Source: Candidatus Woesearchaeota archaeon (GTDB taxonomy: Archaea > Nanobdellota > Nanobdellia > SCGC-AAA011-G17 > JACPIM01). From it: 64,000 nt of DNA. The stretch's first letter is position 1. Every line of letters begins with the position of its first letter. The position numbers were made by a program, and so were the translations under genes. The stretch is taken from positions 749 through 64,748 of the forward strand of contig CAZRVI010000001.1 of assembly GCA_964603525.1 (NCBI GenBank). Reading direction: 5' to 3'. A model generated the notes under the pieces. It had not been told where the DNA came from and did not search any database. It saw only the letters and a list, made by a program, of their open reading frames with translations. Positions 1 to 64,000 of this stretch are shown here, in pieces.

Positions 1-789
1 TATACATGTTATGTTTGGGTAGATGCATTTTGGAATTATCTTACAGGATTAAAAAATAAAAAAGTTTTTGATAAATTTTGGCCACCAGACATACAATTAA
101 TGGCAAAAGATATTTTTAGAGTTCATGCAACAATATGGCCTGCTTTACTCTTAGCTACGAAAAACAAACTTCCTAAAATTCTTTTTATCCATGGTTATTT
201 TACTGTAAACGGAAAGAAAATGAGTAAAAGTTTAGGTAATGCTATAAGCCCCATTTATTTGGTTAAGAAATATGGTACGGATGCTGTAAGATATTATTTA
301 ACTAGGCATATTCCTTTTGGTGAAGATGGAGATTTTTCTGAAGAGGTATTAAGAAAAAGGATTAATGGGGAATTAGTAAATGATTTAGGAAATTTGGTTA
401 GTAGAATTTTAAGTCTTGCTGTTAAATATAAAGGAGAGATTAAAGGTAAACCTGAATTAAAATTGAACTTAAAAAAGATTAATGAACTAATGGAAAAGCT
501 TGAGTTACATAATGCTTTAAATGAGATTTGGAGTTTTATTAAGAAAGTTAATAAGTATATAAATAAAAAAGAACCTTGGAAATTAAAAGATAAGGAATTA
601 GGTAATGTTTTGTATAATTTATTAGAGAGCTTAAGGATAATTAGTATATTAATAAGTCCTTTTATGCCAGAAACTTCTAAAAAAATAAATGGGCAATTAG
701 GAATTAAAAAAGGATTGTTAAAAGATTGTGTGTTTAAAAAATTCAAGGGTAAAATTAAAAAAGGAGGGCATTTATTTGAAAGAATATGA
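1..789 (+). CDS. metG: Methionyl-tRNA synthetase, C-terminal part. The frame is open from nt 1, so the gene continues upstream of the window
   Basis: Frame 1 from nt 1 reads YVWVDAFWNY...KDIFRVHATIWPALLLA...KMSKSLGN, which are class I MetRS motifs. The ORF track starts at an internal Met at 100. The stop is TGA at 787-789. Confidence 0.8.
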   Translation, partial: YTCYVWVDAFWNYLTGLKNKKVFDKFWPPDIQLMAKDIFRVHATIWPALLLATKNKLPKILFIHGYFTVNGKKMSKSLGNAISPIYLVKKYGTDAVRYYLTRHIPFGEDGDFSEEVLRKRINGELVNDLGNLVSRILSLAVKYKGEIKGKPELKLNLKKINELMEKLELHNALNEIWSFIKKVNKYINKKEPWKLKDKELGNVLYNLLESLRIISILISPFMPETSKKINGQLGIKKGLLKDCVFKKFKGKIKKGGHLFERI

Positions 790-1127
790 AAGATTGTGAT
801 TATATTGGATTTGAAGAATTTAAAAAATTGGATATAAGAATTGGTACTATTAAGGCTGTTAAAGATCACCCAAAAGCAGATAAATTATATATTATTCTGG
901 TTGATTTTGAGAAAGAAGAAAGTGATAGACAAATAATAGCAGGTATTAGAGATTGGTATTCTAAAGAGGAACTGATAGGTAAAAAAATAATTGTATTATT
1001 GAATCTTGAACCAAAAGTTATTAGAGGAATTGAAAGTACAGGTATGCTTTTAGCTGCTGAGAAAAATGGTGAATTGGCATTATTGACTGTTGATAAGGAT
1101 ATTGGAAATGGGGCTAAGGTAAGATAA
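786..1127 (+). CDS. Stand-alone tRNA-binding domain protein (Trbp111/EMAP-like OB fold, homologous to the appended C-terminal domain of MetRS)
   Basis: 113 aa with LDIRIGTIKAV...HPKADKLYI...GMLLAAE, as in the Myf/Trbp111 domain. Its start overlaps the metG stop (ATGA). Confidence 0.65.
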   Translation: MKDCDYIGFEEFKKLDIRIGTIKAVKDHPKADKLYIILVDFEKEESDRQIIAGIRDWYSKEELIGKKIIVLLNLEPKVIRGIESTGMLLAAEKNGELALLTVDKDIGNGAKVR

Positions 1128-1190
1128 GATAAGTAAGTTAATATTCTAGAATATAAATTAATTTAAATAAAGAGATTTTTTGAGGTAAAT

Positions 1191-2141
1191 ATGGAAATCT
1201 GGTGTGAAAAATATAGACCAAAAACTTTTAAGGAGTTTATAGGGCAGGAAAGAATAGTAGAAAGAGTAAAGGCTTTTGTTAAGGCTAAAAATATCCCCCA
1301 TATGTTATTTGCAGGACCAGCAGGTTGCGGTAAAACTTGTTTGGCTATAATAACTGCTAAAGAAATGTTTGGTAAAAATTGGAAAGAAAATTTTTTGGAG
1401 TTAAATGCAAGTGATTCAAGAGGAATAGATATAATCAGAGGGGAAGTAAAAAATTTTGCAAGAACTAAATCAATAAATACAGATTTACCTAAGATTATAT
1501 ATTTAGATGAATGTGATGCATTAACTAAGGATGCACAACAGGCTTTAAGAAGAACTATGGAAGTTTATAGTAAAACTGCTAGATTTGTTTTATCATGCAA
1601 TTATTCTTCAAAATTAATTGATCCTATATTATCAAGATGTGCTGTTTTTAGATTTAAACCTTTAGAAGAAAAAGATATTAAAGAAAAAATAAATTATATT
1701 GCAAAAGAAGAAGGATTAAAGCTTGGCAAAAATATTGTAGAAGCGCTTTTTAATCTTTGTGAAGGTGATTTGAGAAGAGCTGAAAATATCCTGCAAGGAT
1801 GTGCTGCTATTAGTAAGGAAATTGATGAAAAATTAATTTATGAAGTAGTAAGTGCTGCAAGACCTAAAGAAATTAAAAATGTTTTGATAAATGCACTAGA
1901 TGGAAGTTTTATAGAATCTAGGGATTTATTATTAGATACAATGATAAAACATAGTTTAAGTGGGGTTGATGTAATAAAACAAATACAAAAGGAAGTTTGG
2001 AATTTAGAAATTGATGATAATATTAAAATGAAAATAATTGAAAAATGTGGTGACATAGAATTTAGAATTAATGAGGGTTCTGATGAATTTATACAACTTC
2101 AGGCCTTCTTAGCAACGATATCTTTATTGAAGAATAAGTGA
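1191..2141 (+). CDS. rfcS: Replication factor C small subunit
   Basis: Has the Walker A GPAGCGKT motif, the DEAD/DECD box (YLDECDAL) and the SRC motif (LSCN...SRC). Confidence 0.9.
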   Translation: MEIWCEKYRPKTFKEFIGQERIVERVKAFVKAKNIPHMLFAGPAGCGKTCLAIITAKEMFGKNWKENFLELNASDSRGIDIIRGEVKNFARTKSINTDLPKIIYLDECDALTKDAQQALRRTMEVYSKTARFVLSCNYSSKLIDPILSRCAVFRFKPLEEKDIKEKINYIAKEEGLKLGKNIVEALFNLCEGDLRRAENILQGCAAISKEIDEKLIYEVVSAARPKEIKNVLINALDGSFIESRDLLLDTMIKHSLSGVDVIKQIQKEVWNLEIDDNIKMKIIEKCGDIEFRINEGSDEFIQLQAFLATISLLKNK

Positions 2142-2185
2142 TAATTAATAGTTTTATAATAAAGGGCAAATTAAAAGAGGCATAA

Positions 2186-3289
2186 ATGCATTGGGTAGAA
2201 AAATATAAACCTAGAAGTTTGAAAGAGGTTAAAATAGATTCTAACAAATTAGCATTATTAAAAAAATTAATCTTGGATAAAAAACCTGTTATGATTTATG
2301 GGAATACTGGTGTGGGTAAAACCTGCTGTATTTATGCATTGGCTAATGAATTAAATTATGAGGTTATTGAAGTTAGTGCTAGTGATTTAAGGAATAAAGA
2401 AAATATAAATTCTATTATAGGACAGGCCTCTACACAAGAGAGCTTATTTAAATCTGGAAAAATTTTGTTAATTGACGAGGTTGATGCTTTAACAAAAATA
2501 GACAGGGGGGGAGCTGTTACAATATTAAAAATAATAAGTGGGTCTAAATTTTCTGTTGTATTAACTGCGAATGATGCTTACCATTCCAATCTGGGGTCTA
2601 TTAGAAGGAAATGTAAATTAATTGAATTTGATGATGTAAGGATTTATGACATTTTGGATATATTAAAAAAAATTTTGAGAAAAGAAGAGGTAAAGTATAC
2701 TGATGGGTTGCTAATGGAAATAGCTAAACAAAGCAAAGGAGATGTAAGAGCTGCAATAAGTGACTTACAAGTAAATGCTTTAGGTAATAAAAAAATTGGA
2801 GAGTTATATTTGGGAGGAAGGGAAAGAAAAGAGGATATTTTTAAAATCTTAAGAGAAATTTTTAAGAAAAAAAATGTTGCTGGTATTGCTGATAAATTAA
2901 ACATTGATTATGATGAATTAATATTATGGTTAGAGGAAAACTTACCTAAAGAATATTTTGGGAAAGCATTAGTTAAGGGATTTGGTGTATTAAGTAAAGC
3001 AGATATTTTTAGAGAAAGGATAAAAAGACAACAATATTGGAGATATTTGGTTTATATTAGAGATCTAATAACTGCTGGTATAGCTGTATCCAAAGAGAAT
3101 ATTAGTGACAGGTTTGTTAGTTATAAAAGGAATAGACGGATTTTAAAATATTGGATTGCTAAACAAAAGAATTTAAAGAAAAAAGAAATTGCTAGTAAAT
3201 TAGCAAAAAGATTACATACTTCAAATAAAAAGATTCTTAAAGATTTTTATTTTTATGAGAAAATTAATTCAAAATTTCAGGTTTTTTAA
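2186..3289 (+). CDS. rfcL: Replication factor C large subunit
   Basis: It starts with the WVEKYKP motif and has a GNTGVGKT P-loop and the clamp-loader AAA+ layout. It lies immediately downstream of rfcS. Confidence 0.75.
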   Translation: MHWVEKYKPRSLKEVKIDSNKLALLKKLILDKKPVMIYGNTGVGKTCCIYALANELNYEVIEVSASDLRNKENINSIIGQASTQESLFKSGKILLIDEVDALTKIDRGGAVTILKIISGSKFSVVLTANDAYHSNLGSIRRKCKLIEFDDVRIYDILDILKKILRKEEVKYTDGLLMEIAKQSKGDVRAAISDLQVNALGNKKIGELYLGGRERKEDIFKILREIFKKKNVAGIADKLNIDYDELILWLEENLPKEYFGKALVKGFGVLSKADIFRERIKRQQYWRYLVYIRDLITAGIAVSKENISDRFVSYKRNRRILKYWIAKQKNLKKKEIASKLAKRLHTSNKKILKDFYFYEKINSKFQVF

Positions 3290-3553
3290 TTTTTCTATAG
3301 TTTTTCTAAATGCTTGTATTTGTTTTTCTGATAATTTTCCATATCTCAGATAATAAAGCTTTATATTTCTTAAAAATATATTTTGTTTATAGAATTTTTC
3401 GGGGATATCAAAGAATTTTTTCATTTTTTTATCTTTTATTTTTTGATGAAGCTCTTTCTTTTGACATTTATAACATAGAGGATATTTTTGTTTCCAAGAA
3501 ACAACAACATAATTTTCTTTACATTTCATACATCTTTGTTTATATTTAGCCAT
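3269..3553 (-). CDS. Small zinc-ribbon protein (CxxC...CxxC), function unknown
   Basis: 94 aa with CMKCKEN...CYKCQKK. Confidence 0.35.
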   Translation of the reverse strand: MAKYKQRCMKCKENYVVVSWKQKYPLCYKCQKKELHQKIKDKKMKKFFDIPEKFYKQNIFLRNIKLYYLRYGKLSEKQIQAFRKTIEKLKNLKF

Positions 3554-3554
3554 T

Positions 3555-4400
3555 TTAGAATTTCAGTTTATTTAATCTAGAAATCCTGTCTCTTACTGTT
3601 GGATGGGTAGAAAAAAGAGTAAGTAAAGTTTTTCCTGAAAATGGATTGACAATCATCATGTGACTTGTAATTTCTGTTTGAGAAGTTTTCTTTAGTGGCA
3701 TAATTCTTGCTGCTGATTCTAGTTTTAATAATGCATTTGCTAGTGGTGAAGATTTTCTAATAAATCTTGCTCCGGATTCATCTGCAAGATATTCTCTACT
3801 ACGGGAGATTGCTAATCTTATAATTAAAGCAATTATGGGTGCTAAGATTGCTAAAAATAGTAATTCTAAACCAGAATTTCTTTCTGATCTCCCTCCACCG
3901 AAAATAGCTGCAAATCTTGCCATCATTGCTACATAAGAAATTATACCTGCAATTGTTGCTGCTACTGTTGCTATTAGAATATCTTTGTTTTTAATATGAG
4001 CTATTTCGTGTGCAAGAACGCCTTTTAATTCTTCTTTTGTTAATAATTTTAAAATTCCTTGAGTAACTGCTACTGCAGCATGTTTAGAATTTCTTCCAGT
4101 AGCCAAAGCATTTGGATGTTGGGTTGGAATTATATAAACTTTTGGTTTTGGAATCTTTGCTTTTTTACATATATCCTCAATTATATTATGTAACTCTGGA
4201 GCTTGAGATTTTGAAACTTCTTTAGCTCTGTAGATTGTTAGGATAATTTTATCTGAATAAAAGTAAGTAAAAAAATTCATTAATATTACAAAAATTAAAG
4301 CAATAGTTAATCCTGTATAAGACCAAAATGAACCTATTAGAAGTAATAAAGCTGTTAATATACCCAATAATAATACAGTTTTAATTTGATTTAAAATCAT
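3555..4400 (-). CDS. htpX: HtpX-like M48 membrane zinc metalloprotease
   Basis: Has N-terminal TM helices and an HEIAH zinc motif followed by further TM segments. Confidence 0.85.
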   Translation of the reverse strand: MILNQIKTVLLLGILTALLLLIGSFWSYTGLTIALIFVILMNFFTYFYSDKIILTIYRAKEVSKSQAPELHNIIEDICKKAKIPKPKVYIIPTQHPNALATGRNSKHAAVAVTQGILKLLTKEELKGVLAHEIAHIKNKDILIATVAATIAGIISYVAMMARFAAIFGGGRSERNSGLELLFLAILAPIIALIIRLAISRSREYLADESGARFIRKSSPLANALLKLESAARIMPLKKTSQTEITSHMMIVNPFSGKTLLTLFSTHPTVRDRISRLNKLKF

Positions 4401-4435
4401 GAGCTGTAGTAAAATTTATATTCTTTAAAAAGTTT

Positions 4436-6193
4436 TTGATTTGTATGCCTTATGATATTATAATTGGAAGGGATGAAGAAGACAGAAAAAAATTTGGTGA
4501 AAGAGGTGCAGTTTTTATTGGTAGAAGTTATGTTAAAATGGGGCAAGTTACTAGTTTAGCTAATAATGTTTTTTTAGATATGGTAAGACCACATGTTATT
4601 TTATTATCTGGGAAGAGAGGTTGTTTAACAGGAGATACTTTAATTTTAACAGATAAAGGCTACAAACAAATAAAAAAATTTAATGAAAAGGAGGATAAAG
4701 TTTTATCATTTAATAAGGCATCAAAGAAATTTGAATGGGAAACTGCAAAATTTCTTGAATACCCAATTTATAATGAAAGTTTATTAAAAATAAAGTTTGA
4801 AAATGATAAAGAAATAAAACTTACAAAAGAACATCCTTTATTGGCTGTTACAGGTGAGAAATTATTGTCTTTACTATGGTTAGAAGCAAATAAATTAAAA
4901 GTAGGGGATAGTATTCTTTCAATTGGAAAATCACTTGAAGATTTAATACCTCTTAAAATAAAAGAAGTATTAGAAATAAGAGGAATAAAAAAGGTTTATG
5001 ATTTAAGAGTTTCTAAGAATAACTCATTTATAGCAAATGGAATAATATCACATAATTCTGGAAAAAGTTACTCAATTTCTGTTATTGCTGAAAGTATTGC
5101 AGAACTACCAAAAGAGATTTCCGAGAATTTATCAGTAATAATTTTTGACACAATGGGAATTTTTTGGACTATGAAATTTCCTAACAAAAGACAAGAAAAA
5201 TTATTAAATAAATGGAATCTTGGGTCAAAAGGATTTGATGTTAGCATATTTACTCCTTCTGGTTTTTATGAGCTATATAAAAGCAAAGGAATTCCTACAG
5301 ATTATAAATTTGAGATTAAAACTTCTGAATTAAGTTCTGGGGATTGGTGTGATGTTTTAAATGTTAATATAATAGAACCTGTTGGTTTATTAATTTCTAG
5401 AGCAGTTGAGAAATTAAAAGGTAATTATTCTATACAAGATATTATAGAAGAGATTAAAAAAGATAAAAAATCTGAACAGAAGGTGAAAGATGCAGCAGAA
5501 AGTATGTTTTTAACTGTTAATAAATGGGGTTTGTTTAGCAAGAAAGGGACAGAGATTAAGGATCTAATAAAACCAAGCAAGGTTTCCATAATAGATGTTA
5601 GTTGTTATACAGAAGTTGGTGGTGGATGGAGTATTAAAGCACTTGTTATAGGATTAATATGTAGAAAACTATTAAGAGAAAGAATTAGTGTTAGAAAGAT
5701 GGAGGAATATAATGAGATAAGATATGGTACTAAATTAACAGGTGATAAAAGAAAAAAGGAGTTACCACAAGTTTGGATTTGTATTGACGAGGCTCATAAA
5801 GTGCTTTCTAAATATGAAAAAACACCAGCTACATATGACTTAATAAGATTATTAAGAGAGGGAAGACAGCCAGGGATTTCATTAGTTTTGGCTACACAAC
5901 AACCAGGTGTTGTACATAATGATGTTTTGACACAAAGTGATATTGTTATTAGCCACAGAGTTACTGCTAAACCAGATATTGATGCCTTGAATAGTATAAT
6001 GCAGACATATTTAATTAAAGATTTGCAGACATACCTCAACAATTTACCAAAACTAAAAGGTTCTGCAATAATATTGGATGATAATTCTGAAAGAATTTAT
6101 CCTATGAGAGTTAGACCAAAGAAAAGTTGGCATGGTGGTGAGGCTCCAAGTGCTATTAAGATAAGTAAAAAGGAAGAGATTGAAAAGCTATAA
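4436..6193 (+). CDS. HerA/FtsK-superfamily P-loop ATPase (DUF87-like), interrupted by a mini-intein
   Basis: The Walker A is split as LLSGKRG | intein | SGKSYS. There is also a Walker B ICIDEAHKV. The extein is about 440 aa. Confidence 0.65.
   Translation: MICMPYDIIIGRDEEDRKKFGERGAVFIGRSYVKMGQVTSLANNVFLDMVRPHVILLSGKRGCLTGDTLILTDKGYKQIKKFNEKEDKVLSFNKASKKFEWETAKFLEYPIYNESLLKIKFENDKEIKLTKEHPLLAVTGEKLLSLLWLEANKLKVGDSILSIGKSLEDLIPLKIKEVLEIRGIKKVYDLRVSKNNSFIANGIISHNSGKSYSISVIAESIAELPKEISENLSVIIFDTMGIFWTMKFPNKRQEKLLNKWNLGSKGFDVSIFTPSGFYELYKSKGIPTDYKFEIKTSELSSGDWCDVLNVNIIEPVGLLISRAVEKLKGNYSIQDIIEEIKKDKKSEQKVKDAAESMFLTVNKWGLFSKKGTEIKDLIKPSKVSIIDVSCYTEVGGGWSIKALVIGLICRKLLRERISVRKMEEYNEIRYGTKLTGDKRKKELPQVWICIDEAHKVLSKYEKTPATYDLIRLLREGRQPGISLVLATQQPGVVHNDVLTQSDIVISHRVTAKPDIDALNSIMQTYLIKDLQTYLNNLPKLKGSAIILDDNSERIYPMRVRPKKSWHGGEAPSAIKISKKEEIEKL
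4622..5056 (+). mobile_element. Mini-intein (Hint domain only, no homing endonuclease), 145 aa, inserted in the P-loop
   Basis: It begins with the Cys of CLTGDTLIL (block A), ends with ...GIISHN, and the +1 residue is Ser. Removing it restores GKRG-SGKS. Confidence 0.75.
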
Positions 6194-6937
6194 CTTAATA
6201 TCTATACAAATTCTATAAACTCCTGGAGAATAAGCACCACACTTTGTTATATTTTTGATTTGAAATTTTTTGATATGTTTTTTAATTATATTTTTGATAT
6301 GTTTTTTATTTATTTCCTCTTTTTTAAGAAAAATATAGAGATGGATAATACCATTTTTTTTAATTTTCTTTTTAATTATATCAAGATATAGTTTAGAAGA
6401 TTTTGGTAAAGGCATGATTATTCTGTCAAATTTTTTTCTAATTTTTGGAAGTATTTTCTTAACATCACCTTTAATGTTTTTGATATTAATTAATTTGTTT
6501 AGTTTTACATTTTCTTCTGCATACTTATGAGCTATAGGGTTAATTTCTATTCCATAAATTTCTTTTGCTTTTGTATTCTTAGCAATTGTCAAGCCATAAG
6601 GTTGAACACCTGAAAAAGCAACTAAAATAGATTCTCCTTTTTTAATTTGTTTAAAGATTCTTTTTCTTTCTTCTGATAGTCTTTGAGAAAAATAACATTT
6701 TGAAACATCTAATTTTATTAGTACATTATTTTCTTTATGTATTGTTTCTGTTCTTTTTTCTCCTGCAAGATACTTTAATTTTCTTATTCTATATTTTCCA
6801 CTAAAAATTCCTGCTCTTTTATATATAGATTTGATATGTTTATGTTTCTTTAATAATATCTGGGCTTGTTTTTTTGTTCCTTTTTCATTTAAAATTGCTA
6901 TACTGCCAATAACATCATAAGAACTTATTTTATCCAT
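6188..6937 (-). CDS. Trm5/Taw2-family (Met-10+ like) tRNA methyltransferase
   Basis: Has the YDVIGSIAIL motif and a class I SAM-MTase core (VAFSGV...). The C-terminus is lysine-rich and repetitive. Confidence 0.55.
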   Translation of the reverse strand: MDKISSYDVIGSIAILNEKGTKKQAQILLKKHKHIKSIYKRAGIFSGKYRIRKLKYLAGEKRTETIHKENNVLIKLDVSKCYFSQRLSEERKRIFKQIKKGESILVAFSGVQPYGLTIAKNTKAKEIYGIEINPIAHKYAEENVKLNKLINIKNIKGDVKKILPKIRKKFDRIIMPLPKSSKLYLDIIKKKIKKNGIIHLYIFLKKEEINKKHIKNIIKKHIKKFQIKNITKCGAYSPGVYRICIDIKL

Positions 6938-7941
6938 TTTGTTAACCCTGTTTGGGATCTTATTTCTTTTGTTTTTTCTAGTTGCTCTAGTCTGCTATCT
7001 ATTCTTTCTTCTGAAAAATCATGTTTTTTAACAAGAATTTTTTTAATCATTTTTTTATCTGGTTCTTTCCATTTTAACTTATAATTTTTCATTATTGGCA
7101 TTGATTTATATACTGCATAAATTCTTTTCCAATTGAATTCTGCTTTTACTTTTTTAAATAAAGTATCAAAATTTTTGTATTGTTTGACTAGTCTTAAGGC
7201 TGTTTTTGGACCTATTCCTTTTATTCCTTCATTATAATCTGTTCCAACCAATATAGCTAAAGCAATTAACTGGTCTTGTTTTATTTTAAGATGTTTTAAT
7301 ACTTTTTTTAGCTCTATTAATTCTGGTGTGATTTTTATATAAGCCCCTGATGGAAGTTTTTTTCTTTGTGATAACGTTAGATTTGTTAATAATTTTGGTG
7401 CACCAAATAATAGACAATCAAAATCTGAAGACGCCGTAAAATCCACATGTTTTCTTTCGCACATAAATGCTATTTGCGCATCTGCTTCTGATGGTGCTTG
7501 AATTACTGGAATTCCTAATGCCTTAATTAAATCTTTTGCTTCATCAGACATTTTAAAAGACAATCTAGATGTTTGTTTTGCATATTTTGCCATTTCTTTT
7601 ATATCTTTTTTCTTTTTTGCTTGTTTTAATTTTTTTTCTGCTAATTGTTTTCTATGTTCCCTTTGTTCTTTTGTTTTTATCTTAAGAGAAGGGGGTTTTC
7701 CATCAAAACAAACTACTAATTTAACATTGTTTTTTAATAAACTTGTCAATCTATAAAACGAGCCTACTAAATGTGAAGTTATATTTCCTTTTTTGTCTTG
7801 TAATGGAGTTCCATCTGGTTGCCTAATTGATGCAATAAACTGATATAACATATTTGAAGCATCTACTGCTACTTTTTTGTTTATTAGCTGATCAAAAGAA
7901 ATTTCTTGTTTTGGTATAATTTTTGTTAAGTTAACACCCAT
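6925..7941 (-). CDS. fen: Flap endonuclease 1
   Basis: Has the XPG-N and XPG-I domains (VAVDASN...QAPSEADAQIA), an H3TH segment and a C-terminal PIP-like tail. Confidence 0.9.
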   Translation of the reverse strand: MGVNLTKIIPKQEISFDQLINKKVAVDASNMLYQFIASIRQPDGTPLQDKKGNITSHLVGSFYRLTSLLKNNVKLVVCFDGKPPSLKIKTKEQREHRKQLAEKKLKQAKKKKDIKEMAKYAKQTSRLSFKMSDEAKDLIKALGIPVIQAPSEADAQIAFMCERKHVDFTASSDFDCLLFGAPKLLTNLTLSQRKKLPSGAYIKITPELIELKKVLKHLKIKQDQLIALAILVGTDYNEGIKGIGPKTALRLVKQYKNFDTLFKKVKAEFNWKRIYAVYKSMPIMKNYKLKWKEPDKKMIKKILVKKHDFSEERIDSRLEQLEKTKEIRSQTGLTKWIK

Positions 7942-7983
7942 AGAAATTATTTAATAAAGGATTATATATAAAGATTTTTAAGT

Positions 7984-8610
7984 TTAATTTTCTAACCTAT
8001 AAAATAAAGTGTTTCCTATTACATATACAGGTTCTTGACGTTTACTCCAAAAAGGTTTTACTTTAGAAGTATGATAATGTGTAGCTCCGTTAGTTGGATC
8101 TTTGGCTTGCCTTGATAAAACTAAACTAGCAATATAAAGACACTTTTGCCATACACTTGGTGCTTCAAATTTGCAGGGATTTTGTAATTTAGGAAGGTTA
8201 GGATCATTTTTATTAAAGCAAGAGTATTGAGAATGTTTTAGAATAACTTCTTTTAATGTTTTACCATACCAAGATTCTTTTCCTAGCCTGTTTAGCGCTG
8301 TATAAGCTACAGCAATTTTAAGTTCATCAGAGCCTCCTCTTGCTTCACCATAAATAAGTCTAGCTAATAAAACAACATCTGAATCTTCTGAAAAGTCTGG
8401 AGATCCTTGTTTTTTAATTAAGTTTTCAAGATTAGAAGGTGGTTTTAATTTTTCTTTTACTTCTTGTTTAGAGGGTTTATTTAAAAAAGGAGATTTTATT
8501 GGATAGTGTGAACTTCCCATATGTTTAATTCCAAAAAAAGAAGCTATGAATATAATAGCACCTATTAAGAGCTTATCCTTTAGATTTTGTTTCTTTTTAG
8601 TTCTACTCAT
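7984..8610 (-). CDS. SleB-like cell-wall (murein) hydrolase family protein with an N-terminal TM/signal anchor
   Basis: LARLIYGEARGG...AVAYTALNR...QYSCFN...GATHYH matches Hydrolase_2/SleB family motifs. Confidence 0.6.
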   Translation of the reverse strand: MSRTKKKQNLKDKLLIGAIIFIASFFGIKHMGSSHYPIKSPFLNKPSKQEVKEKLKPPSNLENLIKKQGSPDFSEDSDVVLLARLIYGEARGGSDELKIAVAYTALNRLGKESWYGKTLKEVILKHSQYSCFNKNDPNLPKLQNPCKFEAPSVWQKCLYIASLVLSRQAKDPTNGATHYHTSKVKPFWSKRQEPVYVIGNTLFYRLEN

Positions 8611-8672
8611 TTTGTTTACTTTTTAGTAGTAATATCTATATATAAGCTTTTTGGTTAGTTTTAAATAGAATA

Positions 8673-11150
8673 TTGAATAAAAAGGTTAATATGTCAAAGA
8701 AAATTCAATTTTATCCAATTGAGATTGATAGTGTGATTATTAATAATAGAGATTATATCAGAATATTTGGAAAAACTACTGATAATAAGAAAATTTGTGT
8801 TTTTGATCAATTTGAAAATTATTTTTGGGTTATTCCTTCTAAAGAAAATATAGAGTGGGTTAGAAAACAGATAGAAAATATCAAAGTTAAGGACAATAAT
8901 GGAAAAATAAGGTATGTAAAGAGGGCTGAGTCACACATTAAGAATTTCTTAGGAAGGAATAGAAAAGCAATAAAAGTTATTTTAAATAACTCTGGAGATT
9001 TGAGATATATTTCTGAAGAGATTAAAAAGATACCTGGTTATGGGTCTAGAAAAGAAATAGATATTCCTTTATATAAGAAATATTTAATAGATAAGAAAAT
9101 AACACCCCTAACATTATGCGAAGGTTTTGGTAATAAGTTAGATAGCAATTTAGAAGTAGATATTAAATTATGTGGGAAAGTTATGCAAATAAGTTCTGAT
9201 CTAATTAAAAATCCAAAAATTTTAAGTTTTGATATTGAGACTAGTAATCCTTTGCAATCAGTACATGAATTTAAATTTCCAATTATCATGCTTTCTTTTG
9301 CTGGTAGTGATGGTTTTAGAAAATGTATTACATGGAAAAGTTTTGAGAATCATAAAAAAGAAATAGAATTTGTTAAAAATGAAGAAGAATTGTTAATAAG
9401 ATTTAAAGAGATAATTAAATGGTATAAACCTGATTATATTGTTGGTTATTATTCAGATGGTTTTGATTGGCCTTATATTAAAGCAAGAGCAGATTTGCAT
9501 GGGATTAGTTTAAATTTAGGTTTAGATAATGCAAAAATTAAATTTAGTAACAAAGGATTTTCTAGTTCTACTAAGATTTTGGGCATACCCAATATTGATA
9601 TTTGTAAATTTATAAAAAATTTGATGATTGGAGATGTTGCCTCTGGTTCATTAAAAACACAATCAGCAAGCCTGGATAGCGTAGCTAAAGAAATTTTAAA
9701 TGAAAGAAAATATCCTATTGATATTAGTAAATTACGTGAAGTTTGGAAAAAAGGTGGTCAAGAATTGGAGAGTTATTGTTTGTATAATTTAAAGGATGCT
9801 GAATTATGTTTAAGAATATTTGAAAAAATATTGCCTAATATTAATGAATTAGTTAAATTAGTTGGTCAGAAAATTTATGATGTTTCTAGAATGACTTTTG
9901 GTCAATTGATAGAAAACTACTTAATAAAAAAAACAAGAGATTTTAATGAGATAATCCCTAGAAGACCAACATATAATGAACGTGAAGATAGAACTTATAA
10001 AACATATACAGGTGGCTTTGTTTATGAACCCAAACCAGGCCTCTATGAAAACATAGCTGTTTTTGATTTTAGAAGTTTACATCCTTCTATAATAAGTGCA
10101 CATAATGTTTGTTTGTCTACTTTATCTAATAATAAAGAAGATAGTAATGAAACTCCTGAAATTGAAGGAAGAAAGTATTATTTTAATTACAAAAAGGAAG
10201 GTTTTATTCCACAAATAATAAGAGAGCTTATTCAAAGGAGGATGAGAATAAAACAAATTATAAAAGAAAATAAGAAAGATCCTGTATTAAATGCGAGAAA
10301 TTATGCTTTAAAGATTATTGCTGCTGGATTTCATGGATATCTTGGTTATTCTGGAGCAAGATGGTATAGTTTAGAATGTGCTGAAGGAATTCTAGCCTAT
10401 GCAAGAGACTATATTAAGAAATTGATTGCTAAATGTCTTGAAGCGGGTTTTAATATTATTTATGGCGATACTGATAGTGTATTCATTGGATTAAAAAATA
10501 AAAATAAAAATTATGTTGAAAAATTTTTGAATGATTTTAATAGAGATCTTCCAAGTTTAATGGAATTAGAATTAGAAAATTTTTATAAAAGATGTATTTT
10601 TGTAATGAAGAAAGGCGAAGAAAAAGGCGCAAAGAAGAAATATGCTTTAATTGATTATGAGAATGAGATAAAAGTTAGGGGTTTTGAAACTGTAAGAAGA
10701 GATTGGAGTGAAATTGCAAGAGAAACTCAAAATAGGATTTTAGAGATAATTTTAAAAGAAGGTGATATAAAAAAAGCTCTTATGTATGTAAGAGACGTTA
10801 TTAATCGGTTAAAGGAAAAAAAGGTTTCTTTGGATGAATTAAGGTTACAAACACAACTTAAAAGAAACATAGATTCATACGAGAGTATTAGTCCTCATGT
10901 AGCTGTTGCTAAAGCTATGAGAAGCAAAGGAATTTATGTTGGCGCTGGAACAATTGTTAATTATATAATTTCTGATGGTTCTGGGATGATTAAGGACAAA
11001 GCTATTATGTTTGAAGATGCAACTAATTATGATTCTGATTATTATATTAATCATCAAGTAATTCCTGCTGTTGAAAAAATATTTGAAGTTTTAGGTTATA
11101 GAAAAGAAGATTTGATTAGTGGAGAACAAACAAAATTGGATGAATTCTAA
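8673..11150 (+). CDS. polB: Family B DNA polymerase (PolB), intein-free
   Basis: Has the exonuclease motifs FDIETS and YYSDGFDWPY. The polymerase motifs are motif A DFRSLHPSII, the KxY motif and motif C YGDTDS. Confidence 0.9.
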   Translation: MNKKVNMSKKIQFYPIEIDSVIINNRDYIRIFGKTTDNKKICVFDQFENYFWVIPSKENIEWVRKQIENIKVKDNNGKIRYVKRAESHIKNFLGRNRKAIKVILNNSGDLRYISEEIKKIPGYGSRKEIDIPLYKKYLIDKKITPLTLCEGFGNKLDSNLEVDIKLCGKVMQISSDLIKNPKILSFDIETSNPLQSVHEFKFPIIMLSFAGSDGFRKCITWKSFENHKKEIEFVKNEEELLIRFKEIIKWYKPDYIVGYYSDGFDWPYIKARADLHGISLNLGLDNAKIKFSNKGFSSSTKILGIPNIDICKFIKNLMIGDVASGSLKTQSASLDSVAKEILNERKYPIDISKLREVWKKGGQELESYCLYNLKDAELCLRIFEKILPNINELVKLVGQKIYDVSRMTFGQLIENYLIKKTRDFNEIIPRRPTYNEREDRTYKTYTGGFVYEPKPGLYENIAVFDFRSLHPSIISAHNVCLSTLSNNKEDSNETPEIEGRKYYFNYKKEGFIPQIIRELIQRRMRIKQIIKENKKDPVLNARNYALKIIAAGFHGYLGYSGARWYSLECAEGILAYARDYIKKLIAKCLEAGFNIIYGDTDSVFIGLKNKNKNYVEKFLNDFNRDLPSLMELELENFYKRCIFVMKKGEEKGAKKKYALIDYENEIKVRGFETVRRDWSEIARETQNRILEIILKEGDIKKALMYVRDVINRLKEKKVSLDELRLQTQLKRNIDSYESISPHVAVAKAMRSKGIYVGAGTIVNYIISDGSGMIKDKAIMFEDATNYDSDYYINHQVIPAVEKIFEVLGYRKEDLISGEQTKLDEF

Positions 11151-11210
11151 AAACAAATTTTTGTGTTAAAATAAAAGGATTTATAAAATATCTTTAAATA
11201 GAAAAATAGT

Positions 11211-12083
11211 ATGATAGATGAAGATTATATCAGATCAGGAGAAATTGCTAGAAAAGCAAGGGAGTATGGAAAAACTCTTGTTAAAGAAGGTGTAAAATAT
11301 ATTGATATTGCTGAAAAAATTGAAAATAAGATTATTGAGTTAGGAGGAAAACCTGCTTTTCCTGTTGATGTTTCTGTAAACCATATTGCAGCTCATGATT
11401 CTCCCTTATACAATGATAAAAGAATAATTAAGAAAGGTGATTTGGTTAAATTAGATCTTGGTGTTCATATTAATGGCAAGGTAACTGATACCGCTTGCAC
11501 CGTTGAAGTTGAAACAAACAAATATAAAAGACTGATAGAAAGTGCTGAGGAAGCTTTAAAAAAGGCTATTGAAATTTGTGAGCATGGGGTTAAATTAAGA
11601 GAAATTGGGGGTGTTATTCAAAAGGTAATTAATGAATATGGTTTTTCTCCCATTAAGAATTTAAGTGGACATGGTGTTGATGAATATGAAGTACATTGTG
11701 CACCAACAATACCAAATTATGATAATGGTAATGAAAATATTTTGGAAAGAGGCATGATAGTTGCTATTGAACCTTTTTCAACCAATGGTGAAGGTAGAAT
11801 TAAAGATGGTAAATTTTGTGAAGTATATCAACTAATAAATTTGAAAAATGTTAGGGATAATTTTTCTAGAGTTATTTTGAAATTCATAAATGAAGAATAT
11901 AAAACATTGCCTTTTTGTGCGAGATGGTTAATTAAAAAATTTGGTTTAAGAGTTAAATTAACATTAAAACAAATGGAATTGCAAGGGATTATAAAACAAT
12001 ATCATATTCTTCCGGAAGTGAGCAATGGAATAGTAGCTCAGGCTGAACATACATTGATTGTAGGTGGAGGGGTTTTAACATAA
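11211..12083 (+). CDS. map: Methionine aminopeptidase, type 2 (archaeal)
   Basis: Pita-bread fold with metal ligands in GHGV, IEPF and LDLGVHING. Confidence 0.85.
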   Translation: MIDEDYIRSGEIARKAREYGKTLVKEGVKYIDIAEKIENKIIELGGKPAFPVDVSVNHIAAHDSPLYNDKRIIKKGDLVKLDLGVHINGKVTDTACTVEVETNKYKRLIESAEEALKKAIEICEHGVKLREIGGVIQKVINEYGFSPIKNLSGHGVDEYEVHCAPTIPNYDNGNENILERGMIVAIEPFSTNGEGRIKDGKFCEVYQLINLKNVRDNFSRVILKFINEEYKTLPFCARWLIKKFGLRVKLTLKQMELQGIIKQYHILPEVSNGIVAQAEHTLIVGGGVLT

Positions 12084-12112
12084 TTTCTTTGTTAAAATTG
12101 TTAAAAGCAATT

Positions 12113-14383
12113 CTATCCCATATAATTTGGTTTTTTCAGAGCAACCCCTCTACCAATTTTTAAGTATTGCTCTTCTATATCTTTATATCTTTTAAGTGCT
12201 GCATCAGTTATAGATGGCTTTATTTTTTCTAAAGCTGTTTCAAAATGCTTCATTTTAATTTCTTTAGATTTGATATTTTCTCTTAATGCCAATAACCCTG
12301 CTTCTCTGCATACACCAGCAATATCTGCACCAGAATAATTTTTAGTTTTTTCAACTATTTTTTTTAAATCTACATCTTTAGCTAAAGCCATATTTTTTGT
12401 GTGTATTTCAAATATTTTTGATCTTGATTCTTTATCTGGCACAGTAGTAGCGATAATTCTATCAAATCTTCCTGGTCTTAATAATGCAGAATCAATTAGA
12501 TCTGGTCGATTAGTTGTTGCTATCACAATAATATCTCCTAGGTCTTCTAACCCATCCATTTCAGCTAGCAAGGTATTAACAACCCTCTCAGTTACACCAG
12601 AATCAAATCCACGGCCTCTCGCTGAGGCTAATGCGTCTATTTCATCAAAACAAATTATTGTTGGTGCTGCTTGTCTTGCTTTTTCAAAAATTTTACGGAC
12701 CCCTTTTTCTGTTTCTCCTACGAATTTATTTAATAACTCTGGTCCTTTAACCAAAATGAAATTGGCTTCTGATTCTGATGCTACTGCCTTTGCTAGTAAA
12801 GTTTTACCTGTTCCAGGAGGACCATACATGAGAATTCCTTTTGGTGGTTTTATACCCATTCTTTTGAATGAATCCGGATATTTGATAGGCCATTCTACTG
12901 CTTCAATTAATTCTTGTTTTAGATCTTCTAGACCACCAATATCAGACCATTTTATATTGGGTGTTTCTACTAAGACTTCACGCATTGCTGATGGTCTTAC
13001 TAATCTTAGTGCATGCATAAAATCTTTCATATTAACTTTTAATTTTTCTAAAATGCCTTTAGGGATTTCTGTATTTTCCTTAAGTTTTAATTCTGGTAAT
13101 ATTTTTCTTAGTACATACATTGCTGCTTCTTTACATAAAGATTCAAGATCTGCACCTACAAAACCATGCGTTATTGAAGCAATTTTATCTAAATCAACAT
13201 CTTTTGTTAAAGGCATGTTTCTAGTATGAACCTTTAGAATTTGTAGTCTTCCTTTTTTGTTGGGGACCCCAATTTGGACCTCTCTATCAAATCTTCCAGG
13301 TCTTCTTAATGCAGGATCCAAAGCATTAGCTCTGTTAGTTGCTCCAATTACAACTACTTTCCCTCTTGATTTTAGCCCATCCATACATGTCAAGAGTTGA
13401 GACACCATTCTTCTTTCAACTTCACCATAAGCTTCTTCTCTTTTTGGAGCCATTGCATCTATCTCATCTATAAAAATAATAGATGGTGCATTTTTCTCAG
13501 CATCTTCAAAAACTTTCCTTATTCTTTTCTCTGTTTCCCCATAGAACTTAGAAGTAACTTCGGGAGCATTTACTAAAATAAAGTTAGCTTCTGATTCTGA
13601 TGCTACTGCCTTTGCTAGTAAAGTTTTACCTGTTCCAGGAGGACCATACATGAGAATTCCTTTTGGGGGCTGTATCCCCAATCTTTCAAATATCTCTGGA
13701 TGTTTTAAAGGGAGTTCCACCATCTCTCTTACTTTTTTTATTTCTTCATCTAAACCACCAATATCTTCATAAGAAACTTCTGGAATATGTTCATCCTTAA
13801 CTTCAACAGCATGGGATTTGACTTCAATTCTTGTATTTTCTGTTATAATAACTGGTGTCTTTGGTGAAGTTTCTACAACAATAAATCTTAAATCTGAAAA
13901 TCCAAAGGTTCCTGAGAAACTTTGTTCAAATATATCAAATATGTCTTGGAATGGTGAATCACTCATAATCCTTCTTCTAGATCTTGTTCCACCCAAAGCA
14001 AGAATATCTCCTTTTATAACTGCTCTCCCCAATAAACCTCTTCTAAAAACATGGGGTGCTGCATGAATCATCATCCCTCTTTGTGCTGGTGCAATTGTAA
14101 TCGATTTTGCTTCTTTTACATCAGCTTTTCTAACTTTAACTGTTTCCCCTATACCTGTTCTTGCATTTCTTCTTATAATCCCATCCATCCTTATTAGAGA
14201 TTGACCTATATCTGTAGGATATGCTCTTTCTACAATACCAACTGTTTTTCTTTCACCTTCTATTTCTATAATTTCGCCTGGTCTTATCCCCAATCTCCTC
14301 ATTGTTTGAGAGTCTATTCTAACTATGCCTTTATAGGCTTCTTCTTGCAAAGCTTCCATAACCTTTAATTTTAATTCTGCCAT
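12113..14383 (-). CDS. cdc48: Cdc48/VCP-like AAA+ ATPase with a double-psi barrel N domain and D1 and D2 AAA domains
   Basis: Has two GPPGTGKT Walker A motifs, two DEID Walker B motifs and SRH regions. Confidence 0.9.
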
Positions 14384-14414
14384 TTTATTAAAATAATATT
14401 CTTATTTTGGTGTT

Positions 14415-14786
14415 TTAATCTTCATCAAGGATTTTTTTAATCTTTTTAATTTTATCGGTGAAATATAAACTAAGTTTTTCTGGCCCTTCTAAGCTCATAC
14501 TGATCATATTATTCATTGTTTTTCGCATCTCTTTTTGGAATTCTATAATTTCTTTAGGAATAGAAACGCAAAAAGAATTTCCTATTAATCTTAATTTGAC
14601 TTCAAAGTCTTTAGATTGGAGTTTTTTAAAGTTATTAAATTTTGCTTCATCCAAAGGATGTAATTGTATAACTTTGCATTTTTTACATTTCCATGCCCTT
14701 AGATTATAACCCTCTCTACTAATAATAATCTTTTCCATTTTTTTATTACATTTATTACATAATAATTGATTGTTGTATATATCCAT
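14415..14786 (-). CDS. Zinc-ribbon plus SpoVT/AbrB-like swapped-hairpin domain protein (putative regulator)
   Basis: CNKCNKK...CKKCK, then VKLRLIGNSFCVSIPKEI. Confidence 0.3.
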   Translation of the reverse strand: MDIYNNQLLCNKCNKKMEKIIISREGYNLRAWKCKKCKVIQLHPLDEAKFNNFKKLQSKDFEVKLRLIGNSFCVSIPKEIIEFQKEMRKTMNNMISMSLEGPEKLSLYFTDKIKKIKKILDED

Positions 14787-14872
14787 TTTGTATATACAAG
14801 CAATATATACATCTTATATATAAATATTTTGGTTTAGAAATAAATTTATAGTTTCTTTATTATAAAGCCAAT

Positions 14873-15490
14873 ATGATTAAAACAGGATGTGAAGATTTAG
14901 ATAGATTAATAGGAGGATACAAAAAGGAAATTACTCTTATATATGGTCCTGCAGGAACGGGTAAAACAACCTTGGCTAAGCTGGCAACTTTAAAACAAAC
15001 TTTATCTGGAAAAAAGGTTGTTTATATAGATACCGAAAATGGTTTTTCTGTTGAAAGATTTATGCAATTAGCTGAGTATAGTTGTATAGATTTATTTGAT
15101 AAGATTTTATTATTGAAGGTAAAAGATTTTGAAGATCAATGCAAAAAATTTGAAATGGTTGAAAAACTAGAAAAAGTTGATTTGATTATTGTTGATACAT
15201 TAGGTAGATACTATAGAAAAGCTGAAAAAAGTAATGAAAATACAAAAAGGCTTTTAAGACAATTAAGGATTTTAGTGCATAAAACGAAAGAAGGGATTCC
15301 CATCATAATAACAAACCAGGTTTATAGTAACATGGATAACGAAATTATGCCTGTTGGAGGAGATATGTTTAAAAAATTTGGAAGATGTATAATCGAATTA
15401 CAACAAAAACCAAGAAAGTTGATTGTTAAAAAACCAGAATACAAAGAAATGCTTTTTGAAATTAGGAATAGAGGAATTTTTAGGATTTAG
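14873..15490 (+). CDS. radB: RadB (short RecA/RadA paralog)
   Basis: 205 aa with GCEDLDRLIGGY...GPAGTGKTT Walker A and IIVD Walker B. Confidence 0.75.
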   Translation: MIKTGCEDLDRLIGGYKKEITLIYGPAGTGKTTLAKLATLKQTLSGKKVVYIDTENGFSVERFMQLAEYSCIDLFDKILLLKVKDFEDQCKKFEMVEKLEKVDLIIVDTLGRYYRKAEKSNENTKRLLRQLRILVHKTKEGIPIIITNQVYSNMDNEIMPVGGDMFKKFGRCIIELQQKPRKLIVKKPEYKEMLFEIRNRGIFRI

Positions 15491-17558
15491 TTTTGTTAAT
15501 TTTTTTCTTAAAGTTTTCTATTTTATCTTTATTATTTTTTATCCATTCTAATTTTTTAGGACATTTTTTATTTATACAATAATTAAATGGTCTTTTTCCT
15601 TTTCTTATTACTTGAACTTGGGGAAAACCACAGGATTCGCATTTTTTATCTATTGGCTTTATTAGTCCTTGGGGCAAAGATTTAGTAAAACTGCATTTTG
15701 GGTATTTATCACAAGCTAAAAACTGTCCATATTTACTTCTCCTTATTACTAAATTTCCTTTTTTGCACATCAAACATTTTCCAACGACAGACAATTCCTT
15801 TTTTGTTTGTTTTGTTGCTTTTAAGAGATCTAAACCAATTTGTTTTTCTTTTTTCTTAAATTTGTTAAAAATTTTTTTTAATAACTTTTGTGCTTCATTT
15901 AATATCGTAGCAGGTTTTTTCTTCTTCTTTAAAATTTTTTCCAGTTCTTGTTCAAAATGTTTTGTTAGTTTTTCTGATGTCAATTCTGGAACATATTTTT
16001 TTAAGGTTTCTGCGACGGCAAGCCCTAATTTTGTAACTTTTATAGACCTGCCTTCAATATAATGTCTGTCATATAATATTTGAAGAATCGCGTGTCTTGT
16101 TGCTTTTGTTCCTAAATTTCTTTTTTCCATTTCTGCTATAATAGAGCCCTGAGAATATCTATTTGGTGGTTTTGTTTTATCTTGTTTTAATATTAATTTT
16201 TTAACATTGTATATTTTATTTTGTTTTAATTCAGGAAGAATATTTTCTTTAAAGGTTGCAGGATAAATTTCTGTCCACCCTTGCTTTAATGTTCTCAAAC
16301 CTTTGGCAATAAAGATCTCTTTATTTATATCAAATTCCAAATTTGCTGTTTCCCTTACAGCATCTGGATAAAATGCTGCAATAAATCTTCTTACAATTAA
16401 TTTATATATTTTTTTTTCTTGTTCTGTTAGCTCTGATAACTTAGGAGGGCTATGTGTTGGATAAATAGCTATATGTGCTGGATCTTTTTTCTTTCCTTGA
16501 ACAGGCTTCAATGATTTGATACCTTTAATTAAATTTTTAAATTCAGATAGAGCTTTTAAAATTTTTTTATAATTTATCTTTGGGTCTAATTTTTCTGAGG
16601 AGGTTCTTGGATAAGAAATATAGGCATTTAAGTAAAGTTGTTGTGCTATTTGAAGCGTCTGTTTTGGTGAATACCCAAATAACCTATAAGCTTCTGTTTG
16701 TAGAGAGGTTATATTAAACGCTGGTGGGGGAGGTAATTTGTACTGTCTTGTTATTTGTTTTTTGAGTATTGCGGGGTGATTTTTACATTTTTTAATTATT
16801 TTTTCTACATTTTGTTTTTTTGTGAACTTCCCTTTTGAATGTATAGCTAAAATATCGGCTTTTGCTTTTATTTGGGCGAATAATTGCCAGAATAATTCTG
16901 GTTTAAATTTTTTAATTTCTTCTTCTCTTTTTGCTAATAAATAAAGGGTTGGAGATTGGACCCTCCCTGACGATAAAATTTTGAAAAACCCTGCTAATTT
17001 TACTGCTAAAGTTAATGCCCTGGTACTACTTAAACCCCATTCCCAATCTAAAATGTGTCTTGTTTCTCCTGCAATTGCCTGCTCGATGTCTAAATGTTTT
17101 GATTTATTACAATAAGAATTCAATAAATCTTCATCTGTTAATGTTGAAAACTTCATCCTGTTAGCATTTTTTTTATTGGCAACAAATCTCAAAATATTAT
17201 ACCCAATTAGACTACCTTCGATATCAAAATCAGTACATATTGTGTATTCCTTGGCCTCTTTTACTAATTTTTTGAATAGGTCTAAATAATTTTTTGTAAA
17301 TGAAGATTTCTTAGAAATTTCATATATTGGCCTCCATTCATAAGAAAAAAGAGGATATTTCCAACCCTTTCCATTTTTTTCCTTTAATCCAAAGAGATGG
17401 CCTACTGCACACCCTACTAGAATTTTTTTCTTTTTATGAGTTATTTCGTAATAAGGAATTTTTTTGTAAATTTTTTTTATTATTTGATTATCTGATAAAG
17501 CTTCAGCAATCCTTCTTGCTGCTACAGGTTTTTCTGCTATTAAGAGTTCATAACTCAT
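15480..17558 (-). CDS. topA: Type IA DNA topoisomerase (TopA/Topo III-like) with C-terminal zinc ribbons
   Basis: Has a Toprim domain (EKP...DxD), the active-site region around GYISYPRT, and C-terminal CxxC ribbons. Confidence 0.85.
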   Translation of the reverse strand: MSYELLIAEKPVAARRIAEALSDNQIIKKIYKKIPYYEITHKKKKILVGCAVGHLFGLKEKNGKGWKYPLFSYEWRPIYEISKKSSFTKNYLDLFKKLVKEAKEYTICTDFDIEGSLIGYNILRFVANKKNANRMKFSTLTDEDLLNSYCNKSKHLDIEQAIAGETRHILDWEWGLSSTRALTLAVKLAGFFKILSSGRVQSPTLYLLAKREEEIKKFKPELFWQLFAQIKAKADILAIHSKGKFTKKQNVEKIIKKCKNHPAILKKQITRQYKLPPPPAFNITSLQTEAYRLFGYSPKQTLQIAQQLYLNAYISYPRTSSEKLDPKINYKKILKALSEFKNLIKGIKSLKPVQGKKKDPAHIAIYPTHSPPKLSELTEQEKKIYKLIVRRFIAAFYPDAVRETANLEFDINKEIFIAKGLRTLKQGWTEIYPATFKENILPELKQNKIYNVKKLILKQDKTKPPNRYSQGSIIAEMEKRNLGTKATRHAILQILYDRHYIEGRSIKVTKLGLAVAETLKKYVPELTSEKLTKHFEQELEKILKKKKKPATILNEAQKLLKKIFNKFKKKEKQIGLDLLKATKQTKKELSVVGKCLMCKKGNLVIRRSKYGQFLACDKYPKCSFTKSLPQGLIKPIDKKCESCGFPQVQVIRKGKRPFNYCINKKCPKKLEWIKNNKDKIENFKKKINKTKS

Positions 17559-17638
17559 TTTGCACTCTATAATGACCTATATGTTCTAAACAGATATAAT
17601 TTGTTTTATCTTATTTTAATGGATTTACTTAAGGGTTT

Positions 17639-18244
17639 CTAAATCTCAAGAATTTTCCCTTTTCTTCCAACATTAATTATTTTTGTTTTACCAATTTTTT
17701 CTTCAATTCCTTCAGCTTCATGTATATGCCCTGATAAAACCAAATCTGGCTTAAATTTTTCTATTGCTTTCCTTACACTTTTGCTTCCGGAAAATCCAAG
17801 AAATTCTGCTAATGTTCCTTTGGAGTGTATATGTGTTACCATTATTTTTTTCTTTAAATTTTTAATTCCTTTATGTGCCTTTTCTAAAGTTTCTGTTAAT
17901 TGTTTTTCAGTAATTTTATTTAGACCAATATCTCCTCCACCACAGCCAAAAATTCCAACCCCCTTGTATTGAACTGAATAGCCATGGATATTTTTAACTC
18001 CATAAAATTCTGCCAAAAAATCTGCTGTTGCAAAGGAATCATGATTTCCGGGTATTAACAATAACTTTAATTTTTTATCTATGAAAGGTTTTATAATATT
18101 CTTAGATTCCTTATCAAACATTGTTAAATCCCCGCACAATAAGACTAAATCTACTTTTTCTTTTTTTGCTTTGTTAGCAAGTTTTCTTGATATAGAACTA
18201 TCTCCATGAATATCTGCTGCTGCTAATATCTTCAATTTTTTCAT
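17639..18244 (-). CDS. Calcineurin-like metallophosphoesterase (YfcE/MJ0936 family)
   Basis: Has the DIHGD, GDLT, GNHD and GHIH motifs. Confidence 0.75.
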   Translation of the reverse strand: MKKLKILAAADIHGDSSISRKLANKAKKEKVDLVLLCGDLTMFDKESKNIIKPFIDKKLKLLLIPGNHDSFATADFLAEFYGVKNIHGYSVQYKGVGIFGCGGGDIGLNKITEKQLTETLEKAHKGIKNLKKKIMVTHIHSKGTLAEFLGFSGSKSVRKAIEKFKPDLVLSGHIHEAEGIEEKIGKTKIINVGRKGKILEI

Positions 18245-19575
18245 TTTATTAGTTTAAGATCATTCATATACTTTTGCAATACATTTGGAATTTTAATTGA
18301 CCCATCCTTTTTTTGATAATTTTCAATTATTGCTCTCATTATCCTTGAAGTTGCTAGTGCTGTATTATTTAATATATGAACATATTCTCTTTTTCCCTTA
18401 TTATTAATATATCTTATATTTAAGTTTGCTGCTTGGTAAAGGGTGCAATTTGAACATGAGGTTACCTCCTTATATTTTTTTTCTCTAGGAAAATAGGCTT
18501 CTATATCTAGCTGTTTAGATTGTTTTAATCCCAATTCCCCAGAACAGATGCTAACAACCCTGTAAGGCAATCTTAATTTTTGCATTAACTCTTCCGAATA
18601 TTTCTGCATTTCTTCAAAAAGTTTCCAAGAATCTTTTGGTTTACATATAACAACCTGTTCTACTTTATTAAATTGGTGCATTCTAAATAATCCTTTTGTA
18701 TCTATACCATGAGAACCAAGCTCTTTTCTAAAATTAGGGGAATACCCAACAATTTTTATTGGCAATTCTTTTTCTTTTAAAATTTCATTAGAGAACATAC
18801 CTATCAAGGGAAACTCTGAGGTTGGAATTAAATATAAATCTTCATTTTCTATTTTATAAATCGTATCTTTAAATGCCTCTAAATCTGTTACTCCAGCTGT
18901 TATTTTTTTTCTTAAAGTTAATGGTGGGTAAACAAGCAAAAATCCTTTCTTTAATAAATAATCAATTGCGAATCTTTGTAATGCTAAATCCAATAAAGCT
19001 ATTTTGTCTTTTAGAAAAACAAATCCTGTTCCGGAAACATCTGCAGCTTTCTTAAAATCCGCTTGCTTTAATTCTTCAAGTAATTCTCCATGTGATTTTA
19101 ATTTAAAACCAAATTTTCTAATTACTCCCCACTTCTTTATAATTTTATTTTGTGTTTCATTTTTTCCTATAGGAACAGATTTATGCAAGATGTTTGGAAT
19201 TTTCATTAAATTTTTTTTTAATTGTTCTTGAATTGATTTTACTTTTTGTTCAAGATTCTTAATTTCTTTTGGTAATTTTTTAGCTTCTCTTAATTTTTTC
19301 TTTAGATCTACTTTTCTCTTTTTCAATTGATTTATTTCTTTTGATAACAAATTTCTTTTATGTCTTAAAAAATCTAATTGTTTTTTTAATGTCTTAAAGT
19401 GATCATAGAACTTAAGGATCTCATCAATTAAAAGGATCTTATCTTCTTGAAACCTTTTTTTTAAATTCTCTTTGACTAATTTTGTGTTTTTTTCAATAAA
19501 TTTGATTTCTAACATTCTAAATACAAAAGAAATGGAAAGATATTTAAAGATTATTATTGTAAATAACCATTCCAA
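18241..19575 (-). CDS. serS: Seryl-tRNA synthetase
   Basis: Has an N-terminal coiled-coil arm and the class II motifs RKE...GSHG. Confidence 0.85.
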   Translation of the reverse strand: MEWLFTIIIFKYLSISFVFRMLEIKFIEKNTKLVKENLKKRFQEDKILLIDEILKFYDHFKTLKKQLDFLRHKRNLLSKEINQLKKRKVDLKKKLREAKKLPKEIKNLEQKVKSIQEQLKKNLMKIPNILHKSVPIGKNETQNKIIKKWGVIRKFGFKLKSHGELLEELKQADFKKAADVSGTGFVFLKDKIALLDLALQRFAIDYLLKKGFLLVYPPLTLRKKITAGVTDLEAFKDTIYKIENEDLYLIPTSEFPLIGMFSNEILKEKELPIKIVGYSPNFRKELGSHGIDTKGLFRMHQFNKVEQVVICKPKDSWKLFEEMQKYSEELMQKLRLPYRVVSICSGELGLKQSKQLDIEAYFPREKKYKEVTSCSNCTLYQAANLNIRYINNKGKREYVHILNNTALATSRIMRAIIENYQKKDGSIKIPNVLQKYMNDLKLIK

Positions 19576-19628
19576 AATATATAAAAGAAAACATTTAAAT
19601 ATAAGGTGTAATTATTAAGGTAAGAGAG

Positions 19629-19922
19629 GTGAAGGGGGGATTAGTAATGGTAAAAATACCAAAGAATATATTTGAGGTGTTTTTCAGAAGAAAACCTGCA
19701 ATGATCTTAGTTGCGCTTAGAAAGGCTGGAAGAAACAGATACGGAAGTGTGCTTGCAAAAGAGGTAGATTGTACTTATTCTCATGCTGTTAAGATATTAC
19801 AAGAGATGGAGAAAGCAAGACTTGTAGAATTTGAAAAACAAGGCAGGATTAAAACAATTAAATTAACAAACAATGGTGAAAAAGTAGCTGAACATATTGA
19901 AAAAATTAAGAATTTACTATAA
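19629..19922 (+). CDS. Small winged-helix DNA-binding protein
   Basis: 97 aa with an HTH-like core (YSHAVKILQEMEKARLVEF). Confidence 0.4.
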   Translation: MKGGLVMVKIPKNIFEVFFRRKPAMILVALRKAGRNRYGSVLAKEVDCTYSHAVKILQEMEKARLVEFEKQGRIKTIKLTNNGEKVAEHIEKIKNLL

Positions 19923-19962
19923 TTTTTTATTTTAAGTTATTTTAAAAATAGATAGAAATTAA

Positions 19963-20334
19963 TTAATATCTTTTAATATAATTATTGATCCCTTCTATTT
20001 GTGATAATCTTGTTTTAAATAAAAATTTTCTGAATTTATAATTTATTTTTATTCCTCTTTTTTGCAACCCTAATTTTAATTTTGCATATAATTTTTTACC
20101 TTCTTTATCTAAATCCAACAACAAAATAACTTCCTTCTGTCTTATTGATTCAATAAACTTATACAAAGGTCCTTTAACAAACTTTATATTTTTAATATCT
20201 AGTTTTTCTAATGCTTTTTTATCTTTTTTTCCTTCTACAATTATTAGTTTTTTAGAATCTTTTAACTCCTCTATCCATTCAAAGAGATTTTTCATGTGAT
20301 AATAAGGGCCTGACGGGATTTGAACCCGCGACAT
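19963..20334 (-). CDS. Toprim-domain protein
   Basis: IIVEGKKDKKAL...LLLDLDKEG, a Toprim E...DxD signature. Confidence 0.5.
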   Translation of the reverse strand: MSRVQIPSGPYYHMKNLFEWIEELKDSKKLIIVEGKKDKKALEKLDIKNIKFVKGPLYKFIESIRQKEVILLLDLDKEGKKLYAKLKLGLQKRGIKINYKFRKFLFKTRLSQIEGINNYIKRY

Positions 20335-20426
20335 CTTAACCGGAATTTAAACTCCTCTGGTCACCCCGGAGATTAAGAGCTTCACCAAGAACTTACAGGC
20401 GCTCTAACCGGGCTGAGCTACAGGCC
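20305..20426 (-). tRNA. Intron-containing tRNA gene (about 122 nt), anticodon unresolved
   Basis: On the minus strand, the acceptor GGGCCTG pairs with CAGGCCC, the D-arm is GCTC-AGCCCGGTTA-GAGC and the T-arm is GCGGG-TTCAAAT-CCCGT. An insertion of about 45 nt sits between the D-arm and the T-arm. Confidence 0.7.
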
Positions 20427-20502
20427 CATAACTATATAAACAAAAATTAAATTTAAAAATCTTTCCAAAAAGTATATAAGGCTAAAAGTTTAGTCAAAAA
20501 CT

Positions 20503-21192
20503 ATGGAAATAGAATTATCAAAAAAACCGAGAGGTGTAACTATTATTGAAGGTTTTCCTGGATTTGGTTTGGTTAGTACTATTGCTACAGAATACTTAGT
20601 ACAGCACATGGGTGCTGAACAAATAGGTAGGATAAAAATAGAGGAAATTCCACCTGTTGTTGCTGTCCATAAAGGATGTATTGTTGAACCAATAGGTATT
20701 TTTTATTCTAAAAAATATAATATAATCATTTTGTATGCATTGGTTCCTGTAAAAGGGTATGAATGGCGGATCGCAAGTATTATAGAAAAACTTTCCAAAC
20801 AATTAGATGCTAAAGAAATAATTAGCATTGAAGGTGTTGCTGGAAGTAATGGAAAGAATATATACTATTTAACAAATAAAAAGGGCTGGTTTGGTAAATC
20901 AAATCTTAAAAGACTAAAAGAAGGCATTGTTGTTGGAGTAACTGGTGCCTTATTATTAAAGAAAAAGTTACCTGTTACTTGTATATTCGCGGAAACTAGA
21001 ACAGGTTTACCTGATTCGAGGGCAGCTGCAAAAGTTATCGAAATTCTTGATAATTATTTAAATTTAAAAATAGATTACAAGCCCTTGATAAAGAAGGCTG
21101 AGGAGTTTGAAGGAAAGATTAGAAACCTTATTTCTAAAAGCAAGTCTGTAATAAAACAAAAAGAAAAAAAAGAGTTAAGTTATTTTGGTTAA
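20503..21192 (+). CDS. PAC2-family (proteasome-assembly-chaperone-like) protein
   Basis: GFPGFGLVSTIATEYLV resembles the N-terminal motif of PAC2/COG1938. Confidence 0.55.
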   Translation: MEIELSKKPRGVTIIEGFPGFGLVSTIATEYLVQHMGAEQIGRIKIEEIPPVVAVHKGCIVEPIGIFYSKKYNIIILYALVPVKGYEWRIASIIEKLSKQLDAKEIISIEGVAGSNGKNIYYLTNKKGWFGKSNLKRLKEGIVVGVTGALLLKKKLPVTCIFAETRTGLPDSRAAAKVIEILDNYLNLKIDYKPLIKKAEEFEGKIRNLISKSKSVIKQKEKKELSYFG

Positions 21193-21200
21193 TTAAACAA

Positions 21201-21959
21201 TCAAATTAAGGACCAAATTATTAATGCAAATGCTATTGCTATTAAAATAACCCCTATTATTCTATAAGCATTATTTGAAATTAATTTTAGTAAATTAATT
21301 CCTATTCTCCTAGTGTATTTAGGGGTTATTAACCAGAATAATCCCTCAATTCCTATCAATATTCCTATTACAATCAATATCCATGCTGGTGCCATTTTAT
21401 CTCCTCCTCTTAAATAGCCTAAAGATTTACAATAACCATTATAGCAGTAATTGGTTAAACATTCATAATTTTCTTTACATTTTTCTTTATATTGTTTTCT
21501 TGCAACCCATGATAAACCATCGCAATAAGATAGTTTTCCATTATAAACTTCTAGAGAACCTTTTGGTTTGCATTGGTTATTTATTGGGCATCCTTGTTGT
21601 TTTTTATGTTTGCAATATCTTAATTCGCAATAATCCTTTGTACAAGCTACATTGTCATTACAATCTGCATCAATTAAACATTCTGCTGTTTGCTCTATAT
21701 CTATTTTTGCTGTTCCGGTACCAATATCAGAATCTAATAAAGTTATTTTAACGCCATAAATTTCTGTTGAAGAACCATAAGAGATTAATTGATCTACTTC
21801 ATTTACTTTTAGATAAACAGAGCCGCCTGTTCCGATACTTATTAATCTTATTGGATAAATTTTATAAAACAGGGTTTTATCTTTTTGTAAGGTAAATTCT
21901 TCTGCAGCTACTAAAGGAACTATAAACATTAATAATATAATTAAAAACAATTTTTTCAT
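21201..21959 (-). CDS. Secreted cysteine-rich protein with signal peptide and C-terminal TM anchor
   Basis: It starts with the signal peptide MKKLFLIILLMFIVPLVAA. A block with more than 20 Cys follows (CTKDYCELRYC...CYNGYC), then a C-terminal TM. Confidence 0.5.
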   Translation of the reverse strand: MKKLFLIILLMFIVPLVAAEEFTLQKDKTLFYKIYPIRLISIGTGGSVYLKVNEVDQLISYGSSTEIYGVKITLLDSDIGTGTAKIDIEQTAECLIDADCNDNVACTKDYCELRYCKHKKQQGCPINNQCKPKGSLEVYNGKLSYCDGLSWVARKQYKEKCKENYECLTNYCYNGYCKSLGYLRGGDKMAPAWILIVIGILIGIEGLFWLITPKYTRRIGINLLKLISNNAYRIIGVILIAIAFALIIWSLI

Positions 21960-21990
21960 AACTAACTTAAGAATTGATAATTTTAAATAA

Positions 21991-22305
21991 TTAACGTTTT
22001 TTCTTTATTATTTTTGTTGGCGTTTCTTTCAAGGAGGAAATAATCCCCTCTAATTCCCTTAATCTTGCTTCGTGACCCTCGAGGATGTATTCATAAGCAT
22101 TGTGTCTTGATTTTATTTTTGTGAAAGACCTTTTTATGTTGACTTTATGCTGTTTAAATTTATCTACTAAAAGTCTAAAAGCTGTGCTTCTTGCTAAAAA
22201 CCAATCTCCTATCCCCATGGATTTAAATAAAAAATCTTGTTTTAAAAAGATTTTGTGTAACTTAAAAATAGTTTTGGGACTCTCATTTACAAAACTTTTA
22301 AACAA
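21991..22305 (-). CDS. Hypothetical protein
   Basis: ORF only. Confidence 0.25.
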   Translation of the reverse strand: MFKSFVNESPKTIFKLHKIFLKQDFLFKSMGIGDWFLARSTAFRLLVDKFKQHKVNIKRSFTKIKSRHNAYEYILEGHEARLRELEGIISSLKETPTKIIKKKR

Positions 22306-22436
22306 TGCTAAAATGTTTTATTATTAATATTTCTTAGCAAAGATTAAATATTATAAACATATTCGCTTATTAAAACATTTTATCAAAAATTATAAAATAT
22401 AAAAACAAAAGAAATAAATTTATTGTTAAAGGTTTA

Positions 22437-22580
22437 TCGTCTTTTTTTCTTCTTTTTGGCTTTTTTCTTCTTTTTTCCGCCACGGGCCATCTTTGCTTCA
22501 CAAACATTTCCTTTTCCGTCAACATAGTAAAGGTAGCCTTTTTTTCTTTTAACAACGTTCTTTACAATTATTCTTCCCAT
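22437..22580 (-). CDS. Small basic protein (47 aa) with a poly-Lys tail, possibly nucleic-acid binding
   Basis: A manual translation gives MGRIIVKNVVKRKKGYLYYVDGKGNVCEAKMARGGKKKKKAKKKKKRR. An AGGAGGTT Shine-Dalgarno lies 5 nt upstream. It is below the 60-aa ORF-track cutoff. Confidence 0.35.
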
Positions 22581-22660
22581 TTTTAACCTCCTTTTTATTA
22601 ATTAAATTTAATTTTATAGAGGAGAGACTGGTATTTAAAGCTTTCCGTCGAGAAACTGCT

Positions 22661-23496
22661 TTATAAGTTATCCAAAGGAGATTTTACTTTTTTTAACATT
22701 TCTGTTGAAACTTTGGTATATCTTTCTGTAGTAGATATAGAAACATGTCCTAACAAAGTTTGTATAACCCTTATATCAGTTCCAGACTCAAGAAGATGTG
22801 TTGCAAAACTGCTTCTTAAGGCATGACAGAATACTTTTTTCTTAATTCCTGCTTTTTTTGCTGCTTCAGAAACAATTCTTTGAGCCATTCTTACAGACAA
22901 ATGTTCTCCTTCAAATAAACCATTAAATAAATATTCCGATTCTTGTTTTCTATATTTTAAATAGTTTTTAATATGTTCAACCAAAGAATCTGATAAGATT
23001 ATAAGCCTGTCTTTTTTTCCTTTACCTGCAATAACCCTTCCAATCTTCTCATTTAAATCTAAATTATTTATTTTTATAGAAACTGCTTCAGAGACACGAA
23101 GTCCTGAAGAATAGAGAAACTCTATTAATAACCTATGTTTTTTGTTTTTTACAACACTTATCAATCTTTTAATTTCTTCTTTGGTTAATACAACAGGGAT
23201 TTTTTTTTCTTGCTTAGGAATCTTTATATTATTAAATCTTTTTTTTAAGACCTCCTCATAAAAGAATTTTAGTGCTGATAAAGTAAGAGCTAGTGTGGAT
23301 GGTTTTTTTTTAGTTTCTATTAAATATGAAATATACTTCTTAATATCTTGTTCTCCTATTTTTTTAGGATCTTTTTTAATAAAGTCTAAGAAAAGCTTAT
23401 TTCTTTTAAGATAAGTTTTAATTGTTATTGGAGTAAAACCCCTTAGTTTTAATTCTGTTTCAAGAGCATTTAAAATAATAACCCCTCCTTTTTTAG
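22661..23496 (-). CDS. xerA: XerA-like tyrosine recombinase; the frame is open upstream of the annotated Met and has no canonical in-frame start
   Basis: The C-terminus has the catalytic HALR...LGH...ERY motifs. The same frame continues upstream with no stop to 23496 and encodes a core-binding domain (ALETELKLRGFTPITIKTYL...TLALTLSALKFFY). The total is about 278 aa. Confidence 0.65.
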
Positions 23497-23548
23497 GAAA
23501 TATCCCTTAGATAAGCTATTTTTAAGATAAAAGCCCTTATTAATAAAT

Positions 23549-23576
23549 GTTTCGTATAAGGTATATTATACGAACC
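23549..23576. other. dif-like recombination site candidate: 11-bp inverted arms around a 6-bp spacer
   Basis: GTTTCGTATAA-GGTATA-TTATACGAACC. The arms match at 10 of 11 positions. It sits about 55 bp upstream of the xerA-like gene. Confidence 0.4.
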
Positions 23577-23763
23577 TCTTGTTTATTTCATAAACTAGCT
23601 ACACTGAAGTCTTTAAAGTTTATATTAAATGTTGTGATTTCTAAATACTACTTATTCAAGTAATAATTTTAAGTTTCACCAAAATAATAAAACCAAACCT
23701 TTAAAAGGGGGTTATAGGTTTATTTAAACTATTAATTTAAAATTAAGTGGAGGAAAATCATAA

Positions 23764-23982
23764 ATGGAAGGAACTGTTAAATGGTTTAACAGGGACAAAG
23801 GATTTGGCTTTATCCAAAGCGATGATGGAAAGGACGTTTTTGTGCATCATTCAGCTGTACAACCTGGGACGTTTATTAGGGAAGGGGATAGAGTATCATT
23901 TGAACTTGTTAAAACTGAAAAAGGAATGCAAGCTAAAGATGTTAAATTGCTTCAAAAAGGCAGTGAAATAAAGAAGTTATGA
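23764..23982 (+). CDS. csp: Cold-shock protein (CspA family)
   Basis: GTVKWFNRDKGFGFI with the RNP1 and RNP2 motifs, 72 aa. Confidence 0.85.
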   Translation: MEGTVKWFNRDKGFGFIQSDDGKDVFVHHSAVQPGTFIREGDRVSFELVKTEKGMQAKDVKLLQKGSEIKKL

Positions 23983-24386
23983 GAAAGCAATGGTTAAATT
24001 CTATTAAATTTTATTTTTTATTAAATTAATAGAGTAATCATTATAACATTAGTGTATTAGAAAATATTTAATCAAAGCTTAAAAGTTTTAGGTTTTAAAT
24101 AACTACTAATATGTAATCTGTACAACAAAAATGTTTAAATTAACAATTGGAAAGGCTTAAGTTATAAGTTGGTTAATAAATACTTTTGTATTAATATAAT
24201 TAAATAACACCTTACACTACAGGTCTTAATAGTAGAAGTTTATTGTTTTTAGGATAGAAAAATTTATTAATAGGTAATTTTGGAGAAAAGAAATGTTGTA
24301 ATAGTTTAATAAGTGGTCTTTGGCATTATTTAAAAAGACAGGTTTTTTAAAATTTTAAAATTAAATGGTTTAATGAAGGTGATTTA

Positions 24387-24647
24387 ATGGAGATAGTAAA
24401 AAATCTTGAAAGAAGGGTGGAACTTAAGGAAAAGATCTTTTTAATTAAGAGAACATTAAATGATGCTGATAAAAGATTATTGGAACATTTATCTACGAGT
24501 TCTGTAAGGAGACATGGGATTAGAATAGATGTCATAGAAGGAGAGGATAGCCTAAAGGTTAGATATACTGGAATTGGACCTTCTCCAAAGTATGAAGAAG
24601 CAAATTATAGATTGAAATTCTTTTTAAGAGAAAGGGCGTTAATATAA
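24387..24647 (+). CDS. Hypothetical protein
   Basis: ORF only. Confidence 0.25.
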   Translation: MEIVKNLERRVELKEKIFLIKRTLNDADKRLLEHLSTSSVRRHGIRIDVIEGEDSLKVRYTGIGPSPKYEEANYRLKFFLRERALI

Positions 24648-24661
24648 AACCTCATTAATAA

Positions 24662-25228
24662 TTATTTAAGTTTGTTTTTAATTTTAATTTCTTTTTTAGG
24701 AAGCAAGTTCTTTGCTTTTTTAGTAAGAGATAAATGAATCTCTCTACCTTTTCTCTTTTTTTGTAATAAATTGAGTTGTAATAATGTGTCAGTGTACGAG
24801 GAAACCATTGATTTTATAAGATTATAATCTTTATTTGGATATAGGTCTTGTGCCAAGATTTTCATTGCAACCCAATCCTCACTCATCTCTTTAGATAAAA
24901 CTTTTAGCCTTAGTAGGATACTTTTCTGTAGATTAGTTAAGTTGTCAAGCAAGCTTATTTTTTGAGTTAGAAAAGGTTCGATTTCCTCAAAATCAATTTC
25001 TTTTTTTATTTTAATTGCTAAGCCTTGTTGATCTTGTTGAAGTTTTTGGGTGAGATTATTTATTTTTGTTAATAAGATATCATGATTATCAAGTCTAAAT
25101 TTAAGATGATTAATGTCTTTTTTAACATTATTAAAAGAGAGTTTTATTCCTGCGTCTAATTTATCTACAACCCTTTTTATTTCTTCTATGGTAGAAGCTT
25201 TGGATTTTCTTTTAAAAAACCACCACAT
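24662..25228 (-). CDS. Coiled-coil protein with a C-terminal wHTH-like segment
   Basis: Heptad-like region followed by ...KGREIHLSLTKKAKNLL. Confidence 0.3.
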   Translation of the reverse strand: MWWFFKRKSKASTIEEIKRVVDKLDAGIKLSFNNVKKDINHLKFRLDNHDILLTKINNLTQKLQQDQQGLAIKIKKEIDFEEIEPFLTQKISLLDNLTNLQKSILLRLKVLSKEMSEDWVAMKILAQDLYPNKDYNLIKSMVSSYTDTLLQLNLLQKKRKGREIHLSLTKKAKNLLPKKEIKIKNKLK

Positions 25229-25303
25229 TTTTATTAAATTAGATAATAAAGTAGAATATATATGTTTCTATTTATTCTTTTTCTAGATTAACGGTTCATA
25301 AAC

Positions 25304-25336
25304 TGTTCAGTGAATCCGGTGAACGTTCACTGAACA
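25304..25336. repeat. Perfect 11-bp inverted repeat with an 11-nt spacer
   Basis: TGTTCAGTGAA-TCCGGTGAACG-TTCACTGAACA. It lies just 3' of the stop of the 25340..25909 gene, in a locally GC-richer patch. Confidence 0.5.
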
Positions 25337-25339
25337 ATA

Positions 25340-25909
25340 TTAGATTAAAGTGGTTTGTTCAGGATCCATATTTTGGTAATATAGGTTGATTAATTTTTGT
25401 TCGGAAATTAACTTTTTAAACTCATTATTAACGGATAAAATAACTTTTCTATTGTTTAGTTTGCGTTTTATCAAAGGTATTTTTTTCCTAATAAGTTCAC
25501 TTACATAACTCCTTACACAACTTAAAGTGAGAGATAATTTTTGCGCTATTTGAGTATATGTAATTGATTTTGATTGAAAAATTGTTAGAAAAACGAGAAA
25601 TTCTTTATTTGTGAGAGTTTGAAGGGTTTTTTCCAATTCAAAAGAGGGTTGAAGAGTGAGTGATTGATTAGTGATTGATTGATTGATTAGTGATTGATTG
25701 ATTGATTGGACCCCTTTATTTCTTATGGAAAATATTTCTTGTGGAAATTTTTTAGGAGAAATTGGAATATTATTGAACAATCTTAGGGTTTTTTTAATTT
25801 CGTCTAATTTTGCTGTATTTTGGCTTATTTTTGATTCTAGCTCTAAAAAGTGAGACTTTATTTTATTAAAGGACATGATTAAGGCTTTTTTTGATATTTT
25901 TTTATTCAT
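25340..25909 (-). CDS. Repeat-containing putative transcription regulator (Q/S-rich repeats plus a C-terminal wHTH)
   Basis: (S/T)xNQS repeats (NQSLINQSITNQSLTLQ) are encoded by a TGATTGAT microsatellite. The C-terminus reads ITYTQIAQKLSLTLSCVRSYVSELIRKK. Confidence 0.4.
   Translation of the reverse strand: MNKKISKKALIMSFNKIKSHFLELESKISQNTAKLDEIKKTLRLFNNIPISPKKFPQEIFSIRNKGVQSINQSLINQSITNQSLTLQPSFELEKTLQTLTNKEFLVFLTIFQSKSITYTQIAQKLSLTLSCVRSYVSELIRKKIPLIKRKLNNRKVILSVNNEFKKLISEQKLINLYYQNMDPEQTTLI
25657..25712. repeat. Intragenic tandem repeat of the (TGATTGAT/TAG)n type
   Basis: gtgagtgattgattagtgattgattgattgattagtgattgattgattgattgg. Confidence 0.6.
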
Positions 25910-26000
25910 ATATTCTTTAAAAAAGGGGTTTTATAAATAAATTATTGGATTTCAAAATATTAATTGAAGTATTAAGTGAGTGTTTAGAATGCGTTTAGGA

Positions 26001-26026
26001 AGTGATTGATTAGTGATTGATTGATT
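26001..26026. repeat. Second copy of the TGATTGATTAGTGATTGATTGATT motif, upstream of the same gene
   Basis: agtgattgattagtgattgattgatt lies about 95 bp upstream of the start at 25909. Confidence 0.55.
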
Positions 26027-26302
26027 TTAAGAGGTTAATAATTGTTTATATGCTTTGTAAGTTTGGGAATTTAATGTCCAACGCCTCCATTTACTGTATT
26101 TGTGACCTTTTGGAGATTTATCAATTTCAATGATAAGTCTCTCTTTTTTGAGTTCAAAAAGAAGTTTTTTAATAAATTCTTCATCTCTGATGAGATTATA
26201 AGCAATTTCACTTGTAAACATTGGTTTTAGATTATTAGAAAACAAAAGTGAGAGTATTTCCTCCTTAATCTTCTTGATTTTTTTTTCTGAGAGTTTTGAC
26301 AT
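26027..26302 (-). CDS. Small hypothetical protein (possibly wHTH)
   Basis: ORF, 91 aa. Confidence 0.25.
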   Translation of the reverse strand: MSKLSEKKIKKIKEEILSLLFSNNLKPMFTSEIAYNLIRDEEFIKKLLFELKKERLIIEIDKSPKGHKYSKWRRWTLNSQTYKAYKQLLTS

Positions 26303-26348
26303 ATAGTTAAAAATTAATAAGAATATTTAAAGTATTCGGTTAAGGTTA

Positions 26349-26780
26349 TTACCTAATATAATCTTTAGGGTTTGCATTCGGGGCTATAATTGGCATTCTT
26401 ATATGAGGTGGTAGGTTTATATCTTCAGCAAGAGCAATTGCTTTTATTGAAGCCCTATATAAAATAGTATTAATTATTTGCTCTGTTACTTCTTTTGGCA
26501 TTGTTTTTTTCTTTTCCCAGTTTGTTATTATATCCTTAAGAAGTTTGGGATCATCCATATAATAAATAAACCCTTTTAGACGAATGTTTCCTATATCCGG
26601 AGTGTAGTCTAAGTTAAAATCAAAATCGAATCTTAAACCATCTGCTTTTGTTTTTCCGGTTGGTAATTTCTCTTCTTTGATATCAACAATGTTTACTTTG
26701 CTTTTGATCTGTAATTTACCTGTTATAACTTTCTTTTTCTCAGAATGTATATGTGTAAAATTGAATCCAACTATAGGCAT
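26349..26780 (-). CDS. Hypothetical protein
   Basis: ORF, 143 aa. Confidence 0.25.
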   Translation of the reverse strand: MPIVGFNFTHIHSEKKKVITGKLQIKSKVNIVDIKEEKLPTGKTKADGLRFDFDFNLDYTPDIGNIRLKGFIYYMDDPKLLKDIITNWEKKKTMPKEVTEQIINTILYRASIKAIALAEDINLPPHIRMPIIAPNANPKDYIR

Positions 26781-26804
26781 TGTATTGGTTTTAGAATATT
26801 TATT

Positions 26805-28655
26805 TTATTTAAAGGTTTTGATTTTATTATAGATTCTTGATTTCCCTTTCCAATCAAAAGCATATTTTAAAACTTCTTTTATATTATTAACAGGGATTAT
26901 TTTGACTTTTTTAAGTTTATTTTTGGGAATTATTATATCTTTTTCATTTGCATGAGGTATTATGATTTTTTTAATTCCTGCTTCTATTGCTGCTTCTATT
27001 TTTGCTGAAATTCCTCCAACAGGAAGGACATCTCCTCTTACGGAAAGAGAGCCAGTAAAAGCAATGTTTTGATAGATTGGAATTTTCTTTAGGGCAGATA
27101 TTATAGCTACTGCAACAGCAATGGATGCTGAATCACCTTCTACCCCTGTTTGAGAAGTTTGTAAAAATTGAACAAAAATATCGTATTTTTCTTTTATATC
27201 TTCTCCAAAATATTTTAAGATTATAGCTGAAACATTTTTAACAGCTTCTTTTGCTATTTTTCCTAATTGGCCTGTAGCTATTATTTCTGCTTTTTTTCCA
27301 CCAGGTGTTACTTCAGATTCTATTGGGAGAACAATTCCCGAATAAGAAAACTCTGATCCCAATATTGCTAACCCATTAACTCTCCCTATTAGTTTCCCTT
27401 TTGTTATAATAACTTCATATTTCTTTTTATTTTCTATAAATTTATCAGCTATCTGGTGTTCTAAAGTTCTTGCCAACCTTTTTGCTTGTAGAACATGCTT
27501 CTTTTGTACAAGATCTGAAGATTGTTCTATAGCGAGATCACCTGCTGCCCTTATTAACCCCCCTAATTCTCTTAATCTTAATGTTAACTTGTTTGAAACG
27601 CCTGCCCTTTTTCTTGCTTCTTGTATTATTTCTTGAACAGCTTGTTTTGAAAAGTGTGGTATTTTTCCGTCTTTCACAACTTCTTGTGCTACAAATCTTG
27701 CAATTTTTCTTCTGTTTTCAGGAGTGTCTTCCATATTGTTATTCATGTAAATTTCATAGCCATAACCCCTAATCCTTGATCTTAATGCTGGATGCATTTT
27801 TTGTATAGTCTTTATGTTTCCTGCTGCTACAAGGATGAAATCACAAGGTACTGGTTCGGACCTTACCATTGCTCCAGAAGATCTTTCTGATTGCCCAGTT
27901 ATAGGATATTTTTTTTCTTGGATTGCTGTTAATAATTCTTGTTGTGACTCTTGTTTTAAATTTGCTATTTCATCTATAAACAAAACACCCTTATTTGATC
28001 TATGAATCATTCCAGGAACAAGCCTTTGATATGCTGGAGTACCTAAACCTCCTGATTGCAAAGGGTCATGCAAAACATCCCCTAAAAGAGCCCCTGCATG
28101 TGCTCCAGTTGCATCATGAAAAGGTACTTTTTCTGTTTCTGAATTATCTACTAATATTTTAGGGACCTTTTCTTTTGTTATTTTTTTACTTAAATTAACA
28201 AATATAACAAATATCCCTAAGAATATCATGGAGCCAATTAAAGCTGCTGCAGCCATGATATCACCATATTCTTTTCTAATCCACCAAGGAGTTATCATAG
28301 ATAGAATAACAAAAAAGAATATTAGTAAAAATTGTTTTTTAAATAAAGTTTTGGAACTTAATTTTTCTTTTAAAATAATTTTTTTTGCTTCACCAGCAGG
28401 TACTGTTTTGATTGCTGGTTTATTTTCATCTGAAGGATTATTATAAGAAATTATATCTTTTAGTTCTTCTTTTGGTAGTAATTCTGCTAATGCTTGTCCT
28501 AACATTGATTTTCCTGTTCCTGGTTCTCCTATCAACAAAGCATGTCTTCTTTGTTTTGCTGCTTTTTTGATTAATTCTAATGCATTATCTTGCCCAATAA
28601 TTTTTTCTGCTATTGTATTAGGTACTTTGATATCTTTGGTTGTATTAAATTTCAT
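26805..28655 (-). CDS. lonB: Archaeal membrane-bound Lon protease (LonB)
   Basis: Has GEPGTGKS Walker A and a TM insertion within the AAA module. The C-terminal protease domain has the Ser-Lys dyad region ([16 protein letters not shown]). Confidence 0.9.
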
Positions 28656-28693
28656 AGTCTTAGTATAGAACGTAAAAATTTAAAAAATTTGCC

Positions 28694-28957
28694 TTAAATA
28701 ATGTCTTCTTCAGAAACAACTACAAAATCACCTACAGCTATTACAGCTGAAAAAGGAATAGTTAGGTTATTATTCTGGTCTTTTTCTAGTTCAAGACCTT
28801 CAGCATAAGATGTCGGATTTTTAAGTATTATTTGTATTAGCTCTCCTGTTCTTGTTTCAAAAGAAATGTTTCCTACTTCCCCAAATTTTTTCCCTGATTT
28901 TGTAACTACTGTTTTGCCTAAGATTTGTTTTGAATATTTTTTTTCTTCTTCAACCAT
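28694..28957 (-). CDS. PRC-barrel domain protein
   Basis: GKTVVTKSGKKFGEVGNISFE...IPFSAVIAVGDFVVV. Confidence 0.55.
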   Translation of the reverse strand: MVEEEKKYSKQILGKTVVTKSGKKFGEVGNISFETRTGELIQIILKNPTSYAEGLELEKDQNNNLTIPFSAVIAVGDFVVVSEEDII

Positions 28958-29409
28958 TTTAATTAATTAATTAAACTAAGTTGTTTATAAACTTTTCTTT
29001 ATTTAAAAGCGAGTATTGATGTATGTATTTTGAAGGGGGGACCCACACCTTTGTTTCAGATGGAACTTTATTTAGAGAATTATGGAAATTTTTGTTTTAA
29101 ATAAAAATTATTAGGTTATTTTTAGGTTAAGAATTTAAATATTGATTTTAGGGGTTTTTGAAATTATTATTTTTATATAGTAGTAATATAAAAATTATAA
29201 ATAAATTATAAATATTTCTATAATATAATTATATCTTCTATCTTATAATCTTTTTAAACATATATTTTTAATATTTTATTTTATATTTATACTATGGTCT
29301 TATAATTTTTGAAAAAATCTATTAAACTTTTTCTATAGGAAATAATGGTCTGGGTGTATATTTTCTTTTGTAAAAATCTTTAAATATAAATTGTTTTTAT
29401 AAGCCCTTT
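28958..29409. other. Candidate replication origin (oriC): AT-rich intergenic region upstream of orc1/cdc6 containing an ORB-like element
   Basis: 452-bp intergenic region with long A/T runs. 29032-29066 reads GTTCCATCTGAAACAAAGGTGTGGGTCCCCCC on the minus strand, close to the ORB consensus GTTCCAGTGGAAAC..GGGG with its G-string. Confidence 0.5.
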
Positions 29410-30615
29410 ATGGAAAAAAATTTAGAGGTGTTTTTTGAAAATTATGTAGGTAAAAATACACTATTTAAAAACAAAAAAGTTTTACAAGCAAATTATATTC
29501 CAAAAATAATTTCTTATAGGAGCAAGGAGATAGGAATTATTGCGGAAATATTAGCTCCTTCACTGAAGTTAGAAAAACCAAGCAATATTTTTATTTATGG
29601 TAAAACAGGTACTGGGAAGACTTTGGTTGTTAAACATGTTAGTGAAAGTATGTTAAGAATTGCAGAAAAAAAGAGTGTCAAATTAAAAATAGTTTATATC
29701 AATTGCAAATTAAAAAGGGTTGCTGATACAGAGTATAGATTAATTGCTCACTTAGCTAGGGAGTTTGGTGTTATGGTTCCTGCTACTGGATTACCTACAG
29801 ATGAAGTCTATAAAATGTTTATTGATTTTTTAGATAAGGATAAGATTTTGTTGTTAATAATTTTGGATGAGATAGATCAATTGGTTAGCAGGACAGGTGA
29901 TGGTATACTTTATAATCTAACAAGATTAAATTCAGAATTAAAGAACAGCGAGATATCTTTGATTGGTATTAGTAATGATTTAGTTTTTACAGATAATTTA
30001 GATCCTAGGGTTAAATCGAGTTTATCTGAAGAAGAAATAGTTTTTACTCCTTATGATGCTATCCAATTACAAAAGATTTTAAAGAGAAGAGCTAAATTAG
30101 CATTCAAAGAAAATGCTGTTATGGGGGGAGTTATTGAAAAATGCGCTGCTTACGCGGCAAGAGAACATGGGGATGCGAGAAGGGCATTAGAATTGTTAAG
30201 AATTGCTGGTGAGCTTGCGGAAAGAAAAAATGAAAAAAAGATTGAAGTGAAGCATGTTGATATAGCAGAAGATAAAATAGAAAAAGATAGGGTTATAGAC
30301 ATTATTCGTACACAACCAAAACAATCCAAATTAACCCTTTATAGTATTTTTAATATAATTTTTAAAACAAAAGGTCCTGTATTTACAGGAGATATATATG
30401 ATGCTTATAAGGAATTATGTTTTAAACATGGTGTTAGGCCTTTGACACAGAGGAGATTAAGTGATATTATTGCAGAGTTAGATATGTTTGGTATAATAAA
30501 TGCAAAGATTATTAGTAAGGGGAGATATGGGAGAACAAGGGAAATTTGTTTGGCTATACCAAAATCTACAGTTCCGATTTTAAAGAAATTATTGGAAGAG
30601 GAACTTGGATTATGA
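29410..30615 (+). CDS. cdc6: Orc1/Cdc6 origin-recognition protein
   Basis: Has an AAA+ module (GKTGTGKT, DEID) and a C-terminal winged helix. Confidence 0.9.
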   Translation: MEKNLEVFFENYVGKNTLFKNKKVLQANYIPKIISYRSKEIGIIAEILAPSLKLEKPSNIFIYGKTGTGKTLVVKHVSESMLRIAEKKSVKLKIVYINCKLKRVADTEYRLIAHLAREFGVMVPATGLPTDEVYKMFIDFLDKDKILLLIILDEIDQLVSRTGDGILYNLTRLNSELKNSEISLIGISNDLVFTDNLDPRVKSSLSEEEIVFTPYDAIQLQKILKRRAKLAFKENAVMGGVIEKCAAYAAREHGDARRALELLRIAGELAERKNEKKIEVKHVDIAEDKIEKDRVIDIIRTQPKQSKLTLYSIFNIIFKTKGPVFTGDIYDAYKELCFKHGVRPLTQRRLSDIIAELDMFGIINAKIISKGRYGRTREICLAIPKSTVPILKKLLEEELGL

Positions 30616-32255
30616 ACAAACAAAAGTTAATTAATAATTTTTTAGATAGAGGGTTTTTAGTTAGTCCAGATTTTTTAAGGGAATTTAATTTAGATCAAGA
30701 AATTTTTTTAAGACTTTTAAATAGGAAATTAAAGAACAAAGATAAGCCTTTTGTTTTAAATAAAGACTTATTAAATATTTTCCAAGAAGCAGATTTTATT
30801 CCTGAAATAAATTGGTTGGAGTTTGAAAAATCAAGAGCATTTTCGGAGAAAGGAAAAAAGGAAAAAGTGTATAAAACGTTTTTAAATATTCTTAATTATA
30901 ATATTTCTAAAAAAAAGAAAAATGATATAGACAGGATTGTAAAGGATGTTAAGAAACCTGAGGGAAAAATAATTTTAGATAAAAGCGAAAAAGAATATTC
31001 CAATATAATTGTTCTTAAAAACTATAAAGAAAAAGATAAGAAGAGGGAGATTAATGATTTTGTTGGTTATTTTCGGTCTAGATATGATAAGTTAAGAGAG
31101 ATTTTACAGAAAAGGAGAGAGTTACAAGATGTTGTTTCTATTAAGAGGGTTTTGGATAAAAGAGAAAAAGGAGATGTAAGTTTAATAGGCCTTTTGGCTA
31201 ATAAACATGTAACTAAAGCAGGAAATATTATTTTAAATTTAGAAGATAGCACGGGAAGAATTTCTGTAATTATTAAAAAGGAGGACAGGGAGCTGACACA
31301 AATTGCTAAGAACCTAGTTTTTGATGAAGTTATTGGTGTAAGGGGATTATATAACAATAAATTTGTTTTTTGTAATTCTTTATATTTTCCTGGTTTTCCT
31401 GAGAAAGAGCTTAAAAAAGCAGAAGATGATGTTTATGTTGTGTTTACTGCGGATTTGCATTTTGGAAATAAAAATTTCTTATTAAAAGACTTTATGAAAT
31501 TTATTGATTGGTTAAACTGTAAAACGGGGGACAAAAAGCAAAGGATTATCTCTAGTAAAGTTAGGTACTTGTTTATTGTTGGTGATGTTGTTGATGGTGT
31601 GGGGATCTTTCCTGGACAAGAAGAAGAGTTATTAATAAAAGATATTTATAAACAATACGAAGGCTGTGCAAGGCTGTTAAGCAAAATAAGAAAAGATATT
31701 AATATTGTTATTTGTGCAGGAAATCATGATGCATTACGGTTATCTGAACCCCAACCAGTTTTAGATAAAAATTTAGCAAAACCGCTTTGGGATTTGCCAA
31801 ATGTTACAATTGTAACTAATCCGAGTGTAGTTAATTTACACTCTTCAAAGGATTTTGACGGTTTTAATTTATTGTTGTATCATGGATATAGTTTTCAATA
31901 TTATGCTGATAATGTTGAAAATATAAGAATCGCTGGTGGAACAACTAGGGCGGATTTGGTAATGAAACTTTTATTGGAAAAGAGACATTTAGCTCCAAGT
32001 CATACCTCTACATTGTATATTCCTGATAGTATTAGTGATCCTCTAGTGATAGAAAAGATTCCGGATTTTTTTGTTACAGCACATATTCATAGAACAACAG
32101 TTTCAAATTATAAAGGTGTTAGCTTAATTGGTTGTGGATGTTGGATACCACAAACACCTTTCCAAGAGAAAGTGGGTTTACATCCAGAACCTTCTAAGGT
32201 ACCGCTAGTTAATCTAAAAACAAGGGAAATTAAGGTTATGGATTTTGGAAAGTAA
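30612..32255 (+). CDS. polD1: DNA polymerase II (PolD) small subunit DP1
   Basis: Has a calcineurin-like phosphoesterase/exonuclease domain (DLHFGN, GNHD, AHIH). The likely start is the ATG at 30612, overlapping the cdc6 stop (ATGA); the ORF track extends it to 30546. Confidence 0.85.
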   Translation: MNKQKLINNFLDRGFLVSPDFLREFNLDQEIFLRLLNRKLKNKDKPFVLNKDLLNIFQEADFIPEINWLEFEKSRAFSEKGKKEKVYKTFLNILNYNISKKKKNDIDRIVKDVKKPEGKIILDKSEKEYSNIIVLKNYKEKDKKREINDFVGYFRSRYDKLREILQKRRELQDVVSIKRVLDKREKGDVSLIGLLANKHVTKAGNIILNLEDSTGRISVIIKKEDRELTQIAKNLVFDEVIGVRGLYNNKFVFCNSLYFPGFPEKELKKAEDDVYVVFTADLHFGNKNFLLKDFMKFIDWLNCKTGDKKQRIISSKVRYLFIVGDVVDGVGIFPGQEEELLIKDIYKQYEGCARLLSKIRKDINIVICAGNHDALRLSEPQPVLDKNLAKPLWDLPNVTIVTNPSVVNLHSSKDFDGFNLLLYHGYSFQYYADNVENIRIAGGTTRADLVMKLLLEKRHLAPSHTSTLYIPDSISDPLVIEKIPDFFVTAHIHRTTVSNYKGVSLIGCGCWIPQTPFQEKVGLHPEPSKVPLVNLKTREIKVMDFGK

Positions 32256-32455
32256 CATTAATCTTTATACTAAAGTTAAGAAGCTTTTATGCAAACTCAT
32301 ACTCAATTGTTCACAAAGAAACTTTGTGTTCATCATTTGATATGTATGATTGTGTTACAGCAATCTTTGTAGTTAAGAACTTACTTAACAATTTAAGATT
32401 AAAGGAGGCAGCAATTTATCCCATCTAAAGAAAAGGGTATCCTTGCGAGGGTTTT

Positions 32456-35400
32456 ATGAAAAGATATTTTGAAGATATAGATAAGGAATTGAAAGTAGCT
32501 TTTGAAGTTGCTAATGAGGCAAGGAAAAAGGGTTATGACCCAGAAGATAAAGTTGAAATATTGTTCGCGAAAAATATGGCTGAGCGTGTAGAAAAATTAA
32601 TATCTGTTGTGGCTCCACAAATTGCTGGTACTGGTGTTGTTGAAAGGTTAAAGGAGTTGGAAAAGGAATATGGTTTGCAAGACTGGAGAGTTGCTTTAGT
32701 TATTGCTGGAGAAGTTGCAGAACAGAAATTTTGTAAGTTTAAAAGTGAGAGAGAGGCAATGGAAGTGGGTATCAGAGTTGGACTGGCTTATATTACTAAT
32801 GGCGTTGTTGCAAGTCCTTTAGAAGGTTTTGTGAGATTGGAGTTAAAAGAGAGGAGAGATGGTAAAAAATATCTTTGTTTGTATTATTCTGGACCGATAA
32901 GAAGTGCTGGTGGAACAGCATCTTCTGTTTCAGTTATTATTGCTGACTATATTAGGATAAGGATGGGTTATAAGGAATATGATCCTACTAAGGAAGAAAT
33001 TAAAAGAATGTCCACAGAGTTATATGATTATCATGAAAAAGTTACCAATTTACAGTATTTACCTAGTGTAGAAGAAATTGAGTTTATGATAGGGCATTTG
33101 CCTGTTCAGATTGATGGTGATCCTTCTGAGAAATATGAGGTTAGTAATTATAAGGATTTAAAAAGAATAGAGACAAATATAATAAGAAATGGTGTTTGTT
33201 TAGTTGTTGGTGAAGGTTTGACGCAAAAAGCTCCGAAATTATGGAAGCAGTTGGAGAAATGGGGGAAAGATTTTGGGTTAAAGCAATGGAATTTCTTGGA
33301 AAAATTTTTGAAGATTCAAAAGAGAGTTAAGGCTAAAGAAAAAATTGGTGAGAAAAAAGAGGGTATAATAACTCCGGATTATACTTTTATTAAAGATTTG
33401 GTTGCAGGAAGACCTGTTTTAGGCCATCCGTTGAGAAGTGGAGCTTTTAGATTGAGGTATGGCAGATGTAGGGTGAGTGGTTATAGTTCTTACGCGATTC
33501 ATCCCGCTACTATGGTTGTTCTCAGTAAGTACATAGCTATAGGCACGCAATTAAGGGTTGAAAGGCCTGGAAAAGCTACTGTTGTCGGATGTTGTGATTC
33601 CATAGAAGGCCCTGTAGTTAGGTTAAAAAATGGCGATGTTGTTTTAATTGAAAATGAAAAACAAGCTAAAGAAATTATTAATGATATGGAAGAAATATTG
33701 TATCTTGGTGATATATTAATTGGGTATGGTGAATTTTTGAATAGAGCACATGTTTTGATTCCTCCTGGGTACTGTGAGGAATGGTGGATGCAGGAGGCAG
33801 GTGTAGATAAAAAAGAAATTAGTGTTGATGAAGCTATTGGGTTGTGTAAGGAAGGAAAACCTTTACATCCTAGATATACCTTCCATTGGAGAGAAATTGA
33901 TAAAGAGCAATTACAAAGTTTGGTTAACTGGTTAAGGCAGGGTAAAATACAAGAAAAAATTGAATTGCCTTTAGATTATGATATTTCTTTAATTGCTTCA
34001 AAGCGAGATCCCAAAAGAGTTTTAGAGTTATTAGGTGTGCCACACAAAGTTTGTGATAAAAGTATTTTAATTGATAAGGAATGGTCTAAAGCATTAATGT
34101 TTTCTTTAGGCAATGATTTAGGTAATTTAGATATTATGAATAATGAATTTGATGATGTTTTAGACATTATTAATAATATTTCTGGTGTAAAAGTAAGAGA
34201 CAAATCTGGAATGTTTATTGGTGCAAGAATGGGCAGGCCAGAGAAAGCGAAAATGAGAAAAATGACGGGTTCCCCTCATATTTTGTTTCCTGTTGGTGTT
34301 GAAGGTGGAAGGCTTAGATGTTTCCAATCAGCATTAGATAAGGGAAAAATAAAAGCACAATTTCCAATTTTTTATTGTGATCACTGTGGTAAGGATACGA
34401 TTTATAAAGTATGTGAAAGATGTGGTAAAAGGACTATACAATTATATTATTGTTCTAAATGTAATAAACTTAGTAAAAAGAAATGTCATACGGATTTAAA
34501 ATATAAGACACACATTATTGATATAAATCATTATTTTAAATCTGCTTTGGATTTGTTGAATATAACACATCATCCTGAACTGATTAAGGGAGTAAGAGGA
34601 ACTAGTAATGAAGATCGTATTCCTGAGCATTTGGCTAAAGGTATTTTGAGAGCGATTCATGGGCTTTATGTGAATAAGGATGGTACAGCAAGGTATGATA
34701 TGACTGAGATGGTAATTACTCATTTCAAACCAAAAGAAATTGGAACTTCTATTAGAAAGTTAAAGGATATGGGTTATGATAGGGATATTTATGGTAATAA
34801 CTTGGAAAGTGAGGAACAGATTTTAGAAATAAAGCCCCAGGATGTTATATTGCCTGGTTCTTCTGAAAAAGGTTTGGATGAGAAGGCAGATGAGTTTTTG
34901 TTTAATGTTTGTAATTTTATTGATGATATGTTGGTTAGGTTATATAAATTAAAACCTTTCTATAATTTAAATAGCAAAAAGGATTTAATTGGACAGTTGG
35001 TTATAGGTTTAAGTCCACATACCTCTGCAGGTATTGTTTTAAGAGTCATTGGTTTTTCAAAAACGCAAGGATTTTTAGCACATCCTTATGTACATGCTAT
35101 TATGAGGAGAGATTGTGATGGGGATGAAGCAGGGATTATCTTGTTGTTGGATGCGCTAATTAATTTTTCTGTTAAGTATTTACCCGCGCATAGAGGGGCT
35201 AGACAAGATGAGCCTTTAGTTTTGACTTCCAGAATTGATCCCAAGGAAGTTGATGATATGGTTTTTGATATGGATATCTGTTGGAAGTACCCTTTGGAAT
35301 TCTATGAGGCCTGTTTGAATTATAAACAACCATGGGATATTAAGATTGAGAAAATTGGTGATAGATTGGGAAGTGATAGAGAATTTGAAAATTTCGGTTT

Positions 35401-35860
35401 TACTCATAGTGTTGGTGATATTAATAAAGGTGTTAGATGTAGCGCATATAAATTTATTCCAACAATGCAGGAAAAAGTTAAGGGTCAAATGGATTTGGCT
35501 GAAAAAATAAGGGCTGTAGATGAAAACGATGTTGCCAGACTTGTTATTGAAAGGCATTTTATTAGGGATATTAAAGGGAATTTAAGGAAATTTTCTTCAC
35601 AACAATTTAGATGTGTTAATTGCAATGAGAAATATAGAAGGCCACCTTTATTAGGTGTTTGTTTGAAGTGTGGTGGAAGGATAATATTTACTGTTGCTGA
35701 AGGTTCTGTTATAAAATATTTAGAACCCAGTTTGTCTTTAGCAGAGAAGTATGATATTCCTGTTTATTTAAAACAAACTTTAGATTTAACAAAGAGAAGG
35801 ATTGAGAGTGTGTTTGGAAAGGATAAATATAAACAAGAAGGTTTGAGGAGATGGTTTTAA
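32456..35860 (+). CDS. polD2: DNA polymerase II (PolD) large subunit DP2, intein-free
   Basis: 1134 aa with the conserved DP2 motifs, including CDGDEAG and C-terminal zinc fingers (CVNC...CLKCGG). Confidence 0.9.
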   Translation: MKRYFEDIDKELKVAFEVANEARKKGYDPEDKVEILFAKNMAERVEKLISVVAPQIAGTGVVERLKELEKEYGLQDWRVALVIAGEVAEQKFCKFKSEREAMEVGIRVGLAYITNGVVASPLEGFVRLELKERRDGKKYLCLYYSGPIRSAGGTASSVSVIIADYIRIRMGYKEYDPTKEEIKRMSTELYDYHEKVTNLQYLPSVEEIEFMIGHLPVQIDGDPSEKYEVSNYKDLKRIETNIIRNGVCLVVGEGLTQKAPKLWKQLEKWGKDFGLKQWNFLEKFLKIQKRVKAKEKIGEKKEGIITPDYTFIKDLVAGRPVLGHPLRSGAFRLRYGRCRVSGYSSYAIHPATMVVLSKYIAIGTQLRVERPGKATVVGCCDSIEGPVVRLKNGDVVLIENEKQAKEIINDMEEILYLGDILIGYGEFLNRAHVLIPPGYCEEWWMQEAGVDKKEISVDEAIGLCKEGKPLHPRYTFHWREIDKEQLQSLVNWLRQGKIQEKIELPLDYDISLIASKRDPKRVLELLGVPHKVCDKSILIDKEWSKALMFSLGNDLGNLDIMNNEFDDVLDIINNISGVKVRDKSGMFIGARMGRPEKAKMRKMTGSPHILFPVGVEGGRLRCFQSALDKGKIKAQFPIFYCDHCGKDTIYKVCERCGKRTIQLYYCSKCNKLSKKKCHTDLKYKTHIIDINHYFKSALDLLNITHHPELIKGVRGTSNEDRIPEHLAKGILRAIHGLYVNKDGTARYDMTEMVITHFKPKEIGTSIRKLKDMGYDRDIYGNNLESEEQILEIKPQDVILPGSSEKGLDEKADEFLFNVCNFIDDMLVRLYKLKPFYNLNSKKDLIGQLVIGLSPHTSAGIVLRVIGFSKTQGFLAHPYVHAIMRRDCDGDEAGIILLLDALINFSVKYLPAHRGARQDEPLVLTSRIDPKEVDDMVFDMDICWKYPLEFYEACLNYKQPWDIKIEKIGDRLGSDREFENFGFTHSVGDINKGVRCSAYKFIPTMQEKVKGQMDLAEKIRAVDENDVARLVIERHFIRDIKGNLRKFSSQQFRCVNCNEKYRRPPLLGVCLKCGGRIIFTVAEGSVIKYLEPSLSLAEKYDIPVYLKQTLDLTKRRIESVFGKDKYKQEGLRRWF

Positions 35861-36006
35861 TAAAGAAATTTGTTGCTGTTATTTTAATTGCTCTTTTAGT
35901 TTTAAATTTAATTTTTGTGGTTTTAGATAAAATAAATTTTGGTGTTTTCTGGGTTTTAATTATTGTTATTGCGATTTTAAGTTATTTAATGAAGAAGTAT
36001 TTATAA
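35851..36006 (+). CDS. Possible small 2-TM membrane peptide (51 aa)
   Basis: MVLIKKFVAVILIALLVLNLIFVVLDKINFGVFWVLIIVIAILSYLMKKYL. It overlaps the polD2 stop and is below the ORF cutoff. Confidence 0.2.
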   Translation: MVLIKKFVAVILIALLVLNLIFVVLDKINFGVFWVLIIVIAILSYLMKKYL

Positions 36007-37101
36007 TAAGAAGTGTAAAATTACCGGGATTAATAAACAACCCATTAAATGATTTTTTCCCACACCTTTTAGTGTTGGTATTATTCCGAGAGATGTTGCT
36101 ACAACAAGAATTAATAGGCCTAGAATTCCAGAAAGATGTATTGTTATGAATGTAATAAATAAGATGATAGATATACATAAAATTTTATAATTAATTTTTG
36201 TGATAATTTTAGAAAATACTTTGCTGAAATATTGTGTTAAGAATGTTGATATTCCTGCAACAAATAGTCCACAACCTAAAAATAAGATTAAATAGTTTAA
36301 TGAGAATAAACTTAATATTTTTGAGATAATTACTACTGAACCCTTTCTTGTTTTATCAATTATGTATAATGTTATGAAACTGACAGCCATATTTAATGTG
36401 TTTAAACCACCTACTAAAATTAAAAATCCTTTATCTGTTAATTTTGTTATTTGTGAACCAATAATTGCTGCTTGTGCAGGGCCTATTCCTGGAAGAAATG
36501 AAGCAATTGTCCCTACTAAAACTGTTGAGAATAAAGATTTTGATGTTTGTTTTGATTCTATTTTTGGAAATTCTATTAATTGTTTTGGTATTACTGTTTT
36601 TGTGTATAAACTCATTATTAAAACACTTGTACCGAATAGTCCTGATAACATTGGAAATAAAGGTTCTTTTAGAATTGGTAAAGTTAGAACACTTAAACCT
36701 AAAATTCCTGATAACATAAATATTGTGAATGACCAAAATTTTGATTTTCTTTCTCTAAAAATTAGAAATATTGTTACTATGATTAATATGTATACAATAA
36801 ATTGTTTAATTATTGAATAAACATATTTGATTGAAAAAATTAGTAAAGGGGTTAGACATATTATAATAATTAAAGAGAATAATGATCCAATAACTGTTAA
36901 TGTAACTGCAGCATAACCTTGCCCTTTTAATAACATTCTATGTCCTGGCAATACTGATAAAACAGTTGTTTCGTCTGGAGCTCCTAAGAAAATAGAAGGT
37001 ATTGAATTAAGAAATGTGTTTACTATTGACATACTTACTATAATAATTGCTATTATTAATGGTGAAAAATATTTTAGTAAGATAATTGATAAAGATAACA
37101 T
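36001..37101 (-). CDS. TctA-like (DUF112) membrane transporter family protein; the N-terminus is probably encoded out of frame up to about 37200
   Basis: Polytopic protein with repeated G..PG..A motifs (GAPDETT, LPGIGPAQAA). Upstream out of frame, ATG GTG at 37200 encodes MVTLEIFIALSIGIILGSITGLIPG, a TctA-type N-terminus that joins at the C/G run at 37123-37131. Confidence 0.55.
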   Translation of the reverse strand: MLSLSIILLKYFSPLIIAIIIVSMSIVNTFLNSIPSIFLGAPDETTVLSVLPGHRMLLKGQGYAAVTLTVIGSLFSLIIIICLTPLLIFSIKYVYSIIKQFIVYILIIVTIFLIFRERKSKFWSFTIFMLSGILGLSVLTLPILKEPLFPMLSGLFGTSVLIMSLYTKTVIPKQLIEFPKIESKQTSKSLFSTVLVGTIASFLPGIGPAQAAIIGSQITKLTDKGFLILVGGLNTLNMAVSFITLYIIDKTRKGSVVIISKILSLFSLNYLILFLGCGLFVAGISTFLTQYFSKVFSKIITKINYKILCISIILFITFITIHLSGILGLLILVVATSLGIIPTLKGVGKNHLMGCLLIPVILHFLL

Positions 37102-37486
37102 TAATGTTGCAACTAGATTGGGATGGACCCCGGGATTAATCCGGTGATTGAACCCAGAATGATGCCTATTGACAATGCAATAAATATTTCTAATGTCACC
37201 ATCTCACCCCCAAAATTTTGTGGTCCTTTTAAATTATTTTTATTTAAAGAGATTCTAATATTTCTCTAACTTTTTTACTTCCTAACTTTTTTAATTTTTT
37301 AAATGTTTTTTTATTTACTCTGATATGGTATTGCTTTGGATAATTCATCTTTTTTTTATCTCCCGCCATAATTTTAATATTTTAATTTTAAAACTTTATA
37401 ATCATACTTGTCCTACATAATATATTTTGTAAAGCAAATATTATTTTACAATAGTATATATAAATATAAATGTCCTACAAATATAT

Positions 37487-38800
37487 ATGGGGGATATAAT
37501 TAATAAAAAAGATCCAAGATTTACAGGAATTGTGCATTTATGGGACTTGCCTGAAGAAAAAGTTTGTTTGAGTTTAGATAAGGATTATGCTATTAAACTG
37601 TTAAATATTGCAAGGAATTTTGTTGATGGAAAATGGAATAAATTAGCTAAAGTTCTTGGATTGAAAATACCTAAGGATAAAAGTTCAACAGCAATTAGAC
37701 AAATGAGAAGGACAAATATCGTTGGACTTTATGTAATAAAGAAACTTTCAAAGTTTTTAGTTTCCAAAGGTTGTGAAGAATATAATTTAGAGGAGATTGA
37801 AAAGAAATTAATTTTAATAAAATCTAGGGGCGGTCCTGCTAAGCCAATTTATTATCCAAAATTTCCTATAAATTTTAACACTAAAGAAGGTGCAATAATT
37901 ATTTCTTCTATGTTTCATGATGGTGGAATTTCTGTAAGGGATTTAGAACCATTTTATTCTAATAATTCAGATATACTAAAAGAAAGATTTCATAATGCAG
38001 TAAAAAACCTTGTTGGTAATATAGATATCATAAGTAAAAAGAAATGTTATAAGGAATTAAATTATCCTAAAATTCTTGGGCTTATTTTAATAACCCTTAG
38101 TTTAATTCCCGGTAAAAGACCAATTAATAATCCAAAATTTCCTGAATTTGTTTTTAATTATTCTGAAGACTTAATCTGTGAATTTTTATCTCAGTCTATT
38201 GCAGATGATGGTTGGGTTTATTGTCCAAAGAAAAGTTTTGGCTATGTTGGTTTTAATTTTACAGTTGATTTAACAAAATTTCCTGAAGAATTTAGACAAA
38301 AGATTAGAAATGAAAAAATTATTGGGTATATACCTAATGTTTTGATTGGGAATAAAAAATTATTTGAACAATTAGGGCTTTTAGTAGAAGGAGTTTATTT
38401 TAGTAATGAAAAAAGATATTTTAAAGAGGGTAAAGAAAAGAGGTATACTCAAGAATGGCAGATGTGTATTAGAGATCCTAGATCTTTAAATTTTTTATCT
38501 AAAAAATTAGAAATTCCTTTGACTTATAAACAAGAAAAACTTGTAGAAATTGCGAATAGGGAGAGGGTAGTTAAAAGATTTCATCCTAAATTGCTCAAAA
38601 TTATTTTGGAATTTGGTGGAATTGCAACTTGTAGAGATGTTGAGAAAAAAGCAGGTAAGTCTAGGATGCTTAGATACAGACTTAATAATCTTTGTAAAGA
38701 TGGGTTTTTAAAAAGGATTAATTTTAAAGGAAAGAATAGAGCGAGATATAGTTTTCTTCTAACAGAAAAAGGCAAAAAGGAATTAGAATTATTAAATTAA
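37487..38800 (+). CDS. Hypothetical protein with a C-terminal winged-helix domain
   Basis: 437 aa. The C-terminus reads GGIATCRDVEKKAGKSRMLRYRLNNLCKDGFLKR. Confidence 0.3.
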   Translation: MGDIINKKDPRFTGIVHLWDLPEEKVCLSLDKDYAIKLLNIARNFVDGKWNKLAKVLGLKIPKDKSSTAIRQMRRTNIVGLYVIKKLSKFLVSKGCEEYNLEEIEKKLILIKSRGGPAKPIYYPKFPINFNTKEGAIIISSMFHDGGISVRDLEPFYSNNSDILKERFHNAVKNLVGNIDIISKKKCYKELNYPKILGLILITLSLIPGKRPINNPKFPEFVFNYSEDLICEFLSQSIADDGWVYCPKKSFGYVGFNFTVDLTKFPEEFRQKIRNEKIIGYIPNVLIGNKKLFEQLGLLVEGVYFSNEKRYFKEGKEKRYTQEWQMCIRDPRSLNFLSKKLEIPLTYKQEKLVEIANRERVVKRFHPKLLKIILEFGGIATCRDVEKKAGKSRMLRYRLNNLCKDGFLKRINFKGKNRARYSFLLTEKGKKELELLN

Positions 38801-38803
38801 ATT

Positions 38804-39151
38804 TCATAATATCTTTAATTGATTAGCCTGAATTTCTAGAATATTTTTGTATTTTATAATTTCTCCTATGATTTCTACTTTATCTTTATTTTTAAATTCT
38901 AAATTTTCTTCTTTGAAAATAATTGCTTTTATTGAGGAAGTGTTATCTTTTAATGTTAAAATATATAATCCTGGTGTTGTTTTTATATTTGAAATTGTTG
39001 CGATGATTTTTACTTGTTTTCCAATGGAATCTTCAGTAATATCTTTTATTTGTATTTGTTTTATTTCTATACTTTCTGATATGAATAAAATAATAAGAAT
39101 CCCAAACAAGGTGCAAGCAAAAGCTATAATAAAAAGAGTTTTTTCATTCAT
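38804..39151 (-). CDS. Membrane-anchored OB-fold protein
   Basis: N-terminal TM followed by a beta-rich domain of about 90 aa. Confidence 0.3.
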   Translation of the reverse strand: MNEKTLFIIAFACTLFGILIILFISESIEIKQIQIKDITEDSIGKQVKIIATISNIKTTPGLYILTLKDNTSSIKAIIFKEENLEFKNKDKVEIIGEIIKYKNILEIQANQLKIL

Positions 39152-39417
39152 TTTAATTTAGAAGCAATTTGTTTCCCCTGTTTTGTTAAGTAATAGATTC
39201 TACCAGTTTTTTCTTTAGGGTTTTTAATTTTAATTAATCCCAGCTTAACAAGCTCTTTTAATGCTCTTGATACAATATTGAAATAAGTATTGGAAGGTTT
39301 TTTGTATATTTTATTAACAATTTCAGAAGGCATTATTGGTTTATTTATAGCTAAGAATATTTTTAATCTATTTTTACCTCTTTTAACTTTAGCGATTAAA
39401 TTCCAATTGTCTACCAT
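39148..39417 (-). CDS. Small wHTH transcription regulator
   Basis: 89 aa with an HTH (SEIVNKIYKKPSNTYFNIVSRALKELVKLGLI). Confidence 0.4.
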   Translation of the reverse strand: MVDNWNLIAKVKRGKNRLKIFLAINKPIMPSEIVNKIYKKPSNTYFNIVSRALKELVKLGLIKIKNPKEKTGRIYYLTKQGKQIASKLK

Positions 39418-39567
39418 ATCATTTTATAAACGATTTATATACATAAAGAAATACTAACAATTTATTAGCAAATTATAATCAAAAAATATTTAAATTAGAT
39501 TACATGGAAATTTAATATAAATTAAGAAAATAAGGAATAAAAATATTTAAATACACTAACTTCTTAT

Positions 39568-40674
39568 ATGCATTTGGTTAAGAAATTGGGGATTATAATG
39601 GGTTTATCAGATAAATTGAAATTGGTTAAGGAAGTTGGTGAGGAAATAATTACTGAAACTGAGTTAAAGAATTTATTGGAAACAAAAAAACATCTTTCTG
39701 CTTATGATGGTTTTGAACCCTCTTTTGGTAAAGCACCAATACATTTTGCTATTTATAGAGCGATTAATATTAAGAAGTTGATGAAAGCTGGTATTAGGTT
39801 TAAATTATTATTGGCAGATTATTTTGCGTTTTTGAATAATAAATTAGGTGGTGATTTAAAGAAAATACAAAAAGTTGGGGAATATTTTTTAGAAGTTTGG
39901 AAAGCTGCAGGGGTTAAAACTAGGAAAGTAAAAGTTTATTGGACAAGCGATATTGTTAAGAGTAGAGCATATTGGGATATTGTTTTGAGGATTGCAAGAT
40001 TGATGAGTATTAAAAGAGCATTAAGAGCTACAACAATTATGGGGAGAATTAAAGGAGAGTTACAAAGCGCTGCGCAAGTGTTTTATCCTGCTATGCAAGT
40101 TGCAGATATTTTTCATTTGGGTGTAGATATATGTCAGTTAGGTATGGATCAAAGAAAAGCTAATGTTCTTGCAAGAGAGTTAGCACCTAAATTAGGTTTT
40201 AAAAAACCTGTTTTAGTGCACCATCATATTTTAATTGGTTTAAGGGGCTTACAAAAGAAAAAAAGTATTGAAGCACGTATGATAGCTAGCAAAATGAGTA
40301 AAACAGATCCTAGTTCATGTATTTATGTGCATGACTCTTTTGAAGAAATAAAAAAGAAGTTAGATAAAGCTTATTGTCCAATTAAAAGAACAGAAGGAAA
40401 CCCTTTGATAGAGTATTGTAAATATTTGATTTTTTCACAATTTGATAAAATGAGAATTGAAAGGAGTGATAAATTTGGTGGAAATATAATTGTTGGAAGT
40501 TTTAATGAATTAGTTAGCATGTATGAAAAAGGAAAATTGCATCCTAATGATTTGAAGTTTAATGTTGCTTTATATTTGGATGATATGGTGAGGCCTATTA
40601 GAAGATATTTTGAGAGAAAGAGAAAAGCAAAAAAATTATACGAAACAGTTAGTAAATATGTGTCCACAAGATGA
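39568..40674 (+). CDS. tyrS: Tyrosyl-tRNA synthetase (archaeal type) with a degenerate HIGH motif
   Basis: It aligns with M. jannaschii TyrRS (GFEPS.GK..IH...Y, LLADxxAxLN, YPAMQVADI, GMDQRK, KMSKT). HLGH is replaced by HFAI. Confidence 0.8.
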   Translation: MHLVKKLGIIMGLSDKLKLVKEVGEEIITETELKNLLETKKHLSAYDGFEPSFGKAPIHFAIYRAINIKKLMKAGIRFKLLLADYFAFLNNKLGGDLKKIQKVGEYFLEVWKAAGVKTRKVKVYWTSDIVKSRAYWDIVLRIARLMSIKRALRATTIMGRIKGELQSAAQVFYPAMQVADIFHLGVDICQLGMDQRKANVLARELAPKLGFKKPVLVHHHILIGLRGLQKKKSIEARMIASKMSKTDPSSCIYVHDSFEEIKKKLDKAYCPIKRTEGNPLIEYCKYLIFSQFDKMRIERSDKFGGNIIVGSFNELVSMYEKGKLHPNDLKFNVALYLDDMVRPIRRYFERKRKAKKLYETVSKYVSTR

Positions 40675-41015
40675 GAAAATTATTTTTGGTTTTATTATTA
40701 GTATTTCTTTTTGGATGTGTTCATAAGAACCTCATTTGGGTTGAGAAAGAGCCTGTACAATGTTTAGGTAATGAATGGGAGCAAGATTATTTGGAGAGAA
40801 ATAATATAAAGTTTGAGAATTATCCTATATGGAAGGAAGAGGAAATAATAAAAGAATTTTATTATAGAAGAGGTATAAGGATTTATAAAATTAAAAAGGA
40901 GAAACTGAAAGAAGAGATATTTTGTCAAGCTTGTTCTTGTCCTAGAGGAGATAAGATCAAAGTTTTGATTAATGAGGAAGAGCTGGGCGAGATGAAAGAA
41001 TTTGGATGGAAATGA
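40671..41015 (+). CDS. Small secreted, lipoprotein-like protein
   Basis: Signal peptide MRKLFLVLLLVFLFGC with a lipobox-like Cys. Confidence 0.3.
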   Translation: MRKLFLVLLLVFLFGCVHKNLIWVEKEPVQCLGNEWEQDYLERNNIKFENYPIWKEEEIIKEFYYRRGIRIYKIKKEKLKEEIFCQACSCPRGDKIKVLINEEELGEMKEFGWK

Positions 41016-41737
41016 GAATAGTTAAAGTTCCTTTTTCTGAAGGTAGTTTGGGAAGAAATATTGGTTGTGAAAAAGCTCCCCATGAAATTTGTAAATATTT
41101 AAAATGTTTTGGTATTAGTAGTGTTAAAGTTGTTAAAGGAAATTTAGATGAGACAGGCAAGAATATTGAGAAAGCAAAAGGGGATGTTTTTATTGGAGGG
41201 GATCATTCTTTGACTTATTTTAGTTTTAAAAGCTTTGCGAAAAGAAAGAAAAATCCTGGTTTGCTTATTTTAGATGCACATTTGGATTGTGATTATTATA
41301 CTGGGAGTGTAACTCATGAGGATTTTGTTAGGAAATTGGTTGATGATGGGATTTTAAAAAAGAAAAATATTGTGTGGGTTGGTGTAAGAAGAGTTTTTAA
41401 AGTTGAAAGAGAATTTTGTAAGGGTTTAAATGTTTTTAAAATTAATTCTATAAAAAGAAATTTAAGAAATGTTTGTAGAAATGTTTTGGATTTGTGTAGG
41501 GATTTTAGTGATGTTTATTTGAGTATTGATATAGATGTTTTGGATCCTAAATTTGCTCCTGGTACATATTATAAAGAAAGAAATGGGATGAGTGATAAAG
41601 AATTGTTCTTCTTTTTAAAAAGATTAAGGTTTTTAAGGAATCTTAGGAGAGTAGATTTAGTTGAAGTTAATCCTGATTTAGATGAGGATGAAAAGACAAT
41701 TAAACTCGGAGTTAAAATAATTAATAGATTAAAATGA
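41006..41737 (+). CDS. speB: Arginase-family protein (agmatinase-like)
   Basis: Has the GGDHSLT, DAHLD and SIDIDVLDP Mn-binding motifs. Confidence 0.7.
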   Translation: MEMRIVKVPFSEGSLGRNIGCEKAPHEICKYLKCFGISSVKVVKGNLDETGKNIEKAKGDVFIGGDHSLTYFSFKSFAKRKKNPGLLILDAHLDCDYYTGSVTHEDFVRKLVDDGILKKKNIVWVGVRRVFKVEREFCKGLNVFKINSIKRNLRNVCRNVLDLCRDFSDVYLSIDIDVLDPKFAPGTYYKERNGMSDKELFFFLKRLRFLRNLRRVDLVEVNPDLDEDEKTIKLGVKIINRLK

Positions 41738-42261
41738 GGGCCTTTATATCTATAGAGCTACCGAAAGAGGTTAGAGATGAGCTATGGGAATTACAAAAAG
41801 GGTTTAAAAATTTAGCTAAAGTTAAGTGGGTTGCAAAGAAAAACTATCATGTTTGCCTGAAGTTTCTTGGGGATATTGATGATAGTAAAGTTAAAGAAGT
41901 AAAGGGGGCTTTAAAGAAAGTTAAATTTACACCTTTTGAAGTTAATTTAGGAGAAATTGGAGTTTTTCCTAATGAAAGCCATATAAATGTTATTTGGGTT
42001 GGTTTAGAACCATCTTCTAAGATAATAAATTTACAAAGTGATATTGAAGATTCTTTATATGGGTTATTTGCGAGAGCTAAAAAATTTGCTGTGCATGTAA
42101 CTGTTGGAAGAGTTAAGGGTGTTAAAGATAAGAAAAAATTTATTGAAAAATTAAAAAGTTTACAGGTAAAAAAATTAAAATTTAAAATAGAAAATTTCTA
42201 TTTAGTTAAAAGCGAGTTAACTAAAGAAGGTCCAAAGTATAAAATTTTAGAAAAGTTTTAA
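41734..42261 (+). CDS. ligT: 2'-5' RNA ligase (LigT) / 2H phosphoesterase
   Basis: Has two Hx(T/S)x motifs (HVCLKF, HVTVGR) and is about 175 aa. Confidence 0.6.
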   Translation: MRAFISIELPKEVRDELWELQKGFKNLAKVKWVAKKNYHVCLKFLGDIDDSKVKEVKGALKKVKFTPFEVNLGEIGVFPNESHINVIWVGLEPSSKIINLQSDIEDSLYGLFARAKKFAVHVTVGRVKGVKDKKKFIEKLKSLQVKKLKFKIENFYLVKSELTKEGPKYKILEKF

Positions 42262-42264
42262 TAT

Positions 42265-42795
42265 TTGTTTTTTTCTTTAGGATTTCTTATGAATGGTGAA
42301 ATGGTTATTGTTGTAGATGAGAAGGACAAATTTATCAGAGAAGAAGATAAATTGAAATGTCATTTGGGTGAAGGTGTTTTGCACAGAGCTTTTATTGTTA
42401 TGGTTTTTAGTGGAGATAAGATTTTGTTGACTAAAAGAAGTAATAAGAAGTTTTTATGGCCTTGTTATTGGGATGGAAGCGTGGCAAGCCATGTCAGGAA
42501 TGGAGAAAGTTATGAAGAGGCTGCTAAGAGAAGATTGAAAGAGGAAATTGGTATTGATTCTAAACCCTGGTTTTTATCTAAGTTTAAATATAAATCTAAG
42601 TATAAGGATGTTGGTGTGGAATATGAAATTTGCGCTGTTTTAAAAGCGGATTTAAATAGTAAATTAAGAATTAATTATGATGAGATTTCTGAATATAAGT
42701 TTGTTAATATTAAAAAAGTTATAAGAGATGTTAAATTAAATCCTGAGATTTATTGTCCTTGGTTTGTTAGTGCTTTAAAAAAATTTAATATTTAG
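42265..42795 (+). CDS. Nudix-fold protein resembling type 1 isopentenyl-diphosphate isomerase
   Basis: LHRAFIVMVF...ILLTKRS..K..WP..W..S.ASH...GES..EAAKRRLKEEIGI. Confidence 0.5.
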   Translation: MFFSLGFLMNGEMVIVVDEKDKFIREEDKLKCHLGEGVLHRAFIVMVFSGDKILLTKRSNKKFLWPCYWDGSVASHVRNGESYEEAAKRRLKEEIGIDSKPWFLSKFKYKSKYKDVGVEYEICAVLKADLNSKLRINYDEISEYKFVNIKKVIRDVKLNPEIYCPWFVSALKKFNI

Positions 42796-43450
42796 TTTCT
42801 ATAACATTTTTTATTAATTTGGCTTTTTTAGGTCCTATCTTTTTGATTTTTTGCAATTTTTCTTCTGACGCATTGATTATGCTTTTTACTGATTTAAACT
42901 TTTTTAATAACGATCTTGCTAGTATAGCACCTATTCCCGGTAAAGATTCTATAATGTATTCCTGCTGTTCTTTTAATGTTGGAGGTTTTCTTTTTTTGAG
43001 TAAAGAGATTGTAGAGGTTTGTTTTTTCAATCTTTTTGCTATGATTTTTATTAAAGAGGCTGTATCTCTATAGTTTTTTGTTTGTAAAATTGGGATTTGA
43101 AAATCAATGGCTATTGATGCAAGCATTCCACGAATAGCATTTGGATGAAAATTTCTTATCATGTATATATTTTCATGACCCTCTATTATTAAAAGTGGAA
43201 CTTGAAAATTTTCTTTTAACCTTAGTAATTGTTGAATTATTCTTTTGTCTATTATTGAGTTTAGAAAATCGTTGAGAACTTTTCTTTCAATTCCTACCTG
43301 AATTTCTTTTCCATCTGTATTTTTTGTTTGGATTATGTAATCCGCAGTAATTAGTTGTTTTACTTTAGTGTCTAGATCTTTTGCAAGTTCTACTATGAGT
43401 TCTTTTGGTTCTCTGTTGTCAATTATTACTTTAGGCATTTTAGAACTCAT
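42785..43450 (-). CDS. hef: Hef/XPF-type ERCC4 nuclease domain plus HhH2, encoded as a separate gene
   Basis: IIDNREP...ADYII...ERK is the ERCC4 signature, followed by a C-terminal (HhH)2. The start overlaps the stop of the upstream helicase gene by 11 nt. Confidence 0.8.
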   Translation of the reverse strand: MSSKMPKVIIDNREPKELIVELAKDLDTKVKQLITADYIIQTKNTDGKEIQVGIERKVLNDFLNSIIDKRIIQQLLRLKENFQVPLLIIEGHENIYMIRNFHPNAIRGMLASIAIDFQIPILQTKNYRDTASLIKIIAKRLKKQTSTISLLKKRKPPTLKEQQEYIIESLPGIGAILARSLLKKFKSVKSIINASEEKLQKIKKIGPKKAKLIKNVIETKY

Positions 43451-44930
43451 TTATATTTTTATGTTTCATGTAATTTAGTAAATATTTCATTCTTTTTTCT
43501 TTTCTATGTGATGCCCAATAGTATGCTTCATCCCTTGTTCCTCTTGTTATCAAGAATATTATTTTTCCTGGTTTAGTTCTTGCGGTTCTTCCAGCTCTCT
43601 GCACTTTTCTTAATTCGCTAGCGATTGGTTCAAAAAAAATAACTGCGGTTGTTTCAATTATATCAATTCCTTCTTCAGCTACTTGTGAAGCAACAAGTAT
43701 GTTAAAATTACCTTCTTTGAATTTATTTAATAATTCTATTTGTTCCTTTTGTTTTAGTCCTTTTTCGGATTTGTTTGCTTGCCCAACAAATCTTTCAGCC
43801 TTTATTCCAAGTTCTTTTAATTTGTTAACTATTTCTGTAATTGTGTTTCTGTAGTTAGCAAAAACAATAATTCTTGCTTTTGGATATGTGTTTAGTTCTT
43901 TTTTAATTATTTCAATTAATTTTTCTAGTTTTGGATGTGGTTCATCAATATCATTTATTAGGTTTTTTATTTCTATTATCTTTGGGTTTTTGAGTATTAT
44001 TTTGGATGCTTTTGAACTTTCTTTTCCTAATTTTTCTATGAATCTTTTAAAAGAATTTACTCCCTGAGTTTCTAATAATTCTGTGGCGTAATTTAATTTT
44101 AATAATTGAGCTATTAAAGAGATTCCTGAAAAGGCTAATTTGTTTTTTTCCTTTATCTTGTTTTGGAACTGTTTTTGAAATAGTAATAAATCCTTTTTTG
44201 TTATTAATTTTATAGGTTTTATGATCCCATAATTCGATAAAGACTTTAGTTTTTCTTTATAAACTTGGTTTATTAGTTTTAGAATTATTTTATATTCAGC
44301 AGGTAGTTCTAGTTTTATCCATTCAATTTCTTTTTTTTGAATATATTTTTTAACATCTTTATCTGATTCTGTTCTTACTTCTATTGCGTCTATAAATAGA
44401 TTTTCTTTTATTTCATTTATTTTTTCTTTAGTTGAACCAGGAGATGCTGTTAATGCTAAAATTCTAGGGAATTTTGAAGTTGTTATATATTTCTTAGCTA
44501 AAATGGTATTTGCATATTTTTGTCTTGATCTATGGGCTTCGTCTAGAATTAATAGTGAGACATTTTTGAAATTAAACCTGTTGCTCTCTAAATCCGATTT
44601 TATTGTTTGTGGCGTAGCGATTATTATTGATGATTTGTTATAAATATCTGGTCTTTTATTTTGATGAATTTGTCCTGTTAGTAATGAGATTATTTTGTTT
44701 GTTTGAGTGTATTTTTGGAATGTTTTAAGATGTTGATTGCATAAAGGTTTTGTTGGAGAACATAAAATTACCTTTGATTTGGGATATTCTTTTAATCGGT
44801 GCATGGTAAGTAGCAATGCGATTACAGTTTTTCCTGTTCCAGTTGGTAGAACTACTAAAGTATTCTTTTCTTTAGTTGTTTTGAATATGGTTTTTTGATA
44901 GTCTCTGGGTTCAAGATTAGTTAATTCCAT
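43440..44930 (-). CDS. hef: Hef-type SF2 helicase domain protein
   Basis: Has the helicase motifs I (PTGTGKT), II (DEAH), III and VI (QRAGRTAR). Confidence 0.8.
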   Translation of the reverse strand: MELTNLEPRDYQKTIFKTTKEKNTLVVLPTGTGKTVIALLLTMHRLKEYPKSKVILCSPTKPLCNQHLKTFQKYTQTNKIISLLTGQIHQNKRPDIYNKSSIIIATPQTIKSDLESNRFNFKNVSLLILDEAHRSRQKYANTILAKKYITTSKFPRILALTASPGSTKEKINEIKENLFIDAIEVRTESDKDVKKYIQKKEIEWIKLELPAEYKIILKLINQVYKEKLKSLSNYGIIKPIKLITKKDLLLFQKQFQNKIKEKNKLAFSGISLIAQLLKLNYATELLETQGVNSFKRFIEKLGKESSKASKIILKNPKIIEIKNLINDIDEPHPKLEKLIEIIKKELNTYPKARIIVFANYRNTITEIVNKLKELGIKAERFVGQANKSEKGLKQKEQIELLNKFKEGNFNILVASQVAEEGIDIIETTAVIFFEPIASELRKVQRAGRTARTKPGKIIFLITRGTRDEAYYWASHRKEKRMKYLLNYMKHKNINEF

Positions 44931-44984
44931 GATTTGGTTTTAAAATGATAAAGTATATAAATATTGTTTTTGTTTTTTTAATTT

Positions 44985-47807
44985 ATGTTTGATTTAATTA
45001 ATCTTGAAAAGGATGTATTGAAATTTTGGGAAAAAAATAAAATTTATTCTACTTTAAAAAAGAAAAGGAAAAAAAATAAGGGTTTTTATTTTTTAGATGG
45101 TCCTCCTTATACTTCTGGAGAGGTTCATATTGGTACTGCTTGGAATAAGGTATTAAAAGATTGTATTCTGAGATATAAAAGGATGCAGGGATTTGATGTT
45201 TGGGATAGGGCAGGTTATGACATGCATGGGTTACCTACTGCTCATGCAGTTGAGAAGAAACTAGATTTAAAACACAAAGAAGATATACCTAAATTTGGAG
45301 TTTCTAAATTTATAGAAGAGTGTAAGAAATTTTCTTTAAAGAATTTAAAAAAGATGAATGAAGATTTTATGAGATTGGGGGTTTGGATGGATTTTAAGAA
45401 TGCGTACCAAACAATTAATCCAGAATTTATTGAAGGAGAATGGTGGTTAGTGAAACAAGCTGAAAAGAAAAAAAGATTGTATGAGGGAGAAAAAGTCATG
45501 CATTGGTGTCCTAATTGTGCAACTGCTTTAGCAAAACATGAATTGGAGTATAGAAATAAACAAGATGATTCTGGTTTTTTTAAATTTAGAGTTAAAAATA
45601 ATGAGAACGAGTTTTTGGTTATCTGGACTACAACTTTTTGGACATTAGATTTTAATGTTGCTGTAATGGTTAATCCTGATTTGGATTATGTTAGAGCAAA
45701 AGTTGGAAATGAAGTTTGGATTGTTGCAAAAGATCTGGTTTCTGATTTAGAGGAAATTACGAATAAGAGATTTAAAATAATTGAAGAGTTTAAAGGCAAA
45801 AATTTAGATGGATTAAAATATGAACATCCCTTTTATAATGAGTTAAGAGAACATTTTGATAGGTTAAGAAAGGAGTCGAATAGGGTTCACACAATTTTGC
45901 TGTCTAAGGAATATGTTGATACAAGTTCTGGTTCGGGATTGGTACATTGTGCAGTTGGTTGTGGCGTAGAAGATTATGAAGTTGGGCATAAATACGGGAT
46001 TTTACCTTTTAATGAGGTGGATGAATTTGGTTATTACAGGAGTAATATGGGAAAATTTTCTGGTTGGCATGTTTTTGTTGATATTGATAAATTTGTAGAA
46101 GCTTATAAAGATAAAGGTTCTTTAATTTATGTAACCCCTATAGAACACGAGTATCCTCACTGTTGGAGATGTCATGAGCCAGTTATTTTTAGAACAACAA
46201 AACAATGGTTCTTTAAAGTTGAAGATTTAATTCCTAAAATGAGGAAATTGAATAAGAAAATTAGATGGCAGCCAAGTTGGGCTGGTGAAAGGTGGTTTGA
46301 TTCTTGGTTAGAAAATTTAAGAGATAATGGTATTACAAGACAAAGGTATTGGGGTGCACCCTTGCCGATATGGAAGTGTGATAAGTGCGAAGATTATATC
46401 GTTATTGGCTCTAGAGATGAATTAAAAAAGTTATCAGGGAAGTTTCCTAGGGATTTACATAGGCCTTATATTGATAGAATTACAATTAAATGTAAGTGTG
46501 GGGGGGTTAAGAAAAGAATTCCTGATATTTTGGATGTTTGGATTGATGCAGGAACTACAAGCTGGACTTGTTTGGATTTTCCTCAAAAGAAAGATTTATT
46601 TAAAAAATTATGGCCTGCTGATTTTATATTGGAAGGTAAGGATCAAATAAGAGGGTGGTTTAATTTATTGTTGGTTTCTTCTATGTTGGCTTTTGGAAAA
46701 CATCCATATAAATCTTGTTATATGCATGGATTTATTCAAGATGCAAAGGGTAGAAAGATGAGTAAAAGTTTAAAGAATTATATTTCGCCTTATGAAGTTA
46801 TAAATAAATATGGTGCAGATACATTTAGATATTATAGTATTGGTGGTGCAAATCCTGGATTAGATTTAAATTATAATTTTGAGGATATGAAAGTTAAATT
46901 TAGGAATTTAAATATTTTATATAATCTTTCTAATTTATTGTTGAATTATTGTGATAAGAAACAAAGTAAGGTTGATTTGGATTTAGAGGAAAAATATATT
47001 TTTTCTAAACTGCATTCTTGTATAGAAAAAGCAACAAAAGCTTTTGAGGACTATAGAATTAATGAAGTTCCATGGATTATTGAAGAAGTGTTTTTAGAAT
47101 TAAGCAGAACATATGTCCAATTGACAAGAGATAAGATTAATAATAATCCAAAGCCAGTTTTATATACAATTTATAATGTTTTATTTGAAATTTTAAAATT
47201 ATTTGCACCAATATGTCCTTTTATTACAGAAGAGATTTACCAAAAATTGAAAAAAAGATTTAAGTTAAAGGAGGAAAGTATACATTTTTATAAATGGCCA
47301 AGATTTGATAGGAAATTGGTTAATAAAAAATTAGAAGAAAGTTTTGATTTGATGAAGGATATTATTCAAGAGGCTTTGGCACAAAGAGAAGAAGCAAAGT
47401 TAGGAATAAGATGGCCTTTGCCTAAATTGACAATCTTTGTAAAAGAAACTGGATTAAATAAATTAAAAAAACTTATTAAGCAAGCAATAAATGTTAAAAA
47501 AGTTGAAATTAAAAAAGGCAAGTTTAAAGTTAGATTGGATACTAACTTAACAGAAAAACTTGAAGGAGAAGGTTATGCTAGAGAATTAATGAGAAAGATC
47601 CAAAGTTTAAGGAAAAAAGCTAATTTACAAAGAAAAGACAAAATAAAATTAAGTATTTACTCTGAATATGATTTAAGCATGTTTAGTAATGAAATTAAAA
47701 ATAAAGTTGGTGCTGAAAAAATATCTTTTAAAAAAGGAAATTATAAGATTAAAAGTATTGAGAAAATTAAGGAGAAGAATTTTGAAATAAGCTTCCAAAA
47801 AGTTTAA
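44985..47807 (+). CDS. ileS: Isoleucyl-tRNA synthetase (reduced, 940 aa)
   Basis: PYTSGEVHIGTAWNKVLKD...GYDMHGLP...KMSKS, plus a C-terminal GYARELMRKIQSLRKK segment typical of IleRS. Leu or Val specificity cannot be excluded. Confidence 0.6.
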   Translation: MFDLINLEKDVLKFWEKNKIYSTLKKKRKKNKGFYFLDGPPYTSGEVHIGTAWNKVLKDCILRYKRMQGFDVWDRAGYDMHGLPTAHAVEKKLDLKHKEDIPKFGVSKFIEECKKFSLKNLKKMNEDFMRLGVWMDFKNAYQTINPEFIEGEWWLVKQAEKKKRLYEGEKVMHWCPNCATALAKHELEYRNKQDDSGFFKFRVKNNENEFLVIWTTTFWTLDFNVAVMVNPDLDYVRAKVGNEVWIVAKDLVSDLEEITNKRFKIIEEFKGKNLDGLKYEHPFYNELREHFDRLRKESNRVHTILLSKEYVDTSSGSGLVHCAVGCGVEDYEVGHKYGILPFNEVDEFGYYRSNMGKFSGWHVFVDIDKFVEAYKDKGSLIYVTPIEHEYPHCWRCHEPVIFRTTKQWFFKVEDLIPKMRKLNKKIRWQPSWAGERWFDSWLENLRDNGITRQRYWGAPLPIWKCDKCEDYIVIGSRDELKKLSGKFPRDLHRPYIDRITIKCKCGGVKKRIPDILDVWIDAGTTSWTCLDFPQKKDLFKKLWPADFILEGKDQIRGWFNLLLVSSMLAFGKHPYKSCYMHGFIQDAKGRKMSKSLKNYISPYEVINKYGADTFRYYSIGGANPGLDLNYNFEDMKVKFRNLNILYNLSNLLLNYCDKKQSKVDLDLEEKYIFSKLHSCIEKATKAFEDYRINEVPWIIEEVFLELSRTYVQLTRDKINNNPKPVLYTIYNVLFEILKLFAPICPFITEEIYQKLKKRFKLKEESIHFYKWPRFDRKLVNKKLEESFDLMKDIIQEALAQREEAKLGIRWPLPKLTIFVKETGLNKLKKLIKQAINVKKVEIKKGKFKVRLDTNLTEKLEGEGYARELMRKIQSLRKKANLQRKDKIKLSIYSEYDLSMFSNEIKNKVGAEKISFKKGNYKIKSIEKIKEKNFEISFQKV

Positions 47808-47836
47808 ATAATTATAAATTAATTTAATTTAAAGAG

Positions 47837-48619
47837 GTGAACATGAAAAAAATTTTATTTGCTATTTTGACTTTGGTATTGTTGTGTTCTATTGTATCAG
47901 CATTTAGTTTTGCAGATTTGGTAGGTTATGTTGTTAAGAATAACCCTCCTGTAACGAATTTAATTTCTCCAAAAAATAATGCTGTTTCTAATAAATTAAT
48001 TTTTGTTTGGGATTATAAAGATATTGAAGGAGATAAACAAACAGGGTATCTCTTACAATTAGATGATGATTGGAGATTTGAGAGTCCTTATAATTTTTAT
48101 GGTTTGGATGAGACAAGATTGGAAGTGAGTTTAGATTTAAAAGAAGGGCCTTATTATTGGAGAGTAAAGAGCAGAGATATATATGGTTGGGGGGAATTTA
48201 GCGATTGGAGAAGATTTGATTTAGATTTGAATGTTAGGGTATGTAAAGATGGAACTCTTTTTTGGGAATGTTCTTCTAATGTCCCTTATTATTGTGATGG
48301 TGGTGTTTTAGTGGAGGATTGTAGGAGGTGTGGTTGTGATATAAATGAAATTTGTCAGGCAAATGGTATTTGTTTATTGAGAATGTGTTCTGATAGGACA
48401 AGGTATGGTGAATGTAGTTCTTATAAACCAAAATATTGTCAAAACGGAAAACTAGTTGATGTATGTTCTTTATGTGGTTGTCCTGAAGGATTGGTTTGTC
48501 AAAGTGACGGAAGATGTGCTGTTGAAGTCATTGTGAAAGAAAAATTAATAGAAGAAGAACCAAGAACAATTTTAGAGTATATTGTTACTTTTTTTAAGAA
48601 GTTATTTGGTGGTTTATAA
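47837..48619 (+). CDS. Secreted cysteine-rich repeat protein
   Basis: Signal peptide, then two repeats of about 45 aa with C..C..CGC..C spacing. Confidence 0.5.
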   Translation: MNMKKILFAILTLVLLCSIVSAFSFADLVGYVVKNNPPVTNLISPKNNAVSNKLIFVWDYKDIEGDKQTGYLLQLDDDWRFESPYNFYGLDETRLEVSLDLKEGPYYWRVKSRDIYGWGEFSDWRRFDLDLNVRVCKDGTLFWECSSNVPYYCDGGVLVEDCRRCGCDINEICQANGICLLRMCSDRTRYGECSSYKPKYCQNGKLVDVCSLCGCPEGLVCQSDGRCAVEVIVKEKLIEEEPRTILEYIVTFFKKLFGGL

Positions 48620-48670
48620 ATAAGTTTAAATATTTTTCTGTTGTTATAAATATTATTCTTATCTATTTGA

Positions 48671-49237
48671 GTGGGGGGATATTTTATGGCTAAAACTAAA
48701 AAAGAAATTAAAATTCAAAATATTGTAGCTTCTGCTTCTTTAGATCATGATATTCCTTTAATTAAATTAGCAGAGGCCTTACCAAATACAGAATATAATC
48801 CGGAGCAATTTCCTGGTTTAGTGATGAGGATTAAAGAACCAAAAACAAGTGCATTAATATTTAGTTCTGGGAAAATAGTATGTACTGGTGCAAAATCAAT
48901 GAGGAAGGTTAGATTAGCTATTGATGTTATAATTAAGAATCTAAGTAAAATTAAAGTCAAAATTAAAAAAAGACCGAAAATAAATGTTCAAAACATGGTT
49001 GCTTCTGGGAGTATAGGTATTGATTTGAATTTGAATAAATTGGCAATGGATTTAGAAAATACAGAATACGAGCCAGAGCAATTTCCTGGTCTAGTTTATA
49101 AGTTACCTGGAACAAGAGCAACTTTCTTATTATTTAGTAATGGAAAAATAGTTTGTACAGGCACTAGATCTGAGACCAAGTTAAGAGAGGCTGTTGATAA
49201 ACTGGTTAGAAACTTAGCTAAAATAGGAAGAAAATAG
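48671..49237 (+). CDS. tbp: TATA-box binding protein
   Basis: Two direct repeats (IQNIVASASL.../VQNMVASGSI...). Confidence 0.9.
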   Translation: MGGYFMAKTKKEIKIQNIVASASLDHDIPLIKLAEALPNTEYNPEQFPGLVMRIKEPKTSALIFSSGKIVCTGAKSMRKVRLAIDVIIKNLSKIKVKIKKRPKINVQNMVASGSIGIDLNLNKLAMDLENTEYEPEQFPGLVYKLPGTRATFLLFSNGKIVCTGTRSETKLREAVDKLVRNLAKIGRK

Positions 49238-49290
49238 ATTAACAAAATAGATATTTTGAAGAAAATAAATATTTTTATTAGTTGAAATAA

Positions 49291-51318
49291 TTGGAGCTGA
49301 TTATGTTAAATGCTGAAGAACAAATTAAAAGATTCAAGGATTTTATTGATACTATTTATAGAGATGATTTGAATGAGATGGTGAGAAAAGGCAGGAAATA
49401 TTTGATTATTGATTTTAATGAGCTAGTTAAATTTGATCCCGATTTAGCAGATTTTTTATTGGAGTTTCCTGATGATGGGATAAGGGCTGCTGAACTTTCA
49501 ATAGAGCAGTTCGATTTACCCTCACAGAATTATAGAGTTAGATTTTATAATTTGCCTGAATTACAGAATATTCGGATTAGAGATATTAGAAGTGAACATT
49601 TGAATAAATTTTTAGTGATAGAAGGAATTGTAAGACAATCAAGTGATATAAGACCCCAAGTTGTAAATGCAAAATTTGAATGTCCTGCTTGTGGTAATGT
49701 AATAACTATTTTACAAGTTGATACTAAATTTAAAGAACCAACAAGATGTACATGTGGTAGAAGGGGAAGATTTAGATTATTGGCTAAAGAGTTAGTTGAT
49801 GCACAAAGATTGATTATAGAAGAAACACCTGAATCTTTGGAAGGAGGAGAACAACCAAAAAGATTAAACATTTTTTTAAAAGAAGATTTAGTAGAGCCTA
49901 TTATGGAGAAAAAAACAACACCTGGAAGTAGGATTAAAGTTTCAGGTATTATTAAGGAAATTCCTATTTTTTTAAGAACAGGTGTTCAGAGCGTAAGATA
50001 TGATTTGGTAGTAGAGGCTAATTTTATTGAACCTGTTGAAGAGACTTATGAAGATATTGTTATTGGAAAAGAAGATGAGGAAAAAATAAAGGCTTTAGCT
50101 AAAGATCCAAGAATTTATGATAAATTAGTAAGAAGTATTGCTCCTTCTATTTGTGGTCATGATGATATAAAAGAGGCTTTGGTTTTGCAGTTAATGGGTG
50201 GTGTAAAAAAAGAGAAAGCTGATGGAACTATTATAAGAGGGGATATGCATATTTTGTTAGTTGGTGATCCTGGTGCTGCAAAAAGCACAATGTTGACTTA
50301 TATTTCAAAAGTTGCACCTAAAGCAAGATATGTTGCAGGAAGAAGTGCAACAGGTGCAGGCATTACTGCGAGTGTTGTTAAAGATGAATTTTTAAGAGGA
50401 TGGGCATTAGAAGCTGGAGCTTTAGTTTTATGTAATAAAGGAATTTTATGTCTCGATGAAATGGACAAAATGCGGGTTGAGGATACAAGTGCTTTGCATG
50501 AAGCAATGGCTCAACAGCAGATAAGCATTAGCAAGGCTAATATTCAAGCAACTTTACGTGCAGAGACAACTATTCTCGCTGCAGCAAACCCAAAATTAGG
50601 GAGATTTGATCCGTATCAGCCTATTGCAATACAAATAGATTTGCCTCCAACATTGATTAATAGATTTGATTTGATTTTCCCTGTTAGAGATTTACCTGAT
50701 AAAAAAATGGATGATAAAATTGCAACACATGTTCTAAAATCACAGAAAGATAGTATGAGTGTTGAACCTGAAATTGAGATTTCTTTATTGAGAAAATATA
50801 TTTCTTATACAAGACGAAATGTATTCCCAAAATTAACCGATAGTGCAATAGAAGAACTTAAAAAATTTTATGTTACATTAAGGAATACAGGAAGTACAGG
50901 AGATGATGCTATAAAACCTATTCCTATATCTGCAAGGCAATTAGAAGCGTTAGTAAGGTTGGCTGAAGGGAGTGCAAGAGTTAGATTGGGTACAAGAGTA
51001 ACTAAATTAGATGCACAAAGAGCAATCAGGATTTTAAAATATTGTTTGATGCAAGTTGGTTTTGATTATGAAACTGGAAAGATTGATATTGATAGAATTA
51101 CAACAGGAATTCCTGCAGCGCAAAGAAACAAAATCGTTATAATTAGAGAAATAATCAATTCTTTAGAGAAAAAAACTAAAACGATTCCTATTGAAGAAAT
51201 AATGAGTGAAGCAGTTGCTAAGGGTTTAAATGAAGCTAAAGTTGAAGAGGTAATTGAAAGATTAAAGAGAGAGGGGGAAATTTTTGAGCCAAGAGCAGGC
51301 TTTATTAGTAAGGTATAA
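49291..51318 (+). CDS. mcm: MCM replicative helicase
   Basis: Has a zinc finger (CPACGN...CTCG), Walker A GDPGAAKS, Walker B CLDEMDKM, an arginine finger SARQ and a C-terminal wH. Confidence 0.9.
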   Translation: MELIMLNAEEQIKRFKDFIDTIYRDDLNEMVRKGRKYLIIDFNELVKFDPDLADFLLEFPDDGIRAAELSIEQFDLPSQNYRVRFYNLPELQNIRIRDIRSEHLNKFLVIEGIVRQSSDIRPQVVNAKFECPACGNVITILQVDTKFKEPTRCTCGRRGRFRLLAKELVDAQRLIIEETPESLEGGEQPKRLNIFLKEDLVEPIMEKKTTPGSRIKVSGIIKEIPIFLRTGVQSVRYDLVVEANFIEPVEETYEDIVIGKEDEEKIKALAKDPRIYDKLVRSIAPSICGHDDIKEALVLQLMGGVKKEKADGTIIRGDMHILLVGDPGAAKSTMLTYISKVAPKARYVAGRSATGAGITASVVKDEFLRGWALEAGALVLCNKGILCLDEMDKMRVEDTSALHEAMAQQQISISKANIQATLRAETTILAAANPKLGRFDPYQPIAIQIDLPPTLINRFDLIFPVRDLPDKKMDDKIATHVLKSQKDSMSVEPEIEISLLRKYISYTRRNVFPKLTDSAIEELKKFYVTLRNTGSTGDDAIKPIPISARQLEALVRLAEGSARVRLGTRVTKLDAQRAIRILKYCLMQVGFDYETGKIDIDRITTGIPAAQRNKIVIIREIINSLEKKTKTIPIEEIMSEAVAKGLNEAKVEEVIERLKREGEIFEPRAGFISKV

Positions 51319-51938
51319 TGGTCCAGAAAAGACAAACAGCTTATAAAATAAGAATCTCTGATTTGCTTAGAGGTACTTATGTTAAACAAGAGGGGGAATG
51401 GGAACCAAATTATGTTCTCTTTAAAGATAAAAAGATTTCTAGAATTAATATAATTGCAAATCTTATTGATAAATATGAGAATGATGATAAAAGTTATGGA
51501 GCAATTGATTTAGATGATGGTTCTGGTGTTATAAGGGGGAAAGTTTGGAAGGAGGACATAAAATTGATTGAAAATGTAAAAATTGGTGATTTGGTTTTGG
51601 TTATTGCTAAAATAAGGGAGTTAAATGATGAAAGATATTTAGTATTAGAATCTGTTAGAGTTTTAAGAAATCCTGCATGGGCAGAGTTAAGGAAATTAGA
51701 ATTAAATAAATTGTGGGGGGAAGAGACAAAAGGAATAAGAAAAGAGAAGGTTAAAGATACAATAATTAGTCCAAGACAGAAGATTTTATCCTTTATAGAG
51801 AGTGTTGGTGAAGTTAATGAGGAAAAAATTTTAAATGAAATTGGTTTGAATAAAGAAGAAGTTTTAAAAATAATAGAAGATTTGATTAGAGAAGGAGAAA
51901 TTTACAGGCCAACACCCGGTTTGTTAAGGATGGTATAA
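51318..51938 (+). CDS. OB-fold plus winged-helix protein (RPA32-like)
   Basis: OB fold (DLDDGSGVIRGKVW), then a C-terminal wH (ILSFIESVGEVNEEKILNEIGL). Its start overlaps the mcm stop. Confidence 0.4.
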   Translation: MVQKRQTAYKIRISDLLRGTYVKQEGEWEPNYVLFKDKKISRINIIANLIDKYENDDKSYGAIDLDDGSGVIRGKVWKEDIKLIENVKIGDLVLVIAKIRELNDERYLVLESVRVLRNPAWAELRKLELNKLWGEETKGIRKEKVKDTIISPRQKILSFIESVGEVNEEKILNEIGLNKEEVLKIIEDLIREGEIYRPTPGLLRMV

Positions 51939-52346
51939 ATGGAATATGAAAATATGTTGATTGAAGCAAAGAAAAAATTACCTCAATTAAAAGAAAAGAA
52001 AGAGAGATTTGAGATACCTAGAGTTAAAGGACATATAGAAGGAAACAAAACAATAATTACTAATTTTTTACAAATTTGTAATGTGTTACATAGAGAGCCA
52101 CAACAATTGGTTAAATATTTACAAAGAGAGTTAGCTACACCAGCTGTTTTGAAGGATAAAAGATTGGTGTTTGGTAGAAAAGTAAACTCAGCTTTATTAA
52201 ATGAGAAAATAGAAAAATATGCAAAAGATTTTGTAATTTGTAAAGAATGTAACAGGCCTGATACACAACTTATTAAGGAGGATAGGGTTTTATTTATTAA
52301 ATGTACTGCCTGTGGTGCGAAACATACTGTTAGAGCTAAAATATGA
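51939..52346 (+). CDS. eif2b: Translation initiation factor aIF2 beta subunit
   Basis: Has a C-terminal C4 zinc ribbon (CKECNRPDT...CTACGA). Confidence 0.85.
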   Translation: MEYENMLIEAKKKLPQLKEKKERFEIPRVKGHIEGNKTIITNFLQICNVLHREPQQLVKYLQRELATPAVLKDKRLVFGRKVNSALLNEKIEKYAKDFVICKECNRPDTQLIKEDRVLFIKCTACGAKHTVRAKI

Positions 52347-52636
52347 TTTATATTAAGTTTCATAAAGGTAGATTAAGTGAAGTAGTATCTGTTTGTGATA
52401 AAGATTTAATTGGAAAAAATTTTTCTACCAAAAAATTATGTTTGAATATTAAAAAAGATTTTTATAAAGGAGAGTTAATGGAAGAAAAAGAAATAAAAAA
52501 AATCTTAAAGAGTGCAAGTAACTTAAACATAGTTGGTGAGAGATCTATTAAGTTGGCTTTAAAAGAAAAAATTATTGATAAGGATAATATTATAAGAATA
52601 AAAGGGGTTCCCCATGCACAAATTTATTCTGTCTAA
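52343..52636 (+). CDS. DUF424-like small protein
   Basis: VVSVCDKDLIGK...FYKGE pattern. Confidence 0.35.
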   Translation: MIYIKFHKGRLSEVVSVCDKDLIGKNFSTKKLCLNIKKDFYKGELMEEKEIKKILKSASNLNIVGERSIKLALKEKIIDKDNIIRIKGVPHAQIYSV

Positions 52637-52946
52637 AGACCAATATTACGAAGCGATTTTACAATTAAGACCAAAAAATAAAGAGGTTTTAGATTATGTT
52701 CTAAGACAACTTGAAAAAAGGAAGAATATTTTTATTTCTAAAAAAGTTGAATTGAAAAAGGGTGTTGATTTGTATATTAGTGATAAGAGGTTTACAAGAG
52801 CTTTAGGAAAGAAATTAAAAAAGTCTTTTAGAGGCGAGTTGAAGTTAAGTAGAAAGTTGTATGGTTATGATAGACAAAAAAGTAAAAAAATTTATAGATT
52901 AACTGTTTTGTTTAGATTGAAGAATTTTGATGAAACTTTAGGATAA
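52614..52946 (+). CDS. Hypothetical basic protein (possibly an NMD3-like fragment)
   Basis: YEAILQLRP segment; weak. Confidence 0.2.
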   Translation: MHKFILSKDQYYEAILQLRPKNKEVLDYVLRQLEKRKNIFISKKVELKKGVDLYISDKRFTRALGKKLKKSFRGELKLSRKLYGYDRQKSKKIYRLTVLFRLKNFDETLG

Positions 52947-53011
52947 TCTGAAGAAGTTAATTTTCAGCGGTTAACATAAGTTTTATAAATAAAACTGTTT
53001 CTTTTTGTTTT

Positions 53012-53356
53012 ATGTCAAGGAAGAAAGAAGAACAGGAAAGACAAGAGAGAATAGCTGAGGAGATTAGGAGAGTTAAATTACCTAAAGATAAGCAGGTTAT
53101 TGGTATTTTGGACCAAAGGTTGGGTGGTAGCAGAATGAAGATTAGATGTTTGGATGGAAGAACAAGAATTTGTAGGATTCCTGGGAGGTTGAAGAGGAGA
53201 ATGTGGTTAAGAGAAGGTGATGTTGTTTTAGTTGAGCCATGGGAATTAGGAGGAGATGAAAGAGGAGATGTTATTTTTAAGTACAAAGGTGTGCAAATTG
53301 ATTGGCTAAGGAAGAAGGGCTATTTAAAAAAATTAGATGAATTTGAAGAGTTCTAA
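53012..53356 (+). CDS. eif1a: Translation initiation factor aIF1A
   Basis: GGSRMKIRCLDGRTRICRIPGRLKRRMWLREGDVVLVEPWE. Confidence 0.9.
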   Translation: MSRKKEEQERQERIAEEIRRVKLPKDKQVIGILDQRLGGSRMKIRCLDGRTRICRIPGRLKRRMWLREGDVVLVEPWELGGDERGDVIFKYKGVQIDWLRKKGYLKKLDEFEEF

Positions 53357-53864
53357 TATGGGAGAAATAAAAATTCCTAAATCAAGAATTGCTATCTTGA
53401 TTGGAAAAAAAGGGGAAATTAAAAAGAAAATAGAAAGCTTAACCAAAATGAAATTAAATATTTCTAGAGAGGGAGATGTTATTGTAGGCGGTGAAGGATT
53501 GGGTAATTATCTTGCTGTTCAGGTTGTAAGAGCAATTGGTAGGGGATTTAATCCTGAAGTTGCTTTGAGATTATTGAAAGAAGGTTTTATTTTAGAGATA
53601 ATTAATATTAAAGAATATACTGGTAAAGCAGAAAAGAAATTTATTAGAATCAAAGGGAGATTAATTGGAAGACAAGGACGTGTTTGGAAAAAGATCGAGG
53701 AGAAAACAAATACAAATATTTCGATTTATGGTAAGACGATTGCTATTATAGGATGTGTGGATGATGTTTCTTTGGCAAGAAGAGCTTTTGAGAAGTTACT
53801 TAAGGGATCTCCTCATGGTAAAGTTTATAAATTTATAGAATTGGAATTGGAAAAAAAGGAGTGA
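53337..53864 (+). CDS. KH-domain RNA-binding protein (Dim2/Pno1-like)
   Basis: Two KH motifs (IGKKGE, IGRQGR). The true start may be the Met at 53358. Confidence 0.7.
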   Translation: MNLKSSNMGEIKIPKSRIAILIGKKGEIKKKIESLTKMKLNISREGDVIVGGEGLGNYLAVQVVRAIGRGFNPEVALRLLKEGFILEIINIKEYTGKAEKKFIRIKGRLIGRQGRVWKKIEEKTNTNISIYGKTIAIIGCVDDVSLARRAFEKLLKGSPHGKVYKFIELELEKKE

Positions 53865-55441
53865 TTAGGATAGTAAAAAACAATATTAGAGCATATGAAT
53901 TAGCGAAAGAGCAAAAAGAAATTTCTATTTCAGAATTTTTTACAAAAAACAGGCATTTGTTAGGTTTTGATAATCCTGTTAGGGCTTTATTAACAACTAT
54001 TAAAGAGCTGGTTGATAATAGTTTAGATGCATGTGATGAGATGAAGGTCTTGCCAGATATAATGGTCCAAATTAGTTCTGTATCTGAGAATAGATATAGA
54101 GTTGTTGTTGAAGATAATGGTCCTGGTATTGTTAAGCAACAGATTCCAAATATTTTTGCAAAGTTGCTATATGGAAGCAAGTTTTTTAAATTAAGACAAT
54201 CTAGAGGGCAACAAGGGATAGGAGTTTCAGCGAGTGTATTATATGGACAATTAACTACAGGTAAAAGTGCAAAGATTATTAGTAAGATTGATCCTAAAAA
54301 ACCTGCACATTATTATGGGTTACATATTGATACTGCAAGAAATGAACCTGAAATTTTGAAGGAAGAAGTTGTTAAGTGGGATAAGGATCATGGAACTAAA
54401 GTTGAGATAGAGTTGGAAGGGAATTATAAATTTGGTGCGAGGTATATAGAATCGTATTTAAAGCAAACTGCGATGGTTAATCCTCATTTAAAATTGATTT
54501 ATATTGATCCTGAAAAAAAGAAAAAAACTTTTTCTAGAGCTGTTAGTGAGTTACCTACGGAGCCAAAAGCAATTAAACCTCACCCACATGGTATTGAGTT
54601 AGGGATTTTGATGAATATGTTAAAGAATACAAAAGCAAGAACAATTCAGAGTTTTTTGACTAATGATTTTTGTAGGGTTGGTAGTAAGACAGCAAAAAAT
54701 ATTTGTGATATGGCTAAGATTAATACAAATGCAAGACCTAAAAGGATTGCGAGACAGGAAGCAGACAATTTGTTACAAGCGATTAAGAAAACAAAGTTAA
54801 TTGCTCCTCCTACAGATTGTTTGAGTCCAATTGGTTCCAGCTTATTAGAAAAAGGTTTAAAAAAGGAAGTAAATGCAGAGTTCTTTACTGCTATTACAAG
54901 ACCACCAAGTGTTTATAGAGGTATGCCTTTTCAAATTGAGGCGGCTATTGCGTATGGAGGAGATTTAGATAAAGAAGGTAATGTTAAGGTAATGAGGTTT
55001 GCGAATAAAGTTCCTTTACTTTATCAGCAAGGTGCATGTGCAATTACAAAGAGTATACAGCAGACTAAATGGAGATCTTATGGGTTACAACAAAGTGGAA
55101 ATAATATTCCTGTTGGGCCTGCAATGATAGTTGTTCATATAGCAAGTGTTTGGGTTCCATTTACTTCTGAAAGTAAAGAGGCTATTGCTCATTATCCTGA
55201 GATTATTAAGGAGGTTAAATTAGCTTTACAGGAATGTGGTAGACAATTATCAAGATATATTAGAAGGAAAATAAGATCTAAAGAGCAAAAAGAAAGAGTT
55301 AATTTGTTTGAAAAGTATATACCGGAGATTGCAATTTCATTATCAAACATTTCTGGTATTTCTAGAATTAAAATAGAGAATGATTTAAATAAGATATTGA
55401 AAAAAAACACAAATCAAATAATTAAAGAAGGAGAAATTTAG
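53861..55441 (+). CDS. top6B: DNA topoisomerase VI subunit B
   Basis: Has a GHKL ATPase Bergerat fold (ELVDNSLDA, DNGPGI, GQQGIG) and a transducer domain. Confidence 0.9.
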   Translation: MIRIVKNNIRAYELAKEQKEISISEFFTKNRHLLGFDNPVRALLTTIKELVDNSLDACDEMKVLPDIMVQISSVSENRYRVVVEDNGPGIVKQQIPNIFAKLLYGSKFFKLRQSRGQQGIGVSASVLYGQLTTGKSAKIISKIDPKKPAHYYGLHIDTARNEPEILKEEVVKWDKDHGTKVEIELEGNYKFGARYIESYLKQTAMVNPHLKLIYIDPEKKKKTFSRAVSELPTEPKAIKPHPHGIELGILMNMLKNTKARTIQSFLTNDFCRVGSKTAKNICDMAKINTNARPKRIARQEADNLLQAIKKTKLIAPPTDCLSPIGSSLLEKGLKKEVNAEFFTAITRPPSVYRGMPFQIEAAIAYGGDLDKEGNVKVMRFANKVPLLYQQGACAITKSIQQTKWRSYGLQQSGNNIPVGPAMIVVHIASVWVPFTSESKEAIAHYPEIIKEVKLALQECGRQLSRYIRRKIRSKEQKERVNLFEKYIPEIAISLSNISGISRIKIENDLNKILKKNTNQIIKEGEI

Positions 55442-55443
55442 AA

Positions 55444-56535
55444 ATGAGGAAAAAGAAGAAACTAAAAGTTAAAGAAAGTTTAAAGAATTTTGGTAAAGAT
55501 TTAGTTAAACAGCTTAGTAAAGGCAAAAATCCTTCAATTAGTTTTCCTTTAAGAAGTTTGTCTAATATAAACTTTAATAAAAAAACAAAAACCTTGGAAT
55601 TAGGAGATAAAAAGCAAAGGAGAGATTTTTTTAATGTTGGTCATGCAAAAAAATTTATGCAAACTTTAGAAGTAGCATCTGTAAGTAGAAATTTACTTAA
55701 TGAAGGAAAACATGCAAGTTTAAGGGATGTTTTTTATCAACTTAAAAGAACAATTCCTAAATCCAACATAAATATTGTGGATGATCAAACAGAATCGGAT
55801 TCTGTTATTATGGATTTAGAGTTAATTACTGGTTTTTCAAGAGAACAATTACATATTAATGCTAATAAAAATGGTTCTGTTGTAGGGAAGGTTATTATTG
55901 AAGATAGAGGAGACAAAATAGATTGGTCTAAATTAGGTTCTGGTGGTTGGAGTATACCTAGTAATGTTGAGGATATAAAATTTAAGAAAGTTAATGCTAA
56001 GTATGTTTTATATATGGAAAAAGCTGCTGTTTGGGAGAGATTACATGAAGATAAGTTTTGGGATAAACAAAAATGTATTATAATGTCTTCACAAGGTCAA
56101 ACAACAAGGGGTATAAGAAGATTGTTGCAAAGATTTTATAATGAATTTAGATTGCCAATTTATGTTTTAACTGACTTTGATCCTTGGGGATTTTATATTT
56201 ATTCTGTTATTAAATTTGGTTCAATAGCTTTGGCTTATTTATCTGAAAAATTAACCATTCCTAGTGTTGAGTTTTTAGGAATAACTGCACAAGATATCGA
56301 AAATTATAAACTACATAAATATCTAATTAAATTAAAGGATACTGATATGAATAGATTGAAACAATTATCAAAATATAAATGGTTTGAAAATAATAAAGCT
56401 TGGCAAAAACAATTTAAAGCAATGAAACAAATGAAAGCAAAAGCAGAAATTCAAGCATTAAGTGGGAAGGGTATTAGTTTTATTTCTGAGAAATATTTAC
56501 CTGAGAAAATTAGGAAAAAAGATTTTATTGATTGA
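55444..56535 (+). CDS. top6A: DNA topoisomerase VI subunit A (Spo11 homolog)
   Basis: Has a winged helix with the catalytic Tyr region and a Toprim domain (EKAAVWERL, TDFDPWG). Confidence 0.9.
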   Translation: MRKKKKLKVKESLKNFGKDLVKQLSKGKNPSISFPLRSLSNINFNKKTKTLELGDKKQRRDFFNVGHAKKFMQTLEVASVSRNLLNEGKHASLRDVFYQLKRTIPKSNINIVDDQTESDSVIMDLELITGFSREQLHINANKNGSVVGKVIIEDRGDKIDWSKLGSGGWSIPSNVEDIKFKKVNAKYVLYMEKAAVWERLHEDKFWDKQKCIIMSSQGQTTRGIRRLLQRFYNEFRLPIYVLTDFDPWGFYIYSVIKFGSIALAYLSEKLTIPSVEFLGITAQDIENYKLHKYLIKLKDTDMNRLKQLSKYKWFENNKAWQKQFKAMKQMKAKAEIQALSGKGISFISEKYLPEKIRKKDFID

Positions 56536-56627
56536 AACTTTGAACCAAATTTTTTAAGTAGTTTACTTTTTTGTTTAATGGGTTTATAGAAATGTTTTTA
56601 AAGCAAAATTTTTTTATGAATAAAGGT

Positions 56628-56779
56628 GTCCCCGTAGCTCAGTGGTTAGAGCACACGGCTTTATCAAATAAATAAAGTGTGAAGCTGTTAACCATTGATA
56701 GATACCGTGGAGCATTGTATGTGCGGAATGTCGGAGGTTCGAAAAAGCTTAAAAGGCTTAGGAATTCCTCCCGGGGGCG
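56628..56779 (+). tRNA. tRNA gene of about 152 nt with multiple insertions. One is a long intron in the anticodon arm, one a 22-nt insertion in the T-loop, and there is a long variable region. The anticodon is unresolved
   Basis: The acceptor GTCCCCG pairs with CGGGGGC (one G-U pair). The D-arm is GCTC-AGTGGTTA-GAGC. The anticodon stem CACGG pairs with CCGTG 46 nt away. The T-stem GGAGG and CCTCC flank TTCGAAA plus an AAGC..GCTT hairpin. Confidence 0.6.
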
Positions 56780-56783
56780 CTTT

Positions 56784-56890
56784 GGTCCGGTGGCTCAGTC
56801 TGGTTAGAGCACTCGACTAAATTTAGGGTGAAACTGATAACTGGATTGTTAGAGATCGAGAGGTCGCAGGTTCAAATCCTGCCCGGACCA
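56784..56890 (+). tRNA. tRNA gene with an anticodon-arm intron of about 34 nt; anticodon unresolved
   Basis: The acceptor GGTCCGG pairs perfectly with CCGGACC and the discriminator is A. The D-arm is GCTC-AGTCTGGTTA-GAGC. The anticodon stem CTCGA pairs with TCGAG 39 nt away. Variable loop AGGTC. The T-arm is GCAGG-TTCAAAT-CCTGC. It starts 4 nt after the previous tRNA. Confidence 0.75.
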
Positions 56891-56901
56891 TTTTTTAAAA
56901 A

Positions 56902-57168
56902 ATGATAGTTAAACTATTGGGGTTAATTGATTTATTAGCAGCTGTTTTTATTATTCTGTTGAGGTTTAATATAGGGAATAAAATTGCTTTTGTTATTGCT
57001 ATTATATTATTGATTAAATCTATTATATTTTTAACAAGTTTTACTAGTTGGATTGATATAATTTCAGGGATTTTTTTAATATTAGCTGTTTATGGGCATT
57101 ATTATTTTTTTACATGGATATTTGCTTTATGGCTGTTCCAGAAAGGGGTTATTAGTGTGTTCTCTTAA
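56902..57168 (+). CDS. Small 3-TM membrane protein
   Basis: 88 aa, entirely hydrophobic helices. Confidence 0.3.
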   Translation: MIVKLLGLIDLLAAVFIILLRFNIGNKIAFVIAIILLIKSIIFLTSFTSWIDIISGIFLILAVYGHYYFFTWIFALWLFQKGVISVFS

Positions 57169-57930
57169 TTATTTAACTTCTTTATAATAATAGAAAATAA
57201 TTAAAGCGATTATTGAGAATATTACTGCGATTGTTGTTGCTGTAAGGGCGTTAATGAAGTGGAGTAGTATTGTTGTTATTAAGATGAATGCTAATCCGAA
57301 TATATATAGGTTTTTAGAGCCGAAAAATATTTTGCAACCTGCTATTCCTGGTAGAGGCACCATATAAGAGATTGCAATAAAGGAATTAACGATAATTAAA
57401 GGATAAAATATGTTTTTGTTAATCAGAGCTAATATTATTGCAAAAGCGATATTAGCTAGTGGTCCAGACAAAGCTATTTTTGCTGTTTCGTATTCCGTTA
57501 GTTGTGTATATTTTCTTCCTATCCTATAAGCAGGGATTATTTTTGTTGTAAATGAAAGTGATGCGGCGAACAAGATTTGTCCTGTTGAAAATATCGCTAT
57601 GATTATTGGCAGTATAATTCCTGTTGGAAAATAAGGTATTTTATAGTTTAAGATTTTTATTGGGAGTTTTGATGATTTCCAAATTCCGAATCTTTTTGTT
57701 GTCCATAATTTGTAAGAAGATACAGCGCCATATTTTGTACTAAAATATTTTTGTGTTAAGGTATGAATTAATAAAGCTATTAGTGAGAATATTGTAAGTT
57801 TTATGAAATTGGAAAACCAATATAAAAGTTCAAATACATGTTTTTTATCATCAAAACCGAATACAAACCCTGCTACTAAAGCAGCTATTATTAATGTGTT
57901 AATTTCTTTTTTTTGAAATTTAATTTTAAT
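57169..57930 (-). CDS. Polytopic membrane domain, probably the C-terminal half of the TraB-family protein, separated from it by a 1-nt frameshift in an A8 run
   Basis: The frame is open from 57930 to 57169 (about 250 aa, 6-7 TM helices) with no ATG, and the ORF track starts it at an internal TTG. It becomes contiguous with the upstream TraB frame if one A is added or removed in the A8 tract at 57906-57913. Confidence 0.5.
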   Translation of the reverse strand: MKIKFQKKEINTLIIAALVAGFVFGFDDKKHVFELLYWFSNFIKLTIFSLIALLIHTLTQKYFSTKYGAVSSYKLWTTKRFGIWKSSKLPIKILNYKIPYFPTGIILPIIIAIFSTGQILFAASLSFTTKIIPAYRIGRKYTQLTEYETAKIALSGPLANIAFAIILALINKNIFYPLIIVNSFIAISYMVPLPGIAGCKIFFGSKNLYIFGLAFILITTILLHFINALTATTIAVIFSIIALIIFYYYKEVK

Positions 57931-58580
57931 TCACCTAAGACCTGTTTTTCGTGTCCTGCGCCTATGATTGCAAGTATTTTCTTATTTGGGTATAATATAG
58001 AGAGATTATATAAATTTTTTGCAAGGACTTTGTTTCTATCTTTAACTAGAATTTTATAGAATGATGGATATGATTTTTTAATTTTTTTGAGTAATTTGTT
58101 TACTAGTTTTTGAGAAGGCACTTTTTTTAAATCAAATTTTATTTTGTTCTTTTTTGAAAATAATGATGTAAATATTTCTTTTATAAATGTAAATTTTTCT
58201 TTCCAAGTGATTTCTTTCATTAATCTTTTGATTGTTATTTGAATGTCCTGGTCTATTAAAGCGATTCTTGCTTTTATTTTTTTAGCGAGTTTGATTGCGG
58301 TTTTCATTTCTGATCCGGGTGCAACTCCTGTATATTTTCCTAATTTTTTTTCTATCCATGCACCGATTAAATTAAAGAGAAAGCCCTTGAATCCTAGAGA
58401 TTTAATATCTGAGAATTTAAGTTTCCTAGTTTTGGATAGCAAGGAGGAATATCTTTTTTTATCTAATTCTAAAGCAATTATTTCAGGTTTTATTTCAGTG
58501 ATTTTTTTGGTGACTTCTTTTATGCTTTCAGGTGATATATGAGAGGTTCCTATTATAGATATATTCTTGAATGTTTTCAT
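57891..58580 (-). CDS. TraB/PrgY/GumN-family protein, N-terminal domain
   Basis: IIGTSHISPESIKEV...PEIIALELDKKR...AIIGAGH matches TraB-family motifs. Confidence 0.65.
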   Translation of the reverse strand: MKTFKNISIIGTSHISPESIKEVTKKITEIKPEIIALELDKKRYSSLLSKTRKLKFSDIKSLGFKGFLFNLIGAWIEKKLGKYTGVAPGSEMKTAIKLAKKIKARIALIDQDIQITIKRLMKEITWKEKFTFIKEIFTSLFSKKNKIKFDLKKVPSQKLVNKLLKKIKKSYPSFYKILVKDRNKVLAKNLYNLSILYPNKKILAIIGAGHEKQVLGELKLNFKKKKLTH

Positions 58581-58586
58581 TAAGGA

Positions 58587-58913
58587 ATGAAAATATTTAA
58601 ATACTTAAAAAGATTTGCTATTTTAAATTGGAGGTTAAAAATGGTTTTAAATATTAAGAAGATATCTGATGTTTTTAATATGAAAGTTTTTACTGATCAG
58701 GGTGAATATTTTGGTGATGTTGAGGAAACTATATTAACTCTTAATAAAGTTTTTGGATGGAAAGTTAGAGCAACTAAGAATTCTACTTTATCAAGGATTT
58801 TGGGTGGTGCAAAAGGGGTTATAGTACCACATCAGTTGGTTAAAGCTATTGGAAATATTATGATTATTAGTAAAGCAGCTATTCCTAGCTATGAAGAGAA
58901 AGAAGAAGTTTAA
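58587..58913 (+). CDS. PRC-barrel domain protein
   Basis: VFTDQGEYFGDVEETIL...GVIVPHQLVKAIGNIMIIS. Confidence 0.5.
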   Translation: MKIFKYLKRFAILNWRLKMVLNIKKISDVFNMKVFTDQGEYFGDVEETILTLNKVFGWKVRATKNSTLSRILGGAKGVIVPHQLVKAIGNIMIISKAAIPSYEEKEEV

Positions 58914-58960
58914 TTTCTAAATGATAAGATTTATATATTAAAGGAATTCTTTTTATTATT

Positions 58961-59530
58961 ATGGTCTCGCCATTAGGAATAGCTATGAATTTCTTAGAGA
59001 AGTTTGGTTTTTTTGATGTTGTCCTACCTTTTTTGCTTGTATTTACATTGGTTTTTGCTATTCTAGAAAAGACAAAAATACTTGGAACTGAAAAAGTTAA
59101 AGGCGAGGTTGTTCCTAGAAGAAGCATTAATTCCATGGCTGCATTTGCGATAGCAATGTTTGTTACAGCTGCTTCACAAATTGTTGAAATATTAAAACAG
59201 GCATTGCCTATGATAATTTTAGTTTTAATTGCATTAATTAGTTTTATGATGTTGGCTGGAAGTTTGTTAGGGAGTAAAGAATTTAGTTTTGAGAAAAATA
59301 GGGGATGGAAAATATTTTTAACAGTAGTTTTATTTATTTCTATAGTTCTAATATTTATGGGTGTAATAAAACATGAGTCTGGTGATACATGGTTAAAAAT
59401 TGTTTGGGATTATATTGTTGAAAATTGGGCATCTGGTCCTTTGATTTCATCTATTATTTTTTTAGCAGTTATAATTTTAGTTATATATTTCGTTGTAAAA
59501 CCTTCAGGAGGTAAAACAGAAACAGGATAA
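58961..59530 (+). CDS. 4-TM membrane protein, paralog 1 of 3 (unknown family)
   Basis: Shared N-terminal signature LEKFGFFDVVLPFLLVFTLVFAILEKTKILG. Confidence 0.4.
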   Translation: MVSPLGIAMNFLEKFGFFDVVLPFLLVFTLVFAILEKTKILGTEKVKGEVVPRRSINSMAAFAIAMFVTAASQIVEILKQALPMIILVLIALISFMMLAGSLLGSKEFSFEKNRGWKIFLTVVLFISIVLIFMGVIKHESGDTWLKIVWDYIVENWASGPLISSIIFLAVIILVIYFVVKPSGGKTETG

Positions 59531-60090
59531 TGGCAATAGATTTTGGTAATGTTTTTATGGAATTAGAAGCAATGGGTTTGTTTGATGTTATGCTGCCTTT
59601 TCTGTTGGTTTTTAGTATAGTGTTTTCTGTTATTAATAAGACAAAGATATTTGGTGATAGAAAAGGAGTGGATGTTGTTGTGGCATTGGTTTTATCTTTT
59701 TTAGCTGTTAGAAGCGAGTTTTTTGTTGGATTAATGAAAAGTTTTTTGCCTAATGTAGCAATGTTTATGATAATAATTTTAATGTTTTTAATGATGCTTG
59801 GGATTTTTGCAGGTGAGAAAAAGGAATGGAAGGGTGTTGCTTTTGGTTTAGGAGCATTTGTTTCATTTATTTTTATTTTATTTTCTTTATTATTTGACTA
59901 TACAGCTAATTATGTTGAATTTCCTTACTGGTTAAGAGATTTGTTTTATGGTATGGATGATAGGACAAAAGGGATTATATTGTTTGTGGGTGTGTTAGTG
60001 ATTGTTATATGGATTGCAACAAGGGAGAAACCTAGTGATGGAAGTGAAGGATGGGTAGATAGATTGCTTAAAGGAATGAGTGGAAAATAA
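59530..60090 (+). CDS. 4-TM membrane protein, paralog 2 of 3
   Basis: LEAMGLFDVMLPFLLVFSIVFSVINKTKIFG. Its start overlaps the previous stop (TAATG). Confidence 0.4.
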   Translation: MAIDFGNVFMELEAMGLFDVMLPFLLVFSIVFSVINKTKIFGDRKGVDVVVALVLSFLAVRSEFFVGLMKSFLPNVAMFMIIILMFLMMLGIFAGEKKEWKGVAFGLGAFVSFIFILFSLLFDYTANYVEFPYWLRDLFYGMDDRTKGIILFVGVLVIVIWIATREKPSDGSEGWVDRLLKGMSGK

Positions 60091-60098
60091 GATCAAAA

Positions 60099-60629
60099 AT
60101 GGCATCACCATTTGCTTCAGGAGTTGCATCAGAATTTTTGATTACTACTTTTATTTTTATATTTATATTTGCTATTTTATATGCTTTAATTAGCAAAATT
60201 GAATTATTTGGAGAGAATAAAGCTGTTCATGTTTTAATAGCATTTTCTACTTCTTTATTAGTAATATTTATTCCGGAGACTAAAGCATTGATTAATTTTA
60301 TGACTCCTTGGTTTGTGATATTAATAATTTTGATTGTGTTTATGTTATTAGCTGTTATGGCTTTAGGTATAAAACATACAGAGATAACAGATTGGTTGAA
60401 AAATGTGAGTCCTGGTACTACGAGTGCTGTGGTGATTATTGTTTTAATTTTGTTTTTATTCGCTGTTTATAAGGTATTTGGACCTGTTTTTACTATGGCT
60501 GGTCCTGAGGAAACAGGTTTATGGGCTTCTATTACAAGGGTTGTTTTACAACCAAAGGTTTTAGGGGTAATATTTTTGTTGTTGATAGCATCCGCTGTTG
60601 TAAGGTATATTGGATTTAAAGAAAAATAA
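60099..60629 (+). CDS. 4-TM membrane protein, paralog 3 of 3
   Basis: Same topology, with a more divergent N-terminus (FIFIFAILYALISKIELFG). Confidence 0.35.
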   Translation: MASPFASGVASEFLITTFIFIFIFAILYALISKIELFGENKAVHVLIAFSTSLLVIFIPETKALINFMTPWFVILIILIVFMLLAVMALGIKHTEITDWLKNVSPGTTSAVVIIVLILFLFAVYKVFGPVFTMAGPEETGLWASITRVVLQPKVLGVIFLLLIASAVVRYIGFKEK

Positions 60630-60632
60630 AAA

Positions 60633-61247
60633 TTATTTTTTGAGTTTTGTTGTGAGCCTTTGTAATTCTTTTATGTTTGTTGTTAGTGGTTGTAATATTT
60701 TCTGTAGAGTTTTTTCTATTGCTCTTACATCTGCTCCCACAGATTTTATTGATTTATCGTATTGTGATACTTTTCCTAAAACTGCTTTATTAACTTCTTC
60801 AAATCTATGTTCTAATCTTAAAAGTTCCTGTTTGATGGAAATTATTTCTGTTCTTACTTTTTCTTTCCATAAGTTAATATCACCTATTCCTGCTGTTATT
60901 GTGTTCCATTTTTCTTCTATTATTTGTTCTATTAAAGCTTCTACCTCGTCTTTTCTAATTCTATCTATTGCTGGTGCTGCTGGATATTCTGGGTAGACTG
61001 GTGCTGGAAGAATTTCTTGTTTTGTTGGAACTGGTGAAGGTATTTGTTTCTGTTGAATGTAATCTTCTTCGTATTTTGGTGTTGATACAGGTTTTATTTC
61101 TTCTTTTTCTTTTTCATCTTCAATTTCTGTATAAGTTTTTTCTTGTTCTGGTGTGTATTCTTTAGGAACTTGTTCATCTTGGTCTAAAGCAGAAGCTGTA
61201 TAACCAGAGAGATCATTATTTTTTCTTTTTTGTTGCAAGCTTACCAC
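60633..61247 (-). CDS. Coiled-coil protein with a Pro/Glu-rich N-terminal linker
   Basis: N-terminal acidic P/E/Y-rich low-complexity segment, then heptad repeats. Confidence 0.4.
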   Translation of the reverse strand: MVSLQQKRKNNDLSGYTASALDQDEQVPKEYTPEQEKTYTEIEDEKEKEEIKPVSTPKYEEDYIQQKQIPSPVPTKQEILPAPVYPEYPAAPAIDRIRKDEVEALIEQIIEEKWNTITAGIGDINLWKEKVRTEIISIKQELLRLEHRFEEVNKAVLGKVSQYDKSIKSVGADVRAIEKTLQKILQPLTTNIKELQRLTTKLKK

Positions 61248-61605
61248 CTTTTTTTAATTTTTCATCTATTATTTTTTCTATTTCTTCTGATGTTACAAAG
61301 TTTAAGGGGTTCCATAGATTAATATACTTTTCTAAAACTTTAAGATCTTGCTTTGTAGCGAAATCTGATATTTCCTGTACTAATTTTTTTATGGTTTCTT
61401 TAAATGTTGTTAAGACTGTTTTTAAATTTTGTAATTCTTTATTTATTTTTGTGAATTCTTCTGATAGTTTTTTATGAGATTCTATCATATTTTGGTTGAT
61501 TATTAGTAGTCTTTCTGCTAGTAATTCGTATCTATTTTCTAGAGTTCTAACTCTACTGTTTAAGTCAGAAATAAAATATGAAATATCTTGCATTACCTCT
61601 GGCAT
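61216..61605 (-). CDS. Coiled-coil protein
   Basis: Heptad repeats throughout. It overlaps the downstream gene by about 30 nt. Confidence 0.4.
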   Translation of the reverse strand: MPEVMQDISYFISDLNSRVRTLENRYELLAERLLIINQNMIESHKKLSEEFTKINKELQNLKTVLTTFKETIKKLVQEISDFATKQDLKVLEKYINLWNPLNFVTSEEIEKIIDEKLKKGGKLATKKKK

Positions 61606-61701
61606 TTTAATCGAAAAGTATTTAATATTAGTATTATTTTATATTTATTAACTTTGTTATTTGGTAAGGGTTATAGAATTTTGGTTTAGAAAAGAGGGAA
61701 A

Positions 61702-63918
61702 ATGGCTGTTTGTGGTTATGAAATTAGTAGGGAAGGTGAAGAAGAGGTAATGAAGATTGATTGTAATGCTTGTTCTTATGTTCCTTCTTTAGAAAATAAT
61801 GCTATATGTATGATGAGAACTATTGATAAATTATCTGAGGTTCCGAGTGTTTCTAGGATTATTTTTAATCAGAAAAGAAATTATAGTTATAATTATGAGC
61901 AAACTCAATTGTTGGTTGAGATTGCTAATTTATATAATTTTTTAGTAAAACAGAAGAAGATATTAAGTTTAAAGGAATTTGGTTTAGATGAGAAAGCTTT
62001 GGCGAATAAGCATGGTAATATAAGATATTTGGTTTTTGGTTTGTTAAGAAGTGATCCTCTTGGTGCATATGTTGAAGCAAAAAGATTTTTAAGAGAAGCC
62101 AAGATTTCTGGTGAGACAGGAAAGTATTTAGAAATATTAAAGTATATAGTTGAGTTATTAGGTAAAACAAAGTTAGTAGGTTTAGTTAAAGAAAAATTAG
62201 CTGGTTATGTTTTAGGTAATAGAGGGCTGTATTCTGATATTTTTAGAGCAAGTATAACTCCTGATTTTATATATACAAGGTTGATGGCAAGTTTTCCTAG
62301 GGAAGCAGAGCAATTAGAGAGTTATAGTATCAAAGATATTGATATTAATATTTTTAGGATAAAAGAGGATATTAATTATTTGTATCATGTTACACCTCCT
62401 GAATTTAAGATTTCTGAGGATGAATATAAATTATTGTATTTAGCAAGAACTGTTTTAGCTGAACATAAACCTAGGGAGGAAGAATTTTTAGATCCTGAGA
62501 GGATGAGAAAAACTTTTTTGAATATTGGTAGGGATTTACTGCAAGAATTAGCAGATAGCCAGCATATTTCTATTGGTTTTTCTGAGTTGCAGGAATTAAA
62601 TAAGATTTTGGTTAGGTATACTGTTGGTTTTGGGATGTTAGAGGTTTTGTTACAGGATCCTAAAATACAGGATATTACTATAAATTCTCCTGTTGGTAGA
62701 AGTCCTGTATTTATTGTGCATGAGGATTATGGTGAATGCAAAACTAATATTATTCCTAGTGTTCCTGATGTTGAAGGATGGGCAACTAAATTTAGGTTGG
62801 TTTCTGGAAGACCTTTAGATGAAGCTAATCCTGTTTTGGATACAGAGTTAAGTGTTCCTGGAGCAAGAGCAAGAGTTGCAATTATAACTAATCCCTTAAA
62901 TCCTTATGGTCTTGCTTATGCTTTGAGAAGGCATAGAGATAAACCTTGGACTTATCCTTTATTCATTAAAAATAAGATGATTAATTCTTTAGCAGCAGGT
63001 TTAATGAGTTTTTTGATAGGAGGTGGAAGATGTATTTTATTTGCAGGTACTAGGTCAAGTGGAAAAACCTCGATGATGACTGCAAGCATGTTTGAGATTA
63101 TGAATCGGTATAGAATCATTACAGCTGAGGACACCTTGGAGATTCCTAATGAAGCTTTTAGAAAATTAGGTTATAATATACAAAGTATGAAAATGAGATC
63201 CGCTTTAGCTGTTGGGGGTACTGAAGTGCCTGCTGATGAAGCAATAAGAACAAGTTTGAGAATGGGTGATTCAAGTTTGATTGTTGGAGAGATAAGATCA
63301 GAAGAAGCTCGCGCATTATTTGAATCAATGAGGATTGGTGCATTAGCTAATGTGGTTGCAGGAACAATACATGGTGCAAGTCCTTATGCTGTTTTTGATA
63401 GGGTTGTTAATGATTTGGGTGTTCCTAGGACAAGTTTTAAAGCTACTGATGTAATTTTTATTTCAAATCCTATAAAGAGTCCTGATGGGTTGCATAAATG
63501 GAGAAGGGGTTTACAAATTGCTGAAGTAAGAAAGCACTGGGAGGAAGATCCATTAAGAGAAAAAGGTTTTGTGGATTTGATGTTATATGATCCAAAAACT
63601 GATGAGTTGAAGGTTACAGATGATTTAAAAAATGGAGAGAGCGAGGTTATAAAAGAAATTGCTGGGAATATAAAGGAATGGGCTGGCAATTGGGATGCTG
63701 TATGGGAAAATATTTTGTTAAGAGCAAAAATAAAACAGACTTTGGTTGATTATGCTAATAAGATAAATAATTTTGAGATTTTAGAAGCACCTTTTGTTGT
63801 TAAATGCAATAATATGTTTCATAGAATAAGTGATGGAGTAAGAGAAGAAGTTGGTGCTTTAGATAGCAAAATGATTTTTAAGAAATGGAATGAGTGGTTA
63901 AAAAAGGAAATTAAATGA
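61702..63918 (+). CDS. FlaI/TadA/VirB11-family secretion or type IV filament ATPase with an N-terminal extension of about 430 aa
   Basis: Has Walker A LFAGTRSSGKTS, the TAEDTLEI motif, a Walker B and GEIR box (LIVGEIRSEEA) and a His box. Confidence 0.8.
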   Translation: MAVCGYEISREGEEEVMKIDCNACSYVPSLENNAICMMRTIDKLSEVPSVSRIIFNQKRNYSYNYEQTQLLVEIANLYNFLVKQKKILSLKEFGLDEKALANKHGNIRYLVFGLLRSDPLGAYVEAKRFLREAKISGETGKYLEILKYIVELLGKTKLVGLVKEKLAGYVLGNRGLYSDIFRASITPDFIYTRLMASFPREAEQLESYSIKDIDINIFRIKEDINYLYHVTPPEFKISEDEYKLLYLARTVLAEHKPREEEFLDPERMRKTFLNIGRDLLQELADSQHISIGFSELQELNKILVRYTVGFGMLEVLLQDPKIQDITINSPVGRSPVFIVHEDYGECKTNIIPSVPDVEGWATKFRLVSGRPLDEANPVLDTELSVPGARARVAIITNPLNPYGLAYALRRHRDKPWTYPLFIKNKMINSLAAGLMSFLIGGGRCILFAGTRSSGKTSMMTASMFEIMNRYRIITAEDTLEIPNEAFRKLGYNIQSMKMRSALAVGGTEVPADEAIRTSLRMGDSSLIVGEIRSEEARALFESMRIGALANVVAGTIHGASPYAVFDRVVNDLGVPRTSFKATDVIFISNPIKSPDGLHKWRRGLQIAEVRKHWEEDPLREKGFVDLMLYDPKTDELKVTDDLKNGESEVIKEIAGNIKEWAGNWDAVWENILLRAKIKQTLVDYANKINNFEILEAPFVVKCNNMFHRISDGVREEVGALDSKMIFKKWNEWLKKEIK

Positions 63919-64000
63919 AAAAAGGAACAGAGGAAAGGATAAGAGAAATTTTAAGTAAATATAAAAAAGAATTAAGTAAAAGAATAAGTTTAGAGGCTTT
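63916..64000 (+). CDS. Start of the next ORF (partial). Its position after the ATPase suggests a membrane platform protein, but that is not supported by sequence here
   Basis: The ATG at 63916 overlaps the ATPase stop (ATGA). Only 28 codons are visible. Confidence 0.2.

What the first reader, a model, noticed from the sequence alone, without database searches (positions are those of the whole stretch)
4622..5056. Mini-intein inserted in the P-loop of a HerA/FtsK-like ATPase
The Walker A motif is literally split: ...LLSGKRG | CLTGDTLIL ... NGIISHN | SGKSYS. The insert starts with Cys, ends with His-Asn, and the next residue is Ser. It is about 145 aa, with no room for a homing endonuclease. 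Excising it restores a canonical GxxGSGKS P-loop. Insertion at the most conserved site of an ATPase is typical for inteins. PolB, PolD, MCM, RFC and Cdc48 in this window are intein-free, so this host protein is a notable exception.
Basis: seen in the sequence. Interest (0 to 1): 0.6.

Follow-up and report, generated by a model that had tools for sequence, protein, structure and literature searches.

The report
Mini-intein splitting a HerA-like ATPase P-loop
A 145-residue self-splicing protein element (a mini-intein without a homing endonuclease) interrupts the ATP-binding loop of a HerA-like ATPase in a small DPANN archaeon; it is a real but ordinary intein, and dozens of related archaea carry the same one at the same site.

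Summary
Window 4622-5056 (+) encodes a 145-aa insert, Cys1 to His-Asn, followed by Ser. It lies between GKRG and SGKS of the Walker A motif of a 582-aa ORF (ATG 4445, stop 6191-6193).

The insert passes the curated cut-offs of Pfam Intein_splicing and of the TIGRFAM intein N- and C-terminal models. It models with pLDDT 93.9 and superposes on solved mini-inteins (TM 0.80-0.85).

Removing it gives a 437-aa protein. That protein is collinear with thousands of intein-free orthologues (57-81% identity) from Woese-, Pace- and Nanoarchaeota, including one in the same gene neighbourhood.

The intein is not unique. At least 69 proteins from these lineages carry a homologous intein at the same site, and a few of these still hold a LAGLIDADG endonuclease. 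The family also has two further intein sites: one 3 residues downstream in the P-loop, and one in Walker B.

The window's copy sits in an extein whose nearest relatives lack this intein, which suggests lateral acquisition.

One deviation: a block-F His kept in 67 of 69 relatives is Asn here.

Verdict: a new member of a known kind, low to moderate interest. Splicing itself is inferred, not shown.

The parts
4445..6193 (+). Precursor gene: HerA-like (DUF87) ATPase carrying one intein; 582 codons plus stop
   Evidence: ORF. The ATG at 4445 is chosen because all homologues begin MPY/MAY...IIxGR. Identical to database protein P0001.
4415..4422 (+). Possible archaeal TATA box (TTTATATT), 23-30 nt upstream of the ATG; inferred only
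   Evidence: Read directly from the sequence. No promoter tool for archaea was available.
4445..4621 (+). N-extein (59 aa), ending in the first half of Walker A, GKRG (4610-4621)
   Evidence: Aligns to residues 1-59 of intein-free homologues.
4622..5056 (+). Class-1-type mini-intein, 145 aa, no homing endonuclease
   Evidence: Pfam PF14890 57.2 bits, TIGR01445 54 bits, TIGR01443 31.4 bits. PDB phmmer best hit is the Spl DnaX mini-intein, 4.5e-13. AF2 pLDDT 93.9; Foldseek TM 0.80-0.85 to solved inteins.
4622..4651 (+). Block A, CLTGDTLILT, with the nucleophile Cys1 (TGT 4622-4624)
   Evidence: Cys1 is invariant in all 69 inteins at this site.
4805..4843 (+). Block B, DKEIKLTKEHPLL, with Thr68 (4823-4825) and His71 (4832-4834): the TxxH motif
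   Evidence: T68, E70, H71, P72, L73 and L74 are invariant in alignments A4/A6.
4991..5038 (+). Block F, KVYDLRVSKNNSFIAN, with Asp127 (5000-5002). Asn134 (AAC 5021-5023) stands where 67 of 69 relatives have His
   Evidence: N134 aligns with the conserved His of the Spl DnaX and Pho CDC21 inteins.
5039..5059 (+). Block G, GIISHN, plus the +1 Ser nucleophile (TCT 5057-5059)
   Evidence: Of 69 site-a inteins, 68 end in HN and all 69 are followed by Ser.
5057..6190 (+). C-extein (378 aa). It starts with the second half of Walker A, SGKS (5057-5068), and contains Walker B, VWICIDEAH (5771-5797)
   Evidence: Pfam DUF87 and HerA_C regions. Foldseek best matches are HerA 4d2i and 9x1m.

Best explanation
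The gene at 4445-6193 encodes a precursor of a HerA-like hexameric-type P-loop ATPase of a Woese/Nanoarchaeota-type (DPANN) archaeon. A 145-aa class-1 mini-intein interrupts its Walker A loop between Gly59 and Ser (GKRG|intein|SGKS).

Inferred mechanism, the standard four-step class-1 pathway:
- Cys1 makes an N-S acyl shift at the GKRG-Cys bond, assisted by Thr68 and His71 of block B.
- Ser+1 attacks the thioester and forms the branched intermediate, with Asp127 of block F assisting.
- Asn145 cyclises, assisted by His144, and releases the intein.
- An O-N shift leaves the peptide bond Gly-Ser.

The product is a 437-aa ATPase with an intact GKRGSGKS P-loop. Until splicing occurs the protein should be unable to bind ATP.

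The element has no homing endonuclease. It belongs to a lineage of inteins specific to this site, some of which still carry a LAGLIDADG endonuclease. It is therefore a derivative that has lost the endonuclease, is now inherited mostly vertically, and is probably moved occasionally by recombination.

What is shown: the anatomy, family membership, the fold model, intein-free orthologues, and the distribution of relatives. What is inferred: that it splices, and how it entered this lineage.
For: Curated intein models are passed.

Catalytic residues C1, T68, H71, D127, H144, N145 and S+1 are all present. They are conserved across 69 inteins at the same site.

The AF2 model has pLDDT 93.9 and superposes on PhoCDC21-1, Ssp/Npu DnaB, Spl DnaX and Mtu RecA inteins at TM 0.80-0.85.

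The spliced product is collinear with more than 6000 homologues of 430-445 aa that have an uninterrupted GKRGxGKS. All of the best 80 loci from species-representative genomes lack an insert. The orthologous locus L083 has the same neighbours (M48 peptidase, TRM5/TYW2, FEN-1) and no intein.

The +1 residue is Ser in 69 of 69 carriers, but only in 137 of 184 intein-free proteins. This is the pattern expected if splicing is under selection.

Across carriers the intein is as conserved as the extein (mean 61% identity for both), which indicates purifying selection on the intein.

Relatives at the same site with a LAGLIDADG_3 domain (P0126, P0176, P0181; 369-372 aa) align with the mini form at both ends.
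Against: No experiment or proteomic evidence shows splicing.

The conserved block-F His (present in 67 of 69 relatives) is Asn134 here. This residue is described as an assisting residue that is 'most commonly His' (PMC4031507). C-terminal cleavage could therefore be slowed in this particular allele.

Two related sequences have in-frame stops inside their inteins (L002 TAA, L001 TGA). Some alleles in this family may therefore be decaying, or the assemblies may contain errors.

The sequence comes from a metagenome assembly.
Confidence: 0.85

Rival explanations
1. The intein is real but impaired or decaying in this genome. The block-F His to Asn change, or other changes, slow or block splicing, so the gene is on its way to being a pseudogene or yields little active ATPase.
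For: Asn134 replaces a His kept in 67 of 69 relatives. The related loci L002 and L001 carry in-frame stop codons inside their inteins. The window's extein lineage is otherwise free of the site-a intein, so an intein newly arrived in a foreign extein context could be poorly adapted.
Against: The reading frame is intact over all 582 codons. All primary nucleophiles and the block B, block G and F-Asp residues are present. The extein is highly conserved and shows no sign of decay (99-100% to P0001, 81-86% to its nearest relatives). The review read lists this block-F position among the 'less conserved' assisting positions (PMC4031507). One HEN-bearing relative (P0126) has Ser there.
Confidence: 0.1
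2. The intein acts as a conditional splicing switch. It keeps the ATPase inactive until a signal (redox state of Cys1, temperature, substrate DNA) allows splicing, as reported for the P-loop intein of Pyrococcus horikoshii RadA. That would be a benefit explaining its long retention without an endonuclease.
For: The position in the P-loop makes activity strictly dependent on splicing. The HEN-less form persists in at least 66 protein clusters at 53-72% identity to the window's intein, with mean pairwise identity equal to the extein's at 61%. Conditional splicing of P-loop inteins is documented for RadA (PMC4513877 and PMC5790916, listed).
Against: Purifying selection on a mini-intein is fully explained by the need to splice out of an important protein. 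Most family members, including the nearest relatives, do without the intein. There is only one Cys in the intein and none nearby in the exteins that could form a redox trap (sequence). No data bear on regulation.
Confidence: 0.08
3. The insert is a native, non-splicing Hint-like or bacterial-intein-like (BIL) domain of the ATPase rather than a mobile intein.
For: Weak sub-threshold matches to Pfam Hint and PT-HINT. BIL2 and Hedgehog Hint domains appear among the structural matches.
Against: The insert sits inside the Walker A loop, which cannot function when interrupted. Intein-free orthologues are the large majority, including one at the same locus. The intein-specific N- and C-terminal models are passed, with terminal HN plus Ser+1. 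Relatives at the same site carry a homing endonuclease.
Confidence: 0.02

Closest known systems
Solved class-1 mini-inteins: Spl DnaX (7cfv), Ssp and Npu DnaB (1mi8, 4o1r), Pho/Pab CDC21-1 (6rpq, 6rpp)
   Same: Similar size (137-170 aa) and the same HINT fold (TM 0.80-0.85). Cys1, TxxH, VYDL...F(I/V)ANG and HN are shared. Ser +1, as I recall for Ssp DnaB (from memory, not checked here). No endonuclease. Sequence E-value 4.5e-13 to Spl DnaX.
   Different: Only 21-31% identical. The host protein and insertion site differ. The block-F His is Asn here.
P-loop inteins of other ATPases: Pho RadA, MCM site a, DnaB site b, RFC-S site a (Novikova et al. 2016, PMC4760082)
   Same: Inserted in the Walker A loop of a ring-type ATPase acting on DNA, so ATP binding depends on splicing. 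This fits the documented clustering of inteins in ATPase P-loops.
   Different: The host is a HerA-like DUF87 protein, which is not named in that paper's main text (0 hits for HerA, FtsK or DUF87; its supplementary tables were not available). The exact junction is G|S, three residues upstream of the GK|S/T position used by the second intein site of this same family.
Site-a inteins of the same DUF87 family in other Nano/Pace/Woesearchaeota MAGs (e.g. P0274, P0277, P0280, P0311; HEN-bearing P0126, P0176, P0181)
   Same: Same insertion point GKRG|C...HN|SGKS, the same 139-157 aa architecture, and 53-72% identity to the window's intein. These are true orthologues of the element.
   Different: The window's extein does not belong to the main intein-bearing group: its nearest site-a extein is 62% identical, against 81% for an intein-free one. 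The window's copy has Asn134 in place of His. The HEN-bearing relatives are about 225 aa longer.
Neighbouring-intein systems such as haloarchaeal MCM sites a and d (PMC10643990)
   Same: Several intein sites lie close together in one ATPase domain. Here sites a and b are 3 codons apart, and site c is in Walker B.
   Different: Sites a and b never occur together in the proteins examined (0 of 88), whereas b+c do (P0130, P0135). No functional homing data exist for this family.
Archaeal HerA (Sulfolobus 4d2i, Thermococcus 9x1m): comparison for the host protein
   Same: Pfam DUF87 and HerA_C regions, Walker A and B motifs, and best structural matches at E about 1e-15 and TM about 0.6.
   Different: 437 aa with only about 45 residues before the P-loop, and these model poorly (pLDDT below 50). 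It scores 51 bits against NCBIfam HerA cut-offs of 800-970. No NurA, Mre11 or Rad50 gene lies next to it.

Membership tests
Class 1 intein (HINT superfamily) | N-terminal nucleophile Cys or Ser at intein position 1 | tested here: met
   TGT at 4622-4624 encodes Cys1. Invariant in 69 relatives.
Class 1 intein (HINT superfamily) | Block B Thr-x-x-His (B:7, B:10) | tested here: met
   T68-K-E-H71. Invariant in A4/A6.
Class 1 intein (HINT superfamily) | Block F Asp (F:4) | tested here: met
   D127 in VYDL.
Class 1 intein (HINT superfamily) | Block F His (assisting residue, 'most commonly His' per PMC4031507; not obligatory) | tested here: not met
   Asn134 (AAC 5021-5023). Of 69 site-a relatives, 67 have His. 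N134 aligns with the His of Spl DnaX and Pho CDC21.
Class 1 intein (HINT superfamily) | Block G penultimate His and C-terminal Asn | tested here: met
   H144-N145, CAT AAT at 5051-5056. TIGR01443 31.4 bits against a cut-off of 15.6.
Class 1 intein (HINT superfamily) | Cys, Ser or Thr as first C-extein residue | tested here: met
   Ser, TCT at 5057-5059. Ser in 69 of 69 carriers.
Class 1 intein (HINT superfamily) | Curated profile thresholds and HINT fold | tested here: met
   PF14890 57.2 bits (cut-off 35.8) and TIGR01445 54 bits (cut-off 24.5). AF2 pLDDT 93.9 and Foldseek TM 0.80-0.85 to solved inteins.
Class 1 intein (HINT superfamily) | In-frame insertion in a conserved host protein, with intein-free homologues that are collinear after excision | tested here: met
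   The syntenic intein-free locus is L083.
Class 1 intein (HINT superfamily) | Autocatalytic protein splicing demonstrated | not testable with these tools
   Needs expression with SDS-PAGE or mass spectrometry of precursor, ligated extein and free intein.
Mini-intein (no homing endonuclease) | Absence of a LAGLIDADG, HNH or other endonuclease domain between blocks B and F | tested here: met
   145 aa in total with no endonuclease hit in Pfam. The model is a single all-beta domain. Site-a relatives with PF14528 are 369-372 aa.
HerA/FtsK-clade ATPase (Pfam DUF87, PF01935) | Pfam gathering threshold for PF01935 | tested here: met
   The spliced extein scores 46.2 bits against a cut-off of 23.2; the precursor scores 37.4 bits.
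HerA/FtsK-clade ATPase (Pfam DUF87, PF01935) | Walker A GxxGxGK[ST] and Walker B hhhhDE | tested here: met
   GKRGSGKS after excision, and VWICIDEAH at 5771-5797.
Canonical archaeal HerA (NurA-HerA end-resection helicase) | NCBIfam HerA equivalog score | tested here: not met
   Best is 51.1 bits against a cut-off of 800 (NF040937). NF040819 gives 34.8 bits against 970.
Canonical archaeal HerA (NurA-HerA end-resection helicase) | N-terminal HAS-barrel domain | tested here: inconclusive
   Only about 45 residues precede the P-loop. AF2 pLDDT is below 50 for residues 1-41.
Canonical archaeal HerA (NurA-HerA end-resection helicase) | Operon with NurA, Mre11 or Rad50 | tested here: not met
   The neighbours are an M48 peptidase, TRM5/TYW2 and FEN-1, in the window and in L001 and L083.

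The most novel reading that the evidence does not exclude
This short HerA-like ATPase of Nano/Woese/Pacearchaeota is an undescribed intein hot spot with three insertion points. Two lie 3 residues apart in the P-loop and appear mutually exclusive; the third is in Walker B. The endonuclease-free site-a mini-intein has been kept under purifying selection across many lineages, and still turns up in otherwise intein-free lineages such as this one. That would imply either transfer without its own endonuclease (recombination, or an endonuclease supplied in trans by full-length alleles) or a host benefit such as conditional activation of the ATPase.
Probability: 0.12. Interest if true: 0.5.

Novelty: new member of a known kind. 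Interest (0 to 1): 0.25.

Why it matters
For annotation: the gene should be read as a 437-aa ATPase plus an intein, not as a 582-aa 'DUF87 protein'.

For intein biology: it adds a HerA-like DPANN protein to the list of P-loop ATPases colonised by inteins. The family offers a natural series (empty site, mini-intein, endonuclease-bearing intein, and a competing intein 3 codons away) that could be used to study the homing cycle and interference between neighbouring inteins in uncultured archaea.

A compact 145-aa Cys1/Ser+1 intein is in principle a candidate protein-engineering tool. None of this changes current understanding of inteins.

Tried and rejected
- **Close intein relatives, single-sequence search.** A word-indexed search with the intein alone found only 3. 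A profile of site-a inteins was needed to find the rest.

- **Viral vectors.** A scan of IMG/VR contigs with the intein profile gave only distant inteins (no more than 38% identity over most of the length). There is no evidence for a viral carrier.

- **Literature.** Searches for intein with HerA, DPANN or Nano/Pace/Woesearchaeota found no paper on this family. The supplementary tables of Novikova et al. were not available.

- **Foreign-origin signal in base composition.** The intein has GC 0.239 against 0.306-0.311 for the exteins, but GC3 is similar (0.117 against 0.136-0.185). Not decisive.

- **DNA alignment across the junction.** MAFFT misplaced the intein-free allele. The protein alignment is the evidence used instead.

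- **Alignment A5.** It was discarded and nothing rests on it.

- **First structure job.** It was repeated with A6.

- **Other inteins in the window.** None found.

- **Prevalence estimate.** The zero of 80 genome loci is biased, because split matches rank lower. It is therefore only a statement that intein-free alleles are common.
Full report
**Observation**

The + strand ORF that the ORF list starts at TTG 4436 and ends at 6193 most likely starts at the ATG at 4445, because every homologue begins MPY/MAY-x-II-x-GR. That gives 582 codons.

Reading the DNA:
- GGG AAG AGA GGT (GKRG) lies at 4610-4621.
- TGT (Cys) lies at 4622-4624.
- CAT AAT (His-Asn) lies at 5051-5056.
- TCT GGA AAA AGT (SGKS) lies at 5057-5068.

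The 145-residue insert does split a Walker A motif into GKRG and SGKS.

**It is an intein**

The 145-aa segment alone passes three curated models:

| Model | Score (bits) | Cut-off (bits) |
|---|---|---|
| Pfam Intein_splicing | 57.2 | 35.8 |
| TIGR01445, intein N-terminal region | 54 | 24.5 |
| TIGR01443, intein C-terminal region | 31.4 | 15.6 |

Against the sequences of solved structures, the best matches are all inteins: the Spirulina DnaX mini-intein (7cfv, E = 4.5e-13), Mja KlbA, Pho CDC21-1, Ssp DnaB, Pho RadA and Tvo VMA.

The catalytic and assisting residues listed for class 1 inteins in the review PMC4031507 are present:
- Cys1
- Thr68 and His71 (block B, LTKEH)
- Asp127 (block F, VYDL)
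- His144 and Asn145 (block G)
- Ser+1

An AlphaFold2 model built on an alignment of eight same-site inteins has mean pLDDT 93.9 and is a single all-beta domain. Foldseek places it on PhoCDC21-1, Ssp/Npu DnaB, Spl DnaX, Pho RadA and Mtu RecA inteins, with TM 0.80-0.85 and probability 1.00.

There is no endonuclease domain in Pfam, and 145 aa leaves no room for one.

**Excision restores a normal host protein**

The conceptually spliced 437-aa product passes Pfam DUF87, 'Helicase HerA, central domain' (46.2 bits, cut-off 23.2).

It finds more than 6000 homologues. The best 120 are nearly all 430-446 aa, 57-81% identical, from Woese-, Pace- and Nanoarchaeota MAGs. In the alignments they carry an uninterrupted GKRGxGKS exactly where the intein sits.

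A scan of species-representative genomes found 576 loci. All of the best 80 have matches of about 1300 nt and therefore no insert. This sample is biased towards unsplit matches.

The nearest intein-free allele is P0002, at 81% identity. It lies in the same gene neighbourhood as the window: M48 peptidase upstream, TRM5/TYW2 methyltransferase and FEN-1 downstream (locus L083). It is therefore an orthologous empty site.

The refutation condition 'homologues carry the same insert as a native domain' is not met.

**The host protein**

Sequence matches to solved structures are to HerA proteins, over the Walker B to C-terminal region.

The AF2 model of the spliced protein (pLDDT 75.9, with the N-terminal 41 residues unreliable) best matches Sulfolobus HerA 4d2i and Thermococcus HerA 9x1m, at E about 1e-15 and TM about 0.6.

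It is not a canonical HerA:
- It reaches only 51 bits against NCBIfam HerA cut-offs of 800-970.
- It has only about 45 residues ahead of the P-loop.
- It is not next to NurA, Mre11 or Rad50.

'HerA-like DUF87 ATPase' is the accurate label. Its cellular role is unknown.

**The intein is one of a family, and the host is an intein hot spot**

An exhaustive HMMER search of cluster representatives with the precursor returned many over-long relatives. Mapping them onto an extein HMM and reading the junctions shows three insertion points:

| Site | Junction | Location | Found in |
|---|---|---|---|
| a | GKRG\|C...HN\|SGKS | P-loop | the window and its intein relatives |
| b | GxGK\|C...HN\|SY or SF | P-loop, 3 residues downstream of site a | 19 representatives, inteins of 160-619 aa |
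| c | DE\|C...HN\|CHE | Walker B | 5 representatives, inteins of about 445 aa |

Some proteins carry sites b and c together (P0130 at 1308 aa, and P0135). Sites a and b never occur together among the 88 carriers examined. This would be expected if each intein destroys the other's target, by analogy with the neighbouring MCM inteins studied in PMC10643990.

A profile search with site-a inteins then found 95 proteins. In all, 69 proteins with a site-a intein were recovered:
- Nearly all are mini forms of 139-157 aa, inside 572-585-aa DUF87 proteins.
- They are 53-72% identical to the window's intein.
- All have Cys1, TxxH and Ser+1; 68 of 69 end in HN.

A few site-a inteins (P0126, P0176, P0181; 369-372 aa) carry a LAGLIDADG_3 domain. 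They align with the mini forms on both sides of a gap of about 225 aa. The mini-intein is therefore best read as an endonuclease-deleted derivative of a homing intein specific to this site. That is the usual later stage of the intein life cycle (general knowledge).

**History in this lineage**

Among 51 full-length carriers of the mini-intein, intein and extein identities are equal on average (61% for both). They are correlated at r = 0.42, and 0 of 2000 Mantel permutations reach that value. In addition, 51 of 54 site-a exteins have another site-a extein as nearest neighbour. Inheritance is therefore mainly vertical, within one part of the family.

The window is an exception:
- Among full-length exteins, its 12 nearest are all intein-free (P0002 at 81%).
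- The closest relative overall is the partial P0003 at 86%. It has the same downstream neighbours on a contig that starts inside its intein, and carries a different, LAGLIDADG-bearing intein at site b.
- Its nearest site-a extein is only 62% identical, although that protein's intein is 72% identical.
- It ranks 3rd of 51 for 'intein more similar than extein' (+0.089, against a mean of 0.004 and SD of 0.042).

This points to lateral entry of the mini-intein into the window's lineage, or to repeated loss in its relatives. It is suggestive rather than proven, because the comparison sets were chosen by similarity.

The three closest alleles show three different states: a mini-intein at site a, an endonuclease-bearing intein at site b, and an empty site.

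In the empty allele P0002 the +1 position is Gly (GKRGGGKS), which could not support splicing of a site-a intein. Across intein-free proteins this position is Ser in 137 of 184, against 69 of 69 in carriers.

**Mechanism and caveats**

The inferred mechanism is the standard class-1 pathway, ending in a Gly-Ser peptide bond that recreates GKRGSGKS. Before splicing, the P-loop is interrupted and the ATPase should be inactive. Nothing here demonstrates splicing.

One residue deviates. Asn134 (AAC 5021-5023) stands where 67 of 69 relatives have His (...KNHSF...) and where the Spl DnaX and Pho CDC21 inteins have His. The review describes this block-F position as an assisting residue that is most commonly His but less conserved. 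The change may slow Asn cyclisation, or it may be neutral.

The same protein sequence occurs in an NCBI and an ENA assembly. I could not tell whether the two are independent.

**Rest of the window**

PolB, PolD DP2 and DP1, MCM, Cdc48, TopA, LonB, Topo VI-B and a class I aminoacyl-tRNA synthetase show no intein domain. tblastn and a six-frame HMM scan find only this intein: E = 1e-65, next best 0.09.

**Comparison with what is known, and novelty**

Inteins in the P-loops of ATPases acting on DNA (DnaB, MCM, RFC, RadA and others) are well documented (PMC4760082). So are mini-inteins, and genes with several intein sites.

I found no paper on inteins in this DUF87/HerA-like family. The proteins are, however, already in public databases with a precomputed Pfam intein domain.

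This is a new member of a known kind. It is correctly spotted, cleanly confirmed and biologically ordinary. A modest side interest is that the host family is a three-site intein hot spot in DPANN archaea. Interest: 0.25.

Noticed in passing
L002 1106-1108 (relative carrying the same site-a mini-intein; protein P0121): An in-frame TAA replaces the Ser codon of the block-G motif IISHN (ATA TAA CAT AAT, against ATA TCA CAT AAT in the window). The reading frame continues normally into the C-extein. This is a pseudogene, an assembly error or a population variant; which one is unresolved.
   Followed up: partly
L001 146-148 (relative with the site-b LAGLIDADG intein; protein P0003): An in-frame TGA lies inside the N-terminal splicing region of the intein (…KPVKE*TIGSRIAT…). 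As a result the gene was called from an internal Met. The contig starts inside the intein, so the P-loop and site a of this allele are not seen.
   Followed up: partly
window 5021-5023: Asn134 (AAC) stands at the conserved block-F histidine position, where 67 of 69 same-site inteins have His. It is one base away from a His codon. It might slow C-terminal cleavage.
   Followed up: partly
L083 1200-2513 (protein P0002, 81% identical intein-free orthologue): The residue that would be +1 for a site-a intein is Gly (GKRGGGKS), and the following residues are unusually diverged (SWTMSCIAEEMANLP, against SYSISVIAESIAELP in the window). This may be an allele that cannot host the intein or be cut by the endonuclease.
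   Followed up: no
protein P0122 (191 aa, partial): It has the same site-a mini-intein, but the N-extein is only 21 residues (MPYNIITGRDESDKKKFGKRG|C…) and appears to lack about 38 residues. This is a deletion or an assembly chimera.
   Followed up: no
window 3555-4400 (-), 6188-6937 (-), 6925-7941 (-): The neighbours of the ATPase gene are an M48/HtpX-type peptidase, a TRM5/TYW2-type methyltransferase and FEN-1. The order is conserved in L083, and the downstream pair is conserved in L001. The ATPase is transcribed alone on the opposite strand, so context gives no functional hint.
   Followed up: partly
proteins P0130 (1308 aa), P0135 (1071 aa), P0145 (1300 aa) from the representative search: Members of the same ATPase family appear to carry two inteins each: site b in the P-loop plus site c in Walker B (DE|C…HN|CHE, with Cys replacing the usual Ala of DEAHE as the +1 residue). 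Both inteins were fully delimited for P0130 and P0135. For P0145 the C-terminal boundary of the site-c intein was not resolved by the pattern used.
   Followed up: partly
window 1-64000: GC content is 25-34% throughout. GC skew is strongly positive where genes lie on the + strand and near zero or negative where they lie on the - strand (6-8 kb and 12-24 kb), i.e. G exceeds C on the coding strand. The window is dense in replication genes: two RFC-like ORFs, FEN-1, PolB, TopA, PolD DP1 and DP2, MCM and Topo VI-B.
   Followed up: no

Follow-up and report, generated by a model that had tools for sequence, protein, structure and literature searches.

A pair of adjacent tRNA genes in the genome of a tiny member of Woesearchaeota (DPANN; G+C content, 28.8%) is best read as a tRNA-Asn(GUU) gene with four BHB introns, at positions 30/31, 37/38, 44/45 and 59/60, followed by a tRNA-Ile(GAU) gene with two, both with ordinary anticodons and probably transcribed as one precursor. 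We put the probability of this reading, which is derived from sequence, at about 0.88. Multi-intron BHB tRNA genes are a known kind; what is new here is an example from a poorly charted lineage. The window, i.e., the whole stretch of DNA that was analysed, is 64 kb long, and the pair, with its flanking signals, is laid out in it as follows.

56595..56603, + strand: TATA-box-like sequence TTTTTAAAG, putative archaeal promoter of the pair, approximately 26-31 nt 5' of gene 1
56628..56779, + strand: gene 1, tRNA-Asn(GUU), 152 nt, split by four BHB introns into five exons; mature form 73 nt, CCA not encoded
56628..56657, + strand: gene 1 exon 1, tRNA nt 1-30
56658..56683, + strand: gene 1 intron 1 at position 30/31, 26 nt; CACA/UGUG forms the H helix, CG|G and AA|G the bulges and CUUUAU/AUAAAG the inner helix
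56684..56690, + strand: gene 1 micro-exon GCUGUUA, 7 nt, tRNA nt 31-37, holding the anticodon GUU
56691..56703, + strand: gene 1 intron 2, 13 nt, canonical position 37/38; H helix CUGU/AUAG
56704..56710, + strand: gene 1 exon 3, ACCGUGG, nt 38-44
56711..56728, + strand: gene 1 intron 3 at variable-loop position 44/45, 18 nt; CCGU/GCGG forms the H helix and GCAU/AUGU the inner helix
56729..56743, + strand: gene 1 exon 4, nt 45-59
56744..56765, + strand: gene 1 intron 4, 22 nt, position 59/60 in the T-loop; outer helix formed by the T-stem, H helix UUCG/AGGA with three of four pairs (G-A mismatch), inner helix AAGC/GCUU
56766..56779, + strand: gene 1 exon 5, nt 60-73, with discriminator G73
56780..56783, + strand: spacer CTTT, 4 nt, within a probable dicistronic precursor
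56784..56890, + strand: gene 2, tRNA-Ile(GAU), 107 nt, split by two BHB introns into three exons; mature form 75 nt
56816..56832, + strand: gene 2 intron 1 at position 30/31, 17 nt; CACU/GGUG forms the H helix and CUA/UAG the inner helix
56833..56839, + strand: gene 2 micro-exon ACUGAUA, nt 31-37, holding the anticodon GAU
56840..56854, + strand: gene 2 intron 2 at the canonical position 37/38, 15 nt; CUGA/UUAG forms the H helix, UA|A and AG|A the bulges
56891..56896, + strand: T6 run directly after gene 2, likely an archaeal transcription stop

Standard searches see little of this arrangement. The Rfam tRNA model RF00005 scores gene 2 at 61.5 bits (gathering score 29) and places a 37-nt insert in its anticodon loop, and unspliced gene 1 is not called, with only a partial match at 13.3 bits. 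ARAGORN calls neither gene when run without its intron option; with that option it reads gene 2 as 'Phe(aaa)', i(39,32), while gene 1 again goes uncalled. Once the introns are taken out in silico, both genes are called by default ARAGORN with perfect stems, and the spliced products have U33, A37 and the T-loops UUCGAAU and UUCAAAU, respectively. A sequence-only reading of the window had already recognized the two as real, intron-bearing tRNA genes 4 nt apart, which is borne out by the cloverleafs of the spliced products. It had also correctly measured the distances between the anticodon stem halves (46 nt between CACGG and CCGTG in gene 1, 39 nt between CTCGA and TCGAG in gene 2), the 23 nt preceding the T-stem and the 22-nt insert after TTCGAA in gene 1. 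The single G-U pair that it saw in the stems of gene 1 is the U2-G71 wobble of the acceptor stem GUCCCCG/CGGGGGC; the discriminator is G in gene 1 and A in gene 2. Its proposal that failure of a covariance model would speak against tRNAs at this place does not hold, since Rfam misses gene 1 only because of its four introns; ARAGORN, which it had also suggested, behaved as described above.

A BHB consists of two 3-nt bulges with a 4-bp helix between them, located at the exon-intron boundaries (PMC5829648). Across the nine introns of the three intron-bearing tRNA genes in the window (the third is described below), 35 of the 36 central-helix pairs are formed; the helix is complete in eight introns, five of them among the six of genes 1 and 2, and has three of four pairs in the T-loop intron of gene 1. 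Between 2.4 and 3.2% of arbitrary deletions in these genes reach a complete central helix, and each proposed intron has only one to four equivalent boundaries. Chance origin of the BHB boundaries is thus excluded. Flanking helices are present as well: introns 1, 3 and 4 have inner helices of 3-6 bp, while the outer helix is provided by the T-stem for intron 4, by the anticodon stem for intron 2, and, for intron 1, by pairing of the D-arm with the micro-exon and intron 2. In minimum-free-energy folds, introns 1, 3 and 4 of gene 1 adopt registers slightly shifted from the ideal 3-nt bulges. Removal of all nine introns leaves products of 73-75 nt, called by default ARAGORN as Asn-gtt, Ile-gat and Lys-ctt with perfect stems. 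Self-splicing introns of group I or II, which are hundreds of nucleotides long and have a ribozyme core, do not compare with inserts of 13-26 nt, and Rfam found no intron family in the region of genes 1 and 2.

The same intron models came out on top in an independent solver, which combines a cloverleaf template with BHB-gated jumps and includes terms for the flanking helices. Gene 1 scored 37.0, and the best three-intron solution was 7 units below the four-intron model. The margins over the runner-up anticodon were 2.0 units for gene 1 (against UUU), 1.4 for gene 2 and 0.6 for gene 3. Because BHB scoring separates the runners-up only narrowly, the anticodon assignments lean on orthologues. A spliced alignment of uninterrupted orthologues, blind to BHB structure, opened gaps at or adjoining the modelled positions, four in gene 1 and two in gene 2. 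A MAFFT alignment merged intron 1, the micro-exon and intron 2 into a single gap, which shows how the artefact arises.

That artefact underlies a competing account, in which a single long intron sits in the anticodon loop of either gene and the mature anticodons are UUA, i.e., a UAA/UAG suppressor on an Asn body, and AAA. Besides the single Rfam insert and the Phe(aaa) call, it can draw on two pairings: in gene 2 the anticodon stem together with CUAA/UUAG makes a formally perfect 'outer' BHB, and in gene 1 the CUUU/AUAG helix has three of four pairs (hand analysis; the 'TTA' solution of the solver). The loops produced in this way, however, have U37 together with A34 or a stop anticodon; the solver gives the resulting gene 1 a score of 30.0 against 37.0; and in all three genes the inserts hold exact anticodon loops that fit the tRNA bodies, the same GUU, GAU and CUU being read in orthologues with uninterrupted loops. 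The CUAA mimic, moreover, is not kept in the orthologous gene of L119 (CUCU vs CCAG, two of four pairs in a hand comparison). We therefore regard one long intron per gene as very unlikely, and the same evidence (U37 in the UUA reading, its score 7 units lower, GUU in the orthologues) speaks against a suppressor tRNA or stop-codon reassignment. The sequence-only reading had itself doubted UUA and AAA and suspected splicing other than a single canonical event, and rightly so: introns at 30/31 and 37/38 flank a micro-exon, giving GUU and GAU, and UUA and AAA are artefacts, because each insert was read as one intron. Its view of one intron missed that each anticodon-region insert consists of two. 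Of the BHB that it drew in gene 2, the 3' half (TTAG and the AGA bulge) belongs to intron 2, while CTAA lies inside intron 1, the true partner being CUGA (nt 32-35); the CTAA/TTAG pairing would therefore splice out the anticodon.

A subtler shift would move intron 1 of gene 1 to gene coordinates 36-61 instead of 31-56 and give the anticodon UUU (Lys). This intron has a complete central helix, GGCU/AGCU, and a 3-bp inner helix, and it was tied with the GUU model when the solver was run without its flanking-helix terms. It is nonetheless just as poorly credible as one long intron per gene: the tRNA body is that of Asn (67/73 identity to Asn genes, G73 and the Asn-Ile synteny), the 30/31 position with a ...GUGAA intron end is common to gene 2, gene 3 and six Asn orthologues, and with the intron at 31-56 the inner helix reaches 6 bp, the outer helix is long and the score is 37.0 against 35.0. 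Least probable of all is that gene 1 has a class II variable arm, retained in the mature tRNA, in the 23 nt ahead of its T-stem. The length of this stretch lies within the class II range and GCAU/AUGU could form a small hairpin, yet the Asn isotype belongs to class I, the variable loop is 5 nt long in all orthologues and follows the pattern RNGUC, an 18-nt segment of the stretch is bounded by the complete BHB helix CCGU/GCGG, and L003's positional orthologue carries an insertion close to the 44/45 site. The sequence-only reading had left the choice between such an arm and a further intron, and it is the intron that stands; likewise, its 'at least two' insertions in gene 1 were indeed multiple, the count being four, and the T-loop insert that it took for an intron around 59/60 is intron 4. 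Finally, gene 1 could be a decaying pseudogene with random insertions, a working tRNA-Asn being encoded elsewhere in the genome. It does fall below the Rfam gathering score, the Asn genes of its closest relatives, L118 and L119, are free of introns, and the window covers only 64 kb of the genome. Against this, the spliced product keeps all stems and conserved nucleotides; each insertion is BHB-bounded; six other species have Asn genes that carry between one and three introns at these same positions; the L003 orthologue is interrupted five times and on splicing restores a perfect tRNA; and the sequence is identical in two other assemblies. Decay is thus improbable, albeit slightly less so than the other readings weighed here.

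Comparison with related genomes supports the models in several ways. Spliced gene 1 is identical in 67 of 73 positions to the intronless Asn gene of L092. The Asn gene is followed directly by Ile in L119 (3-nt spacer; Asn intronless, Ile with both introns as in gene 2), in L015 (1-nt spacer), in L009 and in marine archaeal contigs, and the predicted isotypes Asn and Ile are confirmed by this synteny. The closest TopoVI-A relatives (P0002-P0004) do not have the tRNA pair directly downstream; in L118 and L119 it is found further along. The 30/31 intron position recurs in Asn genes of L003, L004, L006, L011, L035 and L072, and the intron at 44/45 is missing in every uninterrupted orthologue; the 59/60 position is occupied also in the Arg-UCU gene of L049. 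Helices of the introns covary: the H helix of intron 1 is CACA/UGUG in gene 1 and CACG/CGUG in L011, and the inner helix CUA/UAG of intron 1 in gene 2 is matched by a compensatory CUC/GAG in the orthologous L119 intron. A sequence TTTTAAA, resembling the TATA-like box of the window, lies approximately 30 nt upstream of the Asn gene in L003. Contigs L001 and L002, from the same population, are identical to the window and therefore carry no comparative information; assemblies ERZ27248458 and ERZ27247988 contain identical contigs. When the three mature models were aligned with splicing to 80 TopoVI-A loci at a threshold of 90, most orthologues were missed; ARAGORN combined with the solver recovered them, and the seed scan for interrupted genes was run on acceptor-delimited candidates.

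A third gene of the same architecture is found in the window.

20305..20427, - strand: gene 3, tRNA-Lys(CUU), three BHB introns
20395-20381, - strand: gene 3 BHB intron, position 30/31
20373-20362, - strand: gene 3 BHB intron, position 37/38
20356-20336, - strand: gene 3 BHB intron, position 42/43

The U73 of this gene and the narrow solver margin had raised tRNA-Thr(GGU) as a candidate, which is rejected by the syntenic orthologue in L122, where only the 30/31 intron is present and the loop is the contiguous CUCUUAA (CTCTTAA in the DNA). An origin of the 30/31 introns by transposition was checked by looking for shared sequence in the three window genes; what they have in common is limited to the 3' end, ...GUGAA, and this end is shared because it pairs to the conserved C25-R26-C27 and supplies the AA bulge. 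A permissive Rfam scan of a G+C island at 37106-37169 gave no match.

The two anticodon-region introns seem to be structurally linked. In gene 1, the 5' half of intron 2, ACCAUUGA, is complementary to the D-arm segment UCAGUGGU, and the complementary segments of D-arm and intron 2 covary between genes (UCAGUGGU:ACCAUUGA, UCAAUUGG:CCAAUUGA and GCUCAG:CUGAGC). The z-scores of the D-arm:intron-2 duplex average -2.49 in 15 genes that also have an upstream intron, as against -0.17 in 10 genes where the 37/38 intron stands alone (Mann-Whitney p = 3.7e-5, an optimistic value given that the genes are phylogenetically related). Complementarity of the 37/38 intron to the D-arm is confined to genes with an upstream intron, which suggests cooperative, ordered splicing.

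A plausible course of processing would begin with a single precursor, probably running from the TATA-like box some 30 nt upstream to the T-run after gene 2. In this primary transcript, the D-arm would pair with the micro-exon and the 5' half of intron 2, a long pairing that would serve as outer helix for the intron 1 BHB, and in gene 1 the central helix of intron 3 would take up the 3' strand of the anticodon stem. Introns 1 and 3 would have to leave before intron 2, because they engage the D-arm, intron 2 and the 3' strand of the anticodon stem; with both removed, the anticodon stem could assemble and so set up the canonical BHB around intron 2. Removal of the T-loop intron would be independent of the others. 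By the established archaeal pathway, EndA would cut within both 3-nt bulges of each BHB, RtcB ligase would join the exons, RNase P and tRNase Z would separate the two tRNAs, and CCA would then be added. EndA and RtcB were not found among 30 ORFs of the window (64 kb of genome) that were scanned against Pfam. We tentatively generalize, with less than even confidence, to a recurrent two-intron 'module' in Woesearchaeota, in which the 37/38 intron would have evolved complementarity to the D-arm, build the outer BHB helix of an intron at 27/28-30/31, enforce the order of splicing and leave a 7-nt anticodon micro-exon; in such a setting tRNA-Asn may have accumulated the four introns of the window and the five of L003. 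If so, one intron would structurally guide the removal of another in cis, and the substrate range of the DPANN endonuclease would be at least that of the enzymes of Thermoproteales or Asgard archaea. The D-arm complementarity seen exclusively in 37/38 introns with an upstream companion provides a case, open to testing, in which one intron would help the endonuclease to recognize another.

Several short BHB introns per gene, at canonical and many non-canonical positions, are known from Thermoproteales (Crenarchaeota), as in Pyrobaculum calidifontis, which has 71 introns in 46 tRNA genes; closely spaced ones have to be removed in sequence, each clearing the way for the next BHB to form, and reviews give a maximum of three introns per gene (PMC4033280, PMC8450103). 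The genes described here are similar in intron length and placement, whereas they belong to the DPANN superphylum, have a host genome of 28.8% G+C content and reach four introns, or five in the relative L003. Thermoproteales have an (alpha-beta)2 endonuclease with a Crenarchaea-specific loop, while the DPANN enzyme has been suggested to be alpha4, with an 'L3' loop (PMC5829648). Among Asgard archaea, a separate lineage, introns occur in 92-95% of tRNA genes of Atabeyarchaeia and Freyarchaeia, over half of them with several (Valentin-Alvarado et al. 2024, PMC11291895). Four introns as a per-gene record are ruled out by the Supplementary Data 4 of that study, which lists four-intron genes like gene 1 (Arg-TCT, Ile2-CAT and Leu-GAG in Freya, Trp-CCA in Atabeya-2). 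We found no five-intron genes in those data, and the article does not describe for Asgard archaea a 30/31 plus 37/38 module around an anticodon micro-exon or intron-to-D-arm pairing; the five introns of L003 exceed any reported count that we found for a tRNA gene. The splicing order proposed here is the one established in the red alga Cyanidioschyzon merolae, with its ectopic and multiple tRNA introns, where RT-PCR showed removal of the outer introns before the 37/38 intron (PMC3728597); there, however, the genome is nuclear and eukaryotic and the order experimental, whereas here it is deduced from sequence. In split and tri-split tRNAs of Nanoarchaeum equitans and Caldivirga maquilingensis, pieces are likewise joined through BHBs by the same endonuclease and ligase, but those pieces are separate genes joined in trans, while here the exons follow one another in cis in their proper order, over 152 and 107 nt.

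Within DPANN, raised tRNA gene disruption has been noted, including in one Woesearchaeon (Kaneta et al. 2018, PMC5829648), ARMAN-2/Micrarchaeota have disrupted tRNA genes and an epsilon2 EndA, and incomplete predicted tRNA sets have been interpreted as pointing to 'unidentified disrupted tRNA genes' (PMC5829648, PMC3239211). This work on the same superphylum gives summary proportions from tRNAscan-SE, and in the DPANN literature we found neither individual genes with four or five introns described nor an account of the micro-exon architecture. The genes analysed here extend extreme intron loads (four to five per gene, with 7-nt exons) to DPANN, and the intronless Asn gene of the closest relatives indicates very fast intron gain and loss between close relatives.

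With the anticodon placed on a 7-base micro-exon, standard tRNA finders miss the gene or assign a false stop-reading anticodon. Over approximately 0.5 Mb in 84 Woesearchaeota loci, ARAGORN entirely missed the genes with the most interruptions and reported spurious 'Stop', 'Pyl', 'SeC' and A34 tRNAs. Such errors can suggest false changes of the genetic code, and they deflate the tRNA counts by which the quality of DPANN genome bins is judged. In these loci, the anticodon given by ARAGORN disagreed with the orthology-consistent solution in 33 of the 42 intron-bearing genes.

The G+C content of the window is 28.8%, and its tandem tRNA pair lies directly downstream of genes for topoisomerase VI B and A, aIF2-beta, aIF1A and a KH protein. 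Such neighbors, topoisomerase VI B/A, aIF2-beta and aIF1A among them, indicate an archaeal host, and by its TopoVI-A this host belongs to Candidatus Woesearchaeota (Nanoarchaeia, DPANN), with the best species-level relative 75% identical. Direct reading of 56628-56890 confirmed every distance reported for the pair by the sequence-only reading; a third interrupted tRNA, on the minus strand at 20305-20427, was detected by Rfam. The genes are modeled as follows (intron positions in tRNA numbering).

56628-56779, + strand: gene 1, acceptor stem GUCCCCG/CGGGGGC with one U-G wobble, discriminator G; introns at 30/31 (26 nt), 37/38 (13 nt), 44/45 (18 nt) and 59/60 (22 nt); spliced product 73 nt, Asn-GUU
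Spacer between genes 1 and 2: 4 nt, CTTT
56784-56890, + strand: gene 2, discriminator A, T6 run next; introns at 30/31 (17 nt) and 37/38 (15 nt); spliced product 75 nt, Ile-GAU
20427-20305, - strand: gene 3, discriminator U73; introns at 30/31 (15 nt), 37/38 (12 nt) and 42/43 (21 nt); spliced product 75 nt, Lys-CUU

Cuts were placed after the second bulge nucleotide of each bulge-helix-bulge (BHB) motif, in agreement with the canonical 37/38 geometry. The motif itself was taken as a 4-bp helix between two 3-nt bulges (PMC5829648). Perfect anticodon-loop heptamers, each suited to its tRNA body, lie within the inserts (gene 1, CUGUUAA; gene 2, CUGAUAA; gene 3, CUCUUAA), and in all three genes the first two introns flank a 7-nt micro-exon (nt 31-37). 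The central helix is fully paired (4/4) in eight of the nine introns and 3/4 paired in the T-loop intron. All three in-silico spliced products are called by default ARAGORN, with all stems perfect.

On the unspliced genes, Rfam gives 61.5 bits to gene 2, whose anticodon loop it aligns with a 37-nt insert, and 43.7 bits to gene 3, with an insert of 62 nt; gene 1 is not called (partial, 13.3 bits). ARAGORN finds no tRNAs in the window without the intron option; with it, gene 2 becomes Phe(aaa) and gene 3 Leu(taa), and gene 1 is still missed. Rfam, ARAGORN and MAFFT alike fuse intron 1, micro-exon and intron 2 into a single gap, and it is from this merging that genes 1 and 2 acquire their spurious UUA and AAA anticodons, which the sequence-only reading had rightly doubted.

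Several observations bear on whether the models could be products of chance or of hand-fitting. A 4/4 central helix arises in just 2.4-3.2% of arbitrary deletions within these genes, and each proposed intron has 1-4 equivalent boundaries. A solver was written to thread a cloverleaf template through each precursor, with jumps allowed only at BHB central helices of at least 3/4 pairs; it returned the hand models of genes 1-3 as its top solutions. Its margins over the runner-up anticodon are small (2.0, 1.4 and 0.6 units for genes 1, 2 and 3), and therefore the anticodon is not fixed by BHB scoring alone. Four introns in gene 1 is a robust count, the best solution with three lying 7 units lower. 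A BHB-blind splice-aware aligner opened four gaps in gene 1 with each of 4 uninterrupted Asn references, three of the four gaps against the reference from locus L092 falling exactly at modeled introns. Aligned in the same way to two Ile references, gene 2 showed two gaps, at exactly 33-49 and 57-71.

Orthologs provide further evidence. A metagenome scan with the Asn D-arm plus CTGTTAA matched many uninterrupted tRNA-Asn genes, the best being 65-67/73 identical to spliced gene 1, and several are followed by tRNA-Ile(GAU), in the same order as in the window. In locus L119 (TopoVI-A 80% identical to ours) the Asn gene has no intron and is followed after 3 nt by an Ile gene with both introns of gene 2; intron 1 of that Ile gene also ends in GGGUGAA, and the inner helix, CUC/GAG as opposed to CUA/UAG, has undergone a compensatory change. 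The 30/31 intron of Woesearchaeota Asn genes is present in L003, L004, L006, L011, L035 and L072, with its central helix covarying from CACA/UGUG to CACG/CGUG in L011. The syntenic Lys gene of L122 has the 30/31 intron only and an unbroken CUCUUAA loop, and this ortholog settles the gene 3 anticodon as CUU; U73 is shared by the L122 and L125 orthologs.

The closest GTDB relative, L003 (Ca. Woesearchaeota Meg22_1012_Bin_171, JAFCDX010000013.1), encodes at 4105-4286, about 45 nt 3' of TopoVI-A, a tRNA-Asn(GUU) that is the positional ortholog of gene 1 and has five insertions: D-loop (17 nt), 30/31 (29 nt), 37/38 (13 nt), about 43-45 (28 nt) and 53/54 (22 nt). The central helix is fully paired (4/4) in four of them; for the fifth, a hand model gives only 2/4 pairs, with its boundary uncertain by 1-2 nt. 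ARAGORN misses the unspliced gene and calls the 73-nt spliced form Asn-gtt.

Reviews of 2014 and 2021 give three introns as the maximum for an archaeal tRNA gene (PMC4033280, PMC8450103). Gene 1 is not a record, since a 2024 study of Asgard archaea already tabulates, in its supplement, genes in which four introns were observed (PMC11291895); five introns, as read from the L003 sequence, would exceed any per-gene count in the literature searched. Kaneta et al. (2018) noted heightened tRNA gene disruption in DPANN and predicted "unidentified disrupted tRNA genes" there (PMC5829648); the literature searched yielded no gene-level account of these in Woesearchaeota. The recurrent 30/31+37/38 micro-exon module, the complementarity of intron to D-arm and the five-intron ortholog seem to deserve the notice of specialists.

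We surveyed 84 Woesearchaeota loci (513 kb), in which ARAGORN with introns made 82 calls, many with impossible anticodons (Stop-tta, Pyl-cta, SeC-tca, Phe-aaa and Thr-agt among them). The solver reduces these to a few syntenic orthologs, Asn-GTT, Ile-GAT, Arg-TCT and Cys-GCA, and its anticodons equal those that ARAGORN assigns to intronless copies at the same positions in other species. Among 76 class-I genes, 34 have no intron, 19 have one, 22 two and 1 three; the commonest sites are 37/38 (32 introns), 30/31 (11), the D-loop (7) and 27/28 (4). Solver and ARAGORN disagree on the anticodon in 33 of the 42 intron-bearing genes, the solver itself being probably wrong in a few (e.g., L075, L050, L043). 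A seed scan recovers genes absent from the ARAGORN calls, including three-intron Asn genes in L063 and L080. Odd calls such as "tRNA-Stop(tta)", "tRNA-Pyl(cta)", "tRNA-SeC(tca)" and "Thr(ggt/agt)" occur in L016, L018, L022, L026, L044, L051, L064, L065, L119, L125 and other Woesearchaeota loci; they resolve to ordinary genes for Ile-GAU, Arg-UCU, Asn-GUU or Lys-CUU whose introns are paired or lie at non-canonical positions. In DPANN bins, false suppressor tRNAs arise systematically from such misread introns.

By the established archaeal pathway, EndA would cleave every BHB, RtcB would ligate the exons, and RNase P and tRNase Z would separate the closely spaced pair; CCA would be appended later, as genes 1 and 2 do not encode it. 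Neither EndA nor RtcB was found among the 30 window ORFs scanned. Minimum free energy folds of the precursors show the D-arm paired, over 14 bp in gene 1 and 11 bp in gene 2, with the micro-exon and the 5' half of intron 2, and in these models the pairing forms the exact outer helix that would complete the BHB of intron 1. Intron-2:D-arm complementarity is specific to genes with an upstream intron: duplex z-scores have a mean of -2.49 across 15 genes with such an additional intron, against -0.17 across 10 in which the 37/38 intron stands alone (Mann-Whitney p = 3.7e-5, an optimistic value, as the genes are phylogenetically related). The paired segments covary among orthologs. For its BHB, intron 2 would require an anticodon stem that intron 1 interrupts and whose 3' strand the central helix of intron 3 would occupy; because of this, introns 1 and 3 should leave first and intron 2 last, with intron 4 independent. 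The same order of removal was demonstrated by experiment for a three-intron tRNA of C. merolae (PMC3728597), whereas for gene 1 it is deduced from the models.

The start of gene 2 intron 1, ACUAAAU (56816-56822), resembles the micro-exon ACUGAUA, and together with 56850-56856 and the anticodon stem could form a perfect "outer" BHB, CUAA/UUAG, that would cut out the anticodon. This mimic is not kept in L119 and is probably incidental; gene 1 has a weaker one (GCUUUAU, micro-exon GCUGUUA).

Elsewhere in the window, Pfam detects a LigT-like 2H phosphoesterase ("2'-5' RNA ligase") domain (E = 2.6e-29) in an ORF at 41734-42261 (+). The substrates of this enzyme family are RNAs that end in a 2',3'-cyclic phosphate, the kind of terminus that splicing endonuclease generates. 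An intergenic G+C-rich island at 37106-37169 (about 52% or more, against 29% for the genome) contains the hairpin CCGGGATTAATCCGG and had no match in an Rfam scan at permissive thresholds.

In many Woesearchaeota species (L003-L082) tRNAs, either Asn(+Ile) or Arg-UCU(+Cys-GCA), are clustered directly 3' of TopoVI-A. The gene beyond them differs among loci, so that this stretch looks like a recurrent rearrangement point. In L118 (TopoVI-A identity 81%), the interval between tRNA-Asn (5823-5898) and tRNA-Ile (6632-6740), the latter with a single 27/28 intron, contains an ORF (5971-6594) whose product has a LAGLIDADG_3 homing-endonuclease domain.
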